DNA of 64,000 bases, from positions 49,932 to 113,931 of the forward strand of contig CAWFAD010000005.1 of the NCBI GenBank assembly GCA_963813815.1, written 5' to 3'. This DNA is from an uncultured bacterium. GTDB lineage: Bacteria; Krumholzibacteriota; Krumholzibacteriia; Krumholzibacteriales; Krumholzibacteriaceae. Position 1 is the first letter of the stretch. Each line of letters begins with the position of its first letter. The translations under genes were made by a program, and so were the position numbers. Positions 1 through 64,000 of this stretch are shown in pieces. The notes under the pieces are model-generated. The model ran no database searches and was not told the origin of the DNA. It saw only the letters and a program-made list of their open reading frames with translations.

Positions 1-319
1 GGCTCGTCGAAACGAGCACGACGCTGCTCGCGATTCCGGTTCGCGAGAGCGACGAGATCCACAGAATGAAGTGGAGCGCGAGAAAGCCGCCGGCGAGCGC
101 GAGCGCCCCCCACTCCCCTCGCGAGAGGCCCCGTAGTTCCCGCCGCGTCGCCGCCGATCCGAGCGCCGGCGCGGCCACGAGAAGCGCCGAGAACACCATG
201 CGCAGCGCCGCCACGACGGAGGGCGGCGCATCGGCGAGCCGCGCGAAGATCGCGCCGAACGAGAGCGCGACGATCCCCGCTCCGAGAATGGAATGACACG
301 TTGCGCGACCCGGGCTCAT
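1..319 (-). CDS. EamA/DMT family transporter, partial (runs off window start)
   Basis: Hand translation from ATG at 319: MSPGRATCHSILGAGIVALSFGAIFARLADAPPSVVAALRMVFS...GGFLALHFILWISSLSRTGIASSVVLVSTS, a typical EamA N-terminal repeat; not in the ORF track because it is truncated. Confidence 0.85.
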   Translation of the reverse strand, partial: MSPGRATCHSILGAGIVALSFGAIFARLADAPPSVVAALRMVFSALLVAAPALGSAATRRELRGLSRGEWGALALAGGFLALHFILWISSLSRTGIASSVVLVSTS

Positions 320-455
320 CGATCCTCCGCCGCGGCCCGCCGCTCCGCATCGAGTGGAAGAAGCGTCCGCGCCTTTTCTCTCAAGCACCGAATCATATTG
401 AACGGGGACGGCTATTCAAGTAGATTCTGCCATCATCCGCGCTGGAGCGGCCGCC

Positions 456-1238
456 ATGAATGATAAGACCGAAGAACGATCGCGCGACAGAGTCCTCGGG
501 GAAGAATGGCTCGACTGGCACGGGAGCGCCGAGCCTTCCGTTATCCGCGAAGGGAAACGGACCTTTCTCTTGCTTTCGCTCGTCGTGCTCGCCGTTTTCC
601 TTCTCGCCGCCGCTCTCTTCTGGTACCTCGTCCTTCCCCGCTTCGAGCAGTACGGTCGCGGGGCCGCCGCCGCCTTCACGGTGGTCGCGGCGTCCGGGGC
701 CGCGTTCCTTCTCTTCTGGTACGGCCTCCTCATCGGATCCGTTCTCTCGCGCCGGCTCTATCTCGCCCTCTGCATGAGCCGCGGCCGCAGGCTTCTCTTC
801 ATGCTCTTTCCGTTCGTCGCGCGGCTCGCCTCGTCCCTCGGCATCTCGCGCGACCGCATCGGCCACTCCTTCATAGAAGTGAGCAACCGGCTCACCGCGG
901 CATCCGGGGGAAGCGGCGTCGTGCTCGCGCTCATCCCCCGCTGTCTCCGCCCGGAGCTCAAGCGGGAGCTTCGGGAAATCTGCTCGGCCCATCCGGACGT
1001 CGTGCTCCACACGGCTCCCGGCGGCACCGAAGCGCGCGCCTACATCCGCGAGCTGCATCCGCGGGCGATCGTCGCGGTCGCCTGCGAGCGCGATCTCATG
1101 GGAGGAATCCATGACGTCGCTCCGCACATCCCGGTCATCGGCGTTCCGAACTCGCGTCCGGCCGGCCCCTGCAAGGAGACGGTCATCGACATCGACGCCT
1201 TTCGCGAAGCGCTGCGGTTCTTCGGCGGGCCTTCGTGA
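456..1238 (+). CDS. DUF116-like membrane protein
   Basis: Two TM helices, then PRCLR, APGGTEAR, AIVAVACERDL and RPAGPCKET motifs. Confidence 0.75.
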   Translation: MNDKTEERSRDRVLGEEWLDWHGSAEPSVIREGKRTFLLLSLVVLAVFLLAAALFWYLVLPRFEQYGRGAAAAFTVVAASGAAFLLFWYGLLIGSVLSRRLYLALCMSRGRRLLFMLFPFVARLASSLGISRDRIGHSFIEVSNRLTAASGGSGVVLALIPRCLRPELKRELREICSAHPDVVLHTAPGGTEARAYIRELHPRAIVAVACERDLMGGIHDVAPHIPVIGVPNSRPAGPCKETVIDIDAFREALRFFGGPS

Positions 1239-1262
1239 AACCGGGGGCGGCGGACGGCAGGT

Positions 1263-1646
1263 TCAGATGGATTGAACGTTGTTTCGGGCGAGGAGCTCCG
1301 CGATCTTCTCGAGCAGCGTCCCCGTATTGAAGGGCTTCTCCATCCAGATGTCGGGGCTTATCGACGCCTCGTCTCCCTGTCCCCAACGGCTATGCGCCGT
1401 GAGCATGATCACGGGGACCCCGCTCAGTCCCTCGGCGCGGCGTATCCCGCGGCACACCTCCGCTCCGTCGAGCACCGGAAGCGTGAGATCCAGTATGACG
1501 AGATCGGGACGTTGCGCGAGCGCCGTCTCGAGACCCTCTTTTCCGTCGTGCGCGCTGATGGTTTCGTATCCCGCGCGTTTCAGGATGAACTCCAGAATCT
1601 TCACGAGATGAACCTCGTCGTCGATTATGAGAATCCTCGGGGCCAT
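1263..1646 (-). CDS. Single-domain response regulator receiver
   Basis: RILIIDDE, LVILDLTLP (phospho-acceptor Asp), MLTA, EKPF; start chosen at MAPRIL. Confidence 0.9.
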   Translation of the reverse strand: MAPRILIIDDEVHLVKILEFILKRAGYETISAHDGKEGLETALAQRPDLVILDLTLPVLDGAEVCRGIRRAEGLSGVPVIMLTAHSRWGQGDEASISPDIWMEKPFNTGTLLEKIAELLARNNVQSI

Positions 1647-1866
1647 TCTATCGCCCGTCCTCCGATGTCGAGATCGCGTTCGAGCGTCCTTGGTTCGATG
1701 GAGCCGCCTCAGGTTTCCCTTGAAAGATGCATGCCAGAACAAGTTCTATCCACTCGACATCCGCGCGGGGGATGTGATATAATAACAGCATTGGAAGCAA
1801 TTCGTTGCTTGAAGCGTTTATAAATCGGCATTAAGTAGCTAGTATAACATCATGGGAGGAAATAAG

Positions 1867-2262
1867 ATGCGCAAGGCTACTTACGCTGTTTCGATTTTCA
1901 CCGTCGCGGCCATGCTTCTTTTTGCGACAACCGCCGCATTTGCGGCGCCCGCCGCGGTGAAAAAGAGCGTCCAGAAGCTCGAGAACGGCAACTACCTCAT
2001 CAAGCTCGTCGTCACGGCGGAGAGAGGCGAGCTGTACGCCTTCGAGCTCAAGGATCCGCAGAGCGCCATCATCGACGTCTACGCGCCGAAGAGCTGGTGC
2101 ATGCTCACCGACGGCGCCGCGCTCCTCTCGCGCACGGAGTCGGCTCCGATCGACGCCAAGAGAGGCCTCGAGTTCATCATCCACGCGACGAGCCCCGACG
2201 CGCAGTTCGTCTGGACGTTCTTCGACCGCGTGAAGCAGATCGGCGCTCCCGAAGTTCTCTAG
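1867..2262 (+). CDS. Secreted hypothetical protein
   Basis: GGAGGA RBS, signal peptide MRKATYAVSIFTVAAMLLFATTAAFA, coding-like codon usage. Confidence 0.75.
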   Translation: MRKATYAVSIFTVAAMLLFATTAAFAAPAAVKKSVQKLENGNYLIKLVVTAERGELYAFELKDPQSAIIDVYAPKSWCMLTDGAALLSRTESAPIDAKRGLEFIIHATSPDAQFVWTFFDRVKQIGAPEVL

Positions 2263-2283
2263 GCTTCGCGCCACGGCATTGAC

Positions 2284-2340
2284 ATCACCCGGGGCGATCC
2301 TCTCACACGTGAGGATGGATCTCCTCGGGTGATTCTTTTT
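2284..2340 (+). terminator. Long hairpin with U-tract between convergent genes
   Basis: ATCACCCGGGGCGATCC...GGATCTCCTCGGGTGAT followed by TCTTTTT. Confidence 0.6.
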
Positions 2341-2353
2341 GCGGGGGACCATT

Positions 2354-3799
2354 TCAATCCATGCTGTATTGGCCGACATCGACGTCGCGCACCGGATTGT
2401 CGAGTATGCCGACGATGCGGCGCAGGGGCTTCTTGGTGAGGGGGTCCAGCTCTCCGAGATCGATCACGATCTCGTCGCCGACCGCTTCGCCGGATGGGCT
2501 CGTCAAGAGTCGAACGCGCGCGATCTCCTTGCCCGGCGCGCCGAATTCGACCACGACGGCGGTCTCGCCGGTCGAGAGCTTCAGCACGCTCCCGATCGGA
2601 ATGTTCCCGAGCATGCGCAGGAATACGTTGAAGAAATCCCGGTGGAACTCGGTCCCGCTCCCCTTCGCCATCAGCTTGATGGCCTCGTACGGATTGAGCT
2701 GCCGGCGGTACGGGCGTCTCGTCGTGAGCGCGTCGTAGGTATCGGCGATGCGGACGATCTCGCTTCCCTTGTGCGCCGTGAATCCGGGCTTCGGTTTGGG
2801 ATAGCCCACGTAGTCGTGCCGCATATGATGCTCGTAGGCGACGCGCCGGCAGAGAAGGTCGAATCCCTCCTCCCTCAATATGCGCTCGCCGTCGACGGGA
2901 TGCCGCTTCATTGCCTGCCATTCGCTCGGCGTCAGGCGCCCCGTTTTCCGGATAATCTCGAGCGGCACGTAAAGCTTTCCGATGTCGTGCATGAGCGCCG
3001 CATGCGCGATACCGTCGATGAAACCCTCGGAGAACCCGAGCGCGCTCGATATCGCCGCCGCTATGACGGCCACGTTGATCGAATGCGTGAAGGTGTAGTC
3101 GTCGAACTCTCTCAGCGAGTTGAGGAGCAGGATGGTCGCCGTGTCGCGCCCCTCCCGCTCGATGACGCCCATGATCGCCTCGCCGGCATTCGCCCCGTCC
3201 TTCGACTGGAGCTTTTCGAGCCGCTGGAGAATGCCGTGAACGACCTTCCCCATGGCCCCGCCGCCCGCTCCGCCCGCCGCTCCATCGCGCTCTTCGTTCA
3301 GCACGAGGTCGCGTCCGGCCGGAACGAGAGAGCGCTCGGGCGCGATGTCCGCCGCCGCAGACCGGTTCCGCACGCGGATGCTGCGAACCTGCGCGCCGAG
3401 CGTCGCGAAATCGGCCCCGGCGACGCCGCAAGGAGGCGCCGCGAGCAGCCGCGCGAAGCACGCGAGCTCTTCGGACGTCGTTTCCCGCTGAAACTCGATC
3501 TCGCCGATAGCGTGCCTCGTGAGCGACTCGCGCAGGAGAAGAGCGGCCTGATCGTGCGTCTCCCGCAGGTCGACCACGAAATTGAGGCAATGAAGGGATT
3601 TTCCCGAAAAGAAAAGCTGCACGGATTTGCGGCGCTCGAGAAGCACGCCGAGATGCAGGTGGGCCTGCTTGAGCGCTTTTTTCACGGACGGATGCCCGGC
3701 CGGAAACAGGCGCGACTGCAGAACGAGCTGCGCGAGGGAACTGATCGACTCGCGTAGCTGCTGAAACTCGAGCGGCAATGCCTCCAATACTGCCTGCAT
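2354..3799 (-). CDS. HD-GYP domain protein (putative cyclic-di-GMP phosphodiesterase)
   Basis: YTFTHSINV, HDIGK, HPVDG, HHMRHDYVGYP, IADTYDALTTRRPYR. Confidence 0.9.
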   Translation of the reverse strand: MQAVLEALPLEFQQLRESISSLAQLVLQSRLFPAGHPSVKKALKQAHLHLGVLLERRKSVQLFFSGKSLHCLNFVVDLRETHDQAALLLRESLTRHAIGEIEFQRETTSEELACFARLLAAPPCGVAGADFATLGAQVRSIRVRNRSAAADIAPERSLVPAGRDLVLNEERDGAAGGAGGGAMGKVVHGILQRLEKLQSKDGANAGEAIMGVIEREGRDTATILLLNSLREFDDYTFTHSINVAVIAAAISSALGFSEGFIDGIAHAALMHDIGKLYVPLEIIRKTGRLTPSEWQAMKRHPVDGERILREEGFDLLCRRVAYEHHMRHDYVGYPKPKPGFTAHKGSEIVRIADTYDALTTRRPYRRQLNPYEAIKLMAKGSGTEFHRDFFNVFLRMLGNIPIGSVLKLSTGETAVVVEFGAPGKEIARVRLLTSPSGEAVGDEIVIDLGELDPLTKKPLRRIVGILDNPVRDVDVGQYSMD

Positions 3800-3940
3800 C
3801 GACCCTCTCTTGCGCGGACGATTCAATCAGTAAACGGAATAACCCGTTGCCATTAAATGCAAATATCATACCTATAGGACGGCCCCCGGCCCCTTGTCGT
3901 CCACGAAACGACGTTGATTCCGGGGAAGCGCCGCCGTAAG

Positions 3941-5995
3941 ATGTCCGTCATGACGACCTCGTCGCGCAAAATCACGAGTATGCTCCGCGGCTCGGGCCCG
4001 GCAATCGCCCTGCTCGCTTTCCTTCTCTCCTCTTGCGCGTTGCATCCAGAACGGAGGCAAGTCGTTGAGGAAGCAGATTTTATCGAGCAGATACCGCAGG
4101 CGGAGCGAGTCGATCTCGCCGAGCGCATAGCGGCGCTCTCCGGGGAAATCGAGCTCGATTTCAAAAACGCCGAGCTCCATCGCCGCCTCGCGGTTCTTTA
4201 TCGGCTGCAAGGTACCCCCCGCAGCCGTCTTCTCTCCTTGGAGGAAATCGACCGGGCGATCATGCTCGATCCGGGGAACGCAGTCTACCGGGTCGAAAAG
4301 GGCCTCACCCTCGCCGCCCGCCGATTCGCGGGCGAAGCGGAAGCGGCCTTCCTCGAAGCGACGCGGCTCGATCCGCGATGCTCGGCGGCGTGGTTCCAGC
4401 TCGGCCGCCTCGAGCGCGACGAGTACCTCGCCACGATGTGCTATCCGGATCATCTCGCGAAGGCGATCGAGCATTTCGGCAAGGCCCTGCAGCGCAACCG
4501 CAAGGATGAGGAAACGCTTCTCAATCTGGCGTTCCTCCATTCGCTCCGTCAGATGCACCGGACGGGCTTGCAGCACGCCACCCGCGCCGCCGCATACCAT
4601 CCGCGGAGCGCCCGCGCACGTCTGCTCGCCGGGATGCTCCTCACGAAGCTCATGCGATTCGGAGCGGCCGACTCATCGTTCGCGAGCGCCTTTCTCCTCA
4701 TGAGCGAGGAAGAGCGCAAGCCGTACGAGAACATCGCTCCGCTCCTTTCGGACGAGGAGCGCGAGCTCTACCTTTCGTCCCTCCCGGCGAAGCGCGAGGA
4801 CTGGAACCGCCGATTCTGGGCCGAAGCGGATCCGACGCCGGCGACCGAGGCCAACGAGCGGCTGCTCGAGCACTACAGCCGCGTCGTCATCGCCGACTGG
4901 GCGCTGTCGAACGAGCGGATGGATCTCGTCGGGTCGCAATCCGACCGCGGCGCCGCGCTCATCCGCTTCGGGGTGCCCGACCGGAAGTACCACGATCTCG
5001 GCTCGGGCACGTCCGGCGCATGGGTCGTTTGGGGCTATAACCTGCCCGGCGGCGCCATGCTCCTGTATTTCAACGACGAGTTTCTGAACGGCGACTACCA
5101 TTTCCCCATCAGCGACTATTACGGCGCCGTTTCGCGCCGGATGCTCGAGACGGCCCCCCAGCGGTACGAATATCCGATCGCCTACGCCGCGTTTCCGATC
5201 GGCGTCGAGATGGCGGAGCTCCGCGGCTCGGATGAGCGGACGCGCATAGAGTTTTCGCTGGCGATCCCCGATTCGACGAGGACGGGCGGCGGGAGATGGA
5301 ACCTCTTTCTCACGCTCTTCGACTCCGAGTGGAACCGCTTCTCGCGCGACCGCTTGACGTTTCGCTCCGACAGTCTCGTGCGGATCGAAAAACCGGGCGG
5401 CGCTTACTTCGTTTACTCCGCCGCGATCGAGACGCTGCCGCGCGAGCTCGGCGGCACCTGCGTTCTCGAGCTCGTCGACGACGCGAGCCGAAAGAAGGCC
5501 GTGCGCCGCTATCCGCTCGCGCTGCGCTCCCTGCACGGCCGTTCCCTCAAGATCTCGGACATCAAGTTCACGATGCCCGCGGGGGGCGCCTGCGGGAGCG
5601 TCGTCGACCCGCTGTCCCTCTATTTTCGGAAGGACTCCCTCTGCCTCTCCTACGAAGTGTACAACCTCGAGCCCGGCGCGGACGGAATGTCTCGCTATCG
5701 CATCACGTACGCCATCCAGAAGCCCGGCCCGGAAGAGGGCGACTCTCGGGCGAGCCCGCGGCGCACGCTATCCTACATGTGGCGCGGAATACGCGGGGGA
5801 AAGGATGACGAGAAACCATACGTGAAGAGCAGCTTCGAGCAGCGCACGAACGCCACCGTCGTCGTCGACCGTCTTCGCATCGACCTCGGCTCGCTCGATC
5901 CGGGAGCCTATCTCCTCGTTTTGCTCGTCGAGGATCTCGAAACGGGGCAGTCGGCCGGCGGGAGCAGGAGATTCACCATCAGCGACTCAAGCTGA
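3941..5995 (+). CDS. TPR plus GWxTD-like domain lipoprotein
   Basis: Lipobox LLSSC, TPR-like helices, FWAEADPTPATEANERLLEHYSRV...GSQSDRGAALIRFGVPD; alternative start 3980. Confidence 0.75.
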   Translation: MSVMTTSSRKITSMLRGSGPAIALLAFLLSSCALHPERRQVVEEADFIEQIPQAERVDLAERIAALSGEIELDFKNAELHRRLAVLYRLQGTPRSRLLSLEEIDRAIMLDPGNAVYRVEKGLTLAARRFAGEAEAAFLEATRLDPRCSAAWFQLGRLERDEYLATMCYPDHLAKAIEHFGKALQRNRKDEETLLNLAFLHSLRQMHRTGLQHATRAAAYHPRSARARLLAGMLLTKLMRFGAADSSFASAFLLMSEEERKPYENIAPLLSDEERELYLSSLPAKREDWNRRFWAEADPTPATEANERLLEHYSRVVIADWALSNERMDLVGSQSDRGAALIRFGVPDRKYHDLGSGTSGAWVVWGYNLPGGAMLLYFNDEFLNGDYHFPISDYYGAVSRRMLETAPQRYEYPIAYAAFPIGVEMAELRGSDERTRIEFSLAIPDSTRTGGGRWNLFLTLFDSEWNRFSRDRLTFRSDSLVRIEKPGGAYFVYSAAIETLPRELGGTCVLELVDDASRKKAVRRYPLALRSLHGRSLKISDIKFTMPAGGACGSVVDPLSLYFRKDSLCLSYEVYNLEPGADGMSRYRITYAIQKPGPEEGDSRASPRRTLSYMWRGIRGGKDDEKPYVKSSFEQRTNATVVVDRLRIDLGSLDPGAYLLVLLVEDLETGQSAGGSRRFTISDSS

Positions 5996-6395
5996 ACGGA
6001 ACGCGCACGAAGGGAATCGGCTTTCCGCTGTCGGAGTCGGTCGACGCCTCTTCCTCTTCGCCCGGATCAATCATCATGTACACCAGGTAGCCGACGGCAG
6101 CCGCCACGATGGCGACCATGACGACTTCCTTGTAGATCCCCGGTCCCTCTTCTTCCTCGAGCTCGACGTCGAACGTTTCCACGCTGTCCTGGCCCGAGGC
6201 GGAGAAGAGCGCCGGGGCTCCGCCCAGAGCCTCATCCGCTCCGGAGACGAGCTCGAGCCGCGGGGCGCTGCCCGCGGCCGGCCCGAGGATCCCGCTCGAG
6301 TCGAACACGCTCTCGCTCCGCGAGGGCGAGGTCCACAGCAGCGACCAGGCGAGCATCGAGACGAGGGCGACCGGCGTACCTATTCTCTTTCGCAT
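5979..6395 (-). CDS. Hypothetical exported/membrane protein
   Basis: Signal peptide, acidic linker, one TM helix; follows the nitroreductase gene closely. Confidence 0.65.
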   Translation of the reverse strand: MRKRIGTPVALVSMLAWSLLWTSPSRSESVFDSSGILGPAAGSAPRLELVSGADEALGGAPALFSASGQDSVETFDVELEEEEGPGIYKEVVMVAIVAAAVGYLVYMMIDPGEEEEASTDSDSGKPIPFVRVPFSLSR

Positions 6396-6401
6396 GCTCC
6401 A

Positions 6402-6944
6402 TCACTTCCACAAATCGGTTTCGGTTTTGTCCCAGCGGTCGTACCTGAGAATATCCTCGAGCGCCTTGCGCGGCCGCACGACGCGTTCGCCGGAGGGATA
6501 CCCTATCGGCGTGAGGGCGACGATCTTTTGGTCGTCGGGAACGCCGAGAACGGCGCGCACCTCTTCCTCGAGAAAGGCGCCGATCCAGCACGTGCCGAGC
6601 CCCTCGGCCGAGGCCGCGAGCATGAGATGCTCAAAGGCTATGCCGATGTCGACCGGCAGGCTGTTCCAGTACCCGCCCATCTTCTGATACGCCATATCTT
6701 CGCGCCCGCACGCGGCGACGACGACCGGCGCCTCGGCGATGAAGCTCTGGCCCTTGCACGCCGGAACGAGCCGCAGCTTCGTCTCGCGATCCGTCACGAC
6801 GACAAAGGTCCACGGCTGCCCGTTCTTTCCCGAGGGCGCGAGTCGGGCCGCATCGAGAACGCGGCGCAGCTTGTCCGGCTCAACGGGATCGGACCGGTAA
6901 GCGCGCACGCTCGTCCGAAGTGTGATTGCGTCATAGATGTCCAT
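6402..6944 (-). CDS. Nitroreductase family protein
   Basis: RTSVRAY, APSGKNGQPW, GLGTCWIG, TPIGYP; GAGG RBS before MDIYDAI. Confidence 0.92.
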   Translation of the reverse strand: MDIYDAITLRTSVRAYRSDPVEPDKLRRVLDAARLAPSGKNGQPWTFVVVTDRETKLRLVPACKGQSFIAEAPVVVAACGREDMAYQKMGGYWNSLPVDIGIAFEHLMLAASAEGLGTCWIGAFLEEEVRAVLGVPDDQKIVALTPIGYPSGERVVRPRKALEDILRYDRWDKTETDLWK

Positions 6945-7044
6945 CGAGCCTCCTCGGTTCCACCCGCTCGCATGTAAATATAGTATGCCGGGCGTCGAAA
7001 TTCCACGATAACCCTTCCGCCGGGCGCGGGTTCGGCGCGCGTTC

Positions 7045-7074
7045 TTGCATTCTCCCCCCCGCCGACCGTATACT
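7045..7074 (+). promoter_or_regulatory. Sigma70-like promoter for the TonB-like gene
   Basis: TTGCAT-N18-TATACT. Confidence 0.5.
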
Positions 7075-7155
7075 GAAACCGGAGGGCGGCGGCAGCGCGC
7101 GTCCCCCGGGGACATCGATCGCCGAGGCGCCGCCTTCCGGCGCGAGGAATTCTTT

Positions 7156-7806
7156 ATGCATGCCGACGAAAACGGTCCGTTCCCGAAGCGGCGGCGCAGC
7201 AACCGCCAGTGGGCGCTCATCGTGTTGTGCGCGCTTCTGTTCCATGCGGCGCTTCTCCTTTTCTTCAGGCCGCAGTACCTCACGTTCCTGCGCCGGGATA
7301 TCCCTGAGGGCCAAGAGGAATGGGGCCGATTCCCGTACCTCGACAACCCGTTTCAGGTCATTCCCACGATGCCGGCGAACCCCTCCTCTCCCCTTCATCC
7401 CTCGATTCCCCTCGACCCCCGCGAAACGGGGGACGAGGAGCCCGCGGATTTCGTCATCGGAGAGCCGCAGAGCGATATGCCTCCGCTGCAGCGCCCGGCG
7501 GGAGGCGCCGGCGCCGCCGGCCGCCCCGCCGCGCGCGCGACGACCGTGCAGCCGAAGCCGCTCTACATCCCGTGGCCCACCTATCCGAGGGGAGTGAAGG
7601 AAACTCAGGGAAGCGTCGAGCTGCTCGTTCTCGTGAACGAGCGGGGGGAAGTCGAGGAAGTCACCGTCGCCAAGAGCCTCCCCGAGCGCGAGCTCAACCG
7701 GATCGCCGTCGATGCGGCCCGCAGGATCCGCTTCATTCCCGGAATGGAGCGCGGGGTGCGAGCCTCCATGTGGGTCCGCCTCTCCATCGGCTTTCAACCC
7801 CGGTAG
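7156..7806 (+). CDS. TonB-family energy transducer
   Basis: N-terminal TM with His (ALLFHAALLLFF), Pro-rich linker, TonB_C (YP...QGSVELLVLVNERGEV...AVDAARRIRFIPG). Confidence 0.8.
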   Translation: MHADENGPFPKRRRSNRQWALIVLCALLFHAALLLFFRPQYLTFLRRDIPEGQEEWGRFPYLDNPFQVIPTMPANPSSPLHPSIPLDPRETGDEEPADFVIGEPQSDMPPLQRPAGGAGAAGRPAARATTVQPKPLYIPWPTYPRGVKETQGSVELLVLVNERGEVEEVTVAKSLPERELNRIAVDAARRIRFIPGMERGVRASMWVRLSIGFQPR

Positions 7807-7867
7807 AGCCGGTTCCGGCTCCGCCGCGAAGCGCCGTCGCCCCGCTTGCGCGGGCGAGCAGGGCTCC

Positions 7868-8641
7868 TCACCACACTTCGCGGCGCGCGTAGACGTCGAA
7901 GACGCGGATCGAATAATCGGCGAACTCCCCGATCACCTCGGGATATCCGTCGCTGTTCATGTCCGCCACGGCTATCCGATCCCCGAACGGCTTGTCCCAT
8001 TCGACCTCGACGTTGAGAAAGCGAGAGTCGAGGATAATGCCGCTGTTGAGTATGATCTCGAGCTGCGGGTCCTTGTCGACGTTCTCGATCAGGATCTCGC
8101 CGGCGGTGAAGCTCCGCGAGCTCACCCATTGCCTGCTCTTCGTAAGGCCGTCGTAAATCTGAAGGCGGCCATCGGCGAGGAAGACGAGCTCGAGCTGGGG
8201 ATCGGAATCCACGTTCGCGACGTCGATCGCGTCGATGCTCTGATAGCGATCCTCGAGGTTCTCCCAGAGATTGACGTAGCTCTCCATGCTGTAGGTGAGC
8301 AACCGGCCGCTCGTCGTCGCGACGACGAACTCCATCGTTCCGTCCGCCTCGAGGTCGCAGAAAAAGAACCTGCGCACTTTAGCGCTAAGGTTCGTGACCT
8401 CCCATTCGAGCTTCCACCCGCGCTCGGTGGCGCGCAGCAGATGCAGCTTTCCGTAGGTATCGGCGTACATGACGCCCCACGCGTCCACGGTATCGAGCGC
8501 CACGACCTGCACGAGCGGGAATCGGCAACAGAGCCGCTCCACGCCGCGAAAATCGACGGCCGTCTCCTCCGCGCCGGCCGCGCAGGAGACGAGCGCGCCC
8601 GCTCCCGCGAGAATCGAAACAACGAGGGTTCGGAACAACAT
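7868..8641 (-). CDS. Exported protein with FG-GAP/VCBS-like repeats
   Basis: Repeated DLEADGTMEFV, NVDSDPQLELV, NVDKDPQLEII, DMNSDGYPEVI; signal or lipobox LVSC. Confidence 0.7.
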   Translation of the reverse strand: MLFRTLVVSILAGAGALVSCAAGAEETAVDFRGVERLCCRFPLVQVVALDTVDAWGVMYADTYGKLHLLRATERGWKLEWEVTNLSAKVRRFFFCDLEADGTMEFVVATTSGRLLTYSMESYVNLWENLEDRYQSIDAIDVANVDSDPQLELVFLADGRLQIYDGLTKSRQWVSSRSFTAGEILIENVDKDPQLEIILNSGIILDSRFLNVEVEWDKPFGDRIAVADMNSDGYPEVIGEFADYSIRVFDVYARREVW

Positions 8642-8654
8642 CCCCCTGCTCCTT

Positions 8655-10376
8655 TCACCGTGTGCCGCTATCGACGATATCGACGCCCGCGGCGGCGCCC
8701 CCGCCCCGGGGATCGCTCACGCCGCACGGACAGGCGCCGCCCATGTGTATCGCCTGCACGTCCCCGATCGAATCGGATCGCTCATCGATGGAGTGCCCCC
8801 GGTCCTCGAGGCGGCGGCGAAGGCGCTCCGTGAGAATTCCGGGCTCGAACCGGATGGCGTCCGGAAGCCATTGGTGATGAAAACGGGGCGCCGCCACCGC
8901 CTCCTCGAGGGTCATCCCGAAATCCACGATATCGACGATGACCTGCGCGACGGTCGTGATGATGGTCGATCCCCCGGGCGTTCCGAGAACGAGCACGGGC
9001 TTCCCCTCGCGCAGCACGATCGTCGGCGCCATGGAGCTCAGCATTCTCTTCCCCGGCTCGATCGCGTTCGCCTCGCCTCCGACGAGCCCGTAGAGATTCG
9101 GCGCACCCGCCTTGACCGAGAAATCGTCCATCTCGTTGTTGAGAAGAAAGCCCGCTCCCTCCACCATGAACCGCGAGCCGTAGCTGTCGTTCAGGGTGAC
9201 GGTCGTCGCGACGGCGTTTCCTCGTTTGTCGACGACGCTGTAGTGCGTCGTTTCGCGCTTTTCCCGGCCGGCCGCATCCGCCCCCGCGACGCTCGACGAA
9301 CTCGACGCCCGCGGCGCAATCGTCCGGGCGAGCTCCCCGGCGTAGTCCTTCGAGGTGAGAAGCGCGCTCATGTCCTCCACGAAGTCGGGATCGCCGAGAT
9401 AACGGGCGCGGTCGGCGAACCCGCGCCGCTCCGCCTCGACCGTGACATGTATCGCCTCCTCCGAGAAGGCGTTCATGGCCCCGAGGTCGAATCGCTCGAG
9501 CACATTGAGGATCTCGATGAGAATCGCGCCCCCCGAGCTCGGCGGCGGCGCGGAGATGATTTCGAAACCGCGGTAGTCCCCCCGCACCGGCGCTCGCTCC
9601 GCGGTCGCATAGGCGGCGAGATCTTCCTTCGAGATGATTCCTCCGCCGTCGCGCGTCCCCGCGACGATGAGATCGGCGATCGGCCCGTCGTAAAACCCAC
9701 GCGGGCCGTCGCGCGCGATGATTTCGAGCGTTCCCGCGAGCTCCGGCTGGACGAGCGTGTCGCCCGGCGCGAGCGCCGACCCGTCGGGCCTCCTGAATCG
9801 CCGCAGCCCCGGATAGCGTTCGATATACGGCTCGAGCCGCTCGAGGGACGCCGCGAGCCGCGCGCTCACGGGGAAGCCGCCGCGCGCGAGCGCGACGGCG
9901 GGCGCGAGGAGATCCGCCCATGGCAGCGTGCCGTGCAGCTCGTGAGCGCGATGCAGACCCGACACCGAGCCCGGCACGCCCGCGGCCAGCGCCCCGAGGA
10001 GGCTCAGATTCTCGATGATCTCCCCCCGCTCGTCGAGATACATGTCCCGGCGCGCGGCGAGCGGCGCCCTCTCGCGAAAATCGAGAAAGGTCGTTCGACC
10101 CGACCCGAGCCGCACGAGCATGAATCCCCCGCCCCCGATGTTCCCCGCCTGCGGATAGGTTACCGCGAGCGCGAAACCGACCGCCACGGCGGCGTCCACC
10201 GCGTTTCCGCCTCTCTCGAGGATCCCCGCTCCGACGGCGGAGGCGATCGGACACGCGCTCGCCACGATCCCTCCGCGCGCGCAGACCTCTGCGGCGCGGG
10301 CCGCCGGCGCGAAGGCGAGCGCGAGCGCGAGGGACAGGGCGACACGGACCGCGATTGACGCTGATAACCGGAACAC
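8655..10376 (-). CDS. ggt: Gamma-glutamyltransferase
   Basis: GGNAVDAAVA, GNIGGGGF, DFRERAP, ETTHYSVVD (Thr nucleophile), NNEMDDF, PGKRMLSSMAP, GTPGGSTI; start uncertain. Confidence 0.95.
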   Translation of the reverse strand: MFRLSASIAVRVALSLALALAFAPAARAAEVCARGGIVASACPIASAVGAGILERGGNAVDAAVAVGFALAVTYPQAGNIGGGGFMLVRLGSGRTTFLDFRERAPLAARRDMYLDERGEIIENLSLLGALAAGVPGSVSGLHRAHELHGTLPWADLLAPAVALARGGFPVSARLAASLERLEPYIERYPGLRRFRRPDGSALAPGDTLVQPELAGTLEIIARDGPRGFYDGPIADLIVAGTRDGGGIISKEDLAAYATAERAPVRGDYRGFEIISAPPPSSGGAILIEILNVLERFDLGAMNAFSEEAIHVTVEAERRGFADRARYLGDPDFVEDMSALLTSKDYAGELARTIAPRASSSSSVAGADAAGREKRETTHYSVVDKRGNAVATTVTLNDSYGSRFMVEGAGFLLNNEMDDFSVKAGAPNLYGLVGGEANAIEPGKRMLSSMAPTIVLREGKPVLVLGTPGGSTIITTVAQVIVDIVDFGMTLEEAVAAPRFHHQWLPDAIRFEPGILTERLRRRLEDRGHSIDERSDSIGDVQAIHMGGACPCGVSDPRGGGAAAGVDIVDSGTR

Positions 10377-10495
10377 TCTTGAACCCTTTGCGGTTAGGCC
10401 GCGGGTCAGTAAAACAGGGGATGGATACTGAACAATTCTACCAGCGCCGCGCTCCCCTGTAAATCCTGAAATGCGAGCCCCCGTTCGATTCCCCC

Positions 10496-10524
10496 TTGAC
10501 CGCCCCCCGCGTTTCATCTAAAAT
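10496..10524 (+). promoter_or_regulatory. Sigma70-like promoter for the transglutaminase/radical SAM pair
   Basis: TTGACC-N17-TAAAAT; a second extended -10 (TGgTATAAT) at 10569-10577. Confidence 0.6.
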
Positions 10525-10599
10525 CCCCAGTCGCAGCCCCCGACAAAGCGCCAGAGCGAACATCAACGTGGTATAATCATGGAAACGGCGGTAAACAAC

Positions 10600-12186
10600 A
10601 TGAGAAAGCTCGTCCTCGCCCTCATCGCGATTGCGCTCCTCCCCTCGCTCGGCCTCGCGGCGCCGGGGGACGTCGAAAAGAAAATCCCCCTCCCCCTCCA
10701 CCACCCGACCGGGATCGCATGGGACGGGACGTGCATCTGGGTCGCGGATCGAAAAGCCGACAGATTCTACCGGCTCGATCCCGCGACCGGCGCGGTCCGG
10801 GACTCGATCGAATCCCCCGGCTATTTCCCCTCGGGCCTCGCCTGGGACGGAAAGCTCCTCTGGAGCACCGATCCGGCGGAGCAGAAGATCTACGCCACGG
10901 ACACGGCCTCGGGACGAACGGTCGCGACCCTCGACGCCCCCTCCTCCGGAGTCACGGGCATCGCCGCGGAAGGGGCCTATCTCTGGATCTGCGACAACGC
11001 GGACGATCGCATCTCGAAAATCGATCCCGGCGACGGAACGACGATCCACTCGTTCCGCGCTCCGTCGGGCGATCCGCGCGGCCTCGTCTTCGGCGGCGGC
11101 TATCTGTGGTGCTCCGATCGAATCAAGGATCAGATCTACATGATCGATCCCCGCAACGGCCACGTCGTCCTCATCATGGACGCGCCCGGCAAGTACGCCT
11201 GGGGCCTCGCCTGGAGCGACGGCCGTTTGCTCTGCGCCGACTATCAAGACGACGCCGTCTACGCCCTCGTCGTCAGGGACGGCGATCTTTACCGGACGTA
11301 CGACGCCCGGCGCGCCTCGATCGATTTCACGACTGAAATTTCGATCTCGGGGGAAGGATCGGTCGCGTCCCTCGATCTTTTTTACGCGGTTCCGCCGGAG
11401 CGGCCGAACCAAAAGCTCCTCTCGCCCATCGAGTACACGAGCGTCCCGACGGCCATCGAGAAGGACCGATGGGGGCAGGAGGTCGCCGTGTTCCGCTTCA
11501 CCGGCCTCGCGCCGTCGCGGACGACGGAGATCGGCATGCGCCTGCGTCTCGAAACGTCGGCGATCCGCTATTTCATCTACCCCGACAAGGTCGGCGCGGA
11601 GATCCCGGCGGAGATCAAGAAGCGCTATCTCGCCGACGACATGAAGTACGACGTCGGCAACCCGTACATCCGACGGATCGTCGATGAGACCGTCGGCGCG
11701 GAAAAGAATATGTACTGGAAGGCGCGGCTCCTCTATCAGTACGTCATCGACCATATGGAATACCTCCTCGCCGGCGGCTGGAACACCGCGCCGACCGTTC
11801 TCAAGCGGGGCAACGGCTCCTGCTCCGAGTATACCTTCAGCTACATCGCGCTCTGCCGCGCCGCCGGCATTCCGGCGCGCTACGTCGGATCGCTCGTCGT
11901 TCGCGGCGATGACGCGAGCTACGACGATGTGTTTCACCGCTGGTGCGAGATTTATCTCCCCGGCTACGGCTGGGTGCCCGTCGACGCCAACGCGGGAGAC
12001 CGGGAATCCCCCGCGGATCAGGCGGCGGCCTTCGGCGGCATCGCGAACCGCTTTCTCGTCACGACCGAGGGAGGCGGGTCCTCCGAGTACCTCGATTGGA
12101 ACTACAACGCTCAAGCCAGATGGGAGACCGTCGGTAAATGTCGCGTCCGGATCGAGAGCATTGCCGAATGGGAACCGCTGCCATGA
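10600..12186 (+). CDS. Secreted beta-propeller plus transglutaminase-like domain protein
   Basis: Signal peptide; repeated P-G-L-A-W-D-G blades; GNGSCSEY, ALCRAAGIPARYV, HRWCEIYLPGYGWVPVD (Cys-His-Asp triad). Confidence 0.88.
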   Translation: MRKLVLALIAIALLPSLGLAAPGDVEKKIPLPLHHPTGIAWDGTCIWVADRKADRFYRLDPATGAVRDSIESPGYFPSGLAWDGKLLWSTDPAEQKIYATDTASGRTVATLDAPSSGVTGIAAEGAYLWICDNADDRISKIDPGDGTTIHSFRAPSGDPRGLVFGGGYLWCSDRIKDQIYMIDPRNGHVVLIMDAPGKYAWGLAWSDGRLLCADYQDDAVYALVVRDGDLYRTYDARRASIDFTTEISISGEGSVASLDLFYAVPPERPNQKLLSPIEYTSVPTAIEKDRWGQEVAVFRFTGLAPSRTTEIGMRLRLETSAIRYFIYPDKVGAEIPAEIKKRYLADDMKYDVGNPYIRRIVDETVGAEKNMYWKARLLYQYVIDHMEYLLAGGWNTAPTVLKRGNGSCSEYTFSYIALCRAAGIPARYVGSLVVRGDDASYDDVFHRWCEIYLPGYGWVPVDANAGDRESPADQAAAFGGIANRFLVTTEGGGSSEYLDWNYNAQARWETVGKCRVRIESIAEWEPLP

Positions 12187-12239
12187 CGGCGATCTGACTC
12201 GTCCGGCGGCATCGCGACTCTGGAAGGAGGTTGGTTCCG

Positions 12240-13619
12240 ATGAGCATCCGGCAACGGGTGCGCGATTACGCCACGGATAAGATCGTCTCCGAGATCATGT
12301 CCCACGTCGCGACCGCATCCCCCCGCGACATCGTCCGCATGATACGCCTCGCCGAGAAGCTCACGAAAGACGAAGAATACCGCACACGCACGGCCGAGCT
12401 CCGGCGCCTCTTCGAGGAGGGGCATCCCTCGGCGCTGCTCGCCCGGGACGTCATGGCGCGGCTCTCCCCGCGCGTTCGAGAGCGGCTCATCCGCAACCTC
12501 TTCATCAACGCGCTCCTCACCGGCATCAATACGCGCAAAGGGATACTCCGCGAGGAGGGATGGCAACCGCCCCAGTTTCTCGTGATCAGCCCGACGATGC
12601 GCTGCAATCTCAAATGCCCCGGCTGCTACGCGGGCGAGTACGATCAGGACCGGGGGCTGCCCGTCGAGCTCATCGACCGGGTGCTCGAGGAATGCAAGGA
12701 CCTCGGCATGTACTTCAATACGATGAGCGGCGGGGAGGTGCTCACCCGGAGGGACATCTTCGAGCTCTGGCGCAAGCATTCGGACATGTACTTCCAGATC
12801 TACACGAACGGCACCCTGATCGACGAGCGCATGGCCGACGAGCTCGCCGAGCTCGGCAACGTGGCGCCGATGGTCAGCCTCGAGGGGTTCGAGGAGGAGA
12901 CGGACGCGCGCCGCGGCAAGGGCACCTTCGCCCGGGTCATGAGGGCGTTCGACCTCATGCGGGAGCGCGGCATGGTCTTCGGCGCCTCGCTCACCGAGAC
13001 GCGGAACAACATCGAGGCGATCGGCAGCAACGAGTTCGTCGATCTCTGCATAGAAAAAGGGTGCATGGTGCTCTGGTACTTCCAGTACATTCCGATCGGG
13101 CGCTGTCCGTCTCTCGATCTCATGCCCGCGGCCTCGCAGCGCGACTGGCTCCGCCACCGCGTGAGGGAGCTTCGCGACTCGCGTCCGATCTTCATCGGCG
13201 ACTTCTGGAACGACGGGCCGTACGTGCACGGATGCATCGCCGGCGGCAGGGAGTATCTCCACATCAACGCGAAGGGGGACGTCGAGCCCTGCGTCTTTTG
13301 CCACTTCGCCGTCGACAACATCAAGAATGTCTCGCTCCGCGAGGCCATCAACTCGCCGTTCATGCGGAGAATTCGCTCGTTCCAGCCCTACCGCGAGAAC
13401 CTGCTCACCCCGTGCATGCTCATCGACGCCCCCGAGGTGCTCCGGGCGGTCGTGACGGAGTTCGAAGCGCGCCCCACCTGCGAGGGGGCCGGGGAGCTCA
13501 TCACGAATTTCGCGAAGGATATCGACCGGTACGCCGCGGAATATCGCGCGTACGCCGACGCCGCATGGAAATCGGAATGGAACGGATCCGCGGCGCCGGA
13601 GCGCGCCGCGTCGAGCTAG
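12240..13619 (+). CDS. Radical SAM protein with SPASM/twitch-like C-terminus
   Basis: CNLKCPGC, SGGEVL, YTNGTLID, GCIAGGREYLHINAKGDVEPC; GGAGG RBS. Confidence 0.92.
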   Translation: MSIRQRVRDYATDKIVSEIMSHVATASPRDIVRMIRLAEKLTKDEEYRTRTAELRRLFEEGHPSALLARDVMARLSPRVRERLIRNLFINALLTGINTRKGILREEGWQPPQFLVISPTMRCNLKCPGCYAGEYDQDRGLPVELIDRVLEECKDLGMYFNTMSGGEVLTRRDIFELWRKHSDMYFQIYTNGTLIDERMADELAELGNVAPMVSLEGFEEETDARRGKGTFARVMRAFDLMRERGMVFGASLTETRNNIEAIGSNEFVDLCIEKGCMVLWYFQYIPIGRCPSLDLMPAASQRDWLRHRVRELRDSRPIFIGDFWNDGPYVHGCIAGGREYLHINAKGDVEPCVFCHFAVDNIKNVSLREAINSPFMRRIRSFQPYRENLLTPCMLIDAPEVLRAVVTEFEARPTCEGAGELITNFAKDIDRYAAEYRAYADAAWKSEWNGSAAPERAASS

Positions 13620-13625
13620 CGGGCG

Positions 13626-15080
13626 TCATCCCTTGACGCACACGAGCGGCCGCAGCCGCGCGACGCGGCGGCTCACGAGCGCCCCCTCCATGATCCCGAC
13701 CACGCGCTCCACGTCCTTGTAGGCTCCGGGGGCCTCCTCCGCGGCGCCCGGTTTGCTGTGGACGCGCACGACGATGCCGCACCGGCCGAGCTCGGCTATG
13801 ACGTTCTCGCCCCGGTACTCCCGAAGGGCCTGCTTGCGCGACGCCCGGCGTCCCGCTCCGTGAATCGAGCTCCCGAACGTCTCCTCCATCCCCCGCTCCG
13901 TTCCGACGAGAACGAACGAGCTCGTGCCCATCGTCCCGCCGACGAGCACGGGCTGCCCGACGCCGCGATAGCGCTCCGGCATTCCGGCGCGTCCCGCCGC
14001 GAACGCGCGCGTGGCGCCTTTGCGGTGAACGAGGAGCTCCCTCTCGACGCCATCGACGGAGTGCTTCTCGAGCTTGAGATTGTTGTGCCCCACCTCGTAG
14101 AGCGTCCGCATGCGGCTGTCCCCGAGCGAAAACAGGTCGCGGAACACGCCGCGGACGAGACCGGCGATCGCCTGCCGGTTCGCGAAGGCGCAGTTGATGC
14201 CGGCCCGAACGGCGGAGATGTACCGCCGCCCCTCCGGGCTCGCGATGGGCGCCGCGGCGAGGTCTTCCTCGGGAAGCTCGATCCGGTACTTCGCGCTCGC
14301 GCGCCGAAGCACCGATTGATAGTCCGTTCCGATCTGGTGCCCGAGGGCGCGGCTTCCCGTATGGATGCTCACGGCGACGGAGCCCTCGGAGAGCCCGAAA
14401 GCGGCGGCTGCGCCGGCGTCATACACCGCGTCGACGAACTGCACCTCGAGATAATGATTCCCCGATCCGAGCGTCCCGAGCTGTTTGAGCTCCCGCTCCT
14501 TCGCGAGCACGCTCACGCACGACGGATCGGCCCCCTCCGCCCTTCCTCCATCCTCGATGAACTCGAGGTCGTCCGCGACCCCGTACCCCCGCTCGAGCGC
14601 GAAGGACGCGCCCCGCTCGAGCACCTCGTCGATCTCCTCCATCGTGAGCTTGAGGGATCCCGTCGAACCGATGCCCGCCGGAATACGCCGAAAGAGCTCG
14701 TCGGCCAGCTCGACCTTGCGCCCTTCGACATCCTCGCGGGAAAGGTCCAGGATCATCGTCCTGACCCCGCAGTTGATGTCGAATCCAACCCCCGCGATCG
14801 CCACGACTCCCGTCGCCGGATCGAACGCTCCGACCCCTCCGATCGGAAAACCGTATCCGGGGTGAATGTCGGCCATGGCGAGCGAGGAGCCGACGATCCC
14901 CGGCAGGCAGGCGACGTTGCGCACCTGCAGCAGCGCGTCCCACTCCTTGCTCGAGCTCTCGCCGAGCAGGAGATCGATCGACTCCCGGTCGGCGTAGATG
15001 CGGCCCGGGACGTTCATATTTCCCGTTCTCGGAATCTCCCAGAGGTAATCGTGAACTTTTCGCAGCTCGACGCGCGCCAT
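13626..15080 (-). CDS. rtcB: RtcB RNA ligase
   Basis: DIHPGYGFPIGG, GFDINCG, LGSGNHYLE, HTGSR, HRKGAT, HGAGR, EEAPGAYK, terminal VKG. Confidence 0.96.
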   Translation of the reverse strand: MARVELRKVHDYLWEIPRTGNMNVPGRIYADRESIDLLLGESSSKEWDALLQVRNVACLPGIVGSSLAMADIHPGYGFPIGGVGAFDPATGVVAIAGVGFDINCGVRTMILDLSREDVEGRKVELADELFRRIPAGIGSTGSLKLTMEEIDEVLERGASFALERGYGVADDLEFIEDGGRAEGADPSCVSVLAKERELKQLGTLGSGNHYLEVQFVDAVYDAGAAAAFGLSEGSVAVSIHTGSRALGHQIGTDYQSVLRRASAKYRIELPEEDLAAAPIASPEGRRYISAVRAGINCAFANRQAIAGLVRGVFRDLFSLGDSRMRTLYEVGHNNLKLEKHSVDGVERELLVHRKGATRAFAAGRAGMPERYRGVGQPVLVGGTMGTSSFVLVGTERGMEETFGSSIHGAGRRASRKQALREYRGENVIAELGRCGIVVRVHSKPGAAEEAPGAYKDVERVVGIMEGALVSRRVARLRPLVCVKG

Positions 15081-15098
15081 GTCCGCGTACCTCCTTGA

Positions 15099-15536
15099 TC
15101 AGAGATCGACGACGCACTGCGCCGTCCAGAACCCGTCCTCTTCCCGGCGCACGAAGGCTCCGCAGTACGTGGCAGCCTTCACCTCGATGCGCAGCGCCGC
15201 GCGCGCCTCGGAGACGGGAACGCCTGCCGCCGTGGCGGCGATCGTCCAGCATCCCCGCCGCTCGACGAGCTCGTCGACCGCGACCGCCACGATCACGAGA
15301 TCGCCGATATCGGCCTCGGCGACGAGAGCGTTCAGAAACTCGATCAGGAGCCCCGTGAGGTCCGGGGCGCGCCTGCGCAGCGGCACCGAGACCGACGGCC
15401 GGAGCGCGGCGCGGTCGGCGACGAGCTCGAGCATAGCCGCCGCCGTCTCCTCGAAGGCCTCGGCGGCCGTCGCCCCCCAGCCGCGTATGCCCATATCGGC
15501 CGTGTGATCGATCGTCTCGTGGCCGCGAGTCGGCAT
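15099..15536 (-). CDS. Archease (RtcB cofactor)
   Basis: IDHTADMGI, EVKAATY, terminal VVDL; directly upstream of rtcB. Confidence 0.92.
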   Translation of the reverse strand: MPTRGHETIDHTADMGIRGWGATAAEAFEETAAAMLELVADRAALRPSVSVPLRRRAPDLTGLLIEFLNALVAEADIGDLVIVAVAVDELVERRGCWTIAATAAGVPVSEARAALRIEVKAATYCGAFVRREEDGFWTAQCVVDL

Positions 15537-15579
15537 TCGCGCCCTCCTCGCGCTCCCCGCCGCATCGCGGCGCGGTGCG

Positions 15580-16671
15580 CTACAACGGCTTGAAGATGAA
15601 GTGAACGACGTCTCCGTCCTGAATCTCGTAGTCGTGCCCCTCGGTTCTGAGGAGGCCGTGATGATGAACGGCGGCGCGGGAGCCGTGCTCGACGAGGTGC
15701 GCGAAGCTCATGACCTCGGCCCGGATGAATCCCCGCTCCATGTCGCCATGGATCTTGCCCGCGGCGAGCGGAGCGGGCGTTCCCCGCGGAATCGACCACG
15801 CCTGCAGCTTTTCGTGCGCCGTCGTGTAGTACCGGATGAGACCGAGCCGCTCGTGGCACCTCTCGATGAATCGGCTCTTCGCCAGTCCGTCGACGCCGAG
15901 CTCGCCCTGGAACGCGAGCCGCTCTTCCGCCGGCAGCGAATCGAGCTCCTCCTCGATTCGGGCGGAAAAGACAAAGACGCCTCTTTCGCCGAGCGCCTCC
16001 GTCACGCGGCGGCACGCGGCCCCGGCCCCCGAAGGATCCTCGTACCCCGTGTTGAGAACGACGAGGCGCGGCTTCGAGGTCAGAAGCGCGAGCTCGTCGA
16101 AGAGCGCTCGCACGGGGGCGCTCACCGATTCGGCCTCGACGCGCTCCCCGCGCGAGAGCGTCGCCCGCACCGACTCGAGATAACGCAGATCGTGCCGCTC
16201 CTCCTCCTTGAGGGCTTTGGCCTTCGTCCGCTCCTTCTCTATCCAGCGATCGACCCGCTCGACGTCCGAGAGAAAGAGCTCCGTGTCGACGATCTCGAGA
16301 TCGAGCAGCGGATCGACGGTCCCATACACGTGGCTCACGTTTCCGTCCGTGAAGCAGCGGAGCACGTGCGCGAGCACGCTCGCCTCCCGCACGTGGTGCA
16401 GAAACTTGTTGCCGAGCCCCTCGCCCCGGCTCGCGCCTTTCACGAGCCCCGCGATGTCGATGAAGGTGACGGTCGCAGGAATGACCTCTTTCGGCATGAG
16501 GACGGCCGCCAGCCGCGCGAGACGATCGTCGGGCACGGGCACCGTTCCGTGGTTTCGCTCGATCGTGCAGAAAGGATAGTTCGACGCCTCGGCGCCCGCA
16601 TGGCAGAGCGCGTTGAGCAGCGTCGATTTACCGACGTTCGGCAGTCCGATGATGCCGACGGTGAGTCCCAT
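15580..16671 (-). CDS. ychF: Redox-regulated ATPase YchF
   Basis: GLPNVGKSTL, NYPFCTIE, DIAGLVKGASRGEGLGNKFL, TGS domain AAGKIHGDMERGFIRAEV. Confidence 0.96.
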   Translation of the reverse strand: MGLTVGIIGLPNVGKSTLLNALCHAGAEASNYPFCTIERNHGTVPVPDDRLARLAAVLMPKEVIPATVTFIDIAGLVKGASRGEGLGNKFLHHVREASVLAHVLRCFTDGNVSHVYGTVDPLLDLEIVDTELFLSDVERVDRWIEKERTKAKALKEEERHDLRYLESVRATLSRGERVEAESVSAPVRALFDELALLTSKPRLVVLNTGYEDPSGAGAACRRVTEALGERGVFVFSARIEEELDSLPAEERLAFQGELGVDGLAKSRFIERCHERLGLIRYYTTAHEKLQAWSIPRGTPAPLAAGKIHGDMERGFIRAEVMSFAHLVEHGSRAAVHHHGLLRTEGHDYEIQDGDVVHFIFKPL

Positions 16672-16721
16672 GGAACATCCCTTTCCGCGCGCCCGCGCGG
16701 CCCCGGGTCCCGGACACAATC

Positions 16722-16750
16722 ATGGTAGGGCAACGCGGCGGCCCTGTCAA
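16722..16750 (-). promoter_or_regulatory. Sigma70 promoter of ychF-archease-rtcB
   Basis: Minus strand TTGACA-N17-TACCAT. Confidence 0.7.
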
Positions 16751-16755
16751 AACGC

Positions 16756-16789
16756 AAAAAAATCTCCGGCCCCGTCCGGGGCCGGAGAT
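16756..16789 (-). terminator. Rho-independent terminator after the YHS gene
   Basis: Perfect 12-bp stem ATCTCCGGCCCC/GGGGCCGGAGAT, 4-nt loop, U-tract on minus strand. Confidence 0.85.
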
Positions 16790-16852
16790 GACGTTCGAAT
16801 CGCCACGGAAGCGTTTCCGCGCCCGCGCAACCGGGCGCGGCGCGCTCCGCCG

Positions 16853-17632
16853 TTACTTCTTCGCCGGCTTGTCTTTCGCGTGGGGGCACTCTCCGGCTTC
16901 GATCGCCTTCCGGCAACCCTCCTCGCCCTTGGCCGCTTCCTTGCAGCCGAGAGAACCGCTCTTCGCGTCTCCGCATTTCTCGTAGGCCGCCCCGCGCGCC
17001 TTGCCGAGATACTTCTTCGGATCGGCCTTGAACTTCTTCATGCAGCTCTCGCAGCAGAAATAGTAGGTCTTCCCGTCGCGCTCGAGCTTGGCCCCTGCTT
17101 CCTTGCGGAGAAACACCTTGCCGGTCACGGGGCACATGTCGTGAACGTAGGCGCCCGGATCCTTGTCGAAGGCGGCCTTGTTCTCACCGTTTTCGAAGTA
17201 GAGCGGCATCCCCTCGAAGGTGGAGCTGTGCTTCATATCCTTCTGGCGCATGACCTTCCCGCCGACGTAATCGTAGTTCATCTCGTATTCGCCGGGGCTC
17301 GCGAGATATTTGTCCCGGCACGCCTCCGAGCAGAAATATATCCGGCGGTTGTTGTGCGAGGTCGCGACGGCCTTGTCCTTGCTGACGGTCATGCCGCACA
17401 CGGCGTCGACGTCCATGCCCGCGGCCACGGCCTTCGGATCCTTATCGAAATAGGCGCGGCAGCCCGGGCTGCAGAAATGGTACATGACGCCCTCGTACTC
17501 GGCGTCGAGCCCCTCCGCCCCGTCCGCGAGGTAGCCGCACACCGAGCAGGCGACCTTGTCCTCTCCGGCCGTCACGACGACCGCCGAGAGCAGCACGGCC
17601 GCCATGATCGCGAATAACGTCATATTCTTCAT
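16853..17632 (-). CDS. Exported protein with four YHS/TRASH-like domains
   Basis: Signal peptide; [53 protein letters not shown]. Confidence 0.85.
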
Positions 17633-17681
17633 CGCCGACCTCTTTCTCCGTTCAATCGATGTCATCGATCGCCGCGCCGTT

Positions 17682-19658
17682 CTATCGTATGAAGAGCGGG
17701 GCGAACACGAGCGCGACGACCGCCATGAGCTTGATGAGAATGTTCATGCTCGGGCCGGAGGTGTCCTTGAACGGGTCCCCGACCGTGTCGCCGACGACCG
17801 CGGCGGCGTGAACCGGCGTTCCCTTGCCGCCGAGGTTTCCGGCCTCGATCCATTTCTTGCTGTTGTCCCACGTGCCGCCAACGTTCGCCATGAAGATGCC
17901 GAGCAGCACGCCCGTCACCGTCGCGCCGGCGAGAAATCCGCCGAGGGCCTCGGGGCCGAGGACGAATCCGATCACGAGCGGCATTATGACGGCGAGAATG
18001 CCGGGCAGAATCATTTCGCGGAGCGCGTTCTTCGTCACGATGTCGATGCAGCGCCCCGTATCGGGCTCCGCCGTACCCTCCATGAGCCCTTTGATCTCGC
18101 GGAACTGCCGCCTGATCTCGATGACCATCTTGTTCGCGGCCTTGCCCACCCCCTTCATGGTGAAGGAGGCGATCACGAACGGCATCGTCCCTCCGAGGAA
18201 GAGCCCGATGACCGTTTTCGCCGAAGAGAGGCTGATCGTCTCAATCCCAACCGACTGCTGGTACGCGCTGAAGAGACCGAGCGCCGTGAGCGCCGCCGAA
18301 CCGATCGCGAATCCCTTGCCGATCGCCGCCGTGGTGTTGCCGAGCGAATCGAGCCGGTCCGTGATCGCGCGAATTTCCTTGCCGAGGTGCGACATCTCGG
18401 CGATGCCGCCGGCGTTGTCCGCGATGGGTCCGTAGGAATCGGTCGACATGATCACGCCGATCGTCGAGAGCATGCCGACCGCGGAAATCGCGATGCCGTA
18501 GAGGCCGCTCGCCTCGAAGGCGATGAAGATGGCCGCGCAAAGCGTGATCATCGGCAACACGATGCTCTCGAATCCGACGGCCAGCCCCGTGATGATCGTG
18601 GTGGCGGGGCCCGTTTCGCTCGCGTGCGCGACCGTTTGCACCGGCGGGCCGGAGGTGAAGTACTCGCTCTCCGCGCCGATGAGGACGCCGCCGATGATGC
18701 CGGCGAGCGCGGCGTAGAAGGGACCGAGCTCTCCGACGATCGCCCGCGTCAGGAAGAAGGCGCCGGCGATGAACACCGCCCCCGCGACGTAGGTGGCGTA
18801 CCGGAGAGCGGAAGCGGGGTTGAGCCTTTTCAGAATGTCGATCGAGAAGATGCCGAGGAAGGATCCGATGAGGCCCATGCCGATGAGCGCGAGCGGCAGG
18901 GACATCCAGCGCACCGGGTCGAGCATCGTGGCGCCGAGCGCCATCGTGGCGACGACGCTTCCGACGTAGCTTTCGAAGAGGTCCGCGCCCATGCCCGCCG
19001 TATCGCCCACGTTGTCGCCCACGTTGTCCGCGATGACGCCGGGGTTTCGCGGATCGTCCTCGGGGATGCCCGCCTCCACCTTGCCGACGAGGTCCGCGCC
19101 GACGTCGGCGCTCTTCGTATAGATGCCGCCTCCCACGCGGGCGAAGAGCGCGATCGAGCTCGCCCCCATGGCGAATCCGTTGATGATGACCGGATTCTTC
19201 GTGAAGACGAAGAAAAAGCCGAGCCCGACGACGCCGAGCGCGGCGACGCTGAGCCCCATCACCGAGCCGCCCCGGAACGCGATGAGCAGGGCGCGGGCGA
19301 CGCCGCCGTCGATGGCTCCCTGCGCCGTGCGCGCGTTGCTCCTCGTCGCGGCCTCCATGCCGAGGAGCCCGGCGCCCATCGAGCATACCGCCCCGCCGAG
19401 GAAGGCGACCGCCGTCCAGATACCCAGCAGCAGCGCGAGCGCGGCGAACACGACGACGATGAATCCCGCTATGATCGAGTACTCGCGTTTCAGAAACACG
19501 AAAGCGCCGTGGTGCACCCGGTCGCTGATCGACCTCATGAGCTCGTTGCCGGCCGGCTTCCTCATGATGGAAAAATACGTGAGCACGGCGACGGCCATCC
19601 CGACGACGCCGAGCCACGGGATCGCGTTCGTCAATCGCTCGAGCACATCAATCTGCAT
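17682..19658 (-). CDS. hppA: Membrane ion-translocating pyrophosphatase, K+-dependent type (probably Na+-pumping)
   Basis: [39 protein letters not shown] (Ala at the K+-dependence position), [14 protein letters not shown]. Confidence 0.95.
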
Positions 19659-19709
19659 GGACTCTTCCCTCCTCTGGGTGCGGGCGCGGGGCGACCCGCG
19701 CCCCTTGTT

Positions 19710-20909
19710 TCACCGGATAACGCCGAGGCCTCGGCCGACCTTCGTGAAGGCGTCGATCGCCCGGTCGAGGTGAGCGCGCGTGTGGGCCGCCGAGATCTGC
19801 ACGCGGATGCGCGCGGCTCCCTTCGGCACGACCGGATAGAAGAAACCGATTACGTAGATGCCCTCTTCGAGCATCCGCCCCGCCATGTCCTGCGCGAGCT
19901 TCGCGTCCCCGAGCATGACGGGCACGATCGGATGCTCGCTCGGCACGATGTTGAATCCCGCCGCGGTCATCTTCGAGCGGAAGTAGGCGGTGTTCTCGCG
20001 CAGCCGGGCGCGGAGCTCGTCCGTCTTCGAAAGGAGCTCGAGCGCCTTGATCGAGGCCGCAACGAGCGCCGGGGCGAGCGTGTTCGAGAAGAGGTACGGG
20101 CGCGAGCGCTGCCGCAGGAGGTCGATGATCTCCTGCCGTCCCGTCGTGAAGCCGCCCGACGCCCCGCCGAGCGCCTTGCCGAGAGTCGAGGTGATGACGT
20201 CGACGCGGCCGAGAGCGCCGCAATGCTCGACGGCTCCCCTTCCCGTCGGACCGAAGAACCCCGTCGCGTGGGAATCGTCTACCATGACGAGCGCGCCGTA
20301 TTGATCGGCGATGTCGCAAATCTCGTCGACCTTGGCGACGATGCCGTCCATCGAGAAAACGCCGTCGGTGGCGATCATGATGCGCTTGGCGCCCGCGGCC
20401 TTGGCCTCGTCGAGCCTCGCGCGCAAATCGTTCATGTCGTTGTTATTGTAGCGGTAGCGCTTCGCCTTGCAGAGCCTGACCCCGTCGATGATCGAGGCGT
20501 GGTTCAGGGCGTCGCTCACGACGGCGTCGTCCTCGCCGAGCAGCACCTCGAAGAGCCCGCCGTTCGCGTCGAAGCATGACGAATAGAGGATGGCGTCCTC
20601 CGTTTTGAAGAAGCCGGCGATCGTCTTCTCGAGCTTCTTGTGAATGTCCTGCGTCCCGCAGATGAATCGAACGGAGGAGAGCCCGAAGCCGTGGGTCCTC
20701 ATCGCGGCGCACGCGGCGTCGATGAGCTCGCGGTTGTTCGCGAGGCCGAGATAGTTGTTGGCGCAGAAATTGAGCACGTCCTGCCCCGTCTGCACCTTGA
20801 TTTCGGGACGCTGCTCGGTGACGATCACGCGCTCGACCTTGTACAGGCCGGCGTCCTTGATCTCCGCGAGGGTGGTCTTGAGCTCGTTCTGGATCGTCGA
20901 CTGGTACAT
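19710..20909 (-). CDS. kbl: Glycine C-acetyltransferase (2-amino-3-ketobutyrate CoA ligase)
   Basis: [52 protein letters not shown]. Confidence 0.96.
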
Positions 20910-20955
20910 GCGCTTCTCCCCTTCGCGCGGCGCCGCCACTCGCGGCGCACGCTCC

Positions 20956-21921
20956 TCAGAGTTTGCCCGCCTGCTGTCTCTTTCGCAGAGCCGATAGCAT
21001 GTCCGCCGCCATGCGCGGCAGATCGAAATCGGGGCTCCAGTTCCATTCTTCCCGCGCCGATCGGTCGTCCATCCAGTTCGGCCACGAATCAGCGATCGCC
21101 TGGCGCATCTTATCCACCTGATAATCGATGGCGAAGCCGGGGACGTGCTTGCGGATCTCCGCGGCCAGCACCTCGGGGGTGAAATGCATCGCCGTCACGT
21201 TGAACGAATTTCTGTGGCGCAGCTTCGCCGGGTCGGCCTCCATGACCATGATCGCCGCCTTGATGGCGTCGGGCATGTACATCATGTCGAGCGACGTGTC
21301 CGATCTCAAAACGCACGTGTAACGGCCCTTCCGTATGGCCTCGTAGAATATCTCGACGGCGTAATCGGTCGTACCCCCGCCCGGAGGCGTCACGTTCGAG
21401 ATGATGCCGGGAAAGCGGACGCCGCGCGTGTCGACCCCGTGGCGAGTGAAATAGTAGTCGCAGAGAAGCTCCCCCGCCACCTTCGTCACGCCGTACATAC
21501 TCGTCGGCCGCTGGATCGTTTCCTGCGGAGTGTTGTCGAGCGGGGTCGTGGGGCCGAACGCGCCGATCGAGCTCGGGAAAAAGACGCTGCACCGGCTCTT
21601 GCGCGCCGACTCGAGCACGTGAAACAACCCGTCCATGTTGATGCGCCACGCCTTGTGCGGCTCCCCCTCCGCTATCGCCGACAGCACCGCCGCGAGATGG
21701 TACACGATGTCGATGCGGTGCCTCGAGAGCGCCGCCTCGATCTCCTCGGGCTTCATGACGTCGAGCCGCTCGAAAGCGACGTTCGCCCCGAAGACCCTGT
21801 TTTCCTGCACGTCCGTCGCGACGACGTTGTCGTAGCCGTAGCGTTCGCAGAGCGCCGTGGTGAGCTCGGAACCGATCTGTCCGAGGGCGCCGGTGACGAG
21901 AACTCTCCTGGTGGTCTTCAT
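20956..21921 (-). CDS. SDR/epimerase-type L-threonine 3-dehydrogenase
   Basis: [37 protein letters not shown]; adjacent to kbl. Confidence 0.9.
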
Positions 21922-22060
21922 ACGCTCCCTGCTTCGCGCCGAAGGTTGTGCCCGGAACATGACTCTCCACGGCGTCCCTCCTCCGCGAGGAGGGCCCGAA
22001 CGCGGTGGCCGTACGGTAGCACCGCCCCGGCGCGGCGGTCAAACGAGATTTTCCCGGAGG

Positions 22061-24163
22061 CTAGCGCTTTCCTTTCCTCTCGATGGCGCGGAGCGCCTCG
22101 GCCGTTTCGGCGAGCATCGCCTCCGCCCCCACGCGCGAGCCCACGGCGTTCATCATCCAGAGATCGGGAAGGAGATTGCCATACGTCGCCATCCGCTCGA
22201 ACTCCGGTCCGATCCGCCCCGCCCCCTCGATCTTTCTCTCGATCTGCACGGACATGAGGTGTCCCATCGGATAGTCCGGCAGATAGAGGGAGGATTCGAT
22301 CATGTGCGAGTAGACGGCGAGCAGCATGACGTCCTTCTTCTTGAAGACCGGGGCGTAGTAGCGGTTCCAGACGTCCTTCGCGATGCCGATAACGGCCTCG
22401 CGAAGCTCGGCGGGCGTCGCCTGCGGGTGATCGTACATCCAGTGCCACACCGCCATGTCCACGAGGGAGACGCCGGCGATCTCGTACGCCCCCCAGAAAT
22501 CGTTCAGCATCCGCATCGCCGCGGTCGTCTCGTCGGAGTCGACCGGCAGGTCGAGCAGCTCGAGGTCACGCGCCTGAAAGACGAAGGCGAAGGCCTCGGT
22601 GAACGCCGTGTTCGGCACTCCCTGCAGCATCGTGTGATCGACGTCGTTCAGCGAGAGGACCTGCTCGACGTTGTGGCCGAGCTCGTGAACGGCGATGTTG
22701 AACCCCTTGTAGTCCATCCCGTCCGGGCGCACCCTCGTCCGAAGGCGCGCCACGGCGCCCTTCATCTCGGCGCCCGAGGCGTGCCCCGAGCCTCGGGCCG
22801 GATCGACCGCGATGTGGCGGGCGAGGTACTCGGCCCGATCCCGCTCGAATCCGAGCTTCACGAGGATGTTCGGGATGTCGCGCTCGAAGGCTTCGGGATT
22901 CGGATACTTCGCCGCGACGATCTTGTCGAGCTCCGCCTCGTTCCGGGGGCTCGCCGGCCGAAAGCCGCTGTACCAGATGTCGTACGGCTCGAGCGCGCGT
23001 CCGAGCTTGCGCTCGATGAGGCGGGCGACCTTCGGCACGAGCGGCGACGCGCATACCTGCTCGAACATCTCCCGGACGCGCTCCTCGGGAATCTCGCGCT
23101 CCTCGTCGAACTTGCGCGCGATGTGCGTCGGCGCCGTCGGCGAGTAGGGATCGATGAGACGCGCCGCCGCGAAGGTCGACAGCAGCGTGGCGTAGCGCGT
23201 GTCCGGCTCGCGGTCGTTCGAGGGAGACGCCGCCGGCTCGACGTCGGCGTCCTTCACCGCCGCCGGCGCGACTTCGTTCGTGTACGGGTTCCAGTCGACG
23301 GCGGGGTTATTGATCACGATCTCCGGGATCGTCTGCGTGATGATGCGTTCCATGACCTTCACGATCATGCGTTGCTTCGCGGGACCGTCCGCCGCGTCGC
23401 GGTAGCTCGTCTTGAGCTCGTCGCGGACATTCCAATGCATCAGGAGGCACATCCCGGGCGGAAAAAGGCGCTTCCCCGAATCATCGAGCAGATGGTGCAT
23501 CCAGATGTTGTAGCTCGCGATGTACGCCTCCGCGTCGGCGGTGATCTTGGCGACCTCGAGGCTCACGCGCGACGGCACGCGCGCCGAGAAACGCTCGGCG
23601 AGGCGGGCCTCCGCCCATTCCCTCCTGCTCCAGCTGTTCCCCCGCTCGAGCCGCTCCTCGAGCGTCGTAAGCGGAAAATTGAGCAGCGCAACGAAAGCGA
23701 TCTTGTTCGCGAAAAAATCGTCGTTGACGTGCGCCTCCGGTTCGTATCCGGCGAACGTCTCGTCGATGGGAAGTATCGGGCCGAGATCGAGCTCGGCCTG
23801 CCACTTGAGCGCCGTCCTGATCTCGTGCATGTGGCCATCGAGCTTGTCGAGGACGCGCTCGAAGCGATTAAAAACCACGTCGCGCGTCGCCTCGTCCCCC
23901 GCGAAGCTCTCGCGCACGAACGCCTCGAACGAGGCCTCGTCCCCATCCTCCGCGCGCCAGAACGAGGCGACCTGCTCCATGCCGCGGCGCGCGCCCTCGC
24001 GCGCAACCTCGCCGTATTTGGCGACGAGCTCGGGTTCGAGCTTCGCGATCGACCCGTTCATCCACAACGGCCGCTCCGCCTGCCCCCGCGCCGGCGTAAT
24101 GCCGGACGAGCAGAAGGCGACCAGTGCGACGGCCAGACAGGCGAAAAGCTTCATCTCGTTCAT
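22061..24163 (-). CDS. Exported gluzincin-like metallopeptidase (M2/M3-like motif arrangement)
   Basis: Signal peptide; HELGHNVEQ followed by NTAFTEAFAF; late YSH..YLPDY. Confidence 0.65.
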   Translation of the reverse strand: MNEMKLFACLAVALVAFCSSGITPARGQAERPLWMNGSIAKLEPELVAKYGEVAREGARRGMEQVASFWRAEDGDEASFEAFVRESFAGDEATRDVVFNRFERVLDKLDGHMHEIRTALKWQAELDLGPILPIDETFAGYEPEAHVNDDFFANKIAFVALLNFPLTTLEERLERGNSWSRREWAEARLAERFSARVPSRVSLEVAKITADAEAYIASYNIWMHHLLDDSGKRLFPPGMCLLMHWNVRDELKTSYRDAADGPAKQRMIVKVMERIITQTIPEIVINNPAVDWNPYTNEVAPAAVKDADVEPAASPSNDREPDTRYATLLSTFAAARLIDPYSPTAPTHIARKFDEEREIPEERVREMFEQVCASPLVPKVARLIERKLGRALEPYDIWYSGFRPASPRNEAELDKIVAAKYPNPEAFERDIPNILVKLGFERDRAEYLARHIAVDPARGSGHASGAEMKGAVARLRTRVRPDGMDYKGFNIAVHELGHNVEQVLSLNDVDHTMLQGVPNTAFTEAFAFVFQARDLELLDLPVDSDETTAAMRMLNDFWGAYEIAGVSLVDMAVWHWMYDHPQATPAELREAVIGIAKDVWNRYYAPVFKKKDVMLLAVYSHMIESSLYLPDYPMGHLMSVQIERKIEGAGRIGPEFERMATYGNLLPDLWMMNAVGSRVGAEAMLAETAEALRAIERKGKR

Positions 24164-24409
24164 CAGCAGCTCCTTTTTGAACCATTTCTCGAAGGCGGAT
24201 GGCCACTGGACTATTTCTGTTACAAATAAATACGTTAGCCGGCTGAGTCAATCAGAAAATCATTCTTTGCTTCCGGGCCGGGCGCCCGGTTTCGCTTTTG
24301 GGGCCTCTTGAACTGAACGATAATTATTGTAATTTGGAACCATTTAGAATATAATAATCTTTACTAAATACAAGCTTACTTTGAGAATCCCCTTTAAAGG
24401 AGAGGAACT

Positions 24410-24970
24410 ATGAAAACATTGCGGACATCGGCGCTCATTGCCTCCATATGCGCTCTTTTGGCGCTCCCGGCTGTCGTGCACGCGATCGGTAACGGAACCG
24501 CCCGGCTTGCCAATGTGACGCCGCTCTCCGGAGGCTGCGTCATGGGCCCGACGGGCCAGTACGTTCAGGCGTGGGACGTGGAACCGGGCCAGGCCTACGC
24601 CGTCACGCTCTCCAACGTGACGGAATGCGCGAACGGCGGCACCGCTCCGACGCTCAACGTCAGGGTGAACGGCACGACGGGCAACATGGATTTCGTCGCC
24701 GTCTACGTTTCGCCGGGCGTGTACACGTTCGACTGCACGTTGCCGGGAAACGCCGCCTGCACGTATCCGATTCTCTACTGCACGGTGCCTGGCAAGGCCA
24801 GCACCGGGCTCTTCGCCATCAGGAACGACGGCGGGAGCTTCCAGGCGCACTTGCGCCCCTCTTCGTTCGACGAGGGATGCGCCAGCCCGATGCCGATCCT
24901 CGGCCCCGATTGCACAATGGTCGGAACCGAAGAATCGACGTGGAGCGCGATAAAGGAGATCTTCCGCTAG
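24410..24970 (+). CDS. Secreted Cys-containing hypothetical protein with C-terminal TWxxIK tail
   Basis: GGAGAGG RBS, signal peptide, six Cys in mature part, ends GTEESTWSAIKEIFR. Confidence 0.8.
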   Translation: MKTLRTSALIASICALLALPAVVHAIGNGTARLANVTPLSGGCVMGPTGQYVQAWDVEPGQAYAVTLSNVTECANGGTAPTLNVRVNGTTGNMDFVAVYVSPGVYTFDCTLPGNAACTYPILYCTVPGKASTGLFAIRNDGGSFQAHLRPSSFDEGCASPMPILGPDCTMVGTEESTWSAIKEIFR

Positions 24971-25035
24971 GACAAGCGATCGATTCGCCCTATCGCGGGC
25001 TGCGGAGAATCGGCCTCCCCGCCAAGCAACTCGAC

Positions 25036-25386
25036 TCAGCGGTTGGTCAGATAGGGGACTCCGTGCGCCAGCGCCCATAGCGCGACGGAGGCCGCCAACA
25101 ATTTGATCACATACGCGCGCCAGTGCTTGAGGGTGGCCGGTTCACAATTCGAGGTGAGCCCGTTCAGCCGAGTAATATCGAGGTAACGAACCAAGATAAG
25201 CCCCGCGACGATCGCCCAAAAAACGACATCGATATAAGAGAACGCCTTTCTCTGAAAGATGAACGCCGCAAGCATGAGCATCGCCATGGTGCCCGCTATG
25301 AGCCAAAGAATGCGCACGATGAGACCGAGGCAACCCATTGGCGCGGGCTCTGGCACAATTTGCTGGGATTGATCCTGATTCGACAC
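25036..25386 (-). CDS. Small 3-TM hypothetical membrane protein
   Basis: GGAGG RBS before GTG at 25386; three hydrophobic segments; visibly lower GC than flanks. Confidence 0.65.
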   Translation of the reverse strand: MSNQDQSQQIVPEPAPMGCLGLIVRILWLIAGTMAMLMLAAFIFQRKAFSYIDVVFWAIVAGLILVRYLDITRLNGLTSNCEPATLKHWRAYVIKLLAASVALWALAHGVPYLTNR

Positions 25387-25607
25387 GGCCACCTCCCAAG
25401 AGACGTCCGTTTCCGAACGCCGCCGTGAAACGCATCGCAACAAAGCGTTCCATAGCTCTCTGGGATGGCGGCCCGACCATCCGTGTGTCCTGCGGTGGCC
25501 CGAGACTGACCACTACACCCTTGCGACGCGGGCAGCAACGCTCCCGCCGCACTCAACATAGCAGGAATCGGCTCAACATCCAACAGTCTTTTCGAATATC
25601 AAAGAAT

Positions 25608-25684
25608 TGGCGTCCCCAACGGGATTTGAACCCGTGTTGCCGCCGTGAAAGGGCGGTGTCCTATCCGGGCTAGACGATGGGGAC
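25608..25684 (-). tRNA. tRNA-Glu (TTC)
   Basis: GTCCCCA acceptor stem, anticodon arm CCGCC-CTTTCAC-GGCGG, GGTTCAAATCC T-arm, encoded CCA. Confidence 0.97.
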
Positions 25685-25726
25685 GCTCATAGAGACACAG
25701 CAATTTATCGAACAAAACCCCGCTCG

Positions 25727-26383
25727 TCAACGGGAAAAGGCGCTCCGGCGCCCTGGAAAGCGCCGAATGACCCCGACGACGGCGCCGATGACGGCCGCGC
25801 GGTCGCCCCTCTCCCCCGAGAGCTCGATCGGCTCGTAGGCGGGATTCGCGGGCTCGAGAACGACGCGGGTCCCCTTCCGCGCGAAGCGTTTGACGGTCGT
25901 TTCGCCGTCGACGATCGCGACGACGAGGCTCCCCGGCTCGCATGAGGAGGTCTTCCGCACGACCACGAGATCGCCGGGAACGATGTGCTCGCCGGTCATG
26001 CTCTCCCCCTTCACCTCGAGGATGAAATCCCCCCGACCCGCGAAGAGCCGCTCGTCGAGAAGCAGGGAGCCCTCTCCTTCCTCGCAGGGAGCCTCGGGCT
26101 TCCCCGCCGCCACGCGTCCCGCGAGAGGATAGGCCCTCACGGAGGCTCCCCCGCTCCCGGCCGGCGCGTCCTCGCACACGATCTCGATTGCGCGTGAGAT
26201 CCCGCGCGTCCTCCTGATGCACCCCTTCCGCTCGAGGGCCCGAAGGTGATCGACCACTCCCCGATTCGAGCGCAGACCGAAAGCCGTTCGAATCTCCCGT
26301 ATCGTCGGCGGATAGCCGTGGCGCCGCGCGTATTCCCGCAGGAACGAAAGCACGCGCTGTTGCCGCGCCGTGAGCCCGGTCAT
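25727..26383 (-). CDS. lexA: SOS repressor LexA
   Basis: LTARQQRVL..GYPPTIREI wHTH, GRVAAG cleavage site, VKGESM (Ser) and TVKRF (Lys) dyad. Confidence 0.95.
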   Translation of the reverse strand: MTGLTARQQRVLSFLREYARRHGYPPTIREIRTAFGLRSNRGVVDHLRALERKGCIRRTRGISRAIEIVCEDAPAGSGGASVRAYPLAGRVAAGKPEAPCEEGEGSLLLDERLFAGRGDFILEVKGESMTGEHIVPGDLVVVRKTSSCEPGSLVVAIVDGETTVKRFARKGTRVVLEPANPAYEPIELSGERGDRAAVIGAVVGVIRRFPGRRSAFSR

Positions 26384-29208
26384 CGCTTTCCCGTCTCCTT
26401 TCCCGGCCGCCCGCCGGTCGATCCCCCCGGATCGTCCGTCCCGGCGTCGAAGAGCGATATCTGACGCTCCGATGCGCGGCGCCTTTCCCTGCGCGCGCTC
26501 GTCCGGGCCGCCGGCGGCGCCACGCCCGGCTCGACGGCGCCATGGTAGAACTCGCCGCACAGAGTCCTCAGCCGATCCCGCCCGAAACCGCTGTCGTCGA
26601 AGATGCCGTTCTCGACGAGCTCGAGCGCCGAGCGCTCGGACACGCGCCCTTTCATCCGCTCGAGAAAGTCGCCGAGCGAAGCGAAATCGCCCTTCCAAAT
26701 CCGCTCCTCTACGATCGCCTCCCACTCTCCCTTGTCGAGCGCGACGACGGTCTGGAGCGGAGCGCGGATGACGCCGTCCTCGTAGGAGAACGACATCGCG
26801 TCGGCGTTGATCCCGAAAGGCACGACCGCCGTGCCCTTCGATCGAACGTACTTGAGGTATCGCTGCATCCGCTCCTTCACGTCCACGTTGCTGTTGAGGA
26901 GCGCGGTGAAATACCTCTCGAAGGCATGGGCCTTGAGGTACGCCGTCCGGTAGCTCACCGAGGCCTGCGCGCAGCTGAGGGCCTTGCTGTGCGTGAAGGG
27001 GATCGCATAAAGCAGAAAGTCGAAGATGCGCTCGGCGTCCTCCTCGTTCGTGCCCGCGTCCATCGCGCTCCGTATGTAGGCGAGCCGGGCCGCCTGGAGC
27101 TCGCCGGAGTCGCGATCCCGCAGCGCCCGCTCGACGGCGACGGCCTCCGCGCCGCGCAGCCCCGCCGTCTCTTCGAGAATCTCGCGCACCTGCTCCCGGT
27201 AGAGAAGGACGCCGCGCGTAAGCGCGAGGATCCCCGCCAGCGACGGATGCGGAAGATTCACCTTGCCCTTTTTCTCCGCGTTATCGCGGTACTTTTCCCA
27301 CAGCCTGCCCTCCATGGGCCCCGGCCGGTAGAGCGAAATGACGTTGACGAGCTCGTTGAAAGAGGACGGCTTGATATCCCTCAGGTGATCCTGAATGCCC
27401 CGGCTCTCGAGCAGGTAGACCCCTTCCGTTTCGCCCGTCGAAAGGAGGGCGTACACGTGAGGATCGTCGAGGGAGGGCGGCATCCAACGCCCCACTTCCC
27501 CGGCGCCGGCCACGGCGAGCTCCTCTCCCGGCTGCGAGCGGGAGAGCTCGATCGTCTCGACGATCGCCGAGAGAAAATGCGAATGTTGAATGCCGAGAAG
27601 CCAGCCGCCACACGATTCGATCGCGGCCGCGCCGAGCTCGATGAACCGGTCGCCCGCCGGACCAGCGACGAATGACGCGAACCCCTCCATCTCGCGGGGC
27701 AGGATCACGATCCGGGAGCTGTCGAGGGTGGAATGAAAGAGCCTCCCCTGCAGCGCGAAAGCCGCATGCAGCACCTCTCTCGCGAGCGGCTCGGCGGTAT
27801 AGAGCCGCTGGGCGTCGGGAGAGGCCGCGAGAAGCGAGGCGAGGCTTCGGTGCCTGCGATCGAACGCGCGGACCGAGGCGAGCTCGTTGCGGAGGTCGAC
27901 GGGGACCTTGAGAACCTCCGCGGTCTCCTTCACGATCGTCGCGAGCGACATCTCCTCCCGCTTGGCCTGGTACGTCGGCGCGTAACCCGGCAGGAGCGAG
28001 GCGACGAGCCCGACGAGCTCCTCCTTTTTCGCTTCCGAAGTGATCAGCTCCACGGGGGGCGGCACGCCGCGTCCCGAGAGGGAAAACGACTCGAAAAAAA
28101 GATCGTGATCGGCCGGATTGAGCGGTATGACCTCGATGCAGTGCGCGACGAGGCTCTCGAGGAGCGGACTCCCCATGAGCTCGATCCGGATGCCCCGCTC
28201 CGCGGCGAGGGAGGAAAGCCCGCGCAGAAAGATCAGAAATCCCGCGATCCCCTCATCCCCCGCGCTCCGGAGCTCGCGCTCCATGAGCCGGGCGAGATGG
28301 GCCCGCTCGTCGTGAGGCCGATTGTGAAACGCGAGCTTGAAGCGGCGGCGGCACCGGTCGGCGAGCGCCTCGGACGCATTGGGAACGCTCGAAAAGGCGA
28401 TCCGCCCACCGCGAGGCAGATCGACGGCGCAGCGGGCGGCGATCTCCCCCGATCGCTCGAAGACCTCCGCGCCGCCCATGAAGAGCGGGGCGAGCTCGCG
28501 TTCCCGTTTCAGGTGGTACTCTTCCGTTTGCGGCTCCTTCCCCTCCTCCTTTTCCCCCTTCGTGCCGATGCGCCTCGCGATGCGGTAATGCTCCGCGTCC
28601 TCCTTGAGCGCGTACCGGTCGTTGTTCGTCACGACGGCGTCGACGTGCGCCTTGCCGGCGATGACGACGAGCTGCTCGGCAACGAGCGGCTCCTGGCCCG
28701 CGTTATGGTTCATGAGCTCGACGAAAACGTTCTCCCGTCCGCAGATCTCCGAGAGCCTCACGATGACGTCGCGCGCGCGGCCGAGCGTCCCGTGCAGCAC
28801 CGCCTGCGCCGCCTCTCCGCGAATGCACCCGCTCAGCACGATGAGACCCTCGCGATGCGCCGCGAGATCGTCCGCCGTGACGAACCCCCCCCGATCGCGC
28901 GTGGCGTGGAGCGACACGAGCGAACACAGATTGCGGTAGCCGATGTTGCTCTCCGCGAGCACGGTCAGGTGGTAGAGCCCGAGCGCCCCCGTCAGGGACG
29001 CGTGCCGGAGCTCCGCGCCGAACACCGGCTTGATCCCGGCCCGCCTCGCGAGCTCGTCGAACTCATAATGTCCGTGGGTGGAGCAGTGGTCGGTGACGGC
29101 GATGGCGCCGAATCCGAGGTAAGATGCGCGCGAGACCATATCGGAGAGCGTGAGCAGACTCTCCGAATCGCTGTACACGCTGTGAACATGGAGCGGAACG
29201 TACGCCAC
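26380..29208 (-). CDS. DnaE (Pol III alpha) paralogue, predicted polymerase-inactive and C-terminally short
   Basis: PHP domain LHVHS/AVTDH/YHLTVLA/LSGC; LYRPGPM, YLKAH; palm PDxDxD replaced by PPVEL; QISLF near the end; GGAGG RBS before GTG at 29208; stop overlaps lexA start (ATGA). Confidence 0.9.
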   Translation of the reverse strand: MAYVPLHVHSVYSDSESLLTLSDMVSRASYLGFGAIAVTDHCSTHGHYEFDELARRAGIKPVFGAELRHASLTGALGLYHLTVLAESNIGYRNLCSLVSLHATRDRGGFVTADDLAAHREGLIVLSGCIRGEAAQAVLHGTLGRARDVIVRLSEICGRENVFVELMNHNAGQEPLVAEQLVVIAGKAHVDAVVTNNDRYALKEDAEHYRIARRIGTKGEKEEGKEPQTEEYHLKRERELAPLFMGGAEVFERSGEIAARCAVDLPRGGRIAFSSVPNASEALADRCRRRFKLAFHNRPHDERAHLARLMERELRSAGDEGIAGFLIFLRGLSSLAAERGIRIELMGSPLLESLVAHCIEVIPLNPADHDLFFESFSLSGRGVPPPVELITSEAKKEELVGLVASLLPGYAPTYQAKREEMSLATIVKETAEVLKVPVDLRNELASVRAFDRRHRSLASLLAASPDAQRLYTAEPLAREVLHAAFALQGRLFHSTLDSSRIVILPREMEGFASFVAGPAGDRFIELGAAAIESCGGWLLGIQHSHFLSAIVETIELSRSQPGEELAVAGAGEVGRWMPPSLDDPHVYALLSTGETEGVYLLESRGIQDHLRDIKPSSFNELVNVISLYRPGPMEGRLWEKYRDNAEKKGKVNLPHPSLAGILALTRGVLLYREQVREILEETAGLRGAEAVAVERALRDRDSGELQAARLAYIRSAMDAGTNEEDAERIFDFLLYAIPFTHSKALSCAQASVSYRTAYLKAHAFERYFTALLNSNVDVKERMQRYLKYVRSKGTAVVPFGINADAMSFSYEDGVIRAPLQTVVALDKGEWEAIVEERIWKGDFASLGDFLERMKGRVSERSALELVENGIFDDSGFGRDRLRTLCGEFYHGAVEPGVAPPAARTSARRERRRASERQISLFDAGTDDPGGSTGGRPGKETGKR

Positions 29209-29237
29209 CGTAAAACCTCCCGCTGGAGCGCGCGGCC

Positions 29238-29266
29238 ATACTACTAAACATTTGTACACATTGCAA
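29238..29266 (-). promoter_or_regulatory. Sigma70 promoter of the dnaE-like/lexA operon with candidate LexA operator in the spacer
   Basis: Minus strand TTGCAA-N17-TAGTAT; imperfect palindrome TGTAC-AAAT-GTTTA at 29245-29258. Confidence 0.7.
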
Positions 29267-29414
29267 TCGAATCCCGGCCGCCCGGCGCGCGGTCCGCGCC
29301 CTCCGGATGAAACCATTACTCTTTGAATCCGCGGGGGCGATGGGCTACACTCCGGCCCATCGCGCTCCGTTGAACCGGACAGGGAAACCGCCGAGAGAGG
29401 GAGGCTCGCCGCTC

Positions 29415-30209
29415 ATGCGAACGTTGCAATCGAAGCTGTACGAAATGCTCGAGCTCTCCACCGGCTCGCGGGCCGGACGGCTCGCGAACGCGATGCTCGT
29501 CGTGCTCATCATCGCCAACGTCGTCGCCGTGACCCTGCACACGGTGCACCCGTACGCGGCGCGGTACGCGCGGGAATTTCGCCTCTTCGAGCTCGTTTCC
29601 GTGATCGTTTTTTCGATCGAATACATCCTCCGGATGTGGGTCTGCACGCGGGACAAGAAATACGGAAAACCCCTCACCGGCCGGATCAAGTACTTCTTCT
29701 CCCCCCTCGCGCTCATCGATCTCGCGGCCGTGCTCCCCTTCTACCTGCCGATGCTCATACCCATCGATCTCATCTTCATGCGCGCGCTCCGCATCATGCG
29801 CCTCCTGCGCCTGCTCAAGCTCGGGCGCTACTCGGAATCGATCCGCACGATGGGCGCGGTGATGAACGCAAAAAGGGAGGAGCTCGGGGTGGCGCTCGCG
29901 ATGTCTCTCATACTCCTCCTCATCGCCTCGACCCTCATGTACTTCATCGAAGGAGGGGCGCAACCGGACGTCTTTTCGAGCATTCCGGCGGCCATGTGGT
30001 GGGGTGTCGTCACCATGACGACCGTGGGTTACGGAGACGCTTTTCCCATCACTCCGGCTGGGAAGATTCTGAGCGGGATCATCGCCGTTCTCGGCATCGG
30101 ACTCTTCATTCTCCCGGCGAGCATCATCGCCGGGGGATACGGCGAGCAGATTCGCGAGAGGCGCGGCGCCCAGCGCGCGTGTCCCCACTGCGGAAAGCCG
30201 CTCCCCTGA
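29415..30209 (+). CDS. Voltage-gated-type potassium channel / ion transporter
   Basis: S4-like RALRIMRLLRLLKLGRY, pore AMWWGVVTMTTVGYGD, C-terminal CPHCG. Confidence 0.93.
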   Translation: MRTLQSKLYEMLELSTGSRAGRLANAMLVVLIIANVVAVTLHTVHPYAARYAREFRLFELVSVIVFSIEYILRMWVCTRDKKYGKPLTGRIKYFFSPLALIDLAAVLPFYLPMLIPIDLIFMRALRIMRLLRLLKLGRYSESIRTMGAVMNAKREELGVALAMSLILLLIASTLMYFIEGGAQPDVFSSIPAAMWWGVVTMTTVGYGDAFPITPAGKILSGIIAVLGIGLFILPASIIAGGYGEQIRERRGAQRACPHCGKPLP

Positions 30210-30231
30210 CGAGCGAAGATGAAGAGCTCCG

Positions 30232-30756
30232 TTATTGCGCGGCGCCGTCGTCGACGGCGGCGAGAGCGCACGAGGATGCGTCGTCCTTGTTGAACGTCAG
30301 GGTGTAATGGCGCGCCGTTCCGGGAGCGACCGGGATGTTCTCGAGATCGATCGCTTTTGGCTCCCCGGCCTTGTCGTACATCCGGATGTATATATCGCAC
30401 TCCGCGCCGGCCACGGCGACGATCGTGAGCCGGTATTCACCCGTCTCGGGGCCCATTATTTCGAGGATCCTATTCTCCATTCGCCCGTCGCCCTCGGGGT
30501 CCTCGATGGCCTCTTCGAAGTATGCCGAGCGCGGAATTTCTCCCAACGGCTTCTCCCATGCCGGATCGAGGCCCGTCCGCCGGCCGAGAGCGTCCGTGAG
30601 ATAGAACTCGCAGTCCATCCCGGAAACGATCGCGATGCCCGACATGTCCTTCTCTCGATCCGAGGCGCGCTCCGACCGGGCCGAGCCCCGACAGCCGAAA
30701 AGGATAATTCCGATCGCGCAGCAGCCCAGCGTCACGACCGAATGCCTCATGACCAT
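30232..30756 (-). CDS. Hypothetical lipoprotein
   Basis: Lipobox ILFGC; LTDALGRRTG beta-rich domain; start uncertain (30750-30762). Confidence 0.65.
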   Translation of the reverse strand: MVMRHSVVTLGCCAIGIILFGCRGSARSERASDREKDMSGIAIVSGMDCEFYLTDALGRRTGLDPAWEKPLGEIPRSAYFEEAIEDPEGDGRMENRILEIMGPETGEYRLTIVAVAGAECDIYIRMYDKAGEPKAIDLENIPVAPGTARHYTLTFNKDDASSCALAAVDDGAAQ

Positions 30757-30791
30757 CGCCACCTATCCGCCGGGGCCGGCGTCGATCTTGT

Positions 30792-30820
30792 TTGAAATTC
30801 CTTGACCGATGCGCTACCAT
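30792..30820 (+). promoter_or_regulatory. Sigma70-like promoter of the phosphatase/kinase/STAS genes
   Basis: TTGAAA-N17-TACCAT. Confidence 0.55.
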
Positions 30821-30893
30821 GCATGCCATGGCGCCGCGGGCCACCGCCGCGCTGCGGCTCATTTCGAAACATCGCATACAGGGGGGTTCGGTC

Positions 30894-32195
30894 ATGGCCG
30901 ATCCCGGTCGGGGCAACGAGCTCGAGCGAATAGCGAAGGAGAACGAACGCCTTCACAGCGCGATCGAGGAGCTCTCGATCCTGAACGACATCGCCGTCGC
31001 AACAGGCTCCACATCCTCCCTCGATCGCATCATCGAGCTCATCGTCCGCAAGTGCATCAAGCACCTCAGGGTCGAGCAGGCCCTCATCACCCTCCTCGAC
31101 ACGAAGCAGAACGGCCAGCAGTTCCGCACGATGATCCGGAGCGCCGATAGCTCGCACGAGATCCGCCCGTACCGCCTCGACGCCGAGATCGCCGGCTGGA
31201 TGCTCAAGAACCGTACGACGCTCATCGTGAACGACCTCGCGAGCGACGAGCGGTTCCAGATGAGGAACGCCGACGACTACCACGCGCGCTCCGTGCTGAG
31301 CGCCCCGCTGCTCCTCAAGGGCCGCATCATCGGGCTTCTCAACCTCTTCAACAAGCGCACGGGGGATTTCTCGGAGACCGACGCGCGACTCCTCGGAATC
31401 ATCGCCGCCCAATCGGCGCAGATCATCGAAAACGCCCGCCTCGCCGCCGAGGAGCAGGCCCTGCAGCTCATGCAGGAGGAGATGCGGCTCGCGTGCAAGA
31501 TTCAAACGGATCTTCTCCCCAAGGAACCGCCCCTCGTCCCCGGATACGACATCGCGGGCACGAGCATTCCGGCGAAGATGGTCGGCGGCGATTACTTCGA
31601 CTTCATCAAAATCGACGATCGCTCGATCGCCCTCTGTCTCGGGGACGTCTCGGGCAAGGGCATGCCCGCGGCGCTCCTCATGGCGAATCTCCAAGCGACG
31701 CTGCGCGCCCAAACCGCCGTCTGCACCGGTCCGAAGGAATGTCTCGAGCGCTCGAACGCCCTTCTCTACCGTAGCACCGACGCGGACAAGTTCGCTACGC
31801 TCTTTTACGGGATCCTCGACACGGAGGCCCACCGCCTCACGTACGCGAACGCCGGGCACAACTACCCGATGCTGCTCAAGGTCGGGTGCGATCCGGAGCT
31901 CCTCGAAACGAGCGGCCTCGTTCTCGGCTGCCTCGAGGACTTCCGGTACAGCGAGGGGGCGATCGATCTCGCGAAGGGCGATCTCCTCCTCATCTATTCC
32001 GACGGCATCACCGAGTCGTTCAACGTGAACGAGGAGGAGTACGGCGAGGAGAAGCTCTCGGGACTGCTCCGCGAGCAATGCGGCAAACGGGCTTCCGAGA
32101 TCATCGAAACGATCGTCGCCTCGGTGCGCGCGCACGCCGCCGCCGCCCCTCAGTCCGACGACATAACGCTGCTCGTCATCAGGCGGGAGTGCTGA
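30894..32195 (+). CDS. GAF plus PP2C (SpoIIE/RsbU-like) phosphatase
   Basis: GAF (SVLSAPLLLKGRIIGLLNLFNK..FSETD), VGGDYFD, GDVSGKGMPAA, NAGH, YSDGITE, QSDDITL. Confidence 0.94.
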   Translation: MADPGRGNELERIAKENERLHSAIEELSILNDIAVATGSTSSLDRIIELIVRKCIKHLRVEQALITLLDTKQNGQQFRTMIRSADSSHEIRPYRLDAEIAGWMLKNRTTLIVNDLASDERFQMRNADDYHARSVLSAPLLLKGRIIGLLNLFNKRTGDFSETDARLLGIIAAQSAQIIENARLAAEEQALQLMQEEMRLACKIQTDLLPKEPPLVPGYDIAGTSIPAKMVGGDYFDFIKIDDRSIALCLGDVSGKGMPAALLMANLQATLRAQTAVCTGPKECLERSNALLYRSTDADKFATLFYGILDTEAHRLTYANAGHNYPMLLKVGCDPELLETSGLVLGCLEDFRYSEGAIDLAKGDLLLIYSDGITESFNVNEEEYGEEKLSGLLREQCGKRASEIIETIVASVRAHAAAAPQSDDITLLVIRREC

Positions 32196-32213
32196 AACGA
32201 GGCGCGTCACGGC

Positions 32214-32627
32214 ATGAAGACATCGTTGCGGAGAAGCATTTCGGCGGTCGATGACCTCTTCGCCTTCATCGACCGCTTCGCCGCGACGCACGCTCTCGAC
32301 GAGGAGGTTCTCTTCGCGATCCGCCTCTCCGCGGAAGAGCTTTTTACGAATCTCATCCGCCACAATGCCGGGGGCGGCCCCGCCATCGACGTCAGTCTCG
32401 ACCGGGAGGAGAACCGGCTCGTCATTCGATTCATCGATTTCGACGTCGATCCCGTCGCCATCGATCACGACCGGCCGCTCGGATTGGACCTGCCGCTCTC
32501 CGAACGAACGCCGGGGGGGCTCGGCATTCATCTCGTGAAGAACATGGTCGACCGTCTGACGTACGAATATGACCACCGGACGTTTCGCGTCACCGCGATC
32601 AAGAATCTGGAGGACGTGCATGTTTGA
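32214..32627 (+). CDS. RsbW-like anti-sigma/Ser kinase (HATPase_c_2)
   Basis: EELFTNLIRH, ERTPGGLGIHLV; position between PP2C and STAS genes. Confidence 0.85.
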   Translation: MKTSLRRSISAVDDLFAFIDRFAATHALDEEVLFAIRLSAEELFTNLIRHNAGGGPAIDVSLDREENRLVIRFIDFDVDPVAIDHDRPLGLDLPLSERTPGGLGIHLVKNMVDRLTYEYDHRTFRVTAIKNLEDVHV

Positions 32628-32904
32628 GGCCACTCGCGGCAATTCGGGCGTGCTTCGCTTCGTGGGGCGCCTCGACGCCTCTCAGGCCGGCAGGGCCCGG
32701 GCGGAGCTCGACGGGATATCGGAATCGTGCATGATCGATTGCGCGGCGCTCGAATACATCTCGAGCGCAGGCCTCGGCGCGTTGCTCGCAACGCAGAAAC
32801 GCCTGAGCGACGCGGGGCACACCCTGACGCTCGCTCATCTCAACACGCACATACGGGATATATTCCGCATCGCGGGGTTCGACGCCGTCTTTCCCATCGA
32901 ATAG
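32620..32904 (+). CDS. STAS anti-anti-sigma factor (RsbV-like)
   Basis: GRLDA, IDCAALEYISSAGLG (phospho-Ser), IFRIAGF; GGAGG RBS. Confidence 0.9.
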   Translation: MFEATRGNSGVLRFVGRLDASQAGRARAELDGISESCMIDCAALEYISSAGLGALLATQKRLSDAGHTLTLAHLNTHIRDIFRIAGFDAVFPIE

Positions 32905-32979
32905 GCTCATCTGCGCGGCGCGCGCGAGCGAGCGCCGGGCGGGTTTATTTTCGAAAGCTCTCAATCAGCGGCATATTTT

Positions 32980-33009
32980 CGCCAACTATCGCGCGGCCTG
33001 CTGGTAGTT
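32980..33009 (+). promoter_or_regulatory. Putative ECF-sigma promoter (autoregulatory), copy 1
   Basis: CGCCAAC-N17-GTAGTT, same elements and spacing as 34331-34360. Confidence 0.7.
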
Positions 33010-33049
33010 CATGCGAACGGGGCAGCGTATGTGGAAGGCGGCCTCACCC

Positions 33050-33547
33050 ATGGATCGGGAAACCTTCGAGGAGGCGGTCCACCGGTACAGCAAGGCCATC
33101 TTCAACGCGGCATACCGGATCGTGAACGATTACGAGGATGCAATGGATATCACGCAGACGACATTCGTAAAAGCGTACGAGCGGCTGAACCGCTACGACC
33201 CCTCGCACCATATCTTCAGCTGGCTCTATAAAATCGCCGTTCACGAATCGATCAATTTCGCGCAGCGCAAACGCCGCATGGTGCCGCTCGAGAATGATCT
33301 CGACCCCGCTCCCGATGCGTCCGACGAGGCCTGCATCCAGAACGAAACGAGCGAGCGGATCCAGCGCGCGCTCATGACCATCCCCCTCGATTACCGGACG
33401 ATCATCGTGCTGCGCCATTTTCACGATCTCTCCTACGCGGAGATCGCGGCCATTCTCGACGTTCCGGAAAAAACGGTCAAATCGAGGCTTTTCACCGGGC
33501 GGCGGCTCCTCAGGGATTCGCTTCTCAAAGCGGGGTATGCGCCATGA
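33050..33547 (+). CDS. ECF RNA polymerase sigma factor
   Basis: DAMDITQTTFVKAY, FSWLYKIA, LSYAEIAAILDVPEKTVKSRLF; alternative starts 33011/33029. Confidence 0.94.
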   Translation: MDRETFEEAVHRYSKAIFNAAYRIVNDYEDAMDITQTTFVKAYERLNRYDPSHHIFSWLYKIAVHESINFAQRKRRMVPLENDLDPAPDASDEACIQNETSERIQRALMTIPLDYRTIIVLRHFHDLSYAEIAAILDVPEKTVKSRLFTGRRLLRDSLLKAGYAP

Positions 33548-34311
33548 ACGAAAAACGCTGGCTGGAACTCATGAACGGAGAGCTCGACGGCGCCAACACG
33601 CCGGAGGAGAGCTCGGCGCTTCGCGCCCACCTCGCCTCGAGCGAAGAAGCGCGGCGGCGATTCGACGAGCTCGGCCGAATGGCCCGGATGTTCGCGGACG
33701 CCGGCGAGGTGAAGCCGCCGGCCGCCATGGAATCGAGGATCATCGACGCGATCGCGGCGCGCGACGACGCCGCCGGACGCGACCGCGGTTTTCTCCTCGA
33801 TTTCCTGGCTCCGCGCCGGAAGATCGCCTACTCGTTCGCCGCGGGCATCGCGGTCGGCGCCCTCATATTCGTCATCATCTACCATGCGCTCGGCGGCGGC
33901 AATCAGCTCGACGTGAGAGATCTCTACGGCTCGCTCGCGGAGCGCGAGCGGGCCGGCGCCGTCCTCGACGCGCGATCCGTGGAGATCGCCGCGCCGGGCT
34001 GCACCGGCTCCGCGGCGGTCCAGTACCGCGACGAGGCCGTCATCGTGGGCGTCACGATCGACGCCGACGCCGGCGTCGAGATCGGAATCGCCGCCATCAC
34101 GAAGCTTTCCCTGCGGAGCTTTCAGGCGCCGGCGTGCGGCGACTACACGCTGCGCGGCTCCGGGAAGGGCATCTCCGTCGGCCTCGGCGGCCGGTGCGAG
34201 TTCGTCGCAGTGTTCGGCGACACGCGCCGCGAGCGCCCGCCCGTGCGCGTCAGCGTCACGAGCGGGGAACGCGTTCTGTTCGAGCGGACGATCGAGCCCG
34301 CGCGGGAATGA
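33544..34311 (+). CDS. Transmembrane anti-sigma factor
   Basis: ATGA overlap with sigma; LDGANTPEE..HLASSEEAR (ZAS-like position without the Cys pair), one TM, beta-rich periplasmic domain. Confidence 0.8.
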   Translation: MNEKRWLELMNGELDGANTPEESSALRAHLASSEEARRRFDELGRMARMFADAGEVKPPAAMESRIIDAIAARDDAAGRDRGFLLDFLAPRRKIAYSFAAGIAVGALIFVIIYHALGGGNQLDVRDLYGSLAERERAGAVLDARSVEIAAPGCTGSAAVQYRDEAVIVGVTIDADAGVEIGIAAITKLSLRSFQAPACGDYTLRGSGKGISVGLGGRCEFVAVFGDTRRERPPVRVSVTSGERVLFERTIEPARE

Positions 34312-34330
34312 GAGCGGCTCCTCATTTTCC

Positions 34331-34360
34331 CGCCAACCTTTCGCCCGCCGGTTTGTAGTT
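34331..34360 (+). promoter_or_regulatory. Putative ECF-sigma promoter, copy 2 (repeat-protein gene)
   Basis: CGCCAAC-N17-GTAGTT. Confidence 0.7.
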
Positions 34361-34432
34361 GGGATGAAAGAGGGACACTCAACAGCATGATTCGCATTCG
34401 ATCACGGATTGTTTTCCGAGAGGAGGTTCGAG

Positions 34433-36580
34433 ATGGCAAGGGGAAGATTCTTGCTCGGCGGAATCGTGATTATCGCCGTTGCCGCGATCGCGTATTTCGC
34501 CCTCGTCTACCAGCCCCCGTCGAAGGATGACACGACGGGCGCAATCGGAACGGCGGGCAAGTACCGCTCCGAGCAGATCAACGAGCAGGACGTGGTGCTC
34601 GCGGACGCGGATTACGCCGCATCCCCTGAGTACCGGATGACCGCGGAAGAGGCGGCCGCAATCTTCGAGCGGGCCACCCCCGCGCTCCGGACGGAGCTCG
34701 CGCAGCGCGCACCCCAGTTCGAGCGGGCCGAGCTTTTCGCCAAGATGACGCCCGCGGAGCAGCTCGCGCTGTGGAAATCGATCCCGGCGCAGGCGCGCGT
34801 CGATCTCTACGCCCGCCTCGGACGCCCGGCGCAAGCGGATGTCGCTGAGCGCTGCGGATTCGCCGTCGACGAGTACAACCGGGCCGCGGCGACGACGGAA
34901 GCGCGCGCCATAATGCTCGCGCGGATGCCCGAAGTCGAATGCGCGCGCCTCTTCGCCGAGGCGTCCGTTCAGGAGAAGGCGTCGTTCGTCGCCCTCGCGC
35001 CGGCGGAGCGTCAGGTGAAGTGTCTCGAACGCCTCGACTTCGAGAAGAAGGCCCGCATGCTCGAGCGCGCGACGCCCGAAGAGTTCGCGGCGATCCTCAA
35101 GAGCTGCGCCCCGGCGGAGCGGGCGGTCATCTTTTACCGCTCCACCCCCGTGGAGAAGGCGCAGGCCTTTCAGAGCGTGCCGGTCGAGGAGCGGATGAGA
35201 TTCCTCCAGAGGCTCCCCTCGGCGGAGCTCGCCAAGATGTTCGCCTACGCGACGCCGCAGGAGCGCGCGGAGTGCTTCGACAAGCTCGGCGCCCGCGATC
35301 GCGACGTCTGCCTCGCCAAGATGAGCATCACGGCGGAGGCGTGGACCAAGCTCCCCGTGCACGAGCGGAGCCGCTTCATGATGGAGCGCCTCGCCGCCGA
35401 GGAGCACGGCAGGCTCGCGTCGGCGGCCATGGACCGGACGGCCGCCATGTTCGAGCGCGCCGGGTTCGCGCAGCAGGCCAAGGCCCTCGATCTCGCCTCG
35501 CTCGAGGAGCGGGCGAATTTCACGGCGCGGATCGCCCCTGATCAGGCGGCCAAGGTCGTCGCGAGATCGGTCGATCCGGTGGCCGATTTCTTCGGCCGCG
35601 CTCCGGAGGCGGAGCTCAGCGCTCTCATGAAAAACGTTTCGGCGCAGGAAAAGGCGACTTCCTACTTCGGCAAGGCGACCCCGCAGGAGCAGGTCGCCAT
35701 GTTCGAGCGCCTGCCGCAGCGCGATCAGGATGCGTTCCTCGCCCGCGCCAAGGCGACCATGCAGGAGATCAAGGCGCTCCCGCTCAAGGAGCGCGCCGAT
35801 CTCATAGCGCGGCACGCCGCCGTTCAGGAGAAGGCCTCGTGCGTCGATCTCGCCCCCGCGCGCGAGCGCGCATGCCTCGCCCAGCGCCTCGATATGGCGG
35901 CTCGGCGCGATCTCGCCGGCCGGATGTCGCTCGCCCAGCAGGCCGAGTTCGTCGCCCGGGCGTCCGAGATCAACCAGGCCTTTATGGCTCAGCGCGCGAC
36001 GATGGAACAGCGCGCCGAGATCTATGCTCATGCGTCGCAGCCCGAGAAGGAAGCCCTCCTCGCGCGCGCGCCCGTCGCCGTGTATGCCGCGCTCCTCAAG
36101 AACGCCGCCGTCGCCGAGCGGGCCGATCTCTTCAAGCTCTGCAAGAACGACCTGCGCGTCGAGCTCTTCGCGCGCCGCACGCCCGAGATGCAGCGCGTCT
36201 TCTTCGAGCGCACCGGCGTTCGGCCCGACGTGTACGAGCGCGAATCCGCGCCCGCGAAAGCCGAGATGCTCGCACGGGCGAGCGAGGCCGAGATGGCCGC
36301 GATGGTGGATCTCGCGACCGCGCAGGAAAAGGCCGCTCTCTTCGCTGATCTCCCCCACGCCGAGCGCGCGAATTTCATGCAGGCCGCGCCGGTCGAAGCG
36401 AAGGCGATCATGATGGACGGCGCCACGTTCAAGGAAATCGCCTCCATGATCGGCCGCGTCGCGCCGGATGAAGCGGCGGGCGTTTTCGAGCGCGCGTGGG
36501 CGACACTCGATCGCTCGACACCTATGATGGATCGTTCGTCGTCGCCGGCGCAGGAGCGTACGTCGGCGATAAAGGAATAG
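34433..36580 (+). CDS. Membrane-anchored helical repeat protein (12-residue period, MgtE_N/FliG-like pattern)
   Basis: GAGGAGG RBS; N-terminal TM; many units such as ERATPEEFAAIL, KSCAPAERAVIF, YRSTPVEKAQAF, QSVPVEERMRFL. Confidence 0.85.
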   Translation: MARGRFLLGGIVIIAVAAIAYFALVYQPPSKDDTTGAIGTAGKYRSEQINEQDVVLADADYAASPEYRMTAEEAAAIFERATPALRTELAQRAPQFERAELFAKMTPAEQLALWKSIPAQARVDLYARLGRPAQADVAERCGFAVDEYNRAAATTEARAIMLARMPEVECARLFAEASVQEKASFVALAPAERQVKCLERLDFEKKARMLERATPEEFAAILKSCAPAERAVIFYRSTPVEKAQAFQSVPVEERMRFLQRLPSAELAKMFAYATPQERAECFDKLGARDRDVCLAKMSITAEAWTKLPVHERSRFMMERLAAEEHGRLASAAMDRTAAMFERAGFAQQAKALDLASLEERANFTARIAPDQAAKVVARSVDPVADFFGRAPEAELSALMKNVSAQEKATSYFGKATPQEQVAMFERLPQRDQDAFLARAKATMQEIKALPLKERADLIARHAAVQEKASCVDLAPARERACLAQRLDMAARRDLAGRMSLAQQAEFVARASEINQAFMAQRATMEQRAEIYAHASQPEKEALLARAPVAVYAALLKNAAVAERADLFKLCKNDLRVELFARRTPEMQRVFFERTGVRPDVYERESAPAKAEMLARASEAEMAAMVDLATAQEKAALFADLPHAERANFMQAAPVEAKAIMMDGATFKEIASMIGRVAPDEAAGVFERAWATLDRSTPMMDRSSSPAQERTSAIKE

Positions 36581-36607
36581 TCCCGGCTTGAGCGGGACTC
36601 TCGCCGG

Positions 36608-36643
36608 GTCCGCGGGGGATGGAAGATCTCCACCCCCGCGGAC
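36608..36643 (+). terminator. Strong hairpin after the repeat-protein gene (terminator or mRNA-stabilising stem)
   Basis: GTCCGCGGGGG...CCCCCGCGGAC; only a weak U-tract follows. Confidence 0.5.
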
Positions 36644-36695
36644 GCCTTATTGAGACGCGGCTTTATAATAGCCTTATAACATGCTGGTATTACAT

Positions 36696-39670
36696 ATGTT
36701 AAAACATCGCGCGCGTCCGTCGACCTGCGGCTTCGCGATTCTTCTTTTTCTCTGCGCCTTTCCGCTGCGCGGAATGGCGGCGGAGCACGACGTCGTCTAC
36801 AAAACGATCGAGACCGAGGATCTCAGGCTCGCCTACTACGATTCGAGCCACTACTATATCCTGCCGCATCTCGCCCGCTGCTTCGAGAACTCGTTCGCGT
36901 TCCACAAGCGGCTCTTCCGCTACCGCCCGAGCGGCAAGGTGACGATCTCGTTCCAGGATTTCGACGATTACGGGTACGCGGGGACGACGACCATACCCTT
37001 CAACTACATCACCCTCGGCATCGAGCCGTTCGAATACGTGTACGACACCTGTCCGACGAACGAGCGCATGAACTGGGTGACGAACCACGAGCTCGTCCAC
37101 GTCGTCGCGTCCGATCAGGCGACGCGCGGCGACCGGTTCTACCGGAAGTTCTTTCTCGGAAAGGTGCCTCCGACGGACGAGGATCCCGTCTCCATATTCT
37201 ACAGCTTTCTCACCAACCCCCGCCGTTACGCGCCGCGCTGGTACCACGAGGGCATCGCCGTGTTCCTCGAAACCTGGATGGCCGGCGGCATCGGACGCGT
37301 CCTCACGGGTTGGGACGAAATGGTGTTCCGCACGATGGTCCGCGACGGAAGCTTCTTCTATGAGCCCGTCGGCCTGCAATCCGAGGGCACGGCGATCGAT
37401 TTCCAGATCGGGCAGGTCGCCTATCTCTACGGCACCCGCTTCGACTCCTATCTCGCCTGCCGCCACGGGCCCGAGAAGCTCATCGATTGGGTCCGGCGCG
37501 AGGACGGAAGCTGCCGCTACTACGCCTCGCAGTTCAAGAAAATATACGGCGTGCCGCTCGACGAGGAATGGAAACGCTGGATAGAGTTCGAGCGCCGGTG
37601 GCAAGGCGAGAACCTCGATTCGATACGCGCGTATCCGGTCACGCCGGCGCGCGTTCTCTGCGACCGGCCGCTCGGCTCCGTATCGCGAGGCTTTTTCGAC
37701 TCGGCGACCCGCACGCTCTACGCGGCCGTCAACTATCCGGGGGAGTTCTCGCACATCGCGGCGATCGACGTGGATCGCCGCGCGATACGCAAGCTCTGCG
37801 AAATCTCGACCCCCGCTCTCTACTACGTGTGCTCGCTCGCCTACGACGACTCCTCGCGCACGCTCTTCTTCACCACCGACAACAGCCGCACCTTCCGGGA
37901 TCTCAACGCGTACGACCTCGACACCGGCGAGACGAAACGCCTCTTCAAGAACTGCCGCACGGGAGACCTCGCCCTGAACCGCGCCGATCGCTCGCTCTGG
38001 GGCGTGCAGCACCACAACGGCTTCTCGTCGCTCGTCCGCTTCGAGCCGCCGTACGGAAACGGCCGCGAGGTTCTCCGGCTCGCCTACGGCAAGGATATCC
38101 TCGACATCGATATCTCTCCCGACGGGAGATATCTCTCCGGCACGCTCGCCGAGATCAACGGCGATCAGCGCCTCATTCGCATGGAAACGGCGAAGCTCCT
38201 CGAGTGGGACAGCTCCTACGAGGTCCTCTGGGAATTCGAAAACAACCCCGCGCAAAACTTCGTCTTTTCCCCGGACGGCAGGTATCTGTTCGGGACTTCC
38301 TACCAGACCGGCGTTTCGAACGTTTTTCGGTTCGATTGCGAAACCAAGGACATGGAATGCGTGAGCAACGTCGAGACGGGGCTCTTTCGCCCTCTTCCGA
38401 TACGGGGGGATTCCATCATCGCCATGAGCTACACCGGAAGCGGCTTCGTCCCGGTCATGATTCCGGATGAGCCGATCGAGGACGTCGCTCCGGTGCGGTA
38501 CCTCGGGCAGGCCGTCGTCGAGACCCACCCGATCGTCGCGGAATGGAAGCTCGGATCGCCGCTTTCCGTCAATCTCGATTCCATCGCCGCGGGGCCGCGC
38601 CGGTGGAGCGCCCTTCGCAGCACGCGATTCGCGTCCCTCATTCCGATCGCCGAGGGATACAAGACCTCCGCCGCCTTCGGCCTGCGGGCGGATTTCATGG
38701 ATCCTCTCTGGCACAACGGATTCGACGTTTCCGCCACCTATTCGCCCGCCGAGGCTCTTCCAGACGATGAGCGCTTTCACGCGAAGCTCAAGTATCAGAA
38801 CTGGCGCTGGACGATTTCGGGGTCGTACAACAGGGCCGATTTTTACGATTTCTTCGGCCCCACCCGAACGAGCCGCAAGGGATACTCCCTGAGCGCGCAG
38901 TACAAGGGGTATCCGGTCTCCGACGGGCCGAGGTCGCTGCAGTATACGCTCGGCGTCTCGGGCTTCTGGGGTCTCGAGCGGATGCCGCTCTACCAGAACG
39001 TGCCGACGACCTACGACCAGTTCTATACGCAATCGGCGGGGCTCAGCTACCGGAAGCTCCGCGGCACGATCGGATCCGTCGAAGCCGAAAAAGGGGTTCT
39101 CTGGAGCCTCGGCGCCGGAATACGTCCGTCCGCACCGTGAACTACCCGAGCGTTCATGCGACGCTCGACCTCGGAGCGCTCCTGCCCATGGATCATTCAT
39201 CGGTGTGGCTCCGCCTGGCGGGCGGCCATTCATTCGGCGACGCGAGGAACCCTTTGCCAACTTCTACTTCGGCGGATTCGGAAACAACTATATCGACCAC
39301 GCCGCGTCGGTCAACCGCTACCGCGAGTACTACAGCTTTCCCGGGCGTCGAGCTCAACGCGATCGGCGGCACAAATTTCGGCAGGGCGCTCCTCGAATGG
39401 ACGATCCCGCCCGCGCGGTTCAAGCGGATCGGGGTTCCCTCCCTCTACGCGAACTGGGCGCGGCTCGCGCTCTTCGCCTCGGGGATCGCCACGGATATGG
39501 AAAGCGACGAGCACCGCAGAACGCTCGGCAACGCCGGCGCGCAGGTCAACGTGAAGCTCGTTCTGTTTTCTTCCCTTGAATCGACCTTATCGCTGGGGTA
39601 CGCTCGCGCCTTCGAAGAAGGCGCCGAGACGAGCGATGAGCTCATGATATCTCTCAAGATTTTGAGGTAG
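36696..39670 (+). CDS. Large outer-membrane protein: zincin-like domain, TolB-like propeller, beta-barrel-like C-terminus; about three frameshifts at 39120-39345
   Basis: Signal peptide; HELVH..PRWYHEGIA; ISPDGRYL, FSPDGRYL; C-terminal part stitched from ORFs 39137-39670 and 39205-39579 (FANFYFGGFGNNYID..YREYYSFPG). Confidence 0.75.
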
Positions 39671-39728
39671 GGCCGGCATCGGGCCCGCGGCGGAGGCCCG
39701 ACCGGCGATTCGACCCGGCACGGTGACG

Positions 39729-40742
39729 ATGATCCTCGCGTTCTCACGATACGTGGCGAGCGTTCTGCCCGTCGTAGCGTTTCTCGCCGCTCTCGTGCTG
39801 CTCGACAGCTTCAAATTGGTGCGATTCCGCTCCGTGGCAATCGCCGTCGCCGTCGGTTTCGCCGCCGCCGCCGCGAGCTTTTTCGCCGGATCCCTCTCGG
39901 CGGGGAACGGAGCGATATCGATCGACGTCCGCGCCCGCTATCTGGCTCCTCCGATCGAGGAGCTCCTCAAGATCGTCTATCTCGGCTGGCTCATGCGAAC
40001 GAAGCGGATCGGCTTCATGGTCGACGCGGCCATTTACGGTTTCGCGATCGGCGCGGGATTCGCCATCGTCGAGAACGTCTATTTTCTGCATACGCTCTCA
40101 TCCCCGAACGCCCTCCTCTGGATCATCCGCGGTTTCGGCACCGCCGTCATGCACGGCGGGACGACGGCTCTCGCCGGCGTCATCGCCGTGAGTCTCCTCG
40201 AGCGAAGCGCGGCGCGCGGAATCGCGGCGCTCCTCCCGGGCTTCGTTCTCGCGACGCTCATCCATTCGGCCTACAACCACTTTTTTCTCTCGCCGGCCCT
40301 CTCGGCGCTCGCCATCATCGTCGCGCTTCCGCTCTGTATGATCGCAGCCTTTCGCGAGAGCGAGCGGGAACTGCGGAGATGGCTCGGCATCGGCTTCGAT
40401 TCAGACCAGCAGCTCCTCGAGATGATCGCGACGGGACGGATCGCCGAAACGCGCCTCGGCCATTATCTGCTCTCTCTCAAATCGCGATTCCCCGGCGAGG
40501 CTGTGGCCGACATGCTCTGCATCGTTCGCCTCCACGTGGAGCTCGCACTCAAGGCGAAGGGGATTCTGCTCATGCGGCAGGCCGGCTTCGACGTGAAGCC
40601 CGACCCCGGCGTGCGCGAGACCTTCGAGGAGCTGCGATATCTCGAGCGCAGCATCGGGAAAACGGGGCTCCTCGCCCTCGACCCCATCCTTCACTGGTCG
40701 ACGCGCGACCTCTGGCAGCTCTACATGCTCAAAAAGCGATAG
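39729..40742 (+). CDS. PrsW-family glutamic intramembrane protease
   Basis: APPIEELLK, GAGFAIVEN, RGFGTAVMH, IHSAYN; multiple TMs plus a soluble C-terminal extension. Confidence 0.92.
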   Translation: MILAFSRYVASVLPVVAFLAALVLLDSFKLVRFRSVAIAVAVGFAAAAASFFAGSLSAGNGAISIDVRARYLAPPIEELLKIVYLGWLMRTKRIGFMVDAAIYGFAIGAGFAIVENVYFLHTLSSPNALLWIIRGFGTAVMHGGTTALAGVIAVSLLERSAARGIAALLPGFVLATLIHSAYNHFFLSPALSALAIIVALPLCMIAAFRESERELRRWLGIGFDSDQQLLEMIATGRIAETRLGHYLLSLKSRFPGEAVADMLCIVRLHVELALKAKGILLMRQAGFDVKPDPGVRETFEELRYLERSIGKTGLLALDPILHWSTRDLWQLYMLKKR

Positions 40743-40805
40743 GCAAGCCTTGCGGATATATCCGGCCCACGATCGACGTCAAGAGCCCATGCAGCGATAA
40801 AAAAA

Positions 40806-40878
40806 TGAGCCGCCCGAGGTTCGAACTCGGTACCCCCTGCTTAAAAGGCAGGTGCTCTACCACTTGAGCTAGCGGCCC
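40806..40878 (-). tRNA. tRNA-Lys (TTT)
   Basis: GGGCCGCTAGCTCAAGTGGTAGAGC..CCTGC-CTTTTAA-GCAGG..GTTCGAAC; CCA not encoded. Confidence 0.96.
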
Positions 40879-40956
40879 ATCACGTTCATCAAATTTTGCT
40901 CTGCGCCCTGCTCCCGGCATCTCCTCCGTCGCCCCGGATCGTCTGTGCGGGAATCG

Positions 40957-42258
40957 CTATTTTCGGACGGTCGAAAAGTTTGTGGACCTGAGGATCGTCT
41001 CGTCGCGGGCGGGCCCCGTCGACACGAAGGTGATGGGAACACCGAGCCCTTCCTCGAGCCGTTCGACGTAGCGCCGCGCGGCCTCGGGAAGCTCGTCCAT
41101 CTTGCGGGCGTCGGAGAGATGGTTGTCCCACCCCGGAAGCTCCTCGTAGACCGGCTCGCAGCGCGCGAGATCGCCCGAGTTCTGCGGAAAGGCCGCGATC
41201 TCCCTGCCGTCGAGACGGTATCGCGTGCATATCTTCACCTTCGAAAAGCCCGAGAGAACGTCGAGCTTCGTGAGCGCGATCTCGTCGTACCCGTTGAGGG
41301 CTACGGAATATTTTCCCGCCACGAGATCGAACCAGCCGCAGCGGCGGGGCCGGCCCGTCGTCGTGCCGTATTCCCCTCCCTGCTCGCGGAGGGCGTCTCC
41401 GTCGCGGCCGCCGATCTCGGTCGGCATCGGCCCGTTCCCGACCCGGGTGATGTACGCCTTGAAGATGCCGATGATGCGGGTGATGTCGCGGGGATGAAGC
41501 CCCGTGCCGGCCATCGCTCCGCCGATCGCGCAGGAGCTCGACGTCACGAACGGGTAGGTTCCGTGGTCGATGTCGAGCAGCGTTCCCTGCGCGCCTTCGA
41601 GCAGGATGCGCTTCCCCTGCTCGCGCATCTCGTGCACCGCCGCCTGCGTATCGATGATGAAGGGCTCGATGACCTCCTTGATCCCCACGAAATCGCCGGC
41701 GATCGACTCGGCCGAGAGCGTCGGCGCGTTGTAGGCGGCGAAGACGCGGTTGTTCCAGTCGACGGTGCGCTGGATGATCTCGAAGAGATCTCCCTTGTCG
41801 AGGAGAAACACTCCCATGCGGAGCCCGTTTCGCATGTACTTGTCCGAGTACGCAGGCCCGATGCCCATACCCGTGCTACCGATGCTCGCGCCCTTCCGGT
41901 CCGTTTCGAGAACGTTGTCCATGAGCTTGTGGACCGGCGTCACGATGTTCGCCGCCGAGCTGATGAAGAGGCGTTCCGTCACGTCGATACTGCGAGAGCT
42001 GAGCTCGCTGTATTCGGTGAGGAAGGCGAACGGATCGATCACCATGCCGTTCGCGAGAATGCCGATGACATGCGGGTAGAGTAGGCCCGAGGGGATGAGG
42101 TGGAACGCGAACTTGCCGAGCTCCGTCACGACCGTGTGCCCCGCGTTCGCCCCGCCCTGAAAGCGCACGACGACGTCGTGGCCGCCCATGAGGAAATCGA
42201 CGACCTTCGCCTTGCCCTCGTCTCCCCACTGACCACCGATGATGACCGTTGCGCTCAT
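40957..42258 (-). CDS. purA: Adenylosuccinate synthetase
   Basis: QWGDEGKAK, GGANAGHTV, EGAQGTLLDIDHGTYPFVTSS, GTTTGRPRRCGWFD, TKLDVL. Confidence 0.97.
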   Translation of the reverse strand: MSATVIIGGQWGDEGKAKVVDFLMGGHDVVVRFQGGANAGHTVVTELGKFAFHLIPSGLLYPHVIGILANGMVIDPFAFLTEYSELSSRSIDVTERLFISSAANIVTPVHKLMDNVLETDRKGASIGSTGMGIGPAYSDKYMRNGLRMGVFLLDKGDLFEIIQRTVDWNNRVFAAYNAPTLSAESIAGDFVGIKEVIEPFIIDTQAAVHEMREQGKRILLEGAQGTLLDIDHGTYPFVTSSSCAIGGAMAGTGLHPRDITRIIGIFKAYITRVGNGPMPTEIGGRDGDALREQGGEYGTTTGRPRRCGWFDLVAGKYSVALNGYDEIALTKLDVLSGFSKVKICTRYRLDGREIAAFPQNSGDLARCEPVYEELPGWDNHLSDARKMDELPEAARRYVERLEEGLGVPITFVSTGPARDETILRSTNFSTVRK

Positions 42259-42296
42259 TCGCCTGAAATTCCTCTCTCCCGCGAAAGACCGCGAGG

Positions 42297-42325
42297 AGTG
42301 TATGGCATGGCCGCCGCACTGGCAA
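42297..42325 (-). promoter_or_regulatory. Sigma70-like promoter of purA
   Basis: Minus strand TTGCCA-N17-TACACT. Confidence 0.6.
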
Positions 42326-42338
42326 TCGATTTCTCGGA

Positions 42339-42367
42339 CAAACAAAAACCGCCTCTCATCGAGGCGG
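42339..42367 (-). terminator. Rho-independent terminator
   Basis: CCGCCTC-N5-GAGGCGG followed by TTTTTGTTTG on minus strand. Confidence 0.75.
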
Positions 42368-42401
42368 CCGAGCGTGCGAGGACCCCGCTTTTACGCGGCG
42401 G

Positions 42402-42809
42402 TCAGTCCTCGAAGAGCGATTTCAGGATGCCCCAGGTCGTCTGGTCCAATCCCGCGACCGGCATGCTGAACGCATCGCCGGGATTGCTCCGCTGGACGGC
42501 TATCTCGGGTATGCCGTCGCCGTTATCGTCTCCGAGCTCGAGACCGTTTTTGAACCCGTCCCTGTCGCTGTCCTTCGCGGCGAGAGTGGCGTTCCACTTA
42601 TATGCGTTGCTCTTGAAATCGACGCCGAAGCCGTTGAGATCCTCGCCCGACACCGTCTGGGACGGCGCGTGGCAGTTGGCGCATTCATACGTGCTGTAGT
42701 TGGGGAGCTTTTTCATGTAGTCCTCGCTCCCGACGAGGGCGCCTGCCGCCGCCAAGGCGACTGCGCACAGCACGCACGTTACCGAGGAAACCTTTCGCCG
42801 TGGACGCAC
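42402..42809 (-). CDS. Small exported CxxCH protein with temptin-like DSDxDG module and TWG tail
   Basis: AGGAGG RBS before GTG at 42809; signal peptide; CANCH; NGFGVDF..W..DSDRDGFKNGLELGD; ends DQTTWGILKSLFED. Confidence 0.75.
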   Translation of the reverse strand: MRPRRKVSSVTCVLCAVALAAAGALVGSEDYMKKLPNYSTYECANCHAPSQTVSGEDLNGFGVDFKSNAYKWNATLAAKDSDRDGFKNGLELGDDNGDGIPEIAVQRSNPGDAFSMPVAGLDQTTWGILKSLFED

Positions 42810-42888
42810 CCTTACCTCCTGTACCTCTATTTTATTATATTCTCGCCGATTATCGCTGTCAAGCATTCATGGGGGCGAGTGGCGGGGC

Positions 42889-44028
42889 CTACCGAAGGGG
42901 CCGGAAAAGAGGCTCCGCCTCGTCATATTCTCTCATGCGCTTTTCCGCGCCCGGGAGATCGGCCTCTATCCCCGCCGCGCGCAGGCTCTCGCCGAGAGCG
43001 CCGACGAGGCGGATCAGGGTCGACGCGCCGTGCAGCCCGAGAAAGCCCGTGCGGATGATCGAGCCACGAAGCTTCCCCTGCCCGCCCGCCGCGATGAATC
43101 CCCTCCGGGCGAGCGAGCCGAGGATGGTCTCGCTCGAAATCCCCCCGGGGAGCCTCAGCGCTTGCACGGCGGATGACGGAGAGTCGGGGAACGAAGCCAA
43201 CCCGAGCGCCCCGCACGCCGAGAGAAACGCTCTCGACGAGCGCTCGTGGCGGGAGCGCACGGCGTCGAATCCGAGACGCCGCATCTCCGACAGGGTGCGA
43301 TGAGCGATCTGCATCGTCTGCACGGCCGGTGTGAACGGCGTCGCGCTCTTCCCCGCTCCCGAGCCGTACCGCTCGAGATCGAAATAGTAGAGCCCCCGCC
43401 GCGAAGCCCCCGCCCTCGCGCGCGCCCCCATCGCGACGAAGCTCACCCCCGCCGGCGCGGCGAGCGCCTTTTGCGAAGCGCCGACGACAACGTCGATCCC
43501 CCACTCGTCCATCGGCATCTCTTCGGCGATGAAGGAGGACACGGCATCGACGATGACGACCGGGCGGTCCTCGCCGAGTAGCCGAGCCAGCTCGCGGAGC
43601 GGAAAGAGGAGCCCCGTCGACGATTCGACGTGAGTCAGGGCGAGATACCGGGGCCGCTCGCTCCGCACGCGATCCACGACGGCCTCGACGTCCACCGACG
43701 ATCCCTCCGACAGGCGCATCGTCGACACGTCGCAATCGTACGCCGCGGCGATCTCCGCCCAGCGGTCGCCGAACTTGCCGCAGGAGACGACGAGGAGCCT
43801 CGCGCCGGGGGCCGTGGCGTTCGCGACGGCGGCCTCCATGGCCCCCGTGCCGGAAGCGGCGATGAAATGGACGGGATGGCTCGTGCCGAGCGCCTCGCGG
43901 ACCATGCCCGCCGATTCTTCGACAATGATTTCGAACTCGAGAGATCGGTGATGGAGCTGCGCGATCGAGGACGACGCGTCCCCGGGGACATCCACCGGCC
44001 CGGGGCTCACGAGGATTGGGCGGTCCAC
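42889..44028 (-). CDS. Class V PLP aminotransferase (alanine-glyoxylate/serine-pyruvate type)
   Basis: SPGPV, SGTGAMEAA, GKFGDRW, HVESSTG, VDAVSS, ASQKAL, TPFTP. Confidence 0.9.
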   Translation of the reverse strand: MDRPILVSPGPVDVPGDASSSIAQLHHRSLEFEIIVEESAGMVREALGTSHPVHFIAASGTGAMEAAVANATAPGARLLVVSCGKFGDRWAEIAAAYDCDVSTMRLSEGSSVDVEAVVDRVRSERPRYLALTHVESSTGLLFPLRELARLLGEDRPVVIVDAVSSFIAEEMPMDEWGIDVVVGASQKALAAPAGVSFVAMGARARAGASRRGLYYFDLERYGSGAGKSATPFTPAVQTMQIAHRTLSEMRRLGFDAVRSRHERSSRAFLSACGALGLASFPDSPSSAVQALRLPGGISSETILGSLARRGFIAAGGQGKLRGSIIRTGFLGLHGASTLIRLVGALGESLRAAGIEADLPGAEKRMREYDEAEPLFRPLR

Positions 44029-44044
44029 CGTCGGCGCCTCCTCC

Positions 44045-44620
44045 CTACACGCGCTCCTCGATCCACTTCCAGATCTCCTTGGCCCCCTCGCCGGTCTTGG
44101 CCGAGAAGAACACGACGGGGGCGCCCCCCGCGACCCGCTCGAGCTCCCGGAGGGAGCTGGCTCGCTCCGAACGAGAGATCTTGTCGGCCTTCGTGAGCGC
44201 CACGCAGACCGGACGCCCCGCGCGCGCGAGAAGCTCCAGCGTGGCGACGTCCTCCTTCGACGGAGGGTGCCTCGAATCGACGAGCTGCACCACGCCCCGG
44301 AGCGCGCTCCGGCGGTTGATGTACCCGTCGATGACCTCCCGCCACTTCTCCCGAAGCTCCACGGATACGCGGGCGAAGCCGTAGCCGGGAAGATCGACGA
44401 GGTAGAACCTGTCGTTCACAGCGAAGAAATTCACCGATCGAGTCTTGCCGGGGTCCTTGCTGATGCGCGCGATGTTCTTCCGGCCGAGAAGCGTGTTGAG
44501 GAGCGACGACTTGCCGACGTTCGACCGTCCCGAAACGGCGACCTCGGCCCACGGGGAGCGCGGGAAGCGGGCCGGATCGAGCGTCTTGCACGCGATATGG
44601 AGCTTGAGGATTTTCACCAT
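44045..44620 (-). CDS. engB: Ribosome-biogenesis GTPase EngB/YihA/YsxC
   Basis: GRSNVGKSSLLN, PGKTR, DLPGYG, TKADK; follows lon. Confidence 0.95.
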   Translation of the reverse strand: MVKILKLHIACKTLDPARFPRSPWAEVAVSGRSNVGKSSLLNTLLGRKNIARISKDPGKTRSVNFFAVNDRFYLVDLPGYGFARVSVELREKWREVIDGYINRRSALRGVVQLVDSRHPPSKEDVATLELLARAGRPVCVALTKADKISRSERASSLRELERVAGGAPVVFFSAKTGEGAKEIWKWIEERV

Positions 44621-44635
44621 CGTGAGGCGCTCGCC

Positions 44636-47053
44636 TCAGTTCGCCGGCTTGCGCTGCTGGCTTCCGAAAATGCCGCCGATCTGCCGGCGATGCTCGATTC
44701 CCCAGTCGAGCTTTTTCGCGAGAGCCGTCTCGAGGACTTCGTCCATCGTCTCGACGACCTGAATCTTCAGGTTCTTCCGGACCTCGTCGGGAAGCTCCTT
44801 GATGTTCTTCTCGTTCCCCTTAGGGAGGAGCAGCTTCTTGACGCCCGCCCGAAGCGCGGCGACCGACTTTTCGTTGATGCCGCCGACCGGAAGCACCTTG
44901 CCCCGGAGGGTGACCTCCCCCGTCATCGCCACGTCGCGCCGAACGGGGATGTCGAAGAACGCCGACACGAGAGCGCTCGCGATGGCGACGCCGGCGCTCG
45001 GCCCGTCCTTCGGAATGGCCCCCTCGGGGACGTGAACGTGCACGTCCACCGACGAGAAGAAATCGTTCTCGAGCGGCAGCAGCCGAGCCTTGTTCCGGGC
45101 GAAGCTGAGCGCGATCTTCGCCGATTCCTGCATGACCTCGCCGAGCTGGCCCGTGAGGATGAGGTCCCCCTTGCCCGGCATGAGCGTCACCTCGATATTG
45201 AGAATCTCCCCGCCGACCTCCGTCCACGCGAGACCCGTCGCCACTCCCACCGACTCGACGGCGTCGATCTCGCTGTCGGAGAACTTCGGCACCCCGAGAT
45301 AGCTCTCGAGATTGGCCTTGGTGACGCGGATATCGCCGGCCGCCGTCGACGCGGCGAGCTTCCGCGCGACCTTGCGGCAGATGCTCGCGAGCTCCCGCTC
45401 GAGGTTGCGAACCCCCGCCTCGCGCGTGTAGCGCTGGACGACGTCCTTCATCGTCGCGTTCGAGATGCGCAGCTGCCCCGGCTTGATGCCGTGCTGCTTC
45501 ATCTGTTTCGGCAGGAGAAATTTCTGCGCGATGGCGAGCTTCTCGTGGAGAAGATACCCCGGCAGGCGAATGACCTCCATGCGGTCCTGCAGCGCGGGCG
45601 GGATCGTGTACATGACGTTCGCCGTCGTTATGAAGAGGACCTCGCTCAGGTCGAACTCGACCTCGAGGAAGTGATCGCTGAAGTGTTTGTTCTGGTCGGG
45701 ATCGAGCACCTCGAGCAGCGCCGAGGCGGGATCGCCGCGGAAATCGGTGCCGAGCTTGTCGATCTCGTCGAGAAGGAACACGGGGTTCTTGCTCCCGCCC
45801 TTGCGCATCATCTGGATGATGCGGCCGGGAAGGGACCCGATGTAGGTTCGCCGGTGGCCGCGAATCTCCGCCTCGTCGCGGATGCCGCCGAGGGACACGC
45901 GAACGAAGCTCCGGCCGAGCGCGTCGGCGATCGAGCGCCCGAGGGAGGTCTTCCCCACACCCGGCGGCCCCACGAAGCAGAGGATCGGACCCTTGAGGCT
46001 GCCGACGAGCTTCACGACGGCGAGGAACTCGACGATGCGCTCCTTCACCTTCGCGAGCCCGTAATGGTCCGCGTCGAGCTTCGCCTTGACCTGATCGAGA
46101 TCGAGGTTGTCCTTCGTGCGCTTGCGCCAGGGCAGCGCGGCGAGCGTCTCGATGTAGTTGCGGACCACCGTCGCCTCGGGAGTCATCGGCGGCATCATCC
46201 GCAGGCGATCGAGCTCCCGGTACGCGACCTTTTCGGCCTCTTTGCTCATGCCGCTCTTGCGCATCTTTCGTCTGAGATCGTTGTATTCCTCGTCGTGGTC
46301 TTCCTCTTCCTGCCCGAGCTCTTTCTTGATCGCCCTCAATTTTTCGTGCAGGAAAAGCTCGCGCTGCGTCTTCTGGACCTGGCTCGATACCTTTTCGTCG
46401 ATGTCCTTCTCGACCTTGAGAAGCTGCAGCTCGTCGGTCAGAATCCGGTGCAACTCGCGCAGGCGATCCCCCAGATCGACCGCCTCGAGGAGCCGCTGTT
46501 TGCCGTCGTTGTGAATGCCGACGTGCGCGGCGATGGTATCGGCGAGCGCGCTCCGGTCGTCGATCGACTGAATCGCCAGCAGCACTTCGTTCGGCATCCG
46601 CGGATTCAGCCGCACGTAGTCGCCGAAGAGCGCCTCCACGCGCCGCGAGAGCGCCTCCGTCTCGCGCGAGGGCTCCCCCGCCGTCGCGAGATCCTCGATG
46701 CGCGCGCCGAGGTAGTTGTCCATTTCGAGGTAGTCGAGCACCCGCACGCGGCTCACGCCCTCGAGCATGACCTTGATCGTGCCGTCCGGCAGACTCAGGT
46801 GATGAAAGATCTTTACGAGCGTGCCGATCCGGTACAGATCGTCCCGGCCCGGCTCGTTGACGGAGGCATTGCGCTGCGTGACGACGACGAGATTCTTGTC
46901 CGTCTTGATCGCGCGCTCGACGGCGTTCACCGACGGCTGCCGGCCGACGAGGATGGCGGTGGCCATCGACGGGAAGATGACGACGTCCCGCAGCGGCACG
47001 AGCGGATACACATCCGACTGACGTTCGCGATTGCCCTGTGGTCCGAGCTTCAT
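44636..47053 (-). CDS. lon: ATP-dependent protease Lon
   Basis: [43 protein letters not shown]. Confidence 0.98.
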
Positions 47054-47098
47054 GGTAAACTCACCGCCGTTGCGCCGGAGACCGTGTCCGCCGCGGCA

Positions 47099-48352
47099 TT
47101 ACTGCGCTTTGAGCTCGCGGTCCTTATCGATGAAGAGCTGCGGCTCGCCGCGCGAGGTGACGGTCTCCTCGGTTATGAGGATTTTGCGAATGTTCGCCTG
47201 GGAAGGAATGTCGTACATGATGTGCAGCATCGTCGATTCGAGAATCGCGCGCATCCCCCGCGCGCCCGTTTTCCGCTCGAGGGCGAGCTTCGCGATCGCC
47301 CGGAGCGCTCCGGGGGTGAACTCGAGCTCCACGTCCTCCATGTTGAGCAGCTTCTCGTACTGCTTCACGAGAGCGTTCTTCGGCTTGATCATGATGTCGA
47401 TGAGCGCCTGCTCGTCGAGATCGTGCAGCGGCGCGACGATCGGAATCCGCCCCACGAGCTCGGGAATGAGGCCGTACTTGATGAGATCGTCCGGTTGAAC
47501 CTGCCGGAGGATCTCGCTCGAATCCCGACTGTAGCCCGGACCGCGTTCGGCGCCGAACCCGATGATCTTTTTGCCGATCCGCCGTTCGACGATCTCGTCG
47601 AGGCCCTGGAACGCCCCGCCGCAGATGAAGAGGATGTTCCTCGTGTTCACCTCGATGAACTTCTGCTGGGGGTGCTTGCGGCCGCCCTGCGGCGGCACGT
47701 TCGCCACCGTTCCCTCGAGGATCTTGAGGAGCGCCTGCTGAACCCCCTCGCCCGAAACGTCGCGGGTGATCGAAGGGCTTTCGCTCTTGCGCGAGATCTT
47801 GTCGAGCTCGTCGATATAGACGATGCCTCTCTCCGTGGCCGCGAGATTGTAATCGGCGCTCTGCAGGAGGCGGACGAGAATATTCTCGACGTCCTCGCCG
47901 ACGTAGCCCGCTTCCGTGAGGCAGGTGGCGTCCGCGATCGCGAACGGAACCTTGAGGAACCTCGCCAGCGTCTGCGCGAGGAGCGTCTTCCCCACTCCCG
48001 TGGGCCCCAGCAGCAGGATGTTGCTCTTGTCGATTTCGACGTCGTCGGCCCGGCGGACGTGGCGGATGCGCTTGTAGTGGTTGTACACGGCGACCGAGAG
48101 CACGACCTTCGCGTGCTCCTGCCCGATGACGTACTGGTCGATGAAGTCCTTGATCTCTTTCGGTCGCGGGAAGCTTTCCATCTCCCACGTGGTTCCGCCC
48201 GACATCTCCTCCTCGAGAATCTCGTTGCAGAGACGTATGCACTCGTTGCAGATGTAGACCGAAGGGCCGGAGACGAGCTTGGCGACCTCTTCCTGTCCCC
48301 TGCCGCAGAACGAGCACCGGATTGCCTTCGGAACCGTGGGTTTCTTCTTCAT
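47099..48352 (-). CDS. clpX: Clp protease ATPase ClpX
   Basis: CSFCG zinc finger, [22 protein letters not shown]. Confidence 0.98.
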
Positions 48353-48433
48353 GACGCTCCTCCGCTCACCGCGGACCCTCTCTCCTCAATATACAAACTT
48401 CCGGCCCCCGATGCGCAATGAAATCGGGCGCGG

Positions 48434-49072
48434 CTATTTCGGCGCCCCCTCGGTCTTCTTGCCCTCGCTCTTCGAAGTCAGAATCGCGTCGATAATCCCA
48501 TATTCCTTCGACTCTTCCGCCGACATGAAGAAATCCCGGTCGGTGTCCTTCGAGATCCGCTTGATGGGCTGGTGCGTGTGTTTCGCCAGTATCTCGTTGA
48601 GCTTCGTCCGCAGCGTCACGATCTCCTTCGTGTAAATCTCGAGGGTGGTCGCCTGCCCCTGCGAACCGCCCGACGGCTGGTGAATCATCACCCGGGCGTG
48701 CGGCAGGGCCGAGCGCTTTCCCGCTTTTCCCGCGGCGAGGAGGATGGCGGCCATGCTCGCCGCCTGTCCCATGCAGATCGTCGACACGTCGCAGGAGATG
48801 TACTGCATCGTGTCGTAGATGGCGAGCCCCGCCGAGATGACGCCGCCCGGGCTGTTGATGTACATGAAAATGTCCCGCGTGGCGTCCTCGGCCTCGAGAA
48901 AGAGAAGCTGAGCGATGACGCTGTTCGCGAGCGTGTCCTCGATCTGCGTGCCGATGAATATGATCCGGTCCTTCAGCAGACGCGAGTAAATGTCGTACAC
49001 GCGCTCCTCGCGGCCGCGGGTTTCGATGACGTAGGGAACCGGAACGTAGGCCGAATTGACGATCCTGTTCAT
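48434..49072 (-). CDS. clpP: Clp protease proteolytic subunit
   Basis: [35 protein letters not shown]; start may be 49102. Confidence 0.97.
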
Positions 49073-49098
49073 GCCGTCCACTCCTTGCACGGGGCGTT

Positions 49099-50397
49099 TC
49101 ACGAATCCCCGAGAATGATCGAAAACAGCTTCCGCTCGCGCAGCCGCGCCCTGAGACCGGCGAGGCGGTCGTGATCCTGCGCGAGATACTTCTTCAAATC
49201 CTCCACCGGTCGTCCGCTGCCCGAGGCGATCGCGGCGATTTCCGCGTCCACCTCGGCGTCGGCGACCTCGATCTTCTCCCGATCGGCGATGTAATCCATG
49301 ATGAAATAGCGTTTGATATTGCGCACGGCGACCCGCGTCAGAAACTCCTCCATCTGCGCCTTCCGCTCCTCGTCCTCCTCGGATCCCACGCCCACGGCCT
49401 TGCGCCGCCGCTCGTCCTCGGCTTGGAGCTCCTTCTTGAACCGCTCGCGCATCGAGCCCGGCACGTCGAACGGATTCCGCTCGATAATGATATCGACGGC
49501 CCGCTCCTCGCGGTTGTGGCGGGCTTCCTTCTCCTTTTCGGCTGCGAGGCGCGACCGGACGTCCTCGCGAAGCGCGGCGAGCGTCGTGAAACGTTCGTCG
49601 ATGCGTGCCGCGAGCGCGTCGTCGAGCTCGGGAAGCCGCCGCTCGCGCACCTCGTTCACGGTGAACTCGTACGCGATCGTGCTGCCGGCGAGCCTCTTCG
49701 GCTCGAAATCGGCGGGGTACACGACGTCGACGCGCCCCGTCTCCCCGGCCTTCTTGCCCGTCAGGGCTTCCTCGAAGGCGGGGAATATCTGCCCGGCGCC
49801 GAGCTGCACCGGATAGTTCTTCGTCCGATTCTTCTCATCCGCCGCCCCGCCGGCGTCGAGCGGGGCGAACTCGATCGTGACCACGTCATCCTTCGCCGAG
49901 GAACGGTCGACGGCCTCGTAATCGGCCGAGCGCTCGCGAAGATTCCCCAGCACGGCCTCCACGTCCTCGTCCTTCACCGTCGTTTCCTCGGCCGGCACCG
50001 CCACGCCGCGGTAATCGGAGAGCTCGAGCCGCGGCAGAACCTCGACCCGGAGCTTGAAGCTGAGCGGCCCCGTTTCGTCGAGCTTCACGTCGTGAAACTC
50101 GGGATCGCCCACCGGGTCGAGGCTCTCCGCGTTCACGACGTGGCCGTAAGCGATCGGTAGAATGCTTCGCAGGGCCTCGCTCCGTATCTCGTCCGCGAAC
50201 CGCCGCTCGACGACCTCGACCGGAGCCTTTCCCTTCCGGAATCCCGGCAGGGAGATCTCCTTCACCATCTCGCGGAGCACGCGCTCCTTTTCGTTTTCGA
50301 AACGCTCCCTCGTTATCTCGACGGAAACCACCTTCTGGCAGCCTTCGCCGTCGGAAACCTCGACGCGGATTTCGCTTTCTAGTAGCTTCCGTTCCAT
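49099..50397 (-). CDS. tig: Trigger factor
   Basis: [10 protein letters not shown] ribosome-binding motif, FKBP-like middle domain, position upstream of clpP. Confidence 0.95.
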
Positions 50398-50451
50398 TTC
50401 TCCCTTTCGGTCATCGGCTGGAAAAGAGCCATATCGGCGCATTTTAGCCAA

Positions 50452-50533
50452 TGCGAGAGGGGGGATTTGAACCCCCATGAGTTTCCTCACTGGATCCTAA
50501 GTCCAGCGCGTCTGCCAGTTCCGCCACTCTCGC
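50452..50533 (-). tRNA. tRNA-Leu (TAG)
   Basis: GCGAGAGTGGCGGAACTGGCAGACGCG-CTGGA-CTTAGGA-TCCAG, long variable arm, GGTTCAAATCC. Confidence 0.96.
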
Positions 50534-50689
50534 GTCCGTAGAGTCTTTCCATCCCCTTTGAAATAAATACGTTAAGCGCCGGCGCGCGGCCCGTTACAAA
50601 TCTTTACTCGTAAGCCCGTGTTATAGTAATGCTTGCGCGGGCTCTTTTCAAACAGAATCGAGCAAGAGCCCTGCCATGGCGCCTCCGCT

Positions 50690-51472
50690 CTAGCGCCCCG
50701 TGAAAGCGGCCGGGCGCTTCTCGAGAAACGCCGTCATGCCTTCTTTCATGTCCCGCGTGCCGCAGGTCATGGCGAAGAGCGACGCCTCGAATCGAAGGGC
50801 GTCCTCGAACGACATCTCGGTGCCGTGGAGCGTCGCCTCCATGCAGGCCCTCAGGGCGAACGGCGGCTTGGCGAGCAGGGTCTTCGCGAGCTCTTCGACG
50901 GCTGCATCGAGCTCTCCGGCCGGAACCACCTTGTTGACGAGCCCGAGCGCGAGGGCCTCGGCCGCCGTCAGCGCTCTGCCCGTGAGCACGAGCTCCATGG
51001 CGACGCCGCGGGGCACGAGGCGCGCGAGCCTCTGCGTTCCGCCGTACCCGGGTATCGTTCCGAGGTTGATCTCCGGCTGTCCGAGACGCGCCCGGTCGAC
51101 GGCGATCCGCAGCGTGCACGCCATCGCGAGCTCGCAGCCGCCGCCGAGGGCGAAGCCGTTGATGGCGGCTATCACGGGCTTTCCGAGGCGCTCCATGAGA
51201 AGGGTGAGCGCCTGTCCCCGCGCCGCGAACTCCTTGCCGGCCAGCGGGTCGAGCTTGAGGAGCTCGGAGATATCGGCCCCCGCCGCGAAGGATTTCTCTC
51301 CGGCGCCGGTCAGCACGACGACGCCGACCTCCTCGTCGCTCTTCATGGCGTTGAAGGCTTCGATGAGCTCGACCACCGTATCGATGCTGAGCGCGTTGAG
51401 CTTCGTCGGGCGATTGATGATGATTCGGCCTATCCGGTCCTTTTTTTCGATGAGAACGTTTTCGAGCTTCAT
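50690..51472 (-). CDS. Enoyl-CoA hydratase (crotonase)
   Basis: FAAGADI, GFALGGGCELA, GQPEINLGTIPGYGGTQRL. Confidence 0.94.
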   Translation of the reverse strand: MKLENVLIEKKDRIGRIIINRPTKLNALSIDTVVELIEAFNAMKSDEEVGVVVLTGAGEKSFAAGADISELLKLDPLAGKEFAARGQALTLLMERLGKPVIAAINGFALGGGCELAMACTLRIAVDRARLGQPEINLGTIPGYGGTQRLARLVPRGVAMELVLTGRALTAAEALALGLVNKVVPAGELDAAVEELAKTLLAKPPFALRACMEATLHGTEMSFEDALRFEASLFAMTCGTRDMKEGMTAFLEKRPAAFTGR

Positions 51473-51615
51473 GACCCATGCTCCTCTCGAATCGCGACGC
51501 CGCGAGCGGAATATTTCGCGTATCGCCGGCTATTTAAGGACGCGCCGGAAAGGGGTGTCAACAACAAACTGTTCCTTGACTTGCGCCGGCGTTTTCGTTT
51601 ATCCATTGTGCAATT

Positions 51616-54324
51616 ATGAAATTGCGCCCGCGTTTTCCGCGCCTCGTCGCGCTTCTCTTTATCGCGGTTCTCCTCGCGCCGCGCTCGGGCCAAGCGCCCC
51701 CGCCGCAGGGGGAGGAAACGCTCGCGCGGGCGCTGGCCGCCCGTATCGCGGGAGGAGCCCGGGAGGAGGCGGCCCGCCGGCCGAACGCCCTCGATATACT
51801 CGACCGGTATCCCCTCACGGCCACCGCGGCGTACCTTCTTCTCGGCGACGATCCGAATCTCCTGCGCTCGCTCTATCCGCGCATTCAATCCGCCGTGACC
51901 GGCGCGCTCGCGCCCGGGAGGATGACCGGGGCGGGCCTCGTATCCGGAGCCGCCGACGAGTCGCTCCGCTCGGGCGACACGGTCTCCCCCGCTCTCAACG
52001 CCCTCGCCGGAATCGAGCTCTGGAGTCTTCATCTCATAGCGTGGAAAACGGGAGCGCACGAAGACGCCCTCGAGTATCTCGCGTGGTCGAGACGGCTTTC
52101 CGCGGCCGTCGCGCAAGGTTTGTACGTGCCCGATCGCGCACGTTTTTATCCGGCGTCGCCATCCGGCCGGCCGCTCCCCGTCGACACCCCCGCCGAGCTT
52201 CTTCCCCTCGTGCTCGACGAGACGCTCGGACAGGGGACGCGCGACCGGATCATCGAGTCGTTCACCGCGGGGATACTCGAAGCGGAGGCGCAGGGACGCC
52301 CGCGGTTCGACGGCGACGGGATGTGGCGGGATCCCCTCATGCAGCCGGTCGTTCTCGATCTTCTCTCGAATATCCCCGGCGGCAAGGCGCTCGTCGCCGC
52401 CGCCGCCGCGACCATCTCCCCCGGCATGGCGCCCTCCGACCCGATGGAGGCGGCATGGATCGATTTCTGGCGGCGCGGCCCTTCGCGCCGCTCCGGACTC
52501 TTTCCGGGATGGAGCGCCTGCCCGGCGCTCGCGAATCTCGTCCTGCTGCTCGACCGGGGCTCGATCGCGTCGGCGGACGAAACCGGCGCGCTTCGGACGG
52601 GCGTCGACTCGCTCTCGCGAGCGCTCGCCGCGGACGCGCTCTCCGTGGAATCGTTCGCGGCGGCGACCTCCGCCGCGAACGCCCTCATGACGAGAATCGA
52701 GCGTCTTGCCGGGCTCCTCGCCTCGCCCAAGGAACGATGGAGAATCGCCGATCACGCGACCTGGATGCGTCTTTCGCCGCGAACGAAGCGGCTCGTCACG
52801 GAGAGCTTCGCCGTCGCCCTCGTCGAGCTCGTGCGCGTCAAGACGGAGCTCGCCCTGCGGCTTGAGCGGGGCGCGGGGATCGCCTTCAGGCTCTCCCTCC
52901 CGGACGATCCCGTCGTCAAGGGCGATCCGGTGCCCTTCGTCGCCGCGCTCGAGAGCGCGCGCGACACGATCCCGGTTTCGCGCATCTCGCTTCAGATCGG
53001 CGATACGCGATGGAAGCCCGCCGGCGGAGGCTCGGGGCCCTTCGCGGCACCGGGATCGCCCATCCGCTTCGCGGAATCGCTCGCTCTCCCGCCCCTCGCC
53101 GAGCCGGGGATCATTCCCTTCAATGCCTCGCTCGAGGTCGCGACGGGCAAGGGACGTCTCGAGCTGTGGCGCCGCGAGAGCGTCGCGCTCGTTCCACCCT
53201 ACCGCGTGTCGATCGAATTCCCGGAGGGAAGGCGGCTCGGCTCCGAACCGCTTCCGGTGGCGATCACCGTGCGGTACCGGCCGGACCACGATATCCGGGG
53301 AACCGTCGAGGGAGTCTTCATGAAGGAGCTCGCCACGATTCCTCCTCTTCCGGCGCGTTTCCTCGTCGGCGCCTCGAGCGATCGCGTCGATCTCGCGCTG
53401 GCCGTCTCGCCCAAGGAGAGCCTCGCGCCGGGACGCTATCCTTTCTCGCTCACCGTCTCCCTCGAGACGGGGCCCGTCGCCCGCTTCGAGGAAACGCTCG
53501 TTCTCCCCATCCGCTGGCTCTACCTCGGACCGATGACGACGGAGGAGACGTTTCGCCGCGGGATCGTTTACCAGCGGGATCTCCTCGGACAATACGCGAG
53601 CGGCGCCGAGGCCGGCATCCGCTGGCGCGTGGCCCCCGCCGAGGCATACGATCCGAACGGAGCTCTCCATCCCGGCCGTCTCCCCGCCGCGGGCGCCGGC
53701 CCCAGCCTGCTTCTCTATACGGCGGTCGACGCTCCGGCCCCCATGAAGCTCCGCTGCGCCGTCGGAACCGCCGACTCAATTTCCCTCTGGCTCAACGGAG
53801 CGCATATACTCTCGAGCGGCCCCCGGACAGGCGCGGCGGTTCCGGTGGAGCCGGTCGAGCTCCGCAAGGGGCCCAATTCGATCCTCGTCGCGGTGGCATG
53901 GACCGACGCCCCCGGGAGCGTTCGATTCGATCTCATGGACGAGAACGGCTATCCCGCCGCGGGGCTCGACAACGACCTCGAAACGATCGTCGACGGATTC
54001 GAGCGCATCGCGGCGGCCGGGACGGCCGCGGGACCCGCGGAGAAAGCGCCCGCGGAGCCGATTCTGCGCCAGGTGTCCTTCAAGCTCGACCGCGCCTCCG
54101 CGCGGGAGGTGTTCGTCATCGGCTCCTTCAACAACTGGGATCCCGCGGCCACCCCCATGAAACGAGACGCGACCGGGCTCTGGCGGGCGGCGCTCCTGCT
54201 CAAGCCCGGCAGATACCCGTACAAGTTTTTCATCGACCGGAAGGCGAAGATCGTCGATCCGCAGTGCTCGCTCGAAGAGCCGGACGGTTTCGGCGGGATG
54301 AACTCGGTGATCGAGGTCAAATAG
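51616..54324 (+). CDS. Exported multidomain protein: degenerate (alpha/alpha)6 glycosidase-like N-terminus, beta-sandwich domains, C-terminal CBM48/AMPK-type glycogen-binding domain
   Basis: C-terminal AREVFVIGSFNNW..GLW..LKPGRYPYKFFID..DGFGGMNSVI is clear; N-terminal similarity judged by eye. Confidence 0.7.
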   Translation: MKLRPRFPRLVALLFIAVLLAPRSGQAPPPQGEETLARALAARIAGGAREEAARRPNALDILDRYPLTATAAYLLLGDDPNLLRSLYPRIQSAVTGALAPGRMTGAGLVSGAADESLRSGDTVSPALNALAGIELWSLHLIAWKTGAHEDALEYLAWSRRLSAAVAQGLYVPDRARFYPASPSGRPLPVDTPAELLPLVLDETLGQGTRDRIIESFTAGILEAEAQGRPRFDGDGMWRDPLMQPVVLDLLSNIPGGKALVAAAAATISPGMAPSDPMEAAWIDFWRRGPSRRSGLFPGWSACPALANLVLLLDRGSIASADETGALRTGVDSLSRALAADALSVESFAAATSAANALMTRIERLAGLLASPKERWRIADHATWMRLSPRTKRLVTESFAVALVELVRVKTELALRLERGAGIAFRLSLPDDPVVKGDPVPFVAALESARDTIPVSRISLQIGDTRWKPAGGGSGPFAAPGSPIRFAESLALPPLAEPGIIPFNASLEVATGKGRLELWRRESVALVPPYRVSIEFPEGRRLGSEPLPVAITVRYRPDHDIRGTVEGVFMKELATIPPLPARFLVGASSDRVDLALAVSPKESLAPGRYPFSLTVSLETGPVARFEETLVLPIRWLYLGPMTTEETFRRGIVYQRDLLGQYASGAEAGIRWRVAPAEAYDPNGALHPGRLPAAGAGPSLLLYTAVDAPAPMKLRCAVGTADSISLWLNGAHILSSGPRTGAAVPVEPVELRKGPNSILVAVAWTDAPGSVRFDLMDENGYPAAGLDNDLETIVDGFERIAAAGTAAGPAEKAPAEPILRQVSFKLDRASAREVFVIGSFNNWDPAATPMKRDATGLWRAALLLKPGRYPYKFFIDRKAKIVDPQCSLEEPDGFGGMNSVIEVK

Positions 54325-54336
54325 GGAGCGGCCCCC

Positions 54337-55515
54337 GTGCCTGCACGACGAAAAACGCGGCGCGTCATGATCGTCTTCGGAACGCGGCCCGAGGTCATCA
54401 AGCTCGCGCCCGTCATACGCGAGCTGCGCAGCCGCGGCATCTACGACGCGCGAACCTGCTTCACGGCCCAGCACCGCGAGCTGTGCGATCCGCTCCTTCG
54501 CTTCTTCTCCATCCGTCCCGATTTCGACCTCAACGTCATGACCGAAAAACAGTCCCTCGCCGACATCGCCACCCGCACGATGACGAGGCTCGATCGGGTG
54601 CTCGATCGCGCGAAAACGGACTTGCTGATCGTGCAGGGAGACACGACCTCGGCGTTCGCCGCGGCGTTGCTCGCGTTCTACCGCAAAATTCCGGTGGCGC
54701 ACGTCGAGGCCGGGCTTCGCACCGCCACGGTCTGGAACCCCTACCCCGAGGAAATGAACCGCCGGCTCGTCGGACGCGTCGCGGAGCTCCACTTCGCTCC
54801 GACGGAGCGGGCCCGCCGCGCCCTCGCCGCCGAAGGGGTGGGCGCGGGCTCGATCTGGGTCACCGGCAACACGGTCATCGACGCCCTGCATTTCACGCGC
54901 CGGGCGATGCGCGCGCGACGCGCGCGGGCACCGCGGTCGAGCCGGGGAACGCGCAGGCTCATCCTCGTCACCGCGCACCGGCGCGAGAGCTTCGGACGGG
55001 GCATCGAGGAGATATGCGCCGCGCTCGGCGACCTCGTCGACCGCAACCCGGACATCGAGATCTTTTTTCCCGTGCATCCGAACCCGTCGGTTCGCTCGAC
55101 CGTCGCCCGGATGCTCTCCGGCCGCGACCGCGTCCTTCTCTCGCCTCCCGTCGAGTACCCGGAGCTCGTTCGCGTCATGGACGAGAGCTTCCTCGTGCTG
55201 ACCGACTCCGGAGGACTTCAGGAGGAGGCCCCGGCCCTCGGCAAACCGGTCGTCGTCATGCGCGACGAAACCGAGCGCCCCGAGATCGTCGCGGCCGGCG
55301 GGGCCGTTCTCACGGGTCCCCACCGCGAGCGCATCGTCTCCGCCGTCGAGAAGATACTTTCCGACCGGCGGGCGTACGCTCGCATGGCTCGCGTCCGAAA
55401 CCCCTTCGGCGACGGGCGCGCGGCCCAGCGCATCCGCCGCATCCTCGACGCGTGGTTCCGATCGAACGGCACGGCGCCGCCGGCGATCGACCGATCGGTC
55501 GAGTTTCGACCGTGA
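54337..55515 (+). CDS. wecB: UDP-N-acetylglucosamine 2-epimerase (non-hydrolysing)
   Basis: FGTRPEVIK, VQGDTT, HVEAGLRT, TGNTVIDA, TAHRRE, TDSGGLQEEAP, NPFGDG. Confidence 0.96.
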   Translation: MPARRKTRRVMIVFGTRPEVIKLAPVIRELRSRGIYDARTCFTAQHRELCDPLLRFFSIRPDFDLNVMTEKQSLADIATRTMTRLDRVLDRAKTDLLIVQGDTTSAFAAALLAFYRKIPVAHVEAGLRTATVWNPYPEEMNRRLVGRVAELHFAPTERARRALAAEGVGAGSIWVTGNTVIDALHFTRRAMRARRARAPRSSRGTRRLILVTAHRRESFGRGIEEICAALGDLVDRNPDIEIFFPVHPNPSVRSTVARMLSGRDRVLLSPPVEYPELVRVMDESFLVLTDSGGLQEEAPALGKPVVVMRDETERPEIVAAGGAVLTGPHRERIVSAVEKILSDRRAYARMARVRNPFGDGRAAQRIRRILDAWFRSNGTAPPAIDRSVEFRP

Positions 55516-55625
55516 GATCGCTCCCTCCTTCCGGCGAATAGGGCTTTTCACGGGCGCACGCGCCGTGCTACCCTTTTCCCCGGTCGATCGACGGAATTCG
55601 CTCGATGGAGAAATGGGGATGCTCG

Positions 55626-56220
55626 ATGAGGAACATGCGCGGCGTGGCCGCCGTTTCGACACTCATCTCCCTCGCGACGCTTGTCGCGGGCGGAGTTCGC
55701 GCTGAGCTGCCGCGCCGCATCAGCGCCTCGGCGGCGTGCACCTACTTCGCTCTCGACGGCGATTTCTTCGGTCTCGGCGGCGCGATCGGAGCCGCGGGGG
55801 CGTTTCGCTACGAGCTCTTCCGCGACATCTACTTCGAAAACTCGCTCGGATTCTTCGAGACGGAGGGATCGGGAGTCGGCGTCGCCGGGCTCGCTTCCCG
55901 AATCAACGTCGTCGCCGTCCTCTCCGATGTTCATCCCCTACCGCCCGGTCGCCCGGTTCGGCGTCGGCTTTCTGTCGGTGAATCCGGTCACGGTGACTCC
56001 GATCGAGTCTTTCAGACCCGCGCAAACGACCTTTTACCTCTGCGGAGGCGCCGGGGTGACGCGATCGTTTCTCGAGAACTTCTTCGTGGAAGCGGAGGCG
56101 AGCGTCTGGGTCGCGCCCTACCGGTACCGGGTCTATGAGTTCAACCGGTACGACGTCACGGTGAGCGAGGAGTGGTTCACCCACCTCGGACTCTCGCTCG
56201 GCGCCGTGTATACCTTCTGA
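55626..56220 (+). CDS. Small outer-membrane beta-barrel protein; one frameshift near 55925
   Basis: Signal peptide in ORF 55605, barrel strands and terminal GAVYTF in ORF 55681-56220. Confidence 0.65.
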
Positions 56221-56233
56221 TGACCGCGGCGGA

Positions 56234-59069
56234 TCAGGGCGCGTAGACCAGCTTGACCGTTCGCGACTCCCTCCCGATCGGAACACGCAGAAATAGACTC
56301 CCGCCCCGAGATCCGCGCTCGCGCGGCCGCCACGGCAGCTCGTAGGTGCCTCGGACGAACTCGCGCGCCGCGAGCCGGTCGACGCGCGTTCCCGACACGT
56401 CGTAGACGTCGATCTCGACCGGCCCGCCGCCGGCACGACGAAGCGGATCGGTCGTTTCCCGCGAGAACGGATTGGGATAGTTCACGATGGCCGGATCGAG
56501 CCCTATCTGGTACGGCCCCTCGAGCACGTAAGGCTCCTCGACGCCGCCCGGGAGATACGTGACGATCCGGTAGGAATAGTCCACGCCGAGCTCGACCGCC
56601 GCGTCCCGGTAAGAAAACTCTCGCCCCGTCCCCCCGAAGCGTATCCGGCGTGACGAGCGCGAACGCTCCCCCGTCGTCCGAGCGGTACAGGAGACAGCCG
56701 CGGACCCCGTCTATCGGCGCGAGGGTCCAGGAGACGAGGAGGTCGCTCTTTCCCTCGGCGACCGCACGCGTCGAGATACACCGATACGACGGCGACGCCC
56801 GCTGCGAGGAGCCGGTCTGACCGTCGCCGCTTTCGACCACGACATCCCAGTTCCCCGCGTAGAGCTCCGAGAGCGCGAAGGTCGCGAGAATACTGTTCTC
56901 GCCGAGCCATTCGACGGCGCCCGCCACGACCGTGTCGACCCCGCGCGCGAGGGCGCAGGAAGCGCCGTACAGCATGCCCTCGCCCCTGATGTCGAGCACC
57001 GCCTCGGTGTCCCGGAGCTTGTCGATCGTGTCGGGTTCGGCGCTCGCGACGGTCGGCGCGAACATGCCCCCGGCGAACGTCGCGGTGACGTGCCCCGGAC
57101 GAACCCATGGTGATACCGCTGATGAGAACGGGCGTCGGGCGGCCGCCGTTCGAGTAGCTCCGCGGGATCGGTCGAGGGGCCGAAGGAGCGGTTGTCGGAG
57201 CTCCCCGGGAAGGGGTCCCCCGAGTCGCCCGAGTTGCTCCCGTTCGAGATGGAAGAGAAGGTTGTAGAGCCCGTCCGCCTCCTCGAGCACGAGACCGCGG
57301 GCCTGCATGTTGGTCGACCCGCCCGTGTTGCCGAGCCTCGTCCATGCCGTGCTGCTCTCGGCGTGCCAGACGACCATCCCCTGCCCGCGCACATTCGCGT
57401 CGAAACCGAGCGCGCGGCGGTTCTCGACGATGAAGTACTCGGCGCTCTCCCCTTCGAAGCGCCAACCCCCGGCGTCGAGCTCGAAATCGGCGCTGTAATT
57501 GAGACCGCCGCCCGCAGAGGCTCAGGTTGTCGACGTTGAAGGTGTAGCCGGCCTGGGAATCGTAATACCCGTCCTCGTCGCTCGACGACGTCGTCCGACG
57601 TGAAGAGGAAGCCGCAGGGTGAAAGTGCACGAGCCCGCGGGATAGCCGCGAGCCGAGATCGATCGTCTCGCGCCGCGTCAACGCGCCCGTATAAATCGCT
57701 ATCGTGTCGGCGGCACCCGTCCCCCTCGAGGATGAGCATGCCGAAATCGTAATCAGCCTCGACGTCGATCGACAGGTCGTACTCGAGGGTCACCGGGCGA
57801 GTCGCGTCGACCGAGAACTCGCGGATCATCGATTCGTGCCAGCCGTTGCCGTACCCCTCCCCGTCCGGCCACCCGCGCGCGGCCGCTTCCGAGGCCGTGT
57901 AGCTGCAGACGAGCGCGCCGTCGTCGAGACCGTAGCGGTACGGCCCGAAACGCCTCGTGGGAAGCGGAAGCTTCACCGCCTCGGCGTACGTCTCGATCGG
58001 CCGGAGGGAAACGCTTCGCCGCGCGCCAGTCGATCTCGACCGGATTGAGCCAGCCGAGTTGCTCGCGGCACCAAGCATCCGGATGCGCGGGGGATGAGGG
58101 CGTGTTCCAGTTGCCGGAGCCCATGAGGCCCCAGTAACCTATGCCGTTGCCTCCGCCGTTGCTGTCGTAGAGATCGGGAAGCCCTATCGCGTGGCCGATC
58201 TCGTGGCAGATGACGCCGATCTCGATCATGGCGCCCCCGCAGGAAAGCGAGGGCACGATGATATAGTCGTCGATCAGTATCGAGCCCCCGCCCGCCCTCG
58301 AATCGTTCGTCCGGTACGGTTCGTGCCCCGATTCGGGCCAGGCCGAGTAGACCCACGAATGCGACCACATGTGCGGAGAGTAGTTGCACTCGGCGCCGAT
58401 CGTCGGGTGGACGACGAGCAGCACGTCGACGTAGCCGTCGTCGTCCCCGGAGTTCGGAACCCCGTCGGGGCCGTCGTTGTCGAAATCGCCGAAATCGACC
58501 GCGCCGTCGCGCGCGTCGAGTATCTCGCCGATCATCTCGCCCGTGCGGGAAACGCCCGGGTAGATGCCGTAGTAGGGAACGCCGCCCGTGTAGTACGCCT
58601 CGTTCTCGGAGAGCGAAACCCAGTCGTACACCGCGCCGGACACGTCGAGGAGCCCGAACGACACCTCGCTCCAGAACTGCGTCAGCGTGCCCGGAGTCCA
58701 TGGGCCGGTGAAGAGCTCGCGATCGAGGCTCGCATTCGTGACGATCGGCGTCACGTCGGCGTACGCGCCGAGGACGACGGGCACATGGAGACCGCCGCTG
58801 AGCGCCGCGGCCGGAGAAAGGATCGCGCTCGCGGAGGCGGCCCCCGAGAGCACGGCGAAGCGGACGTCCCCCGCCCGCTGCCGCTCTCGACGATCGATCC
58901 ACGCGTGCTTCAGGGCGTAGGCGCCTTTTTCACGCGCGGCGACGTCGAGATATGCGTCGGGATACGGTCCGCCGCCCCGCGGAGAGACGATTCCCGCCTG
59001 AGCGCCGCCGACGGCCGCGAGGATCATGGATGCGCCGAGCACCGATGTCCGCCAGATCATATCCCTCAC
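56234..59069 (-). CDS. Immune-inhibitor-A (M6) metalloprotease with FlgD/T9SS-like C-terminal domain; many frameshifts
   Basis: DNDGPDG..DDDGYVD, CHEIGHAIGLPDLY, GLMGSG Met-turn; later fragments LEEADG, DSGDPFPG, NYPNPF..IDVYDVSG lie in different frames. Confidence 0.8.
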
Positions 59070-59104
59070 CCCGTCGAATCGTCGAGCGGGCCGCCGGCCG
59101 ATCG

Positions 59105-59671
59105 TCAGTCGGCCGGATTGATGATCGCTTTGTACGTCGAAGCCTCGATGATGGGATTCCCTTCGTCGCAGGTCGCCACGGCCAGGATCTTCCCCTCGAA
59201 GCTCGGCATGAGGGCGATCTCCGCGTTCACGAGGCCGGCCGGCACCTTTATCGCCAGCTCGTGCAGCACGATCCTCGGACCGGCGGCGCAGGGAAACGTC
59301 TCGCTGATTCCCTGCACGAAGGTGCCGATCAGCGCCGCTCGCATTTCGTAGAATTTGTCGTTCTCGATCGTGACTCCCTCGGGCAGAACGAGGCGGTACT
59401 CGACGGCCGCAATCTGCATCGTCACGGGAAAGTTCACGACGATGAAGAGAGTCGCTTCCTTCTCACCCTTGATCTCCACCGTCCGCTTCGTCCCCTCCGC
59501 GTCGAAGAAAAGTCCGAAGCTGATCTCATCCGACACGTACGAGAGCGTCGAGTCGCCGGCCGCGGAGCCCGCCGCGCCCGCCTCGGGCTCTTTTTCCTTC
59601 TTCGCGCACGATGAGAGAACGAGGGCCGCGACCGCGGCGCAGAGGACGAGAGAACGTACACGAAACGCCAT
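59105..59671 (-). CDS. Hypothetical lipoprotein
   Basis: GGAGG RBS, lipobox VLSSC, beta-rich domain. Confidence 0.75.
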   Translation of the reverse strand: MAFRVRSLVLCAAVAALVLSSCAKKEKEPEAGAAGSAAGDSTLSYVSDEISFGLFFDAEGTKRTVEIKGEKEATLFIVVNFPVTMQIAAVEYRLVLPEGVTIENDKFYEMRAALIGTFVQGISETFPCAAGPRIVLHELAIKVPAGLVNAEIALMPSFEGKILAVATCDEGNPIIEASTYKAIINPAD

Positions 59672-59894
59672 GGTATAACCTCCCGGTGTCATCTATAACG
59701 GTATATCGCGCGAGCCGGTCCCGCAAGACCGATTGCGCGCATGATACACGCAACGGCTTTGTTTGACAACGCCTTTCCGGCCACATTGCGATTGACCCTC
59801 CGCGGGGGCGTGCGGTACACTCCCCCAATACGCGGACACGATTCAACGGGCGCCGCGGACCAGCGTCGCGCGCCCCGTCGAGGAGGTATCTCCC

Positions 59895-61455
59895 GTGCAA
59901 TCCAAGAAGGAAAAATTCGAAGAGCTGTCGAAACATCGCGAGCAGGCCCTCCTCGGGGGGGGCGTCGAACGCATGCAGAAGATCCACGAATCGGGACGCC
60001 TCACCGCGAGGGAGCGCATCCATATGCTGTTCGACGAGGGCACGTTTCAGGAGCTCGGCGTGTTCGTGACGCACCGCTCCACGTGGCCCGGCATGGAGGA
60101 CCAGCGAATCGTCGGGGAAGGCGTCGTGTGCGGCCACGGGCTCGTGAACAGCCGCAACGTCTTCGCCTTCGCGCAGGACTTCACCGTTTTCGGCGGCATC
60201 GCTCAGCGAGGCGAACGCCGGCAAGATCACCCGCCTCCTCGACATGGCGATGGAGAACGGCGCCCCCGTCGTCGGGCTCTGCGACAGCGGCGGGGCGCGC
60301 ATCCAGGAAGGTGTGGCGAGCCTCGGCGGATACGCCGACATCTTCCTCCGCAACACGCTCTCGTCCGGAGTCATTCCCCAGATCTCGGCGATCATGGGGC
60401 CGTGCGCCGGAGGGGCCGTCTACTCCCCCGCCATCACCGACTTCATATTCATGGTGAAGGACACGAGCCACATGTTCATCACCGGACCCGAACGTGATCA
60501 AGAAGGTCACGCACGAGGACGTGACCTTCGAGGAGCTCGGCGGAGCGCTCACCCACAACAGCAAGAGCGGCGTGGCCCACTTCGTCGCCGAGAACGACGA
60601 AAAGTGCATCGCGATGATCAAAGAGCTCCTCTCCTACCTCCCGCAGAACAACCTCGAGGATCCGCCGTACATCGCGCCGGCCGACGATCCCGGGCGCCGG
60701 GAACCGAAGCTCAACGAGGTCGTCCCCGACGATCCGCGGCAGCCGTACGACATCCTCGACGTCATTCACCTCGTCGTCGACGACGGGGCCTTCTACGAAG
60801 TGCAGACCCCTCTGGGCGAAAAATATCGTCGTCGGATTCTCCCGGCTGAACGGCCACGTCGTCGGCATCGTCGCCAACCAGCCTCTGCACATGGCTGGAG
60901 TGCTCGACATCGACAGCTCGATCAAGGCGGCGCGGTTCGTCCGCTTCTGCGACGCATTCAACGTCCCGCTCATCACCTTCGAGGACGTCCCCGGCTTTCT
61001 CCCCGGCACGAACCAGGAATGGGGCGGCATCATTCGACACGGCGCCAAGCTCATCTTCGCCTACTGCGAGGCGACGGTGCCCAAGATCACCGTCATCACC
61101 CGCAAGGCGTACGGCGGCGCGTACTGCGTCATGTCGAGCAAGCACATCCGCGGCGACTACAACATCGCCTGGCCGACGGCCGAGATCGCCGTCATGGGCG
61201 CCGAGGGCGCCGTCAACATCCTCTACCGCAAGGAGCTGCGCGGCTCGGACGAAGCCCGGACGCGGCGCCGCCAGAACTACATCGACATGTACACGGAAAA
61301 GTTCGCCAATCCCTACGTCGCCGCGAGCTTCGGCTTTCTCGACGACGTCATCATGCCGGAGACACCCGAGGCCGATGATCATCACGCCCTCGAGATACCT
61401 CATCAACAAGCGGCAGCAGTTGCCGCCGAAGAAGCACGGCAACATCCCGCTCTGA
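59895..61455 (+). CDS. Acyl-CoA (propionyl/methylmalonyl-CoA) carboxyltransferase subunit; several frameshifts
   Basis: [55 protein letters not shown], terminal KKHGNIPL across frames. Confidence 0.9.
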
Positions 61456-61467
61456 GGCGACGCGACC

Positions 61468-63190
<1,723 letters not shown>

Positions 63191-63194
<4 letters not shown>

Positions 63195-63599
63195 AGACAA
63201 AGCTCGGAGCGATCGATCACATCGGCATCGCGGTCTCGAACCTCGATGAGGCGAAGAAGATCTTCTGCGACGCCCTCGGCATTCCCTGCACCGCCGAGAA
63301 AACCGTCCCCGAACGCGGCGTCAGGATCGCCTTCCTCTCGACCGGCAACACGACCATCGAGCTGCTCGAGGGGATCGGCGAGAACAGCGCCGTTTCGAAG
63401 TTCGTCGCTCAGCGGGGCCCCGGCATACATCATCTCTGCTTCGAGGTCGACGACGCGGCCCGCGTCCTCGCGGAGCTCGACGCCGGCGGCCTGCAGCTCG
63501 TCGACACCGTCCGCGCGCCCGGGCGCCGAGGGGAAACCGGTCGCTTTCCTCCACCCGAAATCGACGATGGGAGTTCTCGTCGAGCTCATCGAGCGCTGA
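63191..63599 (+). CDS. mce: Methylmalonyl-CoA epimerase; one frameshift near 63525
   Basis: [24 protein letters not shown], then [24 protein letters not shown] in another frame. Confidence 0.9.
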
Positions 63600-64000
63600 T
63601 CAGAGCCATTTCTTCCGGCGGAACCATACGAGCATCGCGACGCCCACGGCGGTCACGAGCAGCATGATCGCCGGATACCCGTATCGCCAGCCGAGCTCGG
63701 GCATATACCTGAAGTTCATGCCGTAGATGCCGACCAGGAAGGTGAGCGGGATGAAGATGGTGGCGATCAGCGTCAGCAACTTCATGATTTGGTTCAGCCG
63801 GAAGCTGACGCTGGATAGGTAGATGTCGATCATCCCGGCGATGATATCCCGGAAGGACTCGATCGCGTCGATCATCTGGACGGTGTGATCGTAGACATCC
63901 CTGATGTAGAGGATGGTCTCCTGGTGGATGAGGGGCGAGTCCGATCGCTCCAGCGAGGAGATCACCTCGCGGAGCGGCCAGACCGCTCGGCGCAGCTCGA
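63600..64000 (-). CDS. corA: CorA magnesium/cobalt transporter, C-terminal part (runs off window end)
   Basis: YIRDVYDH, NQIMKLLT..FIPLTFLVGIYGMNF..MPEL.W.YGY. Confidence 0.93.
   Translation of the reverse strand, partial: ELRRAVWPLREVISSLERSDSPLIHQETILYIRDVYDHTVQMIDAIESFRDIIAGMIDIYLSSVSFRLNQIMKLLTLIATIFIPLTFLVGIYGMNFRYMPELGWRYGYPAIMLLVTAVGVAMLVWFRRKKWL

Follow-up and report, generated by a model that had tools for sequence, protein, structure and literature searches.

Relatives Among Described Polymerases

Polymerase folds that have lost catalysis and serve as scaffolds are known from the Y family (ImuB) and the B family, and eukaryotic Pol epsilon retains a dead C-terminal polymerase module for another role. 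The protein considered here adds the C family. Its parts come in the same order (PHP, palm, thumb, fingers, (HhH)2, clamp motif) as in the DnaE1 proteins of E. coli (2hnh, 4jom), Taq (2hpi) and M. tuberculosis (5lew), and both have an internal β-clamp sequence motif, QxxLF, found in 87 of 90 orthologues of the dead protein. Unlike DnaE1, however, it has no catalytic triad, nucleotide pocket, HhH GxG turn, OB domain or CTD, and it does not group with the DnaE1 of its host (AU p 6.5e-6).

ImuB/iPolY also combines a dead fold with a functional-looking clamp motif and an origin in a LexA-controlled operon (PMC11791113). The first-pass annotation proposed that the present locus reverses the imuB-dnaE2 arrangement, but the likeness is one of analogy only: the dead DnaE belongs to another family, has neither imuA nor an active partner polymerase (Y-family or other) in its operon, and persists in genomes that yielded neither dnaE2 nor lexA. 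No imuA, imuB or iPolY appeared in the neighbourhoods examined, nor did any stretch of the 90 family members or of the B, C and D sequences score above 0 bits for the RecA-NT motif with a small HMM built from nine local tails (whose 8 source PolY proteins, not independent controls, scored 28–39). DnaE2 is likewise a non-replicative extra DnaE with a disrupted PHP domain, no CTD and linkage to lexA, but it keeps the three palm Asp, whereas the dead DnaE lacks the SRDF motif and branches separately in trees.

PMC3919608 treats the three palm Asp as invariant throughout the C family. The same survey deals with DnaEX, extra divergent DnaE copies beside the replicase, and demanded an intact polymerase active site, so that dead proteins were left out. 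Dead DnaEs are thus a blind spot, since surveys present these residues as invariant and at least one of them screened out proteins that lack them. In the B family, PolB2 of archaea and bacteria likewise keeps the fold of a replicative polymerase for another role although its active site is damaged; the archaeal protein, judged inactive on sequence grounds, later proved necessary for mutagenesis (PMC11791011). PolB2 needs dedicated mutagenesis partners, and none is seen beside the dead DnaE. Literature searches turned up no relevant work on a dead C-family group, Krumholzibacteriota polymerases or a Latescibacterota LexA motif, and the papers covered do not describe the family.

Gene, Fold and Active Site

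The window analysed is a stretch of 64,000 nucleotides from an uncultured member of the Krumholzibacteriaceae. The dead dnaE gene (26380..29208, minus strand) reads from a GTG start at 29208 to 26380 through 942 codons with no internal stop, behind a GGAGG ribosome-binding site (29216..29220, minus strand). Its TGA and the ATG of lexA (25727..26383, minus strand) share the sequence ATGA, as originally annotated, at 26383-26380, and the 218-aa LexA is intact (TIGR00498, 199.6 bits against a cut-off of 110.95). The locus is fixed on the chromosome amid stable neighbours, a GAF-PP2C phosphatase, kbl/tdh-like genes and an H+-PPase. No imuA or imuB adjoins it, as had been noted; the genome carries two lexA-iPolY-dnaE2 cassettes, both away from this locus. 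A DnaQ-type exonuclease was not found in the source assembly.

Pfam matched PHP, palm, finger and HhH domains in the 942-aa protein but no OB domain. The structure prediction that had been suggested gave a confident model (pLDDT 90.1, pTM 0.86), which Foldseek matched to Taq alpha with an E-value of 1.6e-52 and which aligns to DnaE1 structures with TM 0.72-0.79; a search of the ESM Atlas returned generic DnaE clusters only. By all three methods the PHP-Pol3-(HhH)2 fold is present, and the protein is, as modelled, a fully folded DnaE shell with a disordered basic linker near its end.

Residue equivalence, originally judged by eye, was established by phmmer against E. coli and Taq alpha and by HHalign of the 90-sequence family against an active DnaE1 of the same genus (probability 100). 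Across the palm both methods align without gaps and place the strand P385-V-E387-L-I389 (28042..28056, minus strand) where D401-x-D403-x-D405 should be, with P385 at D401, E387 at D403 and I389 at D405, and both place G539 (27592..27594, minus strand) at the catalytic D555. None of the 90 orthologues has Asp at the equivalents of D401 or D555, while all 23 canonical controls have the three palm Asp. The proposed loss of the catalytic acids therefore stands for two of the three; the D403 position remains acidic throughout (Glu in 79 orthologues, including the source protein, and Asp in 11), a conservative change. The K553 equivalent is kept in 0/90 and that of R390 in 1/90, D405, the GRGS loop, R709 and YGFNKSH are likewise replaced across the family, and FERFLNPER is replaced in the source protein, so the motif losses first read by eye are borne out by alignment. 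Judged from these residues, nucleotide addition is lost, and "DNA polymerase III alpha" annotations of these genes are wrong.

The contacts to DNA have changed as well. Fifteen of 30 canonical basic columns are lost and 11 kept, acids have been gained at positions 343, 351, 418, 419, 431, 693 and 828, and the acidic HhH region (residues 791-880; 26569..26838, minus strand), its GxG turn gone, has a net charge of −6.8 versus +1.3. Primer-template DNA is probably no longer gripped. Conservation within the family is highest in the fingers (residues 578-790; 26839..27475, minus strand), which bear family-specific conserved residues; W637, N643, K646, R665, R675 and H734 are among the conserved finger positions.

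Clamp Motif and C-Terminus

The β-clamp motif QISLF (26449..26463, minus strand) stands at the end of the basic, low-confidence linker and is followed by 22 residues. A predicted motif, QxxLF or QxxFF, occurs in 87/90 orthologues, and across the family the protein ends 1-25 residues past it, with the OB and tau-binding regions absent, as the first reading had it. No stand-alone piece that might supply them from a split gene matched in genome G000. In another family the dead DnaE is cut directly behind the clamp motif in 7/8 loci, apparently a second and separate loss of the OB domain.

The active DnaE1 of the order does not lack a clamp motif but carries an altered hexamer of the QTFLGF type (14/14), while QxxLF is kept in 13 of the 15 readable DnaE1 proteins from outside the order. 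Dead copies from outside the order carry hexamers (QLELPF type). Active and dead copies thus offer a natural set of clamp-motif swaps. Modelling DnaN together with residues 575-926 gave a score of 0.27 (mark 0.32), which counts neither for nor against binding. The motif itself suggests that the protein may dock on the β clamp through its terminal QxSLF.

Conservation and Descent

Orthologues of the dead DnaE are present in all 45 other genomes of the order, some of them only 61-67% complete, accompanied by an intact DnaE1, which answers the call for orthologues and for a separate intact dnaE. The homologues that bear names belong to Ca. Krumholzibacteriota. The 90 orthologues, which as kin are not independent of one another, have open frames of 897-971 aa and 39-74% identity. 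The gene is under purifying selection: dN/dS has a median of 0.21 over 58 pairs (range 0.11-0.36) and is 0.17 in the fingers, compared to 0.17 for active dnaE1 over 6 pairs.

Identity between the dead DnaE and the host DnaE1 is about 27%, and a recent duplication of host dnaE1 was rejected under LG+G4 by the AU test cited above, with a caveat for long branches. The nearest active relatives found are P0131 and the Eisenbacteria loci L148-L150, copies of the DnaEX kind with an intact palm, a damaged PHP domain and a hexamer motif; L148-L150 do not adjoin lexA. In three other families a related dead DnaE precedes lexA, and in two more, f7 and f8, dinB occupies the same slot (4/4 and 3/3 loci). 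These relatives give a traceable history: an accessory DnaE in a lexA operon lost catalysis, was truncated repeatedly behind its clamp motif, and then escaped LexA control while being retained.

A Probable Non-Enzymatic Role at the Clamp

The evidence supports a C-family protein that is dead as a polymerase, conserved and under selection, that has a clamp motif close to consensus, and whose gene shares an operon with lexA behind a likely LexA operator. Since selection maintains the protein in every genome of the order examined, it probably has a new, non-enzymatic job at the clamp. The role I consider most likely, with a chance about even, is that of a core adaptor: a DnaE shell without catalysis that docks on the clamp and goes back to an accessory DnaE of the SOS response. 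The ancestor would have been the first gene of a LexA-autoregulated operon in the ancestor of the class, and within the order the gene would have become core and freed of LexA, its expression presumably constitutive where lexA has been lost. The terminal QxSLF on its flexible basic linker would dock the β clamp, and the remodelled, conserved surfaces of the fingers, PHP domain and palm would bind a partner common to all genomes of the order, perhaps a replisome or repair protein. A near-universal dead DnaE under selection makes a testable case of a pseudo-enzyme turned core. Against a pure scaffold, which would not need them, five PHP ligands are retained in at least 95% of covering rows.

LexA Linkage and Operator

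A promoter-like sequence, TTGCAA-N17-TAGTAT, lies ahead of the gene at 29238..29266 (minus strand; -35 box at 29266-29261, a 17-nt spacer, -10 box at 29243-29238). It was recognized by eye; the consensus promoter scan, which needs 9/12, did not list it at 8/12. Between the boxes is the palindrome GTGTACAAATGTTTAG (29244..29259, minus strand), a likely, though putative, LexA site. The family consensus, CTA[A/T]AC-N4-GT[T/A]TAG, is a candidate for a new LexA operator of the lineage. An operator score of at least 14 is reached in 10/10 lexA-linked genomes, nine of which formed the training set, and in 2/25 unlinked genomes with upstream DNA. The f7 dinB-lexA promoters, outside the training set, carry the same palindrome (29.7, 21.4, 21.4 and 7.9).

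These features invite the view that the protein is an SOS-induced clamp competitor or replication brake, accumulating when LexA is cleaved on damage, its near-optimal pentamer displacing DnaE1 with the non-canonical hexamer and causing fork pausing or polymerase exchange. The position at the head of the operon, the operator, the dinB genes in the same slot and the contrast of motifs all speak for it. Yet lexA follows the gene directly in only 10 of 38 evaluable genomes of the order and is absent there in 28, 23 of the 25 unlinked genomes fall below the operator score, and selection persists in a lexA-unlinked pair (dN/dS 0.12). Genome G039 (97% complete, 2 contigs) retains the dead dnaE, and a umuDC-like pair was all that was found there; lexA, dnaE2 and dinB were not. 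The source assembly of 2.5 Mb has a single operator of at least 20 bits. Neither recA nor dinB has one, and the lexA genes of the two cassettes also lack it. Nor would a competitor need some 900 conserved residues when a short peptide would suffice. The SOS induction first proposed thus putatively holds, from the operon and its likely operator, for the source genome and a minority of its relatives, and a general role as competitor is rather improbable.

Two other candidates were dropped. For a wider LexA regulon, the search gave just that one site of at least 20 bits and four of 13-17 bits with no clear repair gene. Nor did a fixed translesion partner emerge: dinB-type hits were not found in G039, G040, G044, G029, G035, G014 and others, within the limits of draft genomes.

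PHP Domain and Remaining Readings

Somewhat less probable than the competitor is a replisome or repair complex with two DnaE-type subunits, a catalytic DnaE1 with a weakened hexamer and an obligatory dead DnaE, recruited from an SOS operon, that would scaffold the complex and hold the second pocket of the clamp. In E. coli epsilon sits there, and the lack of a DnaQ-type hit in the source assembly is in keeping with this. If true, this would be a new replisome architecture and a bacterial parallel to the dead Pol epsilon module.

The PHP domain (residues about 1-265; 28414..29208, minus strand) raises a possibility that I judge equally doubtful, a phosphoesterase tethered to the clamp. Its metal site would be remodelled and probably binuclear, the remaining fold would serve only as a carrier, and its task might be, for example, 3'-phosphate removal or action on nucleotides. 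H7 and H9 are kept in 71/71 covering rows, E66 in 90/90, H80 in 89/90 and C128 in 86/90, and D197 (87/90) and H47 (90/90) are newly conserved near the site in sequence. The nine-ligand site HHDHEH[C/H]DH, however, is incomplete: three ligands are changed in the source protein, leaving 6/9, and four are unreliable in the family. The D23 position is variable, N196 stands at D226 (Asn in 88/90) and R198 at H228 (Arg in 87/90), so that TNDxH reads TNNDR, the change seen at the outset. D226N and D23N each abolish the PHP exonuclease of M. tuberculosis (PMC5636811), and any ligand deviation has been counted as inactive (PMC12926913). Related dead lineages in other families have lost most PHP ligands, and conservation peaks in the fingers, not here. 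A role as PHP-only nuclease, offered in the first-pass annotation, is unlikely, and proofreading is probably lost.

The retention of a whole fold without catalysis might also suggest a decoy that absorbs phage or toxin inhibitors of Pol III alpha or the clamp. A fixed locus with stable neighbours in 45/45 genomes, under purifying selection and so distant from the DnaE1 it would mimic, makes this quite improbable. It is more improbable still that the protein can polymerize DNA, through an unusual active site or one that a partner completes in trans, considering the replacement of so many residues, among them two of the three Asp held to be invariant. In its favor are the acid at D403, the Glu-x-Glu with Asp at D555 in some distant relatives of another family, and the precedent of PolB2.

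Decay or sequencing error can be set aside as next to impossible, and the pseudogene reading is refuted by the open frames, the dN/dS values and independent contigs, despite one broken copy in a relative (G006; two frames, about 40 palm residues missing), where the gene may be dispensable or the assembly wrong. Compensating frameshifts, a concern raised at the start, are ruled out: contigs from independent public runs span 27746-28944, 27540-28002 and 27373-27712 without gaps, and the same changes are common to the 90 orthologues.

Gene and protein

The DnaE paralogue under study, here called dead DnaE, is encoded on the reverse strand (29208..26380) by an open reading frame for 942 amino acids that starts with GTG behind GGAGG, has no internal stop, and ends in a TGA overlapping the ATG of an intact lexA (25727..26383, reverse strand), much as the first-pass annotation had described it. 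Pfam recognizes PHP, palm (39 bits only), fingers and HhH domains but no OB domain, bearing out the predicted absence of that region.

The palm aligns gap-free (phmmer against solved alpha subunits; HHalign), placing P385, E387, I389 and G539 at D401, D403, D405 and D555, the E. coli numbering being that found in passages of PMC3919608. The first-pass description of the altered palm residues stands, refined at D403, where the residue is still an acid. HHalign of the family with the active DnaE1 (replicative Pol III alpha) of the same genus gives a probability of 100 at 27% identity. An AlphaFold2 model built on an alignment of 113 rows has a pLDDT of 90.1 (below 50 for residues 891-942 only) and a pTM of 0.86, and Foldseek matches it to DnaE structures with TM 0.72-0.79. 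Frameshift artefacts had been a concern; contigs from independent runs span the altered motifs without gaps.

Distribution and selection

Orthologues occur in all 45 other genomes of the order (36-75% identity), some partial or split over contigs and one (G006) spread over two frames and lacking about 40 residues. The 15 genomes from other orders have none, their best matches being of 24-31% identity. Named homologues are mostly Ca. Krumholzibacteriota. A profile of 90 family members found, among 1.84 billion representatives, 11 matches of at least 679 bits, followed by ordinary DnaE at 586 bits or less. The aspartate losses recur throughout the relatives: Asp is present at D401 and at D555 in 0/90, and Glu or Asp at D403 in 90/90, as against all three Asp in 23/23 canonical controls.

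Pairwise dN/dS of dead dnaE is 0.21 (range 0.11-0.36, over the 58 of 66 pairs left after filtering for saturation), 0.17 in the fingers and 0.12 in one lexA-unlinked pair, compared to 0.17 and 0.11 for active dnaE1, all by a simple counting method with dS near 0.8 in GC-rich DNA; the ratio is thus not near the value of 1 that recent decay would give. Dead DnaE is real and conserved, and it is almost certainly both polymerase-dead and functional.

Linkage to lexA

The lexA linkage raised by the first-pass annotation extends to 10 of the 38 order genomes whose sequence continues for 150 bases or more beyond dead dnaE and is missing from the other 28; the ATGA overlap is retained in all six linked genomes of the same genus. 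Between the -35 and -10 boxes lies a palindrome (29244-29259; consensus CTA[A/T]AC-N4-GT[T/A]TAG), a candidate operator. All 10 linked genomes, nine of which made up the training set, have a site scoring at least 14, as do 2 of the 25 unlinked genomes with upstream DNA, both of the window's genus, within which decayed intermediates are visible. Promoters of dinB-lexA in family f7, which were not used for training, carry the palindrome as well. The copy at dead dnaE is the sole site of at least 20 bits in the assembly, with none at recA or dinB, and since other sites are so few, LexA of the window seems, from operator sequences, to have hardly any target outside its own operon. G039 (97% complete, 2 contigs) retains dead dnaE; lexA, dnaE2 and dinB were not found in it.

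The source assembly has two lexA-PolY-dnaE2 cassettes (C1:134-5228 and C6:96581-101718), whose promoters share another motif, a TTCGG-repeat. Their PolY begins HVNTDDFYA and is likely inactive, of the iPolY type, and the C6 dnaE2 is spread over several frames.

Possible function

A QxxLF/FF motif stands 1-25 residues before the C-terminus in 87/90 dead DnaEs, preceded by a linker rich in basic residues (median 5 K/R per 15 residues), and the protein, judging by this motif, probably binds the clamp. No RecA-NT motif was found in it. I consider it an even call that a catalytically dead DnaE shell, ancestrally under SOS control, would dock on the beta clamp as a protein adaptor and would since have become a core gene of the order. 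The same motif, with the candidate operator, would also suit an SOS-induced clamp competitor or brake, which is unlikely, the gene being conserved where lexA is unlinked.

Somewhat less likely again is a remodelled PHP phosphoesterase. The family retains H7, H9, E66, H80 and C128, the D23 position is variable, and Asn stands at D226 in 88/90 and Arg at H228 in 87/90 (numbers other than D23, E73 and D226 are presumed M. tuberculosis equivalents). In M. tuberculosis, D23N and D226N each abolish the PHP exonuclease, according to a section of PMC5636811.

Many family-specific residues are conserved, and 40% of fingers columns are at least 90% conserved, versus 26% in controls. At the columns that I take to be E. 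coli K553, R390 and R709, the equivalent residue is present in 0/90 and 1/90 and Glu stands in 84/90, respectively. YGFNKSH is replaced, and of 30 canonical basic columns 15 are lost, 11 kept and 4 partly kept. The groove has gained acidic residues, and the HhH region lacks its GxG turn and carries a net charge of -6.8 versus +1.3 in canonical DnaE. Primer-template binding would appear largely lost. Of the remaining readings a decoy is improbable, and an atypical polymerase, the acid at D403 notwithstanding, still more so.

A pseudo-polymerase on the clamp is of a known kind (for ImuB and PolB2 the comparison draws on portions of PMC11791113 and PMC11791011); dead DnaE differs in belonging to the C family. 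Parts of PMC12926913 list four C-family groups and give inactive members for the Y family only, and no entry for Krumholzibacteriota, Latescibacterota or Eisenbacteria was found in one supplementary file. Excerpts of PMC3919608 term the three palm Asp absolutely conserved, in a survey whose inclusion required an intact polymerase active site. The family is apparently undescribed so far: no description was found in the literature covered, which excluded subscription papers and bioRxiv supplements. Its significance would be greater if it proved a replisome subunit.

Replicative DnaE1 of the order

A separate intact dnaE, as anticipated, is present in the 14 order genomes checked (1142-1150 aa, palm and PHP motifs intact) but was not found in the source assembly. 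The first gene on contig C13 of that assembly is homologous to the downstream neighbour of dnaE1 in another genome of the genus (L057:9585-10276), which makes a gap in the assembly the most likely place of the missing dnaE1. The internal clamp motif of DnaE1 is a hexamer of the QTFLGF/QGFLGF type in 14/14 (L057-L067, L074-L076) instead of QxxLF, which is kept in 13 of 15 readable out-of-order DnaE1. An RNase_T/DnaQ-family exonuclease had no match in the source assembly (91% complete), the one genome searched.

Related degenerate DnaEs

Elsewhere in the class, lexA is immediately preceded by a degenerate DnaE gene in family f5 (5/5 genomes; L078, L079, L080, L145, L147), in f6 (all 6 loci whose contig reaches upstream; L087, L134-L136, L138, L139) and at two f9 loci (of L143, L144, L177-L184). 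That slot holds dinB at four f7 and three f8 loci, and neither gene at six f4 loci. The f6/f9-type DnaE occurs in 20/23 and 12/13 genomes. These DnaEs all lack the Asp triad, Arg occupies H228 in most, and a QLELPF-type hexamer lies within or ends most of them. The f5 type keeps GRGS and has His at D555 (Ala in pieces from G057); the f6/f9 type keeps Asp at D555, with Glu-x-Glu at D401/D403 in six f9 members. Neither an operator nor, within 0.4-2.7 kb, a lexA is seen at the eight further f9 loci, and seven of their DnaEs stop right behind the clamp motif, a truncation that repeats what happened in the window's order.

Dead DnaE groups with the f6/f9 type (SH-aLRT 99, LG+C20 quick tree). The f5 type joins them by FastTree (0.95) and LG+G4 (90), with no resolution under C20. 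The branches are long, so attraction is possible. The branching parallels the host DnaE1 tree, consistent with vertical descent. Among active proteins, dead DnaE lies closest to extra DnaEs (P0131 and Eisenbacteria loci, for example) and not to DnaE2. Grouping with host DnaE1 was rejected (AU p 6.5e-6). The Eisenbacteria extra DnaE (L148:5004-8531, L149, L150) is full-length with an intact palm, damaged PHP and a hexamer motif, and does not adjoin lexA. Some DnaEs with intact catalytic residues likewise end behind the HhH region: P0247 and the P0146 cluster (20 members, most of them 895-907 aa), with named members from Atribacterota and Elusimicrobiota.

Neighbourhood

Directly downstream of lexA is a tRNA-Glu (25608-25684, reverse strand), preceded by a terminator-like hairpin (25735-25718). 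On the other side, an ion-channel gene (29307-30209, forward) and an unknown ORF (30232-30762, reverse) separate dead dnaE from a GAF-SpoIIE phosphatase (30792-32195), which many relatives have as the adjacent, divergently oriented gene. Next in the window come genes for anti-sigma, STAS and ECF sigma proteins and, behind an ECF sigma/anti-sigma pair, the gene of a 723-aa protein (34409-36580, forward) with imperfect repeats of about 40 residues that match MgtE_N in three stretches. A 700-aa exported-looking protein with a HELGH motif and no Pfam match (22061-24163, reverse) is conserved close to the locus, in 14 of the 21 regions under comparison.
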